Assembly: GCF_032062105.1 (NCBI RefSeq)
Contig: NW_026921444.1
Coordinates: 62,001 to 126,000 of the forward strand
DNA length: 64,000 nt
Reading direction: 5' to 3'
From: Saccostrea cucullata
Lineage: Eukaryota
Of this stretch, positions 1 to 64,000 are shown piece by piece; the stretch's first letter is position 1; each line of letters starts with the position of its first letter. Both the position numbers and the translations under genes were made by a program. The notes below the pieces were generated by a model that made no database searches, was not told the origin of the DNA, and saw nothing but the letters and a program-made list of their open reading frames with translations.

Positions 1-1024
1 ATCTTTTAGTGAGGAAGAGATTATTCTAGGAGGATAAGTCACAGAGTTCATTTGATATGTTGATACTCCATAATTACCCATAAATCCTCATCATAAGGCC
101 TATAGCAAATCAGTTTTCTATTATCAACTGATAATAACTCATCATATTGTTTTTCATTAAGCTTCGTATGACATTGTGCTACATTAAATTTGGCAGAAAA
201 AGTAAGTCATATATTTTTTTTAGCCAATCAAGTTTCACCATATATATTACGACATATTATATTTTGCCAAGCTAATTTTTGCTTACGTCTGCTGATACTG
301 AAGAGTTACCATTGCCAACAATGCTATGGTGGGAGCAGCTCAAAGGCAAAGATACAAAATTACATGATCATCATTTTTTTTCCTTTTGGTAGTGGATTTG
401 CTTTGTTTAATATTGATATATTTCTGGTAAATATCAAACAATATTCACCACCAAGAGAGACCATTACTGAATGGTACTAAATGGTTTGCAACATTTAGCA
501 TTTTTTGCATGAAACTTACAAGAAATCTATAGTATGGTACTAGAGTCCAGGTACATTAAATAAATTGTATTGGTGGCAATGTGTCTCAGGGTCTAAATCT
601 ATATCCAAGTATTGTTGAATTTCTATATCTTAAACATTGATATCCTGAATTAGAATAACTATGAAGTGAGCTGAATTTTTTTTAACCTCAATATCTCAAA
701 CCCTTTGATTTCTGAAATATTTTCAATCCCATTGAATTTGAGTACTGAGATTAGACTGTAATTATATAAATTGCTTCAATAGCACTGCAGAATCATCAAT
801 ATTTGTGGGGGGCCAATGTTTGTGTACTGTATTTTGCGGGTCGCCCTTATCCATGAATCTACATTCCCATAAACAATTATTTTGTCAACATATTTATTTA
901 TTGTATCTTCTGTATATGATATGAGTTACCTACAATATAACATTCCCGACAAATCAACAAAATTTTGCCTACCCATGAACACCGACCCCCATGAATTAAA
1001 ATGATTCCACAGTAAGCCATTTGA

Positions 1025-2420
1025 AAACTAGAACTGTCCAATAGGGACAAATACCCCCCGCTGGGTTTTTCAGAGAAGGTGCCAATTCAAAAATACTTTA
1101 TGGATCTAGAGGTGTTCGCAATTTACTTACAAAAATTTGCAGTGAAATATAATTGCTCATTATGTTTCTTAATGAATGAAACAAAGGTGCAAACAAATGA
1201 AACATCAATACTAATACATTGTAATTCCATTGTAACATTATTTTTTTTACAATATTTATTATATTTATTTATATCTTATATCTTATATCTTATATTTATA
1301 TCTTATATCTTTATATAACTTCCCACACCAAACTCATTAATTTATCTTTAACTGGATGCATGTCCAGTCATTATTCCCAAGAGATAAATAAAATTACATT
1401 ATCTTCTGTGCAATGTAAAAAACTGTTTTTTAACACTTGATGATGTTTCTTTTTTTAAAGTTTATTTAATTTTTTTAAAGTTTATTTAATTTTTTTATTT
1501 CTGCATTAAAAAAATATATTGCAATTATGTGTTATGTCACTCTGCAAACTGATTGTTGAAAAAAAATCATATTATACAAAATCAAATTAATCTTGATAAC
1601 TTTATATCAAATTAAATTGAAAATAAAGAGCTGGTCATCCAGTAATGAAGTGCTTTGACAGACAATAAATTACAATTAAGAGAATAAGAGAAGAGAAATC
1701 TTTAATTCTTGTGACTGATTCCCAGGAGATTACACATGGTTGATAATAAGATGCCTTAATGTTCAACTTCCCACACCAAACTCATTAATTTATCTTTAAC
1801 TGGATGCATGTCCAGTCATTATTCCCAAGAGATAAATAAAATTACATTATCTTCTGTGCAATGTAAAAAACTGTTTTTTAACACTTGATGATGTTTCTTT
1901 TTTTAAAGTTTATATGAGTAGTTTTAAGCTGTAGTATTTTTGTACAGATATTCTAGATTCTATGTCTCAATTTTAAACCTTATACATGAGCCCAAAATGA
2001 ACAAGTCAATTAAAATAAAAAATAAAACCTGTAAAATGCAAAAAAAATGAACAAAAAGAGTTGAAAATTCCAATTGCACACCTTCATATGGTGAATAATA
2101 AGTGTACAAATTTTCAGATTAATCCTTGCAATAGTTTCTGAGAAACGGTCTGGACAAAACCACAAAATAAAAATGAAAAAACACCTGTAAAATTCAAAAT
2201 AATAATCGAATCAAGATGAAAATATCAGGTGCACAACTTCATATGGTGAATAATATTTGTACAAATTAACAGACAAATCCTTCCAATAGTTTCTGAGTAA
2301 TGGTCCGGACAAAATCTCGTCTACAGACAGACAGACAGACAGACAGACGGACAGACGGACAGACGGACATGATGATTCCAATATACCCCCCCTAAACTTC
2401 GTTTGCGGGGGGTATAAAAA
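1025..2420 (+). mobile_element. Non-autonomous Helentron/HINE-like element
   Basis: 5' aaactag...ataccccccgc; internal repeats; (ACAG)n/(ACGG)n microsatellite at about 2323-2368; 3' stem-loop ataccccccc...ggggggtat followed by an A-run. Confidence 0.75.
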
Positions 2421-3536
2421 AAGAAGAAAAAAAAACCCAGGATAAATTTCTTTACATCAAAAATTGATGAAATCTTCTATTTACCTTAGAACTATGTATA
2501 TATACCTGAATTTATTGATTAAATGAGTTAAAATTTCTGGTATATCTCCTAAATGCTGGTCGATGACTGCTTAATTGTGTGACAGGCACCTTGTCAGAGG
2601 GTCCAAACATATAAAACCCCTATCATATCAACAGTATATATTCTCAGAGAATGGGAGGAAATGCATTAGAAGATAAACAGTTCATTTCCTGACAATCGCT
2701 CCGCTAAAACCTTCCGATGTACGTTATAAGTATAAATCAATCACAGACAGTGGAGATGGTGACTTTCCACTTCTAATTTGACTCCTGGCGTAATCCGCTG
2801 GTTCAAGGGACTAATTAGAATGAATTCAATGTTAAGATGGAAAATTGGAATGTCTTCAAACCAAATGACTTTTGTTAGAAACTGATTAGAAATTTGATTT
2901 CCTACAGAATAATGTTTTCTAGTTTTTCTCTATATACCACTGAACAAATTGAATGAAATCTATTTCTTCTGGAAGCAGGCATTGCTTTCATTATCAGAAA
3001 ACACAAAATTTTCACTTTTTGTCAACTAAATTTATACTTTCTCAAAATGCTTTACTAATATATTGGCAAATGAGCAAAAATCTGTAATTTCTCTTTGAGG
3101 CTAGAGATTTGGATGTATACTCATGCATTTCAAAATTGAAAGAATGTGGTTTTTGTCTTAAATACAAAAAGCTGCATGGTTTTTCTGTAATAATGCCGCT
3201 ATGTCCTGAACATTTGAGCTTCATTATAGAAAAAATCTTACTCATTCATGTCAGAGCTGATAAAGGTCCACAAAGAATAACAATGGATGATGATCTGTTT
3301 GAAAATCAAAGTAAAATCCTATTGTCCTTTGGAACTACCTGATAACACGCAATTTCAGATCTCTCTACATGCAAATGTCATTCACCTTAAGCTAAGCTTC
3401 ATTTAAACGAAGCATGCACTTTTATTCAAATGGAAATATTCGCATTTTCTAGGACTGTGAAAAAATACGATAGATAGTGTGCAGCCTAAGGAGATACATT
3501 TATCAACATGCAATCATTATTTAAAGATTTTTATGA

Positions 3537-4460
3537 AAAATTTATCAAAGATAATGGGGTATATTGTTTTGGCTCTGTCCATCCATCAGAAAAATTTATC
3601 AAAGATAATGGGGTATATTGTTTTGGCTCTGTCCATCCATCTGTCTGTCTGTTTGCAAAAACTTTAACCTTGCCCATAACTTTTGAGTGGGTGAGGCTAT
3701 GGCTTTCACATTTCACAGGTGTATTCCTTGTGACAAAACCTTTCTTTGGATACCAATAAACTTGACCTCTTGACCTTGGAGTTTGACCCACTTTATTTTG
3801 CAAAAAATTACCAAACTTTAATTATGGCCATAATTTTTGAACAGTTGATGCTAGCTGGGTTTCATATTTCAAATGTATATTCATTTTGACAGAAACTTTC
3901 AATGGGTATTAATGTTTTTGAGCTTTGGCTGACTTAAGAGTTTGACCCACTTTTTAAAAATTTTGTAACCTTGGCCAAATCTGTTGAACACTTAATACTA
4001 GGCTTTATGTTTTACAGGTGTATTCCTGTGACAAGACCTTCTGTTGGAAACCAACGATTTTAACCTTTTGATCTTGACCTTGGGAGTCTGACCTACTTTT
4101 GAAAAAAAACTTTAACCTTGGTCATAACTTTTGAACATTTGGTGCTAAGGCTTTTATATTTCACTTGTATATTTTTCTTATAACAAGGTCTTCCCTTAGG
4201 TATCATTTATGTTTACTTTTTGACCTTGATCTTAAGAGTTTGACCCAATTTTAAAAAAAAACTTTAATCATGGTCATAAATATAAAAAGGCTAGTACTAG
4301 GGCTTTCATATTTCAAAAATATATTCACCTATACAAGTCCTTTGTATGGATATAGCAACATTTTTGATCTCTTGATCATGACCTTTGAGTTAGATTTTAA
4401 CCCTCACCAAAAGCTGCCACACAGGGGCATCAGTGTTTCACAAACACATCTTTTTTTTTC
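3537..4460 (-). mobile_element. Non-autonomous Helentron/HINE-like element (same family as 36610-38485)
   Basis: Reverse complement of the 5' end (ggggcatcagtgtttcacaaacacatct), degenerate internal repeats, ctgt microsatellite; about 53-bp tandem duplication at the 3' end. Confidence 0.7.
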
Positions 4461-4516
4461 TAATAGGTAAACATGGTAAAGAAACTGAGACGTTTGATTT
4501 AATTATTTTAACACAT

Positions 4517-4708
4517 GTCAGGGATGGGGCAAATAATGTTAAAAAATAATTAAATTACAATTACTTTTCCTACTTTTTGCCACTTAGATTACGATAACTT
4601 TTCCATGAAGTGGAAAAAAAATCAATTAGAATATACATCCATTTACTTTGAAAATGTAATTAATTATCATCAATGACAGTTAATTTTATCAATTACACCA
4701 TCCCTGAT
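4517..4708. mobile_element. Short MITE with TCAGGGATGG terminal inverted repeats
   Basis: tcagggatgg...ccatccctga flanked by the direct repeat acacat; internal aattac repeats. Confidence 0.55.
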
Positions 4709-5424
4709 ACACATATCCTCAAGACTGCAAAACAGTTTAACAAGTCATTTGTTCTCCTTCACTTAAGTATGCCACATACCAAAATAGGCACCACAGATAA
4801 CACTTATTTAGCAGTTTATTAATAGGTTACAGGGCTGAAAATGTAAACAACTTAAAAGTTGAATGCAAGAAAATGCAGGTCAATGTTTGACAACAGACAG
4901 AACAAATATAAATAGGCCACCTAACGATACAACAGAGGAACTTGCAGACATACAAACAAAGGTGTCAAACATAGGTAATGAAAGAAAAAGTGAGCTAGCT
5001 CACATAGCCACACAATTACCCAAAAAACTTGACGGTCCAAAAAACACATTATGAAAGGCACAATGCACTTTAAATACATAGTATAGATCAAAAAGGGCAA
5101 TAATTGCAAAAAAATGTCACATCAAAATCCACATCTGAAGACATTTAAATGTGGAGAGGGCTTATATAGGCTATAATGGAATCAAAATTTATGGCATTAT
5201 ACAAATCCAAACATTAATTTGAAGTGGTTGGGGGGGGGGGGAGAGTTTTCATCCCTTGATGCAAAATTTGTGCAAGTTTGGTTAATATAGGTGTATGTTG
5301 CAACAGTTTAAGAGTCCATAAGTGGTGCAGACAAACTGTTCATCCATGCAAATTTGCCAACAAAGGCTTAGTTGTTGAAAGTGTGGAAATGAAACCCACA
5401 CCAACAACTAACTAAATGTAGGTC

Positions 5425-6020
5425 AGAATTTCCTGGTAATATGCACATCTACACAATGTGTCCTAAATACCTGCAAAGTTTGACGAAATTCTGTGCAGCG
5501 GTTTATGAGGAGTTGCGCTGACAAACTGTTCATCTCCATATTCAAGGTATGGCCAAATGCCTAAGTTAAAAAGTTCAGAAATTCCGGAAAAATAAAGGAA
5601 TCTGGAATTTCCTGATGTAATATGCACATCATACACATTGTGTCCTAAATACCTGCAAAGTTTGACGAAATTCTGTGCAGCGGTTTATGAGGAGTTGTGC
5701 TGACAAACTGTTCATCTCTATATTCAAGGTATGGCCAAATGCCTAAGTTAAAAAGCCAGGAAATTGAAAAATAAAGGAATCGGAATTTCCTGGTAATATG
5801 CACATCTACACATTGTGTCCTAAATACCTGCAAAGTTTGACGAAATTCTGTGCAGCGGTTTATGAGGAGTTGCGCTGACAAACTGTTCATCTCTATATTC
5901 AAGGTATGGACAAATGCCTAAGTTAAAAAGTTCGGAAATTCCCGGAAAAATAAAGGAATCGGAATTTCCTGGTAATATGCACATCTACATATTGTGTCCT
6001 AAATATCTACAAAGTTTCGT
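5425..6020 (+). repeat. Tandem satellite array, about 178-bp unit, about 3.3 copies (degenerate copies extend to about 6620)
   Basis: tggtaatatgcacatctacac recurs at 5434, about 5613, 5791 and 5970. Confidence 0.85.
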
Positions 6021-7368
6021 GTTTAAATTTGTGAAAGCTACTTGAAATAATTGAAATATTTCTATATAAAATTTAATTATAAAACTTTGTAAAAAAAATA
6101 TATCGTTTTCATATTTTTATAAATTAAAGAAAAGAACACAGGTATGGCTACAAATGCATAAGTTAATTAAACTTGTGTAAATATCAAAATAAAAAAAAAA
6201 ATTCCATTCATAGGCCTATCCGTCGTGTGAACATACTTGTACCCTAGGAATATGCACATCAACACATTGTGTCGAAAATATTCACCATTACCGGGTGCAA
6301 AGTGTTTAAAATTTTTTATTGTTTGCAGATTTCGGTTTATGAGAAGTTGCTTTGGCTTTGTATATATACTTTTTATTTCGCATATATATTCAAGGTATGG
6401 CCAAATGCCTAAAAGTTAAAATTCAGAAATTCATGTTTCTGACATTTAAAATACAACGGAACAAGGTGTAGATTGTATTCATATATACACATCTAGACAT
6501 TGATGAAATAATTTTTTATCCATGCAATATATTTCGTAAATATCATATTTCAATTTGTTATAATTTTAATCGGCAAATAGCGCTGTGCACAAACTGTTAA
6601 ATTCTATAGATATCTTGGAAGACATATCGCCTAATATAAAAACAGCCGCTGAGATTGAAAGAAAATATTTTTTGAAGTCAAGTTTTAATTATCTACTCTA
6701 AATTATTTTTGAAATAAAATTTAACCAAAGTTTTTTTAAATGTGTATACAAGGTGGGTACATGAAAGTGTTTGACAAATGACCAGGCAATCGTTTTCAAA
6801 ACACACAAACTCAGACTATCAGGTAGCACGGGTAGCTGGCCTGTCAATCGAATCAGAAGCTTTTGTTTGTTTTTAACGATTGGCAGCCGGTAAATTTCAA
6901 ATCTTGAATCAGGTAGATTTTAGGGGCGTTAACGTAACATTGGGTGTTTAACCTTGTTTACTCATCTGTAACAATGTAGGTCAGATTCAGCATCCAAAAA
7001 GTGTGCAAAATTTATGCAATTTATCACCCACGCAGGGCTTATAGTTACTTGAAAATGAGACCTACACCAAAAACTGCACCAAAACTGTTCACCTGCTCCA
7101 AAAACATTAACCTGGTCCTTCCTTTGCTGAAATTACAGCATCTGAAACCTTGATGGTACAATGAAACACACTAGAAGCATCCTGCCTGCATGTCTAATCA
7201 ACATAGGGCACAGAAGTACTTAAAAAGAAAAAAGCTCCAAAAAACTGAACCTTAACCTGGGACGCTGAAGCCGACACTGAGGGTATCACATAAGCCCCAA
7301 CTTCGTTGAGGTGAGCTAAATACACTCCCAGGTTTTGGAAAAGAATTATGTACTATAATATAGTCTAC

Positions 7369-7535
7369 CTTTACTGGATATCCTGGAAGATTACCCATGA
7401 AGGATGTTGGATACGGATAATCCATCATGGCTAGGTAGGTAAAGGCATTTCTAATCCATCCCAGGAAGTGACGGTAGTCAGTCTTAGAAGTCATTGGCTT
7501 ACAAAGGCCAAATGTACTTGACAGCTGTTTAAGAC
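7369..7535 (-). CDS. DPP7: DPP7 coding exon 6 (LKQLSSTFGLCKP...DYPYPTSFMGNLPGYPVK)
   Basis: Acceptor ttgtag, donor AAG|gtagac, DYPYP motif. Confidence 0.92.
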
Positions 7536-10500
7536 CTACAACATTGATTTTTTTTAAAATTTAATTTCTTCATGCAATACAAGTTCTAATGACTAGTAAT
7601 GACCTTAAATCTCATTAAAGGGCTCTCTAGCTCTGAGGACAAGCCTGTCAATGAAATCACAAGCCATATACAGTAAAACACTGTTTACTATCTGGAAGAT
7701 ATAGCGAATTCACGGATATAGCAAGTTCTGGTAGCAAAATTCTTAACAAATCTTTGTAAAATTTTACGGTTATCCTAATATGCGAAGTTTGATATCAACA
7801 TATTTTGAGTCCCGTTGAGATTAAATATAATGAAATTTACATCATAAAAAACTTTAAACATTTTAAAAAAATTGAAAAATTGAATCAGATTTCATTTACT
7901 TGAAGCATGCATAGAATACAATTCATAATAAAACCTTAGATGTATCAAGATATGCATATTTGGTCATATTTCATCGTAAAACCTGAAGGAAAACATGCAT
8001 ATTGCGAATTCCCTATAACTGGTTAACCTGATTCATTCGGATATCCAGAAAATGTAGGTCAGATTCAGCACCTGAAGCAATTAGCCAGGTTATTTGCATC
8101 CATAGATGTATCATCCATGCATAAAAATTTGCAAATCCACATTTTGCTCACTTGTTAATTTTTTAATGAGAAGTGCACATTTATCACAAAAGTGTTTTAA
8201 TTTTTGATTTTCTTGAAACTTCCTAAAACTGTTATTTACAATTACCCACGTTTTTATATGTTTCTAAAATGTAATAAGTAGAATTACTGACATATGTGTC
8301 AACACTCCTAGCAATTTCATACATTCAGCAGAACTAATCCAATCTACCACAAATTACATGTGACAAAATATCTATATACAGTACCAAATTAGATTTGTAC
8401 CAAGTGTTGTCAGCTTCTGTTTTGTTCCATTATTAACAGCTATTTTAAATCATGTTCATGTTCTTTAATTATTCCCTATAACAGCTGCTTAGTTATAAGG
8501 CACCCATTTCTGTCATCAATAAATAACTAAAAGTAATATTAACGTACACGGAGAATCTTTTGTTGCACTACATACACAAATATAGACTTAATGGTCACAT
8601 AAAAACATAAGTAGGATTAAAATAGGAGAAAAAGCTCCAAAAAACTGAACCTTAACCTAAGGCAAAGACACAATTAACCGACAAGGGTATCAAATGAAAA
8701 TATTTAAGCAATTTTTCTGATACTTTGAATGACCTACATAAAAAATTAACTAGATTTTGGAAAAGAATTATTTACTAAATATAGTTCTATCCTTTACTGT
8801 GCAAGTTTATTATACAATGTTATATAAGGATGTTTTTTGGATACGCACCCATAACTTCCATCATGGCTAGGTAGGTAAAGGCATTTCTAATCCATCCCAG
8901 CAAGTCCATTAGTTTGCATCCTAAGATTTATTGGCTTACAAAGGCCATGTATGACAGCTGTTTAAGACCTACAAATTGATTTTTTAAAATTTAATTTCTG
9001 CATGCAAAAAACTAAATTTATAATGACCATCCACAATCTGTTAACAGACAGCATCTAAAGCAAGCCTTTATGCATCCTTATAAGTCTTATCCATGACAAG
9101 TTTGTCATTTGCATATAATCTAAATGAATCATGCATTACTTTAAAGACTGAACCGGAAAAAGTCAGACATCCATAAAAATTTAAAATCCTGCAAGTTTAG
9201 TCAACATAGGGCTTTAGTTACTTGGAAATGAAACCTGCACCAATTTTTTCATCACCGGAAAATGTAGGCACATTTATCGAAGCAAAAGTGTTTTGCAATT
9301 TTTCAACATAGGGCTTTAGTTACTTGGAAATGAAACCTTCCGAAAACTTTAATGTTCACTCAACCGGTTTTTAGGTCAGATTCAGCATGTAATGCCTAAA
9401 ATTATGCATCCATATATGTAACATCCATGCAAGTTTGGTCAACATTCTTATAGAACTAATCCAATCTATGAAAAACTTTAACCTGTTCACTGACAAAATA
9501 GGTCTAGCATACAAGCCCAATTAGCATCCTTAGATGTGTCATCCATGCAAGTTTGTCAACATAGGGCTTATAGTTACTTGGAAATTACACCAAAAACTGC
9601 AACAAAAATTTTAAACCTGTCCAAAAACATTAACCTGGTCATTCCCTGAAATTGCAGCATCTGAAACTTTGAATGGTGCAATGAAACACACTAGAACCAT
9701 CCTCCATGCATGTCTAATCCATATAGGACATAGAAGTAGTTAAAAAGAAAACTGCTCCAAAAAACTTTTGTTGCACGCCGATACACAAATATAGACTTAA
9801 TGGTCACCCCAACTTCGTTGAGGTTAGCTAATGAGAGGTACAGTTAAACACGCTTCTAATGAAGTGCAAGTGGTGGACAATTTCACATCATTATGAAAGT
9901 AATTCATTATATCCATAAAGTTAACATTATATTTCAAGGACATTGAGGAAATGAAAATCACTTCGTTATAAGTGTCAATTCATTATAAGCATGTTCGTTA
10001 CTACCATGTTTTGCTGTACTGGGTGATAATTCAAACACTAAGTCTATTTCCCAAAATATATATTTCTATTTTGATTGCTAATAAATCATTTATTTTAAAA
10101 TTTTAAGCAGAAATAAATAAATTTATTTAATTCAACACAAACAAGTATTTCCTAAAAGTATACTTTAAAGATGACTCAATGTTAAATTTATCATAAAATG
10201 AAGGGGGTGTGTCTAATATTTCCATACATTAGACTCCCTGACATTTTAGTACTGTGCACTATAGATGGGTGGCCTACATGTCTGCCTGCAGTGATTCATT
10301 TATAATTCAGGGACAAAGATGTGGACTACAGGCCAGGAACCTGCATATAATGTTACATAATTATCTATCTAACAAAAACATTGTGACTGCTTTATAGGGA
10401 ATAATCAATAGAACAATGAACTGAAGTATGGCAATTATCTACGATTCAAAGGATTTGATGTCATTGCCCTCATCAAATGGCATTCAAAAACATGCAAGCA

Positions 10501-13500
10501 ACAAGAGAGATATAAAGTCAAACTCTTACCTTCCGGTTTACGGGAAGTAATATCCATCTGTACAAATGCTGTTCTTACTCTGTCGACACATTTCGGAGAT
10601 ACTGCATTAAAATCCTACAAAAATAATCAACCAAATTTAGCATGCATAAGAAATCATTACCTAGATCAAATTTAAACAAAATTTGAAAAAAAAAAAAAAA
10701 AAAACTTAGGTAATTTTATTTTTTTTATTAAAAGTAGTACTATGAATAACTTTTTGTTCACAAGAGATTTTTGTGGAATTTCAAAGACTGTTAGACTGCT
10801 TTCGAAAATTTTGTTCTCACATATGTTATTATAAGTATAGATTATATCTACTAATAATCATAATCTTAGAAAATTTCCTGCTTTAAATTCAAATATTCTT
10901 TGTGAAATGGAAAGTATTAAATCTACAGTAATTAAATACACACAAAAAATGTATACATTTATATTTCTTGAACTTAACAGTGTTAAATTTATCTATTGTT
11001 GTATATGCCTGGGTAGGGGTTCACGGTGGAAGTCTATCTATTGAAATTGAAACACGTGCACCATCTGTCTAAACAGGAACATTTAAAAAATGAAATTGTA
11101 TACCGGTATACATTTTTTGTGCGTGATACGTATCGTGATACCACCTAAATACCAGTCTGTAGGTACATATTATAAAGTCCTGAAATTATTCATTTATTTG
11201 TTCAATCTTTAAAATAACAATTACAAAAAGAATAAAAAATTTGTAAAAACAGGAACATAATTGAGTTTATATAAATAAAAATTTTAAAAAAATGAATAAA
11301 TAACTTTTAAAATAAAAAAAACATTATCTAAACTCTGATCTCTACATCAAAAATCTGCTGGCCCTTTTAATTTACAGGAACTCCTTGGTATTGGAGAAAC
11401 ATTAGTCTATAGGTGGGGACAATGATGTGATAATAAATGCATATTACAGCACAACAGATTTTGTTATTAACAAGCTTATTCAGAGAATTTGTTGTTCTCC
11501 ATAAATAAAACAAAAGGCCTATGGGTCACATTGCTCATCTGAGCATATTGGCTAGAAAAAAAAAGCAGAAATGGTTTTGGTATTGCAAAGGTGCAATAGA
11601 TACATGTATGTATACAAAAAATCACAATGAACTTCCTCCTGTGGGAAAGAGAGGCCATATTCATTCAGCATCCGAAGCAGGTCTTAAAGTGTCCATCCCT
11701 AGATACATCATCCATGCTAATATTCATAAAATATAACTCATCTGGGAAATGTATATCAGATTCAACATCTGAAGCAAGTCTGAAAGTTTCCATACATAGT
11801 TGCAGCATCCATATAAGTATGGCCCAGGTAGGTCTTCTAGTTTTTTTGGGGAATGGACCTGCTCCAAAAACATATAACCTGGCTACACATCTTGAAAATG
11901 AAGGTCAGATACAGAATCTGAGGCAAGTCTGGTAGTGTCCATCCTTTGATGCGCATCAACCATGCAAGTTTAGTCCAGGTAGGGCTTAAAATTACTTAAC
12001 GAATGAAGCATATTTTAGCCTATTTTATACCATATAATATAACTTGGGGCAGTTTACGCTTTAGAAACCATGCAGCGGTTTATAAAAAGTGTAAACTGCC
12101 CCAAGTTATGTTATATCTTATATTCCTTATAATTAAATTTCATTGTGGACAATAAGACAATATTTCCTCAAAAAAATGGCTTCAAATTAAGTATATTTTA
12201 AAAGTAACATCACGCGAAGTAATACATTTTTGATGTAACTCATTGTGACATAGGTAACTTTTATTATACGATATACCCCGTTAAAAATTTTTTTTATTCC
12301 ATCAAATGATGTGTTACAGCTAAAATTAAATTATTTTAGAATGGACCTGCTCCAAAAACTTTAATCTGCTCACTCATCTGAAGAATGTAGGTTAGATCCA
12401 GAATCTACAGCAAGTCTGGTAGTTTCTTTCCCTAGATGCATCATCCATGCATGTTTGGTAAAGGTAACGCTTAGCCTTATAATGACCTGGAAATGGAAAT
12501 GCTCTTAAAACTATAACCGCATGGCTGCTGGAAGCCAAAGCTAATATAGAAGGTATAACATATAAGCTCATCTTGACTTTGTAAAGGTGAGCTAAAAAAT
12601 ATTACCTTAGTTACATCTTCCCAGAAAAAGTCTCTCTTTGAGTCAGCAGACAGGAGGTAAATGGGGGCACTTGCTGCAATGCTCCCTGCCACTAGATTTG
12701 GGTACTTAAATCTGATATAAGCACTTAACATCCCCCCATAGCTAAAAATAAAATAAAAATATTAAACATATGGAGATAGCGAACAGTATTCAAGATCAAA
12801 AGTCCATAAAACAATACAAAATTGGACCAGAGCAAACAAGACCTCCAAAACATGAGGTGCCAGGAATCAGGTGCCATGGAGGAGTGAGCATCCCAAATAT
12901 CATTCATTGATTTTAATTATAGTTTGGTTATCCAATTGTTTTTATTTAAAGAAAGTTATTAATGCTAGGAAAATCAATATTCTGATGAATTATAACATTA
13001 TTTGTGTTAAATAAATTGAATTGCTTTCCATTTTGCTTTAATGTTAACAGGAGATGAGTACGTAACTTATAATTACTGTTAACATATCTTCAATTTTTGG
13101 GATATTCAAATAGCTTTTCAAATTGGAAAAGCAACATCTCTGCATAATGAAAGAAATTTTCAAACCTTCCACCGAAGCTGATGACGGGACAGGAAGTAGC
13201 ATTCAATTCCTGTTTAAGAGTAGTCAACAAAACTGCATAATCCCCAAGGGCCTGTTCAATGCTCAGCAACCCAATATATGGATGAGAAAAACTCTGGTTC
13301 CCAAAGGGTAATGATTTCCCATAGAAACGCTGAAAAATGAAAGTCCAGGAACATTATATCAACATTTGTCTCATTCTCTCTCCATAATGTGTCTACCAGA
13401 CTTGACAATGTGTTAAGCCTGCAATTTTTGTGAACTGTCTAGATGTGACATGATATAACTTCCATCTAATTTGTTTTGAAATAACACATAAAAAATAGTG

Positions 13501-15354
13501 TTATCTGTTAAAATCAATGTGTTTCAGCATTTTTAATTTTCTGGAAGTCCAAAACATCCGATGTTGCATATTAAGTATTGATATTGTTCTTTTTTTTACA
13601 TTTAAAATTCTATCCTGATGTCAAGAGTTCTACAGTTATACCTTGGATATTGTTGTCCTTGATTTAAGAAATGGATTAATATTTTTGGTATTGTGCATAT
13701 TGTGCATCTCATTTCTAAGTTCCAAGTCTGAAGTCGGAATGTCAAAGGGTTCTCAATTAAGTTGTTGTGACTTTGGACAATACTGTAAATCACTTTTTAT
13801 TCGCGAGAACTTTATTTTCGCTTAATTACCTGAGACGATATGCTCGCGAAAATTTCATTCTCGCGCATAATAGAATTCCTTAAGGTTATATAGAGCAATG
13901 ACGACAATTCGTGAAAATTTTGTCTCGCTTATAAAGAGTCAATGACTATCTCGCGAAAATAAGGTGTCGTGAAAGTTAAGTGATCTACAGTATTTGGACC
14001 AATAAGAAAACTGAAATAATTTAAGGCCATACAATATTCTCCCCTTTGAAAAGCTCTAGGACACAATATTTAGCTTTACATTAATTTTAAGCTTTTTTTT
14101 TTCTTTTATATTTAATTCACTACTTCTTTCTGATTTAATAGTTAAACCAGTTTTTAACATTCAGTCTCTCTCATCCCTATTCATTTAATGACCAACTTAT
14201 TCAGTGTGCAAGTAAAAATCAAATAAGTTTTAAAGAATTGACCTTACATCATATTCACTTTGAAAATACCATCTGGACTCTTTAATGAGCATATTGTTGT
14301 GTCAGCATTTTTGTAATTAACTCTATATTTTAAAAAAAAACAACTACAAATGCAATCATTTTATAGTCTTCAAAAAATTCAATAACAGACATAAACCCCA
14401 TTCAATGTATGAATGAATGCAACAGTTCTAACTCACAAAACTGTCAGCTAAACTGTCAGAAATGTGTGGGCTGAATCTATAATAATTAGACCTGGACCCA
14501 GGCATGAAAGAAACACTGAATGAGAATTAGAGCTCGTCATCTACTGTACAATAACATCAGCTGAACCACCGATAGGAATTGACATATTCCAGTCAGGTTC
14601 CCAGCAAATTGTCCCCTCAGGGGAGTCTGCTTTCTTAAGCTCTGAGTGTTATTAGAAGACCATCAAGACCAACACAATAGACACTGATAACACACAACCA
14701 ATTGCTTTGGCTTCAAGTAAATATCAATATAAGTTCTCACTCTCCACATTCTCAGCAGTAACCATACTGCACCTGCTTACTGGCAGTTAGATAATTGACA
14801 AGAAGCGCCAAACAACAACGTTCTCTGATCTGTTTCTTTATGCCATCAATATAATTTGTATGTACAAGTTTTACTATGGTACCAGACCCTCACCATCCCC
14901 ACCCTGATTGTTTTGCCAACATGTATATATATGATACCCCCCTGAACAAATCAGCCCCCCCCCCCCCGCCCCAAATTAAATTCCTGCCTATGATTCTGAT
15001 TTTGGTGTCCTTGCAGTGCAGAGTTGAGCAACATTTAGGGATCACTTTATCCAGACTGTTTGTATGTCTGTCCAGCTGTCTTTAGAACTGTAAGCAGAAT
15101 GAATTTGATATTTTGGTCATGTATTACTTTGCATTAAAGGGTTATGGTTTTTGTGAAATTCACATGGTTACCAACTAATGAATTAACTTTCTATTTGACC
15201 TTGACTTAATTCTCCAAATAGTTTATACTGAGCAAAACAGAATTGTTTTGGGCATTTCAGAGGAAAGTTTATGCTTATAGCTATTTAGCATGTGCAGTTT
15301 TTGTTGTTAAACTCTTATGAAAAACACTTGCATAAATCAAATTCACCTTGACCT

Positions 15355-15388
<34 letters not shown>

Positions 15389-18300
15389 CTACTGATTCTG
15401 TTGGTAAAGATTATTATTCTTTTTTTTTTCTTCTACTTCCTAGACCCCAACTTTGAAGGCTCATATCTCACTCATTTCTCAATAGATTTTGCTCAAATTT
15501 TCAGAGTTTATAGACGTTACTAATCTCTATTAGAATGTTGTCTGATATTTAAAAAATTCACTTCCAGTTTTGAGTTATTTCCCTTTAAACGAAAATTTAT
15601 AGGCTTTCATTTCCAGATAAAGGCTCAGAGACTACAAAGGCTGGAACAGAAATTCTACTGATTTTAGATAATAGAAGGATTGAAGTTGTGCACATCGGTT
15701 TTTGTTTTTCGATTTCTGTATTCAAAATGGCGCTATATAGGGGTAAAAAATTAGAACGCCTAAAAGAGCGAAAATTTACACATATTTTCCTTGTTGTCTT
15801 CTAAGCTAAAAATATTTTGTTAAAATATATAGAACAAAATTTGTGCAGAATTACAAGATCTTTCAAATGATATCTCAGAAAAAGGGCTGGCCCCTAAATT
15901 AAGGGATCTAGAGGGGCCTACATTTTAGGGAAATAAAAATAAAGATTAACTTATATGGTCTTCTAAATTTTGAGTTGCTGTGCTTCCATAACTATACATG
16001 CATATAATATTCATTTTTAAGGATTTTAAGGTAAAATGACAAATAATATGTCTATTTTATTGTCCGTACATAATAATAGCATGCAAATAAATAGCTGATA
16101 CTCTTATATTAATTATTTACCAAGTATATCTTTAATGATGCTATAACAGTAGCTGACGCAAACATTCCTTAATTGAAACACTCTAGTTTAGAACTTCACA
16201 TGATTGCGTAATTAAAGACTGAAAATTATCTTTATGCTTGCAACAAAGGAAAGAAATAATACCTCCAGAACATTTTCTCCATTACTGAAACAAGTCAAAT
16301 AAATTTCACACATAATAATTCCTGCAACTAAGACTAGAGTAAAGATTTGTGAGCCATTTCAGACTTTCTACAGATTTATGTCCTCTATTCTCCTACTCTC
16401 AGAGCACCAAATTGATTCCAAATCAAAAGAAACCATTATTCTCTTTGTGTTCCCAGTAATTTGTAGCTTCAGAAGCTAAAATTTTTAGAAAATCATGATA
16501 CAAGAACTGGGCTTCTCTTTAATGTTAAAATAAAATTGGAATTCCAGAAGTTATACTTACGTAATCATTAATTAGGCAATGAATAATTAACCAACATATC
16601 ATTTGGCCTTTATATTTAGACAACCTTGTGAATATCTAATGACTATATTTTCTGCCTCTTTTTCTGTTCATGAATTCTTTATGAAATGTACCAATTAGCA
16701 TCCTTTTTCATATGAAGGTAAAGATCCAATACGAGAATAAGAGTTAATTTTGTACTCTGAACCACAAAAAATTGATCTACATGCAAGTCTTTACTTCAGA
16801 ACAACCTTTAAAACAATCTGTATTTGACTTGCTGGATAGGAGAATTGAATAGAATGAAGTTAAAAGTATTCATCCATTTAGGACTGCAACAGTCATGATG
16901 ATTTGAAGCATATACTGTAGAAGTACTTTTTTTCCGCCTGGTATTAATTTACGCTATGTACGCAGTCACAAATTTTCTGCGAAAATTTGTCCAAGCATAC
17001 TTAACATAAATGCAAGGCATATAGTGACAGTCTAAAAAAATCCGTGTAATTTTCAACAGGCGGATTAAACGGAAATTGAGATTCCACGGAATTAAGACCC
17101 CATGGAAAAAAGTATGTCTACAGTATTTTAAACTGAAACTCAAAATGTGTATTCATAGCAGTCTCTCCAGCTCAATACTGTATGCTAGTTAGCTGGTACA
17201 AAATTCCAGGTCAAAGCAAAAAGGCTCCATTCTTTCCAAGTTTTGAATTTGTAACCTGCACATTTTTTCCTTAAGGCCAGCATTTTTTTATTTTTAGGTT
17301 TACAAACCCGCCGTCAAGATTTTGAATTTTCAGAAAAAAAATAAAATTGAGAAAAACAGAATTTTTTCTTTCGATGTCTCCGAGATTTCAAATTTACGAA
17401 CTCGTACTTCCGGTTTTGAATGAACATGGCGGGTAATGAAGGGAGATTTGTGTCAAGTCCATAGCAGCACTAAAGCTTGGTTTAATGTAAATATTTATCG
17501 ATAGGAGTGCCATTCAAAACGTTTCACCCCTTCAGAGAACAATAAAATGCTGACGACTTTGTTGCAAAGTGACATGTTGGTGAGATAATTATGTATCCGT
17601 ATTCAAAAGTAACTGTCTGTAATTGTAAATTATTTTCCTCAGGTTTAAAACTGCCCATGGTAGCTATTGTCAGAGACTTTGTTTAGGTTTCTGTAGCTTA
17701 CAGTCTTAGCATCATTCTTCAGAAAAGGGTCGCTTATGCATCAGATGTAATGAATAAAACTATGGGAGAAGTTAAGTCCATTTGAGGAAGAAATAAACAA
17801 TAGCCTAAAGAAATAAAATATTTCAACTATTTAAAAACAAGAATATACAAATATATACAGGCAAGTAGTATCGTTTATGGCAGCCAGAAAAATTATTTTA
17901 CACTTAATTGAAAAAAATTCCACCCTACTCCTCAATAACTCCTGTCTGTTTTATGAAAGGAATCATTACTTTTATAGGTCTCAAGTATATTAATATTTTA
18001 GAATAATTTCTACCTAACACACATTAAAAACAAAAATGAAGATATATTAAAAGAGATTTAAAAAATTGATTTTTTTAAAAAAAAAATCTGTATTTTGTCC
18101 AACATCAAAAGATTTATATCACTGCCCCCAACAGGTAGATGATGAAATAAACAATTAAAGGTGGTATTTTTCCCTTTGTAACCCTTATGCGTCCAGTGGC
18201 AAGAAGCCTGTTAGGAGAGCATAAAAAAAGAAGCAAAAATTAATGTAGAAAAGTCGATAATGTATCCAAAATATAATTTTATTTTTTTTTTTATTTCCTC

Positions 18301-21300
18301 CTCCTATGGGACTTTTTCATTCTGATGTTCGTAAACCTAAAAATAAAAAAATGCTGGCCTAAGCAGAGGACAAGATTCTCTGAATTAGCTTGTTGTTCAT
18401 TACTTTTATGTTCCACTAAGATTTTGCTTTGTATTTTGGGCAAGTCCTAGCTACTAATTACAGTTAGGACTTAAACTGAATCCACCATTAGAATCAAATC
18501 TGGGAAAAATTTATCAAAATTCTTTGGTACATAGATTGATCCTTATGTATGCTACATTGTCATATATCAGGCCTGTTCAAAGGCACTATAAATCACAATA
18601 AACTAGCCATGAAATCAACAAGCCATATAAGCAACAAGATCCATTAAAATGTCACAAACCATAATCTACATTATGTCTGCCTCTGTGAGTATATTATTAA
18701 CTCTCCAGTTGCTACTAACATATACCATGTAACAAGGAGAGGGTCAAGCAAGATTCAATGTAGCAGTAAAAAGGGTCCAGATCCAATAATCAACAGTTAT
18801 TTGCTTCTAATGATCTTTCTTCACCCTTTGACAAGTAAGATTTGGAAGGAAATTAATCATCATCTATCATGGAAATCCTTAAAGTCATCTGGGATAAGTC
18901 CTAATGACCAGCCCATTGATTGGCCAGAATCTAGCTGTACTTGATTGCTCTGGCCGTATTCGAAGAGAAAAATTAAAGAGAGTGGGTTCTTTTAACTAAT
19001 GGTGACAATGCCTTATGGGAATACCATACATTTTCTTTTGGCTGTAGGCCTTTTATGTTTGCAAAATAGTCCATGATGAGAGTCATGAACTTTTAGCTAT
19101 TACCTTTTTGCCCTGAAAACATTGACAAATAAAAATATTTTCTAGATAGATATAAATCTCCTAATTTTTTCTGTTTAAAGAATGGTTCATGGGAAACTAA
19201 CTTTGTGTTTATATAGAAAAAACGAGATTGTAGTTTCAATTGAATTTTTTAAACACTTTTATGAGAACATAAAAAAGTAGATATACTGTACCTCCAAAAA
19301 TTACTGTAGCACCATCACAAAAATAAGTGATTTCAATGCTAATCTTTCAAAGACAATTAATAAGGAACATTTTTTGACATCATGCAGATATATAAGCACA
19401 TATCATGACACAGGCTAGTTATTGCAACATGAAGATGGTTTATGATAGCCAAAACAATCTACTGTACTTGTTGTGTAGAGATTCTGATTGCTGTCAACAT
19501 GCTGTGTATTCTTCCTGACCAATAGTATACATGAAATCATTCCAGCATGTTCATAGTTTTTTTTAAATACAGATTTCATACAAATTTATGCAGGATGTAT
19601 TCCATGGTTTGTGATGGGATATGATTATTTATTCAACAAGGCATGCATTTTTTTCCTTGATCCTCAGGGATTGAGGGTATAAAAACAGACAGGTTGGATA
19701 AAATATCATATCCAAACCAAAAGGAGCTTCTTTTTATGCAAATCAAAGATTTGAGGGCATTTAGTCTTTGGTCTGTTTGTCCATCTGTCTGCTTGTCACT
19801 AGTGTCTAGTAACCTGTTTGTCTGCGAAAACTTGACCCTTAATGCCCATAATTTCTGAATGGTTGGTGCTATAGGGTTTTTGCATTTCATATGTGTAATT
19901 TTTTGTCACATGGTCTTTCTTTGAGTATCAACACATTTTACCTTTTGATGTTGACAAAGAAATTACCTTTACTATTGCAAAGATTTAACCTTGACCTTTT
20001 TGATGCCTGGAGCTAAGGCTATTAAATTTCATACTGACTGTATTTTATGTGTCCAAGCCTTCAAGTTTGTTGACCTTAAGCCTTGCCCATAACTTTTGAA
20101 CAGAGGGTGCTGGGAATTTCATATATCACACTTGTATTTCTTGTGACAAGACTTTTCTTTGGGTATCAAAATATTTAAACTCATGACCTCGACCTTGGTG
20201 TTTGACCTAAATTCAAGCAAAAACACATTGTGATGTAACAATTAACCTTTGATATGAAATTCATCTCTTTGAAATCTATAGTTTTTAAAATAATTTTTCA
20301 AATGGATCAATTCAAATCAGAAAAAAAAAATTACATGCAATTTTAAAGGCTTTATGTTATTTTCACTGTGAATTATTGATAGGATGGGACATATATACTA
20401 GAGCTGTGTGTCTTAAACTCTCAGCTTCTGAGCATGCTCGCTAATTTTTTAAGTCAGATTGGGTTGCATAGGTATGTATTTAGTTGCATGTATAAGACAT
20501 ATATTCTAGTAAAAATATATGTACTTTTGCAGCCTCCTTGCCAAATGTACAGCTGTTCTAAGTTAATCACTCTGGTATTCATTCCTGATGAAAGAGAAAG
20601 CCGATATACTCCTCTTGCCAGATGAGGTTTACAACTTATCAGGGAAAACTGCCCATTCCAAATCAGTACCAAAGGGGCATCAGACAGGCTCTTTTGCCAT
20701 TCATACTTTTTCATCTTATCCTATTTTATAAGTATATTAAATGCCTTGGATATAATAATAGTTTTCTTAACAAATGGAGACGCAGGTTCAAATCCCACTG
20801 TGGGACATGGAGACTGGTCATTTGGATGAAACCATATAATCCAAGGTCCCGTGTCACAGTAGGTACAAAAAAAGAACCCTCAATGCATAAATGACCATAA
20901 GTACCAAGTATAAAGCGAAATTGGTAGCTCTCCACCACAAGTGGTGTCGTTTCCATATGAGTGAAAAATTTTCGAGAGGGACGTTTATACAAACAAAAAA
21001 TGGTGACGTTGTTAATAAACTGCATGTTCACCATAAGAAAAACCTCTAATTTTGATTCATCATATTTTCTGACTTTTTTTTATTTATTCCCATAAGGCAG
21101 AAATAGCTTTTTATCACAAACAAAATGTATATATATAAAATAATTTCCAGAGTATTGATTTTCAGCTTCTGAATTGCCTACCAGTTGATTCGCATGCCAA
21201 CATTGCAAATTTCTTTCAAAGAAAACAACTGCAAATATATTTTATAGCTACTTTGTGTGTTTTTATTAGGGTACATAGTCATGCATATCGGAAATATCAT

Positions 21301-24300
21301 AAAAAAATGACTTCAAAAGCTAGCACTGAGTTACTTAACATAGGTCATTTCAATCTCTTTAAAATTAATTCAGCACCTTCTTGAAACCCTCTCCATGCAA
21401 ACAAAAAAATAATAAATTACAACAAAACATTATTTGATTTCCTTAATCAATATAGTACACAAAACATATGTTCATGGGAATCAATCACAATGATAATATA
21501 CATTTACTCCATTCTCACCTTGGAATTTATTCATAACACAATTTACGGAATTATATAATTATTAATTGTTTGGAATGGTTTTAGTCTCATTGAGACAACA
21601 AATTCAAAGGAAAACTAATACACAATAAACAGGTATATAAAAATCAATTTATACATACATCAATATTTAATAAAAAATGGACAAAGACTTTCATAAATAA
21701 CAAACAATTTAAATTAAAAAATAACAATTATCAATTCAATCAAATAGGCTACAAAGAATTGTCACTGCATGATCATGCAGTTAGTTTTAATATTTAAATG
21801 TGCTAGCTGTTAGCAGTAAAATGATTTATGATACATATTTACTTATAATACATATTTTGCATTTTTTTTATTAATAACCAAAAAGCCTATAAAATGTACC
21901 TGTAAATATCTGCAGATTTAATAATTAAGCTAATATCATAAAACAAATATTGACTCATTTGCACTGCCATTTTATTTTACAATTCAAAATTTCTATTTTT
22001 ACTAAAAACAAATAAATTGAGCTTACAGTGTGTATGAAAATTCTTATAATCCAATGACAAAATTCTTCATAACATTGCAACAAACATCATGCAGTGTTTG
22101 AAAACATTGGCATGGTCTTTGTCATTGTTTTTCCTTGAACTGCTTGGATGTACATGTACATATTCCATCTGCATATTAAGCATACAAAATACTCTTTATT
22201 TTACACCAGTGACAGTTACTATAAAAGAGTGAAGTTTTAAATGGTGCTTTTTTTTTTAATAATACAAAATCAGTTAATGCTTGGATATATCATTATACAT
22301 GGATAAAAATGATGCTCTGGAATTCCATTATTTTATCACAGCATAAAATCTTTAACATCACAGTAAGCTTATGAAAATGAAGTAAAATTAATGTTGTCTC
22401 TTAATTATAAAAAAGAGACATAAACGACTCAGAATCTCATCAATATCACTAAAACCAAGCTATTATAAAGTGGTTTGCATTAGATAAAAATCAATGGATG
22501 GTCCAAACTTGATGAACTTCCCACCATTTTGAGTCTTGTCAGCTTAAAAAAACTAGTAATGAGGTGGTGATCATGAAATGGAGCGCAATTCCATGAAATG
22601 CTATTAACATAAATCACATGGAGATATATTTATTTTATGAGCTTCAGAGTCTGTAACATTTACAGTTGGCTCACTTGAATTTATTACCTATGTAATTTTT
22701 TCATCTGGACATTGAATCTTGTATTTTGATTACTTTTATAACAAACATCCTAACAAATTAAGTTTTAATGAACCAGTTTTGAATTATTGTAATTATAAAA
22801 TGTACTAATTAAAACTTCTATGACTGCTCCTGAAGTATATATTCCACTTAATATGACAAAAATTCAGAAAATCCTCCTTTTTTCTTATCTAGTACATATA
22901 AATTGTAACCAATTCCGAAAATTTGATCTCAAACTGATTAAAAAATTATCAAAGCACATTAAATTTCATTAAATATTTCAAGCAGTCAAAATAAAATGTT
23001 GCATGGACTGAATTTATCAAAGATATGGTCAAACACTATACTTTTTAGAAAATATGAGGACAATTTCTGACCATTTTAAATGAATCACAAAGCTTATCTT
23101 CCAAATTACATCTTTAGAGTTTGACATATACTTTGCTTTTAAATAGACATTTTTAGGGGATTGTCACATTTTAATGCAGACATTATTTTCCTGCAGTTGC
23201 TGTAACAAAGTTTAAACTTGCACTTTGTGGCATTGAGCATTCTGGGCACCGACAATCGTTATGACAACAGAGTTGTCGGAGACCACGTCGAAAATCACGA
23301 CTCCAAACCAAATACACAAAAAATTTGTAAAAGGAATTTCCAATTCCAAACCATAACAAATAAAAATGCACCGAGTGTGGATAATCGGAAATATTTTCTA
23401 TACATTCACCATATATCTGCAGTACTAACCATGGAATCCATGCAATCAGAAAAATCATGGAAATGATAAAGTTCATGAAATAGTTATTTGGTCGTGAGGC
23501 TGTATCTATCAAAATGGTTTGATACATATGTCTCTTCTTGCGGAATGACTTTGTAAAAAGGTATGCATTGGTGGACACCAATGCAAAGAAAGCAGGCAAG
23601 ATGACCAGTATACCAGCTGTTACAAAGTATGGCTTGTGAGAACCAGCATTTATGGAACACAGAAAAACCTCCTCATAATACTTTGCTTGTTTCTTGAAAG
23701 AGAACAATGTGGGGCTGCAGAAACTGACAGCTCCAATCCACACAAATATGATCCAACACAGGGAACGGGCAGTTGTCATGGCAACTTTGTGTCGTTGTGG
23801 TTTTCTGATGGCAAGATAATGGTCCACGTTGATCCATGCTAAGGAATACAAACCTGCAATGAAGAAAATTACCAGAAGGTAAGCCTCAATGTGGCAGAAT
23901 TTCTCATCATTGACAATCCAGGAGTTGCTGAAAGAGCTGAAGACTGCAAATGGTGTGATAAACACACCAACACAAAGGTCTGACACTGTCAAAGAGGCAA
24001 AGTAGATTTTGTTGATGTTCCGAATGGATTCTGTCCACACAATGACCAGGAGGGTGAGGGTGTTGAAGCAGACGATGAGAGCTGTAAAGAACACCGTTAC
24101 CAAGCTCTCTGCTTGGAACTCCATCACCCTGGCAACCTCTCACTCCATTGTGATCTCAGGGTCATTCTGTTAATGAAAATTAAAAATTTGTAAAATCATT
24201 ACCATTTTATCAGATAATAATATAAAATACTGAACAACAAAAGACATTCAATGTAGTATTTATAGCTGTTGTTGGCTAAGATTAAGCATGTTAAGCAATG

Positions 24301-27300
24301 TTTAAAGAGAAATTCTTCATAATAGAAAAATAATAATTATAAGCAAACTTCTCATAAGAAAAAAATGTTACATTATTTCTGCAGAAGATAAGCCTACAGT
24401 GTATATACAGAAAATATATATGAAGAGGCACAATTAATCATTTCTACAAAATGATAGGGAAGCAAAAATCTCCTACTCATGATCAGTTAATATTGAACAT
24501 ATAGCTAGCATTGCTGGTTCTCTAGTTGTCATCAATTTAGCCTTCTATTAGGCTTAAAGATTACTCAGCACAGTTGCTTTCTATGAAGCATTGCTAAGAA
24601 TATCCATATATATTGTACAATTCTACCACAATTTGTAACCACTTATCCCCCTGATTTAAAGCTGCATTCCTATTTATGTACACACTCCATCTTATTGAAC
24701 ACTGCATTAGAAAAATAGATTTATTCTGTAGCTGACACACAAGCTTCTGATTCTGCATTTAGAGACTATTGACAGAGATTGAATGATGTATAAAGACAAT
24801 ACTTTCCTAATGCAATATATTCTGTAGATTGGATAGTAAACTATCAAGACTAAATGGAAAAACTTTGTATTAGATCAATTTATTGCATCAAAAAATAGTC
24901 AAGACTACTAAAATAACCCCCTGTTAATTAAGAAAAGCCTAAATTAAGACACCAAAACAAACAAAAAAAATTCCATTATAAAATCAATGAGATGCATTTG
25001 CTGGTACATTTAAATAAATGAATTCAAATGAGAGCCCACAAACCCTCTTAATACCATTAGATAAACATTGATGAAAGTTGTTTAAATTTGATTTCTGTAA
25101 GTAGTAAACTTCATAAATTGGATTTAAGGCAAACAAGATTTGTCATTTTATAGAGATAGTCTATCCTTAATCATATTGAAAGTGAGACAATTGACACCTT
25201 TTGTTGAAAGCATGTAATGTCTAAGATTTCTTTGCTTTTTTTTTCATTTTGCCTCCCAGGTTGAAGAACTGCTGGTGGTATTGGATTTAGACGTCACTGT
25301 AGGTGTGAGTGCAGTAGGGACAGCTATTGTTTTTGGTTTGTCTCTTTCTTTGTGTACACAGTGGTAAAAAATTTTACTTCACCTCTCTCTAAATCCCGGC
25401 CCCTCCCATTCCAAGATTGAAGTCTTAATGTCAAAGGTTCTCAAGTTATAGCCTAGAGAAATTTGGTTGAGGGAAGAAAATAGACAAAAAAAAAGTCTCT
25501 CATTTGAAAGTTAGACATAATTCAATGTTATTTATCAGTTTGAATATACATAGTTAATATGGCTTTCAGGTTTCATAACAATTATAAATCTTGTTGACCT
25601 TAACAACAATGTTATTATATTTCTAACAATTCTAAAATGAATTCAATTTCTTCTCTTAGTCTAAAGTCATGTAGTAACATATTGTTCCTTTGAAATCAAA
25701 CTCACTCCACTTTACATTCCTAAATAGCTGACAGAGAAACAAAAACACTTAACAACACGAAGAGACCACTTTTATTCCACTCATTTGGCACTACCAAAAA
25801 AAAAGCAGAAAAAAAAACAGAAAAGAAAGAAATTCTCTAATTCTGCTTCTAACAGGTGCAGGGATAATCACACACAATTCCTGAATTTCAGCCACTTGCA
25901 TCTTTTTCTATTGGAGAATGTACTTGCACTAATTTCAACCAAATCTTTGTTTATAGTAGACCCTCCTGAATTCCTGAAAACTGATGAAAATCCACAACAA
26001 ACCTCATTGTGTGGGGGAAGCAGTTCAATCTCCTCTAGACCATCATTTGTCATTAGATTATTATAACCTTAAACATGCACTCATCGTTTAAAAAAGATCA
26101 TATATTATTTCATAATGATGCTAATTAACACTGTATGCATTCATTTAAAAACTCACATAAAGATCATTGACACTGACTTAATAATAGACTGAAAGGTTTG
26201 GTCTAGGATAAGCTTTAATTATAGCAACATTCTAACAAATATTATAACCAAATCTGCAGAAACCAAGAACTACATGCACTTGCTGACCAAGAAAATTTTA
26301 TCCTGGTAAATCATATCAGACAACCCTAAGTGCATCCCCCTTCATTTACAACCATTGTCTCACATGCTAACAATCAGTCTTAATTACCAATCACCCATAG
26401 ACAGCTATCAAGACAATCAGCTCTCTGATGAAATCCATAGTCAGACTATATACTCCTAGCTGTCAGAGGTAAGCTCTCATTAAAAGTTATCTAACACAAT
26501 ACATGTATATTAGAAATTCAGTGGCTATCATTTCTCAAGGGAAAGTCTGGATTCATCTGTAAACAACTACTTTTAATACAGGTATTTCAAAAATTCCTTA
26601 AATATCTGTTAATTATAGGCTTCATTGTTTTATTATCCTTAAAGTAATTTTTTATTTTCTGGTATTCAGAATTGGCTATTCAGACAACATTTTACTTTTA
26701 AAACGTTAAAAATTCAACATGTGTATTTCTACAATGTAATTTGATATTAAATCCCTATATCCTTTATATTTTCCATTTAACCACGAGCTTTTCACCAAGG
26801 ACAATGCTGCTAGATTAAAGTATCACTTTGCAAATCAAATACGTTACCAAAATTATTTCAATAAAAATTTAATGCAGTTAAACAGTAGCATACATTTAGT
26901 GTATAAATATAGCTGCATCAAGTATAATAACTATTCTGTAACTCGATCAATCATATTTTTGAATACAATTGGCAATATCTAATATTGTATGTGAATTCGT
27001 TGGTCTTTTCAATTTTTCTCTTTCTAAATCTGACTGCTATTTTTAATTGATTGTGCAACTTTTCTCGGTTAGCAGGAACTTCCTTCTGGGGTTTGAGTCA
27101 TTCCAGATTGACAAACAACTTAATGTTATCCATTATTCATTCCACATTCTCAAAAAAGGCCCAACTTTAATGAAATCAATAACTTCTCCTTCCAAATGAC
27201 ATCTTTACTGTGCGATCTGATATTAAAAAGATCAAACTGTTGTGTGGTTTGTAAAATGATCCGATTCAGACCTAGTGACTCTTTCATTCAGCAAGAATGA

Positions 27301-38200: not shown

Positions 38201-39715
38201 CCTACTTCCAACTGTTTAAAAGTTATGGCCAAGGTTAAGGTGTGGTATATTTTTGTAAAAGTAAATCAAACTCCAAGGACAAGAGGTCAAATTTGGTGGT
38301 ACCCAAAGAAAGGTCTTGTTACAAGGAATACACCAGTGAAATATGAAAGCCATAGCCACACCCACTCAATAGTTATGGGATACGTTAAAGTTCACATCAG
38401 ACAGACAGAAAACAGACAGACAGATAGACAGACAGGACAAAAACAATATTCCCCCAGGTTCTTTAGATCTGGGGGCATAAAAAACTCAAATGTGACTTCT
38501 GGGAGCTTTCTGGTCACTGGAAAATCAACTTTGAATATGTTTTGTATGGGCATCCATGACATTCCCATTTTAATAATCGCTTAAATAAATGTAGCAAAAC
38601 CTCTTATCTGAATAGTATGGAGTTGAAATTCATTGAATGTAAAAGAAAACAAAAGAAACAATAGACTTTGTCTACTCAATTATTATACTTAAATAAATAG
38701 GAAGTGACTCCAATTTGTATAAAATTTTAACATCCGATGATGTAAATTGTGTTTGAGGTGTTTCTCGGGGCCTGCCAGAAAATGAAGGCTTGAGAAAGTT
38801 TTGATAAAAAAATATTTTCTCACTTCTGTAAAATTTTATTCTGAAAATGCTTTACAACAATGTCAAGAAAGATAACTCACATAAGTGATGAAATTCTGAA
38901 AAAATCATAATATGTGCAAATGAACTTTCTCTGTGAATATTGTGGTAATTTATTTATAAAAGAGGCTAAATCAAATGGAATATGGCTGCTTTTTTATAGG
39001 TTACATATATGCAAAATTCTAAGATCTGATGTCATGTGATATGTGACAATAGTCTATCTAGTGAGTCCTGAGCAGTTAGATTGAAGAAGGTGTCTCTCTA
39101 AAAGCTATATGGTACCACTCATCACAAGTGGTTGCATCTGAATAGACTATTGCCATCTTTTTCTCTTTGACCCAACACAATGAAAAGACACTAGATATGT
39201 TTTGAAATGTTTCCTTTCTTGGGTGAATTAATTTAAATACAGCATGACTCAGTCTCACCAATAACATTTTTGACAGGTGCAGTTTGTCAGTAACTGGTTT
39301 AATCAGGCTGTTCATTACACACATGGTCTTAATATGAGACCAAAATTCACATCTCATTTCATTTTATTTATCTGGTCAAATGCTGATTGGATTACAAAAA
39401 ATGATTTTCCTTTACTTTTTCAACTTTACAATTAACAAGAAAAAAACGAAGACACCCACAAGCCCCAGCGTCAACAGGTCCAGAACAATCACTGAATCAG
39501 TAGGTAATTAACGTTGACTGTACCAGACCTGCATGGTCAAGAGTCACACTATACAAACCTTGGATTAAATATCTTTCTTTAAATGTCTTCTGACCAAATG
39601 ATACGAAATTGAAATGATCAACATGTTGATCTAGAAAAAGTTCCTTAAAGGGAACAGAATGTCCACAGATAAGTGACAAATACTGAAAAATCACAAGAAG
39701 TCCGTAGGAATTCAT
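7369..39715 (-). CDS. DPP7: Dipeptidyl peptidase 2/7 (S28 serine peptidase), 5' part: coding exons 1-6; 3' exons not found in the window
   Basis: Exons 39715-39559, 32113-31974, 13329-13166, 12741-12606, 10614-10530 and 7535-7369 join in frame with GT-AG introns. Motifs: signal peptide, DQHVDHFNF, GPIFFYTGNEG, LVVFAEH|RFYGKSLPFG, EQALGDY, catalytic GGS|YGG, AASAP. RNAFTYLAMMDYPYPTSF is closer to DPP7 than to PRCP. The catalytic Asp/His exons are presumably to the left of the window. Confidence 0.92.
8790..8972 (-). pseudogene. Degenerate second copy of DPP7 exon 6 with flanking intron sequence
   Basis: Blocks such as tccatcatggctaggtaggtaaaggcatttctaatccatcccag and gacagctgtttaagacctaca are identical to parts of 7421-7540, but are interleaved with indels and satellite fragments. 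Confidence 0.7.
10530..10614 (-). CDS. DPP7: DPP7 coding exon 5 (DFNAVSPKCVDRVRTAF...PEG)
   Basis: Acceptor ttgtag, donor GAAG|gtaaga; phases compatible with exons 4 and 6. Confidence 0.88.
11508..12600 (+). mobile_element. HINE-like element with degenerate 147-bp-type repeats, interrupted by a palindromic insert
   Basis: 5' aacaaaaggcctatgggtcacattgctcatctgag; 3' agctca...aggtgagctaaaaa; hairpin ataacttggggcagtttac...gtaaactgccccaagttat at about 12039-12109. Confidence 0.7.
12606..12741 (-). CDS. DPP7: DPP7 coding exon 4 (SYGGMLSAYIRFKYP...FFWEDVTK)
   Basis: Acceptor ttttag, donor AAG|gtaata; completes the GGSYGG nucleophile elbow. Confidence 0.93.
13166..13329 (-). CDS. DPP7: DPP7 coding exon 3 (RFYGKSLPFG...VISFGG)
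   Basis: Acceptor ttttcag, donor GAAG|gtttga (phase 2, splits the catalytic Ser codon). Confidence 0.93.
13782..13992. mobile_element. Short TA-flanked MITE (tactgta...tacagta family)
   Basis: Termini tactgtaaatcactt and aagtgatctacagta; internal tcgcgaaa repeats. Relatives at about 784-1013, 9839-10018, 10737-10930 and 16913-17125. Confidence 0.65.
15359..15930 (-). mobile_element. Helitron/Helentron-type non-autonomous element, 3' part
   Basis: Perfect 13-bp terminal hairpin aaggtcttccgtt-tcc-aacggaagacctt, then an (att)n/(ctt)n tract and typical ctcatatctc...ctcaaattttca body. Confidence 0.6.
16913..17125. mobile_element. Short TA-flanked MITE
   Basis: Termini tactgtagaagtacttttttt and aaaaaagtatgtctacagta. 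Confidence 0.65.
17275..18359. mobile_element. PIF/Harbinger-superfamily-type MITE
   Basis: Perfect 29-bp TIR GGCCAGCATTTTTTTATTTTTAGGTTTAC with a TAA target-site duplication on both sides. Confidence 0.88.
19750..20215 (-). mobile_element. Degenerate HINE-like fragment
   Basis: ctgt microsatellite remnant followed by cataacttttgaa and ttgacctt repeats, as in 3537-4460. Confidence 0.55.
20775..21000 (+). mobile_element. tRNA-derived SINE (5'-truncated)
   Basis: B-box GGTTCAAATCC, central ggtcccgtgtcacagtaggt...aaagaaccctc domain, and tail gagtgaaaaattttcgagagggacg...acaaacaaa, as I recall from bivalve SINEs. Confidence 0.65.
23183..24124 (-). CDS. Class A (rhodopsin-like) GPCR, GPR21/GPR52-like orphan receptor, single coding exon, 313 aa, nested in DPP7 intron 2
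   Basis: Seven hydrophobic segments; TM1 N, TM2 SLTVSD, TM3 C...NVDHY (DRY variant), TM4 W, TM6 AWIP. TM7/H8 WFGIGNSFYKFFVY...FRRGLRQL lacks the NPxxY proline, as I recall for GPR21/52. First ATG is at 24124 (the ORF track starts on GTG). Splice acceptor acag at 24167. Confidence 0.88.
   Translation of the reverse strand: MEFQAESLVTVFFTALIVCFNTLTLLVIVWTESIRNINKIYFASLTVSDLCVGVFITPFAVFSSFSNSWIVNDEKFCHIEAYLLVIFFIAGLYSLAWINVDHYLAIRKPQRHKVAMTTARSLCWIIFVWIGAVSFCSPTLFSFKKQAKYYEEVFLCSINAGSHKPYFVTAGILVILPAFFALVSTNAYLFTKSFRKKRHMYQTILIDTASRPNNYFMNFIISMIFLIAWIPWLVLQIYGECIENISDYPHSVHFYLLWFGIGNSFYKFFVYLVWSRDFRRGLRQLCCHNDCRCPECSMPQSASLNFVTATAGK
27821..28050 (-). other. Candidate non-coding first exon/promoter of the nested GPCR
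   Basis: Locally GC/CpG-richer island in AT-rich DNA ending in a good donor CAG|gtagga at 27821/27820, upstream of the GPCR acceptor at 24167. Confidence 0.4.
29150..30832 (+). mobile_element. HINE-like element with a 147-bp tandem array
   Basis: gattcagcatcc recurs at 30181, 30328 and 30475 (147-bp period); 3' gacgcc repeats and stem-loop agctc..caacttcgttg..aggtgagct followed by an A-run. Confidence 0.8.
29688..29975. repeat. Minisatellite (about 32-bp unit tctggatctaacacagtgagggtacatacaga with variant spacers) inserted in the 147-bp array
   Basis: Unit repeated 6 times; it interrupts the host motif acttg|gaaatgaaacc. Confidence 0.8.
31974..32113 (-). CDS. DPP7: DPP7 coding exon 2 (DQWWKPGVGPIFFYTGNEG...FAEH)
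   Basis: Acceptor tttatag, donor CAT|gtatgt (phase 0), S28 motifs. Confidence 0.93.
32300..35383 (+). mobile_element. Nested Helentron/HINE elements carrying 166-bp Cg170-like satellite arrays
   Basis: Period of about 166 bp for gaatctacacta. The inner element (33546-35117) starts aacaagaggcccatgggccacatcgctcacctgag (a second start at 33858) and ends gagccttcggctcaggtgagctaaaaa. The outer element resumes and ends at about 35383 with (aac/gac)n and the same stem-loop. Another 3' remnant lies at 35900-36075. Confidence 0.88.
36610..38485 (+). mobile_element. HINE-like element interrupted by a MITE
   Basis: 5' aaacaagatgcattcgtgaaacactgatgcccc; (acag)n; 3' hairpin cccccag...ctggggg followed by an A-run. 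Confidence 0.78.
36748..38017. mobile_element. PIF/Harbinger-type MITE with GC-rich subterminal arms and AT-rich core
   Basis: TIR aggccctgtcacac / gtgtgacaggggtt with TAA/TTA flanks; removing it restores the host motif ggtcttgttacaaggaatac seen intact at 38312; many acggcg repeats. Confidence 0.82.
39559..39715 (-). CDS. DPP7: DPP7 coding exon 1 (signal peptide, MNSYGLL...KERYLIQ)
   Basis: ATG at 39715, hydrophobic leader, QHVDHFNF motif, donor CAAG|gtttgt (phase 1). Confidence 0.9.
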
Positions 39716-40564
39716 TTTCCCGGGTCACGCGCAATCGAATATTCAGAATGTCGATCCCGAGTTAGTTTTATAATATTAAACATTTTCCAATGCGCTTTTT
39801 ACAAACAAACAAAATACTTTTCATTGTCACCAATATGAGGAAGTATTTTTTTCTTTTTTTAATAATTTAAAATCAAGTATTAATTTAACAAATTATTTTT
39901 TTTTAAATTAAATCTAAGTAAATATAATTAATATGAATGAAGATTTGTATATACGTTTAATTCTTTTCTACAATTATAGACCAAACGTTTTAAAATCACA
40001 AGGTATAATAAATGAACAATTTTTTTTTTGCATTAACCATGACGAATGGTAAATGATGTATTCGTGTAACTCAAGATTCTTTTCACGCATAAAATTCTTT
40101 TTAAAAAATTGACCTACTAAAGACAAGCTTGACATTTATCTCCGATTTTAAAATGACACGACCAAATTCTAAAAATGTCGATAAGATATAAGCAAGGTCA
40201 ACGTCTTCTGCATACTATAAAGGTTTGTACTGAGTAAATACTAATAAAAGCTCACAATATGGCGACCTACATATTATAACATAGAACTATATGTACAGTA
40301 CATGTACATTTGTAGTAAGATATACATATACCCCGCAGGCAATACAAGCATTAAAAGCAACACTTCCTTGTTTTCCCAAATGAAGTGTTGTGATTTATTA
40401 ACCTGGTGGAAAGAGAACTATATACCTTGGACATTGTACCCCGTTAATCTCAGCTGTGACTAATTCTTTCTTTACCGAGTAGTTATATATTTAAAAACGA
40501 AAATAAACATTCCACGTGGAGTCCTTAGGATTTGTAATGTTTTTTGAGAGGTACATGTAACCAG

Positions 40565-41101
40565 ATGGAAAGTGAAGGGATACTTGGAATTTCATATCCA
40601 GTGCTACTAACTACGTTAGTTGTTGGAATAGTGACATGGATATTTTATGATCAAGTTCAATTTTTCGCAAAACATTTTCTAGCAAATTTAAGTTGGCAAG
40701 TGTTTTCAATATTTCCTATCATTTCATCGCTATTTTATGGACGCATACCAACAAATAGAAGGTACATATGTTTTAAATTTTATTCATTATTTTTAAAAAC
40801 ATTATAATAAGTTTGTTTATTCCTGTTTTTGTTTTGTTTTCAAGGATATCACTCGCACGTACCATGATTCCAAAGTCCAGTTGTGTAAATTACAAAATAT
40901 CAAGGATTGTTTACACGGTTTTCAATGACTTGAGATTATTTAAAATACACCACGGATATAAATAGTTTTAGTAAAGAGAATATTCAAAAAATAAAATAAA
41001 ACGATTATAATGGCCAATTACTCCGGAAATTTAGAAGTGTCGACAATGGTACTTCGAAGAAGTATACTATCTTTACATTTATATCTGAATTAGAGATGAT
41101 G

Positions 41102-41188
<87 letters not shown>

Positions 41189-43060
41189 TCAAATATAACT
41201 TTGTCCACTAATTATGTTCCCAAACGAAGTTTGTGGGAACCTACTGTTTTTACTTTGTTAATTTTTTGTCTCTTCTTCTCATTATTATAATTTTCTGTCA
41301 TTAGGTATTTTAGCATTGGGGTGAAACTAGCCAACAAGTACCTGATTGGAACTAAGTACATAGTCAGGGGACAGAAGTATGTCGAAGATGACTTCGCGTG
41401 TATCATCATTTCTAACCATCAGAGCTCTCTTGACGGAAATTGTAAGTAAACACAATTTCCTGAATAGATATTGGTTTAATCATGTTGAAAAAAATGAATT
41501 TATAAGGGGAGGAGGGCTACATTTAGGTTAATGCAAAATTTACACCATAACTAGTTCTCATTTCGTAAATTTTGTTTTAACACCCCCCACCCTCCCCTCG
41601 TAAATTGAAAATGTACAACATGATAGTTTGATTTTTTTTGAATGTTAATTTTTGATAAGGATTATATGCCAATGTATGATGGTGTTGTCAATAAATTCTC
41701 TTAAATAGAATAAACTGAAAAGACCAGAAATATTAAATATACTTCTGTTTTTCAGTCATGGTTCAACTTGGGAATTATAAGGGCTCCATTGTTATATTGA
41801 AGAAATCCCTCCTCTACGCCTCCGGACTCCTCGGTATCGCTTTCTACTGCACTGGTGCTATATTTGTCAACAGGAGCAACCCCGAGAGTGCCAAAAAATC
41901 TCTCAATAGCGCTCTAGATAGAATTGTCAAAGAAAAGGTAGACTATTTAGCTAATATGATAAAGTTCATAAACATAAGTACACGAAAATTTGTATAATTA
42001 TATCCTCTATTCTTTAACATAACACACAATGTACGGGGGAAATACCGGGATTCTTCATAAAAATACGAATCTACTTTTCTTTTTGAATATGACTGTCTTC
42101 TAGCTAATATATGAATGAAATTTATTGACATAATTACATAAAGTTTGGTTTAATTATATTTTTTTAGCATATCGAAATAAAATGTAAGCTAAAATTATTT
42201 TATATAGAAATAAAAACTAATTCAAATCGCTTCGCTTTTTTCCTTCAAGCTTTTTAAATGTAAATGCACATCGTAAATGCGTTAGACGTAAAAAAAAAAA
42301 TACATATAACATTAACTTGAAAATATTCGTTGTCTCAGTTTTCCAGAAATTGAACAAAAAATTATCTGCAGAGAAAGCAATGAAAAATGCTGTCTTTTAC
42401 AGTTAAAGCCTCAATTTTACCCTGAGGGAACTCGTCACATGGGGAAAGAAATGTTACCATTCAAGAAGGGTGCATTTGTAATGGCAATTCAAGCGCAGGT
42501 AATAACAGAGACCGAGCCAATGGTCTAAATAGAGACCTAATTGTCTCTGCGTGTGTTTATGAATTTCTTGTCTGTTTTGTGTCTTTTGACATCAGTCTGA
42601 GGACATTTTTTTTCTGATTACCTTTCCATTTGTGACGATATTTCAAGCGCAGATATTACAAGAAAACAAGTGAAAAGAAACTAAAAAGATTCTGTATATG
42701 TTCTGTTTGTGAATTTCATATTTTGCTTTGTATCTATAAGAACATTTCTCTTTCCAGATCCCGATACTTCCGGTAGTTACTTCTAGCTACCGCCATTTCT
42801 ATGATAAAAAGAGAAAAATATTTAAACAAGGTATGATATTACAAAGTCTTTTTATGCAACTTGATTTTTTTCCTCAAGTTTTTATTTTGCTTATTGTGAC
42901 GTCATTTTCATCAACAGGTACTGTTATTGTGACGTGTCTTCCGCCCATTCCTACAAAAGGACTTACCTTAAATGACCTCGATGACTTTGTACAAAAAGTG
43001 AGGAAGACGATGCAAGAAACAATAGATAAAACAACTGAAGAAGTTGAAAATAACTTGTGA
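40565..43060 (+). CDS. AGPAT1/2: 1-acyl-sn-glycerol-3-phosphate acyltransferase (AGPAT1/2, LPAAT alpha/beta-like), 6 exons, 275 aa
   Basis: Exons 40565-40761, 41305-41441, 41756-41937, 42403-42498, 42758-42830 and 42918-43060 total 828 nt in frame with GT-AG introns. Acyltransferase motifs NHQSSLD, IFVNR, YPEGTR, PFKKGAF, IPILPV. Confidence 0.93.
41108..41186. repeat. (GA)n microsatellite in AGPAT intron 1
   Basis: About 39 GA units preceded by (gat)4. Confidence 0.97.
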
Positions 43061-43627
43061 ATGATTGGAATTTACTTGGATTTATTTACATGTATTTATT
43101 TATTAATCTTAAGCAGAGTTCTGTGATACCATCATACTTCATGTTCAATACCACTCACAAATCTGAATGTTTTTGAGCCATGAGCAAACATGTTAAAATA
43201 ACAAAAGACATAAGTCTTTTTTGATTTGGTTAGTTAAGTTTGATTAACACAATTCTATGGATTTTATATGAAATGATAATATATCTTTAACTTTTCAGTC
43301 GAAGGTCCAATCTGGAAAAATATTTTTAAAAATGATTATTCGTGCACGGACACTACTTGAAACTTTTCTACGGCTTCCTTGACATGTATTCGTAATATAC
43401 ACTGTGTATATTTTTATTTGATTGAATAAGCTATGAATTGAATGGATATAAGATTAAGAAAACACAATTGCATATATAAAAATACCATTTCCTATGACAT
43501 TCTTTTCATGTTACATATGGTATGAAAATAATAAAGACATGGCTTAAATTGCAATTATTTTTTGAACAACAGCACTTTGTACATGTACATGCTATATAAT
43601 TATATAAACTTTACTGGGAAAAAACGT

Positions 43628-43870
43628 TAGATCATCTTTAAAAAATGTTTGGTTGCCCTCTCCCGACCGACTGACTAAAAAAGGCTGGACTCTAAGCGTT
43701 TTTATAACACTACAGGACACGATATTTTTCTTTTTATTCTTATCCCGTCAACAAATATGTTGAAATTTTCTGGAAAAAAGATTTTCCCACCCACCTACCG
43801 ACTCAATAATTTTTATCCTTAGCCGGGGGATCGAAGACAAACAAACATTGATTTATAAGGATGACCTTAG
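43628..43870. mobile_element. Short MITE (same family as 56684-56924)
   Basis: Left end catctttaaaaaatgtttggttgccctctcccgaccgac; degenerate inverted right end caaacaaacattgatttataaggatgacc. Confidence 0.6.
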
Positions 43871-44171
43871 CATCCATAATGCCAACCCAAACAGATCGAG
43901 TATAGGAGAATTTCCAAATACTTATTGGCTTGATATGTTTTATAAGAAAATTTAAGAATTTGGAATCCTCTACATGAATGTGCCATATAGGACGTATAAA
44001 CAGCCTTGAAATGCATTGTACCATAAAACACTGTACAGTGTTTACTATTATGAAAATGAGAAAATGCACAACTTCGGTTCGTGTCTTTATACACAGGCAA
44101 TGTAAGAATTTACTTAAATTTTACTTTCAAGAATTTACGAAAGAGAAGCGAAAATACCATAGAAGACATTC

Positions 44172-45671
44172 TTATGTAAAAGGAAATTCTTCTTCTTCCT
44201 CAGACGAATCTCTAAATCTCCGAGAAAAGCTAAGGAATGGGTCAATCCTACGTCTAGAGCCGAATAGAGAGGGTTTTCGATGCAAGTAAAGTGGTCTCCG
44301 ATATCCATTATCTTCCTTATTTCGTATCAATCTCTCTATATTATTTTCTGGACCAGGAAATACATTCCAATATGTATCCACGGCAAAGGCTTTTATGGTA
44401 CCATCATTACTGTCCCCTATCCAAATCTTACTGGTATTGTCTGTATAAATACTGCATGGACTTTCACAGTCTTCACAAATGACGAGTCCCATGAAGACAC
44501 CTGTTGGTGAAATAATGTGTAAAGTTTTAGTTGTCCCGTTCAACACAAGAAAACTGTCATCTGCGAATGATGTGACTGAAAGTGGCTTGAATTCTTCTTC
44601 GATTTGCTCTAAAGTGCATCCGGAGTATCTTTTGATTAAATGTCCATCCATGCCCCTGATATCTACAAAATTTATTTCTGCATACAGTATACACATAACA
44701 GAACAACTATCATTAACAGCAAGAGAATGAGGGTAGGATTCCACTTTTAAATCAAATTTGTCAAGTTCCTTGCCGGCATTGTCTAAAACCTGTCCAATAA
44801 GAGTTGACCGGTTTCCCATCCCCAAAACAAGAATTCGATCCTGCTGAATGGAGCATATTTTCAGAGGGTCGCAATCCTTAATAGAAATCACGGACACATC
44901 GGTGCTATTAAACGTCGTTTTCATAACTAAAGAACAATTCCGTATTAAGGAAAATATTGTTCCATCCCCTGAACCACAAAGATCTGTAGCGCCATCAACA
45001 ATCGGATTTTCACTCAAGACCAAACCATTCCGCGTGTCAAAAACGCGACAGATAGAGCCACCAAATGTTAGAAATGCAGATACGTCCTCTGATACTTGAA
45101 ATATAGACGATATACACTCCTCTTCTGCTACCTGGACACCAATTCTCATGGAAACAGTCTTCACGATAGTTGTTGGTCCATGTTTACGCAATTCAACGGG
45201 AACTGGCTCGTCTTCACTATCACTAGATACAGAGTTCGTCTCAGAAACACTGGAAGAGTCCCAGTCCGTGTCCGAATCCAGAAAAGAAGAAAATGATGGA
45301 CGCCTTTGTCTCTTTATTTCTTTGCTAGGTCTTTTGCATATATGTACAGGTGCACAGAAGGAGCACAGATACTTGTCACAATAATCGCAATCATCTACGT
45401 CATCTTCCTCTGCATTGCAGACGTCACAGACGCGTTCAGGGAAAATGTCCCGGATGAAATAATTATCCCAGAATCCCGCAACACCGTTTTCCGGTAACAC
45501 CATCACGGTTCTGCAAAGTGGGCACCGAAATTCGTCATCTGACTTGTACTTTCTTTGGTAACCTGAGATGCACCGCTTACAAAAAGTGTGTTTACAAGGC
45601 AACATCTTTGGACATTTAAAACTGTCCAGACAAATAGAACATTTTTGAGCATCGTCTATCGATATCTCCAT
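44172..45671 (-). CDS. RING (C3HC4) + B-box-like + acidic linker + NHL-like beta-propeller E3 ligase, paralog A (499 aa)
   Basis: CSIC...LPCKHTFCKRC...CPLC; CDVC-x9-CDYC-x4-CSFC-x3-H; Ser/Asp-rich linker; NHL-like repeats such as PCSIYTDNTSKIWIGD; uninterrupted ORF. Confidence 0.88.
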   Translation of the reverse strand: MEISIDDAQKCSICLDSFKCPKMLPCKHTFCKRCISGYQRKYKSDDEFRCPLCRTVMVLPENGVAGFWDNYFIRDIFPERVCDVCNAEEDDVDDCDYCDKYLCSFCAPVHICKRPSKEIKRQRRPSFSSFLDSDTDWDSSSVSETNSVSSDSEDEPVPVELRKHGPTTIVKTVSMRIGVQVAEEECISSIFQVSEDVSAFLTFGGSICRVFDTRNGLVLSENPIVDGATDLCGSGDGTIFSLIRNCSLVMKTTFNSTDVSVISIKDCDPLKICSIQQDRILVLGMGNRSTLIGQVLDNAGKELDKFDLKVESYPHSLAVNDSCSVMCILYAEINFVDIRGMDGHLIKRYSGCTLEQIEEEFKPLSVTSFADDSFLVLNGTTKTLHIISPTGVFMGLVICEDCESPCSIYTDNTSKIWIGDSNDGTIKAFAVDTYWNVFPGPENNIERLIRNKEDNGYRRPLYLHRKPSLFGSRRRIDPFLSFSRRFRDSSEEEEEFPFT

Positions 45672-45675
45672 TGTC

Positions 45676-45854
45676 CTATATTAACGAAATAAACGAACAT
45701 TAAGATTTTGGCAAGTAAATATATATTAAAATTTAAGAATACCCGGTATCACTAGAACAAAACTACTGACTTTCGGTTTGACATTGGGGATTTCCTTCTA
45801 ATTGATAAAGGTGTATCGTGAATGGGGATCAATGAGTTTAAATAGCTTACTTAC
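45676..45854 (-). other. Predicted 5'UTR intron of paralog A
   Basis: Donor AG|gtaagt at 45854 and acceptor tatag|GACA-ATG at 45676; an alternative donor TG|gtaagc lies at 45915. Confidence 0.55.
45769..45795. promoter_or_regulatory. Composite IRF-type element plus NF-kB site in the A/B divergent intergenic region
   Basis: ACTTTCGGTTTG at 45769-45780 (reverse CAAACCGAAAGT, one mismatch to the IRF consensus GAAASYGAAASY) lies 5 bp from GGGGATTTCC at 45786-45795, an exact match to GGGRNYYYCC. Confidence 0.6.
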
Positions 45855-45948
45855 CTATTTATATTATGAAAATCCCTGACTACTCAAAAGAACATTTCAG
45901 AAGCCACCGGCTTACCAGAAGCTGGAAGTTGTTGATTTCTAGATCAAG

Positions 45949-46318
45949 GTAAATTAATGCACTTGTTTTTTTACTTTTTATTTTTGAACGGAAGAGAGAA
46001 GACAACATTAACCCGTCAACTTGTGTTTTTCTACTTTCGTTTAGTAGGCGGATGGAATTGATAGCTTCGAATCACTTTCCTTTGTTTTTGTACATACATT
46101 AATAATAAATATATTTATTTATAAATGAAAATGTATTCATCATTTAATTTTAGGATTTCAACAAGAGTAATGTTAAACTTGATTTCAAATAGAAGGAAAT
46201 AAATACATGTATTCGATTGATATCGGCAAAATGGCAAACATGTTTTTTATATTTTTAAAACTCTTTGATATTAAAATAAAATAACTTTTAAAGAGTAAAA
46301 CATACTTAATTTCTACAG
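45949..46318 (+). other. Predicted 5'UTR intron of paralog B
   Basis: Donor AAG|gtaaat at 45949; branch-like cttaat followed by ttctacag| ending at 46318, 19 nt before the ATG. Confidence 0.55.
46028..46085. promoter_or_regulatory. Additional IRF/ISRE-like GAAA elements
   Basis: TTTCTACTTTCGTTT (reverse AAACGAAAGTAGAAA) at 46028 and CACTTTCCTTT (reverse AAAGGAAAGTG) at 46073. Confidence 0.4.
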
Positions 46319-46337
46319 CTTAAAAGGAAGTTAAAAG

Positions 46338-57764: not shown

Positions 57765-59147
57765 ATGGATACAGGAGAGGAGTCAAGCACATGCGCCATT
57801 TGTTTTGATTCTTTTCTATGTCCTAAAATTCTCTCCTGCCGTCACACCTTCTGCAAGCCGTGTCTCGAGGATTATACAAAGAAAGTGGAGGTGGACGAAA
57901 TAGTCTGTCCGTTATGTCGACAAAAGCAGATATTGGACTGCCGGGGTTTGGATGGATTGATGGACAACTATTTTGTACCTTTGAGGGCACCGGAACTTCC
58001 GGTTATTCTTTGTTGTGATATTTGTTACGAGGAGGCAGAGGTCAACCAATGCTCACATTGTATTCTTAAGCTGTGCTATTCCTGCAAATCATCCCACAAC
58101 CTTGCACTGAAAATGTCGGGTGAAAAAGCTGGATCGGATTTAGATTCCGAGGCGTCCGAGGGGAGTGATTTATCAGAAGATGGCGGAATGATCTCGATAC
58201 GCTCTTTAGTGCAATCAGATCATTCATCAAGAACAAAATTAATTGCAGACTTTGTTTCTGCTTTTAAAGTACCATGTAATACTCTAAATGATCAGCCATC
58301 GATTTCATGCATTTTTCCTAAATCGGAAGAAACTTGCTTGGTTATTGTGGACCTCGGTCCGGAAATCATTGAATGCACGCTAAACGGAAGGCCGTTCACA
58401 AGTAAGTGTTTCAGTGAAGGGATTCGTGGAATAACTAAGTCCTTAGACAATAAAATTTTGTTTTCAAACGTGCATGAAGCAGCCATTTTTCAAATGGTTG
58501 ACGAAACTCGCATAAAAATCTTTGCAAAATGTTATGAATTTAGGCCTTCGTCCTTATCTGCATTCAAGGACGGAAGAATCGTTTCCGTTGGGTCTGAGAA
58601 TAACTTTCATCATATTGCTAAACGTTCGGAACACCACGGAGCATTGCAAATATATGACACTGATGGGAAATTGTTGAGAGAAATAGTGAAAGATGGGAGA
58701 GAACTTTTATTCAAACATCCTGTGAGCGTTTCAGTAAATCCTAAAAACGATACAATATGTACAGCAGATGCAAAACTGAACCAAGTACTTGTTATGACAG
58801 AAGAAGGATATGTAATTAGAAAGTACAAAGGGACAAATACCGGTAGTGATGATGGACATTTTGGAATACGACTAAGTATCGGCATCTTTATTCCTACGGC
58901 CCTGTGTCATGACGAGGAAGGAAATCTCGTGATAGCCAACGTTATTGACGGATCTCTGCATATTCTTCTTCCCAACGGAGATTTCTGTGGTTTTATAGCC
59001 ACAAGGAATAATAGAAATTTCGGGAATCCTAATAGTCTTTGTTTTGATAGCAAGAATAGGCTCTGGGTTGGTGACCATCGAAACGGAAAAGTAAAAATAT
59101 TTGAAATTCTGTCTTTTAGAAATAATTTAATCGGTTGTGAACACTAA
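57765..59147 (+). CDS. RING + B-box-like + acidic linker + NHL E3 ligase, paralog D (460 aa; closest to C)
   Basis: CAIC...CRHTFCKPC...CPLC; CDIC-x8-CSHC-x4-CYSC-x3-H; shares CPLCRQKQxLDCRGL and SSRTKLIADFV with paralog C; NHL repeats. Confidence 0.9.
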   Translation: MDTGEESSTCAICFDSFLCPKILSCRHTFCKPCLEDYTKKVEVDEIVCPLCRQKQILDCRGLDGLMDNYFVPLRAPELPVILCCDICYEEAEVNQCSHCILKLCYSCKSSHNLALKMSGEKAGSDLDSEASEGSDLSEDGGMISIRSLVQSDHSSRTKLIADFVSAFKVPCNTLNDQPSISCIFPKSEETCLVIVDLGPEIIECTLNGRPFTSKCFSEGIRGITKSLDNKILFSNVHEAAIFQMVDETRIKIFAKCYEFRPSSLSAFKDGRIVSVGSENNFHHIAKRSEHHGALQIYDTDGKLLREIVKDGRELLFKHPVSVSVNPKNDTICTADAKLNQVLVMTEEGYVIRKYKGTNTGSDDGHFGIRLSIGIFIPTALCHDEEGNLVIANVIDGSLHILLPNGDFCGFIATRNNRNFGNPNSLCFDSKNRLWVGDHRNGKVKIFEILSFRNNLIGCEH

Positions 59148-60749
59148 TGAACTTTTTGTATAAAAACTGAGAAAATTGAATATATTGTATTTTCAATTAC
59201 ATAATAAATTACGTCATGCATATTATTTTAAGAAAACATATAACTACAATGACCTGAATTTAATAACTTACATCGAAACAACTCACCACAGCACAATGTA
59301 GTGTACTTGATATCTTTTTATGTGTTTTCTTTACTTGAAATCAATTTTTTGTACATATTTTTATTGGAACTGTTAATAATTGTGATTGAATTTCATTGAG
59401 AAAAAAAGAAGACCTGAATTATAACTCTGTATCACCACACAGAGACTTAATATATTTAGTCAGTTTTTGTGTTTCCTTTATTGTTTTTTTTTTCTTATTT
59501 GAATTTTAAAAAATTAAAACATATTCCATAAATCTTTTTGTCTTCCTGTTTTCTGTTGTGTAATCCTATACTGCCGTAAAAGCATCATGTTTTATACGGT
59601 AACTATACTAGTAGTATTTCTAAATCCATGTCGAAGCAGTGGAACTTCGAAATTCATTAAGTTGGGGGAGCATGCTTCACAACATTTTTCAATGATTTTT
59701 GGGAGTTGAACTATGTTCAGTATCCCATGGCCATCACGCATTTAACATGCGCAGTAATTTGTGTTGATTATATAGAGCCGAAAGCGAGGCTACTGTGTCG
59801 ACCGATTTACTCCGATGATGGTCAACAGAAAACATGCATAAACATCCGCCACAAATAGTTTCTGTCATTTCCTCCTGAATTGATCTAATTTTCATAATTT
59901 GAAATGTAAGTAAATGTAATGATAAAGTAATTTTATTTTGAATATTAGATTTCGTTCAAAGTAAAACTAAATTATAAAGAACCTCAAAAGTTTTTCGTAA
60001 TGGAACTCTTTTTTAGTGTAGCGTCATACACTCAAAGAGATACGAACGACAACTGTACATACTGACGGCAAGCGGTAAATCTAGTCTTCCCAACGCCCGA
60101 CGGTCCCGGATTTTTAGCAATTTCTTTTTTACCGGTGCACAAAATTTATTCAAATTTTCAGGAACATTTTCTTGGTTTAAATGAATTCATTAATGCATAA
60201 AATCTTTAGTAAACATGCGTATTTATTACTAAATCAGCAGTATCACCTGCTAAAAGCGGTCAATCTAGTACTCTGTTATAAATGTTAAAACCAAAAACGG
60301 ACACCAATGTTTTCGTAAAATCGCGATTAAAAACAACAAAATGAAGTATATATATATTTTTTTTAGTAAAAGGAAAACCTCATTTACATACCAGATAATT
60401 TGTAAACACACAAACTCTTAGATATATACCACTGTTTTTATGTTTGGTCATTAAATATTTGTTTTTAACTTGGTACTGCTTTTTTCTTCACAGTATTAAA
60501 AAAGATTAAGTTCTGACGTACTCCATACATAATGTTCGTGTAATTGAAATACACTTGTATTCACAGAGAAGTTTTATATAACAAACCTGTTAGCTCTTAA
60601 AAGGATGCTGTGTGAAAATCCACATTTTATCAACATTGATATTATTCCTGCGAAACTGAAATGTTCATAACACATGGGTAAAGGTGCCAAGGAAAAATAT
60701 ATTACAAATTTGAAGACTGTGAGCAGTGAATTATATAAATGATCAACCG

Positions 60750-61065
60750 CCTCTAATATGAATATAATGGCAGTGTCCATGTTTTGCAATGGGAAACCCA
60801 AAATATGTGTAGGATATGAAAAAGTAATAGAAGGTGCACAACGGCAATATGTAATAAAAATTTTATGAACATTTCGTTCAGTGGTGTAAAAGGAGTTGCG
60901 GATAAGACAGTATCATGTTGTAAATTTTGCATTTACCCCTCCCCCCCCCCCCCCCCCAGTAAATTCAAAATTTACATGATAATACCTAAAGCGTAACAAA
61001 CAGATGGACGGAAATCCCGATTGATAAATACCCTCCCGCTTTTCAAGCAGGGGGTATAAAAAAAA
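60750..61065 (+). mobile_element. 3' remnant of a HINE-like element
   Basis: Degenerate satellite unit (gcaca...ggagttgcg), acagatggacgg, hairpin ataccctcccgcttttcaagcagggggtat plus A-run; inverted copy of the hairpin at 63193-63222. Confidence 0.55.
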
Positions 61066-61384
61066 GGACTAATGTCGGCAGACAAGCATTATGGCCCATG
61101 CATTTTTTTTGCTATTCAATGTCTCTGAATGTCTTTCTCAAGATTGTTGCAACTCAAAAAATCTGAAACAGTTGTCTGTATTTGAAATAATAATATTGTT
61201 CACTCACTTAACCTCCCGACCAAAGATTTTATTTTACACCATGTTCAACTCCCATGAGTGCTTTCAGTACTTTGATTTTTTAATGATATCAGGTTTTTTT
61301 TTCAATAAAAATAAACTAAACATCGTTTTCATGCGCATTGTAAGTTCTTAGATTATATCAATTAATCGAAATAGATATACGTTT

Positions 61385-61830
61385 TGACTTCAATTTTCTA
61401 TCGTAAACTTCCCTTTCCTTTACAGTAATATACCTTCATCACCTGCATATGCGGTTTATGTCTCTCAGTTGATTCAATAAGCAAAAACATGCCCTACCTT
61501 CGAATAGTTTCTAGAAAGGAGGCAAGCTATTTACAAACAATTTGATGAAACAGGAATATCAACAGTCTTGCTTTACGACATCATTTCGCAATGTTTTTGG
61601 TCGATACAATCGTCTTGTCAGCAAGTAAATCTTTCATTACTTGGAATACTGACTATTGTTTTCCAAATAAACTATTAGGTCACTGTTTACACATTTTTTT
61701 ATTTAATTGTTCGGTCATGACAAGGAACACGCAGTGCATGTCATCGATCAGTGGGAAATGATCAATCCTCCATCCTTTCTCTGATGTTTTTGGAGATCCG
61801 TGTTTGCAATGGACTTTGGACTTGAGTATT
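61385..61830 (+). pseudogene. Decayed Penelope-like retroelement RT C-terminal fragment plus 3' tail
   Basis: Translates with stops and frameshifts to DFNF-IVNFPFLYSNIPSSPAYAVYVSQLIQ*AKTC...MKQEYQQS...SFRNVFGRY. Related fragments lie at about 12790-12900 and 63385-63720 (minus) and 54595-54635. Confidence 0.7.
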
Positions 61831-64000
61831 GTTTGATATCTCTATGCAGGATATTTCACGATCTTTGATTCATTGTTACCTCTACTATCAAGATTATCCC
61901 CTACTAATGCAGTTTATGTCAGGTATGGAAAATATCGATGTCATCTTTTTGTTTTGTTTAAATATACATAATAGATGTAAAATGATTTTAAAAAATGTAT
62001 AAAACATTAATGGATGCCGAAATCACTGATCATATAGTGCTGAACAACAGCACTCCAACATGACAAGAAAGTCTTCCAAAAAGCTATGCCTCTTGAAGTT
62101 ATTTGATTTTATAATATTGAAAAACTGTTGTTTCTTAGTTTTACTTCTTTAAACATATTTTCAAAATTAAATCAGATTGCAACATTCAAGTAACATTAGT
62201 ATGTACAACAATACAAATTTGTAAAAAGATCCCGAAATGATTTCCAAAATGTTTTTATTTTTGGTATCTTCAATTTTTACTTAGGATTAAGTAAAAATTC
62301 TGTTTAATGATATATTAGAGACAAAAACCTTGAAACAAGTTATTATTGTTAAAAAAAGAAAAGGACATTTAATAGTCATCATAATAATAGCTAAGAAGAA
62401 AAATATTCACTTCTTTTCTGTTGGCTCTTTACTCTACATAAGTACATTTCATATCCATATATGCTAAAGATAAATATATCTATTTTCCTAAATGGTTATT
62501 AGTATTAAGCATTTTAAAATTAGTACATAACTGCACATTTCTAAATTTTATTTGAAAACACTCACTTTTTGGTTAATATGATTTCTTCTCTTCTGTACGG
62601 AAATCTGAATATCAATATTAATATACGGTGACCAGGATGCGTGGTTGTAAAAAAAAAATTGCAGGAAAAATTCTCAGTTAAGTGTTCGATGGCTTGTATG
62701 TTATATGATTCTCAATTATGTATTTATTAAAATGAAATATATTTTAATTTTTTTTTATAGAAGTTATATTTGAGATAATGACCCAACACGTACTGTTCTG
62801 ATGGGCAGATAACTCTTCGTATAACAAATATTGACAATGGTTTTAAAATAGATGTAGATTTCCGCGTTAGAAATCGAAAGTAAACAAAAAGTGCTTTTAA
62901 CATGGGACTGATGCTTCTCTGTAAGTCTTTTGTAGTATTTTGAGTACTTTTTATCATAACATTTCGCCAATAGATTCTGTTGTAGGTACGGTATTAAACA
63001 TTTGTATATAATTATACCGAAACATGAAAGTGATAAACCAGTTTTATAATTATTTTTTGTTGATAATTGTTATCCCCTATATATAGAAATTGTGTATGCA
63101 CGGTACTTGTTTTCAGGTTGAACAATCTAATTAAAATTAGATCTTTGATCTGCTCTTCCAGCAATCTAACAGGAGCGGATCAAAGATCTAAATATACCCC
63201 CGCTTGAAAAGCGGGAGGGTATATTTTTAATAGGTTTGCAGATTGTATTCTGATTCAGATGAGAAAAAAAATGTTTTACATCAAATTTGCATTCTTTGGA
63301 TGAAAAAAAAAAGATAAAGATAACGAAAAGTGACCAATCAAAAAGAAATCTATAAACTACATGTATAAATGTGTGAAAAGGGCATAAAACAGAGACCGCG
63401 GGTTATTCCAGAGGTGGGATCAGGTGCCTAAAAGGAGTAATCTTCTTTGGTGTCCGTCACACCCATCGTGAGTCCTATGCATGTGTTGATCCCGTGAACG
63501 GAACATTCTGTAGTCACATTTTAAATTGGAATTAACACAATGGCCGAATAGTATGGCACAAGTCGGCTTAAATGCAACCATATCATTGGTTACATTTCAG
63601 TGCTCTGAGTCTCAAAGTCAGAGGATTAATTTTACGAAATAGCCGACTTTAATCGAGGTTGTTGAAATCCACAGTTTAAAAGTTGATAGCACTCGGGGCA
63701 TGTTTATGAGTTACGAAACATTTGGGAAATGTAAACACAATATATGCAGATAGTTAATAGATACTGTATTATCATTATAATATACATGAAAATAAGTTGG
63801 GGTGGGGTGGAAAAGTTTGTCAACTTGTTTATCATACAATTTAGTCGTTAGATGATCCTCATACTAATAGTCCGACTCTATATTCAGTAAAAAATCCAAA
63901 AATATATTAGGCAGATGTGACAAATTCTGTGGTGTCTTCTTTTTTGAGTTCACAGGAATATTATCAATCGACATATAAAATAATTAACCATTGGTAATAC

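What the first reader, a model, noticed from the sequence alone, without database searches (positions are those of the whole stretch)
45672..46337. Interlocked bidirectional promoter of paralogs A/B with an IRF + NF-kB composite element
Seen: only 666 bp separate the two ATGs. Splice signals predict a 5'UTR intron for each gene (A: 45854-45676 on minus; B: 45949-46318 on plus), so the two donors are only about 94 bp apart. Each gene's upstream region would then lie inside the other's first intron. The A intron holds an IRF-type site 5 bp from an exact kB site (GGGGATTTCC). The B intron holds further GAAA-N-GAAA elements, and a near-kB site (GGGATTTTCA on minus) lies at 45867-45876. Known: adjacent IRF/kB sites characterise virus-inducible promoters such as IFN-beta, and oysters have IRF and Rel factors. 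Inference: A and B are co-induced antiviral response genes.
Basis: partly seen in the sequence, partly recalled or inferred. Interest (0 to 1): 0.78.

Follow-up and report, generated by a model that had tools for sequence, protein, structure and literature searches.

The report
Conserved IRF/kB divergent promoter in oysters
Two back-to-back oyster RING/NHL ubiquitin-ligase genes share a short promoter whose IRF-type and NF-kB-type sites are kept in four to five oyster lineages, so it is probably a real immune-type switch, but one of the two predicted introns is wrong and induction by infection is untested.

Summary
The sequence facts hold: the two ATGs are 666 bp apart, an exact kB decamer lies at 45786-45795, an IRF-type site (AANNGAAAGT, minus strand) lies 5 nt from it, and a kB-like site lies at 45867-45876.

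RNA reads confirm the 5'UTR intron of gene B exactly (45949-46318, GT..AG). The predicted intron of gene A (45854-45676) is not used. A's 5'UTR reads straight through that acceptor here and in three other oyster species. The minus-strand donor at 45854 is real, but it joins 13.7 kb away to exon 2 of a DPP7/peptidase-S28-like gene, skipping the whole of A.

By count, a single kB site in 64 kb is chance level. Conservation settles the matter. The same order, IRF site, 5-6 nt, kB-like site, AAAATCCC, B donor, second IRF-type site, recurs in Saccostrea echinata, Ostrea edulis and two to three further oyster lineages. These blocks are the only conserved islands in otherwise unalignable DNA, and 0 of 3000 shuffles reproduce the composite in each lineage tested.

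Best reading: a compact, anciently conserved divergent promoter with an IRF/kB composite at its centre. It resembles TAP1/LMP2 or MHC-I promoters. Immune co-induction remains inference. I class it as a new member of a known kind, of moderate interest.

The parts
44172..45671 (-). Gene A, a single coding exon of 499 aa with a RING finger and a divergent NHL-like propeller
   Evidence: ORF. Pfam RING hits. RNA contig covering 44218-45730. 85% identical to S. echinata LOC133179036 and 64% to O. edulis LOC125679445.
45672..45730 (-). A's 5'UTR, transcribed and unspliced. It runs through the predicted acceptor at 45676. The true 5' end is not mapped.
   Evidence: X1 record 1 covers 44218-45730. Orthologous mRNA contigs have colinear 133-165-nt 5'UTRs.
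45769..45780 (-). IRF-type site 1, CAAACCGAAAGT (core AANNGAAA plus GT)
   Evidence: Invariant core in the 5-species alignment. Lies inside a 36-nt stretch identical to S. echinata.
45786..45795 (+). Exact kB decamer GGGGATTTCC. The other lineages have GGGGATTTTC or GGGGTTTTTC.
   Evidence: The composite is reached by 0 of 3000 shuffles in each of three other lineages.
45819..45948 (+). B exon 1 (5'UTR), given as its minimum extent. The TSS is not mapped.
   Evidence: X3 record 12 covers 45821-45946 joined to 46317-46882, and X1 record 2 covers 45819-45948. The libraries are unstranded, so part of the 5' extent may come from the other strand.
45855..45961 (-). Upstream exon on the minus strand. 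It overlaps B exon 1 in antisense. Its donor (GT at 45854-45853) joins to 32113. The 5' limit is a minimum.
   Evidence: Loose ends at 45855 (4 reads in X22, one X1 contig) and at 45961 (3 reads in X21). Depth is zero over 46015-46296. The loose end maps uniquely.
45867..45876 (-). kB-like site GGGATTTTCA. Its core AAAATCCC (45869-45876 on plus) is invariant in all lineages.
   Evidence: Lies inside a 31-nt stretch identical to S. echinata.
45949..46318 (+). B's 5'UTR intron, 370 nt, GT..AG
   Evidence: Joint 45946/46317 (cut +2) in X21, X22 and X3, with matching loose ends in X1. The same intron is spliced out in spX and spZ RNA contigs.
46031..46042 (-). IRF-type site 2, AAACGAAAGTAG. It sits inside B's intron and upstream of the minus-strand exon.
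   Evidence: It is the best-conserved tile of the whole region: score 15-16 against a null maximum of 12-14.
46319..47789 (+). B exon 2, with the CDS at 46338-47789 (483 aa, RING plus NHL-like propeller)
31974..32113 (-). Coding exon of a DPP7/Peptidase_S28-like gene. It is the acceptor used by the 45854 donor.
   Evidence: Pfam PF05577 with E 6e-10. The match is unique in the 1.17-Gb genome.

Best explanation
The 666-bp interval is a compact divergent promoter shared by two ancient RING/NHL-propeller paralogs. At its centre lies a composite of one IRF-type site and one kB-type site, 5-6 nt apart.

A is transcribed leftwards with an unspliced 5'UTR. Its mRNA contigs end about 40-75 nt from the IRF site. 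B is transcribed rightwards from at or just beyond the kB site. B's 5'UTR carries one 370-nt intron that holds a second conserved IRF-type site.

A third transcript starts on the minus strand inside B's intron, near that second IRF site. It overlaps B exon 1 in antisense, uses the donor at 45854, and splices across A into exon 2 of a DPP7-like gene.

Shown: the gene pair, B's intron, the non-use of A's predicted intron, the long-range splice, and purifying selection on the four short elements across oyster lineages.

Inferred: oyster IRF and Rel/NF-kB proteins bind these elements and co-induce A and B during immune, probably antiviral, signalling.
For: Anatomy.

RNA in the window's species: B's junction appears in three independent studies. 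A and B are both expressed in all four runs. A's contig is unspliced to 45730. No contig among those shown covers 45731-45818, the stretch holding the composite.

Orthologous loci keep the head-to-head pair with 500-760 bp between the ATGs: S. echinata L007, O. edulis L008, spX L001, spY L003.

Footprint:
- In the 5-species alignment the only invariant runs are the IRF site with kB, AAAATCCC, and IRF site 2.
- The element order is identical in all six sequence sets.
- Against S. echinata the region is 78% identical with many gaps, and the two longest exact matches are the 36 nt over IRF+kB and the 31 nt over the kB-like block.
- The composite ACTTTCNNTT, 5-8 nt, GGGRWTTYYC is reached by 0 of 3000 dinucleotide shuffles in each of O. 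edulis, spX and spZ.

AANNGAAAGT is about 30-fold enriched in the interval.

Literature:
- Oyster IRF2 and IRF8 activate mammalian ISRE and IFN-beta reporters, and oyster TRAF6 activates a kB reporter (PMC5557890).
- TRIM and E3-ligase genes are among poly(I:C)-primed genes in C. gigas (PMC7064767).
Against: - No expression data under immune challenge were examined, so induction is pure inference.
- TSSs are not mapped. The libraries were unstranded and contig ends are not TSSs.
- In spX and spZ, RNA contigs run straight across the composite. There it is transcribed in at least some molecules, so an RNA-level role is not excluded.
- The IRF sites are single AANNGAAA cores, not full two-half-site ISREs. 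There is no strict GAAANNGAAA.
- The kB-like sites of Ostrea, spX, spY and spZ miss the vertebrate consensus at one position.
- IRF site 2 has G to A in its core in spX and spY.
- The sister paralogs C and D lack such sites.
- The strict composite occurs only once in the 1.17-Gb genome, so it is not a visible genome-wide module.
Confidence: 0.6

Rival explanations
1. Both A and B have 5'UTR introns, A exon 1 ends at 45855 and joins 45675, and so each gene's promoter lies in the other's first intron.
For: Both splice signals are good consensus matches. The minus donor is really used. It is kept in five of six sequence sets. An AG just upstream of A's ATG exists in Saccostrea, Ostrea and spX. 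A rare isoform below the tool's reporting threshold cannot be excluded.
Against: No 45855-45675 joint was reported, although the B joint was listed with only 2+2 reads. All loose ends at 45855 go to 32113. RNA contigs of A read through the acceptor in the window's species, O. edulis, spX and spZ. spX has lost the donor and spZ has no AG acceptor.
Confidence: 0.08
2. The conserved blocks are ordinary core or constitutive promoter elements bound by other factors. Candidates are ETS or PRDM-type factors on GAAAGT, and a non-Rel factor on the G-run/T-run. On this reading A and B are housekeeping-type co-expressed genes that are not immune-induced.
For: A and B are expressed at low, similar levels in all four unrelated runs. 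Orthologs appear in hundreds of RNA assemblies, which suggests basal expression. The sites deviate from the vertebrate two-half-site ISRE and, outside Saccostrea, from the kB consensus.
Against: The pairing of an IRF core with a kB-like decamer at fixed 5-6-nt spacing in every lineage is what IRF/Rel composites look like. A second IRF-type site and a second inverted kB-like site are also conserved. Basal expression does not exclude inducibility.
Confidence: 0.25
3. The conserved blocks act in RNA, as 5'UTR or antisense-exon elements that control translation, stability or splicing, rather than as DNA sites.
For: Block 2 (45856-45886) lies inside B exon 1 and at the 3' end of the minus-strand exon. 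In spX and spZ the IRF/kB block is also covered by RNA contigs.
Against: No Rfam family matches. Nothing beyond one 16-nt inverted repeat was seen, though no folding or covariation test was run. IRF site 2 is intronic for B. The blocks match well-known DNA motifs in sequence and spacing.
Confidence: 0.05
4. The motifs are chance occurrences in AT-rich intergenic DNA.
For: The kB consensus count in the window equals the chance expectation.
Against: The motifs are conserved in order and spacing across six sequence sets. 0 of 3000 shuffles reach the composite in each of three other lineages.
Confidence: 0.02

Closest known systems
Human TAP1/LMP2 (PSMB9) shared bidirectional promoter (PMC2191963)
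   Same: Two divergently transcribed genes of a common pathway lie a few hundred bp apart (593 bp there, 666 bp ATG to ATG here). There is no clear TATA dependence. One NF-kB element near one gene serves both directions. The IRF-E/GAS sites of that promoter are my own recollection, not read here.
   Different: There the partners are unrelated proteins (a transporter and a proteasome subunit) and the transcripts do not overlap. Here the partners are paralogous E3 ligases, one has a 5'UTR intron carrying a second IRF-type site, and an antisense transcript overlaps exon 1. Function is shown there and only inferred here.
IFN-beta enhanceosome (PRDIII-I IRF sites abutting the PRDII kB site) and the MHC class I Enhancer A + ISRE module (own knowledge, not tested here)
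   Same: An IRF-type site and a kB decamer sit within a few nt of each other in a proximal promoter. Read on A's strand the order is kB, 5 nt, IRF site, as in MHC-I promoters.
   Different: There is a single AANNGAAA core instead of tandem IRF half-sites. No ATF/Jun or HMG-type sites were recognised. The orientation relative to B is opposite to IFN-beta. It serves two genes at once. No binding or cooperativity data exist.
Invertebrate IRF- or Rel-driven promoters, such as shrimp Vago activated by IRF (PMC4602278, listed), and oyster IRF activity on ISRE reporters (PMC5557890)
   Same: Lophotrochozoan and arthropod IRF and Rel factors recognise vertebrate-type ISRE and kB sequences, so endogenous targets with such sites are expected.
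   Different: The reporter assays read here (PMC5557890) used mammalian reporters. Here an endogenous composite is defined by phylogenetic footprinting but not by function.

Membership tests
Bidirectional (divergent) promoter | Two genes on opposite strands, head to head, with starts less than 1 kb apart | tested here: met
   The ATGs are 666 bp apart. The same arrangement holds in S. echinata, O. edulis, spX and spY.
Bidirectional (divergent) promoter | Both genes are transcribed, with TSSs mapped inside the shared interval | tested here: inconclusive
   Both genes are expressed in four runs. The 5'-most RNA evidence is 45730 for A and 45819 for B, but the libraries are unstranded and contig ends are not TSSs. 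In spX and spZ, contigs bridge the gap.
IRF-binding element (IRF-E / ISRE) | Core AANNGAAA; a full ISRE has two GAAA half-sites 2 nt apart | tested here: inconclusive
   The AANNGAAAGT core is present at 45769-45778 and 46033-46042 and is conserved. The strict GAAANNGAAA is absent from the interval.
IRF-binding element (IRF-E / ISRE) | Bound and activated by an IRF protein | not testable with these tools
   Only indirect support: oyster IRF2 and IRF8 activate mammalian ISRE reporters (PMC5557890).
kB site | Decamer GGGRNWYYCC | tested here: met
   An exact match lies at 45786-45795 and is identical in S. echinata. The other lineages have GGGGATTTTC or GGGGTTTTTC, with one mismatch at position 9.
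kB site | Bound by Rel/NF-kB and needed for induction | not testable with these tools
   No binding or reporter data exist for this site.
Virus-inducible (interferon-stimulated-gene-like) promoter | Transcript level rises on viral or dsRNA challenge | not tested
   The single read-laying run was used to test the junctions. No challenge data set could be laid. No paper names these loci.
Interlocked promoters (each promoter lies in the other gene's first intron) | Gene A uses the 5'UTR intron 45854-45676 | tested here: not met
   No such joint was found. The donor joins 32113 instead. A's RNA reads through the acceptor in four species.
Interlocked promoters (each promoter lies in the other gene's first intron) | Gene B uses the 5'UTR intron 45949-46318 | tested here: met
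   GT..AG joint in X21, X22 and X3, with loose ends in X1. The orthologous intron is removed in spX and spZ RNA.

The most novel reading that the evidence does not exclude
An IRF-kB composite with fixed 5-6-nt spacing has been held under selection since before Saccostrea, Ostrea and other oyster lineages split. On this reading it works as an enhanceosome-like, cooperative IRF/Rel switch that fires two E3-ligase genes in opposite directions. A second IRF site would drive an antisense transcript that splices over gene A into a lysosomal peptidase gene. That would place cooperative IRF/NF-kB promoter logic outside vertebrates and their interferons, and it would provide the first endogenous, footprint-defined reporter for mollusc antiviral signalling.
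Probability: 0.3. Interest if true: 0.7.

Novelty: new member of a known kind. Interest (0 to 1): 0.45.

Why it matters
Mollusc antiviral signalling (RLR/STING, then IRF and NF-kB) has mostly been probed with mammalian reporter plasmids. Few endogenous cis-elements are defined. A short promoter of about 130 bp whose IRF-type and kB-type sites are pinned down by conservation across oyster genera is a ready-made, testable native reporter. It also points to two coil-less RING/NHL ligases as likely pathway targets. The corrected gene models also matter for annotation: A's 5'UTR is unspliced, and a long-range splice from this promoter runs into a DPP7-like gene.

Tried and rejected
- Motif counts in the window alone gave a chance-level kB count, so I could not argue from counts.
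- A three-species MAFFT alignment with shuffle controls failed to align block 1 and flagged only IRF site 2. Alignment-based statistics were unstable, so I switched to tile-wise local alignment and to regex-plus-shuffle tests. With 30-nt tiles the IRF+kB composite scores 14 against a null maximum of 14 in 3 of 40 shuffles, which is borderline on its own. The order and spacing test is what carries the claim.
- A genome-wide search for the strict composite found only this locus, so no regulon was detected.
- Paralogs C and D lack the motifs.
- Rfam and repeat scans of the interval found nothing relevant.
- Literature searches for the O. edulis and S. echinata gene ids and for the SRA run ids found nothing.
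- P0003 could not be traced to a contig.
- The species behind loci spX, spY and spZ could not be named.
The exons were searched apart, by reference.

Full report
**What is in the sequence**

The window is AT-rich eukaryotic DNA. It carries four single-coding-exon paralogs with an N-terminal RING finger and a divergent NHL-type propeller:
- A, minus strand, 45671..44172
- B, plus strand, 46338..47789
- C, plus strand, 49263..50642
- D, plus strand, 57765..59147

A and B align end to end at 26% identity (E 2e-37). A is 85% identical to Saccostrea echinata LOC133179036 and 64% to Ostrea edulis LOC125679445.

- The ATGs are 666 bp apart.
- GGGGATTTCC lies at 45786-45795.
- CAAACCGAAAGT on the minus strand lies at 45769-45780, 5 nt away.
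- GGGATTTTCA on the minus strand lies at 45867-45876.
- Consensus donors lie at 45854 (minus) and 45949 (plus).

There is no strict GAAANNGAAA in the interval. There are three AANNGAAAGT sites out of ten in the whole 64 kb. The kB consensus count in the window (2) equals the chance expectation of 2.2, so counts alone prove nothing.

**RNA evidence**

I laid two raw poly-A RNA runs and two RNA contig sets from three studies on 43900-48100.

B's 5'UTR intron is exactly as predicted. A GT..AG joint removes 45949-46318. It is seen in reads of both raw runs and in a 692-nt contig (45821-45946 joined to 46317-46882). Matching loose ends appear in the third study.

A's predicted intron was not seen. 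No joint 45855/45675 was reported. A 1516-nt contig covers A's CDS and continues unspliced through the predicted acceptor to 45730.

Four reads and one contig that end at 45855 continue into a 30-letter sequence. That sequence maps, with one mismatch, to window 32084-32113 and nowhere else in the 1.17-Gb genome. This is the first base of a coding exon with a Peptidase_S28 (DPP7/PRCP-type) match. That gene's signal-peptide exon lies at 39715-39497.

So the minus donor is real, but its intron is 13.7 kb long. The intron contains all of gene A, an acyltransferase-like gene on the other strand, and the peptidase's own first coding exon.

The upstream exon has no ATG in frame with the peptidase. 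This isoform therefore looks non-coding or like an alternative 5' leader.

Three reads run past B's donor to 45961, while depth is zero over 46015-46296. This suggests, but does not prove, that the minus-strand transcript starts inside B's intron. The libraries are unstranded.

I searched the peptidase exons apart, by reference, and did not join them.

**Other species**

Homolog searches and contig look-ups gave these loci:
- Genomic loci with the same head-to-head pair: S. echinata (L007), O. edulis (L008, L004), and two unnamed oysters, spX (L001, L002) and spY (L003). spX and spY are 91% identical to each other here, so they are close relatives and count as one lineage.
- RNA contigs: O. 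edulis A (L009, L010), spX (L011-L013) and a third unnamed oyster, spZ (L005, L006, L014).

What the RNA contigs show:
- O. edulis A mRNA contigs carry a 165-nt 5'UTR colinear with the genome.
- The spX A contig carries a 133-nt colinear 5'UTR.
- The spX and spZ contigs L011 and L014 run from A's CDS through the whole intergenic region to B exon 1, and then jump B's intron into B's CDS.

So B's intron is spliced in three species, and A's predicted intron is unused in four.

The minus donor is kept in the window, S. echinata, O. edulis, spY and spZ. It is lost in spX.

**Conservation of the motifs**

In a five-species alignment the intergenic DNA is barely alignable: 47-53% identity with massive gaps outside Saccostrea. 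The only invariant runs are these:
- ACTTTC(G)GTTT ... TGGGG.TTT.C, which is the IRF site plus the kB site
- AAAATCCC, the kB-like site
- CTACTTT.GTT, the second IRF-type site in B's intron

The order is identical in all six sequence sets:
- A's ATG
- the IRF site
- the kB-like site, 16-17 nt start to start
- AAAATCCC
- B's donor
- IRF site 2

Against S. echinata the region is 78% identical with many indels. The longest exact matches are 36 nt over IRF+kB (45762-45797), 31 nt over 45856-45886, and 16 nt over IRF site 2.

A loose composite pattern (IRF core, 5-8 nt, kB-like) is reached by 0 of 3000 dinucleotide shuffles in each of O. edulis, spX and spZ. Tile-wise local alignment singles out IRF site 2 clearly. 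It gives the composite only a borderline score on its own. A three-way MAFFT alignment misaligned block 1. The claim therefore rests on conserved order and spacing, not on one alignment.

**How it most likely works**

The 5'-most RNA evidence for A lies 40-75 nt to the left of the IRF site in three species. For B it lies from inside the kB site (spZ) to 24 nt right of it (window).

I read this as one nucleosome-free divergent promoter of roughly 90-130 bp, with the IRF/kB composite at its centre serving both genes. A second IRF-type site lies 85 nt into B's intron. It may act as an intronic enhancer, as the promoter of the antisense transcript, or both.

Literature that bears on this:
- Oyster IRF2 and IRF8 activate mammalian ISRE and IFN-beta reporters, and oyster TRAF6 activates a kB reporter (PMC5557890).
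- TRIM and E3-ligase genes are among poly(I:C)-responsive genes in C. gigas (PMC7064767).

These make IRF/Rel control plausible. Binding, cooperativity and induction are all inference.

Caveats:
- The IRF sites are single cores.
- Outside Saccostrea the kB-like sites miss the consensus at one position.
- IRF site 2 has a core change in spX and spY.
- The composite is transcribed in some molecules in spX and spZ.
- Paralogs C and D have no such sites.
- The strict composite is unique in the genome.

**Comparison with what is known**

The closest analogue is the human TAP1/LMP2 bidirectional promoter. It is 593 bp long, and one NF-kB site is required for TNF induction in both directions (PMC2191963).

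The adjacency of IRF and kB sites recalls IFN-beta PRDI/PRDII and the MHC-I Enhancer A/ISRE module. This is from my own knowledge and was not tested here.

This locus works like those promoters on paper. Membership in the class 'virus-inducible promoter' is untested. Membership in the class 'interlocked A/B promoters' fails on the A intron.

**Verdict**

- It is a new member of a known kind: a conserved immune-type divergent promoter.
- Interest is moderate.

Noticed in passing
window 45855-45961 (minus) joined to 32113-31974 (minus): RNA from two studies splices the minus-strand exon that ends at 45855 directly to exon 2 of a DPP7/Peptidase_S28-like gene 13.7 kb away. The splice skips gene A, an acyltransferase-like gene on the other strand, and the peptidase's own signal-peptide exon (39715-39497). 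There is no in-frame ATG, so this is probably a non-coding or alternative-leader isoform.
   Followed up: partly
L007 6047-7500 (minus), S. echinata: The B ortholog in the S. echinata assembly is split into ORFs of 137 aa and 306 aa and is not among the called genes. It is either a pseudogene or an assembly error. The IRF/kB and kB-like promoter blocks are nevertheless 100% identical to the window.
   Followed up: partly
window 45790-45805 and 46185-46200: A 16-nt inverted repeat, 94% complementary, links the 3' half of the kB site and its flank to a site in B's intron. It is partly kept in S. echinata only.
   Followed up: no
window 47790-49262 and 56265-57764: The upstream regions of paralogs C and D carry none of the IRF-type or kB-type sites found between A and B. 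If the sites are functional, the cluster is split into differently regulated pairs.
   Followed up: partly
window 45677: A 2-nt deletion relative to the window appears in the X1 RNA contig, next to the predicted A acceptor. Reads differ from the window by 1-10% throughout. The sampled animals are therefore divergent haplotypes or a close sister taxon of the assembled one.
   Followed up: no
L001 525-1883: The spX genomic contig carries a third RING/NHL paralog downstream of the A ortholog, on the opposite strand. O. edulis has one at L008 10255-11640. The window has none between A and the acyltransferase-like gene, so cluster content varies between oysters.
   Followed up: no
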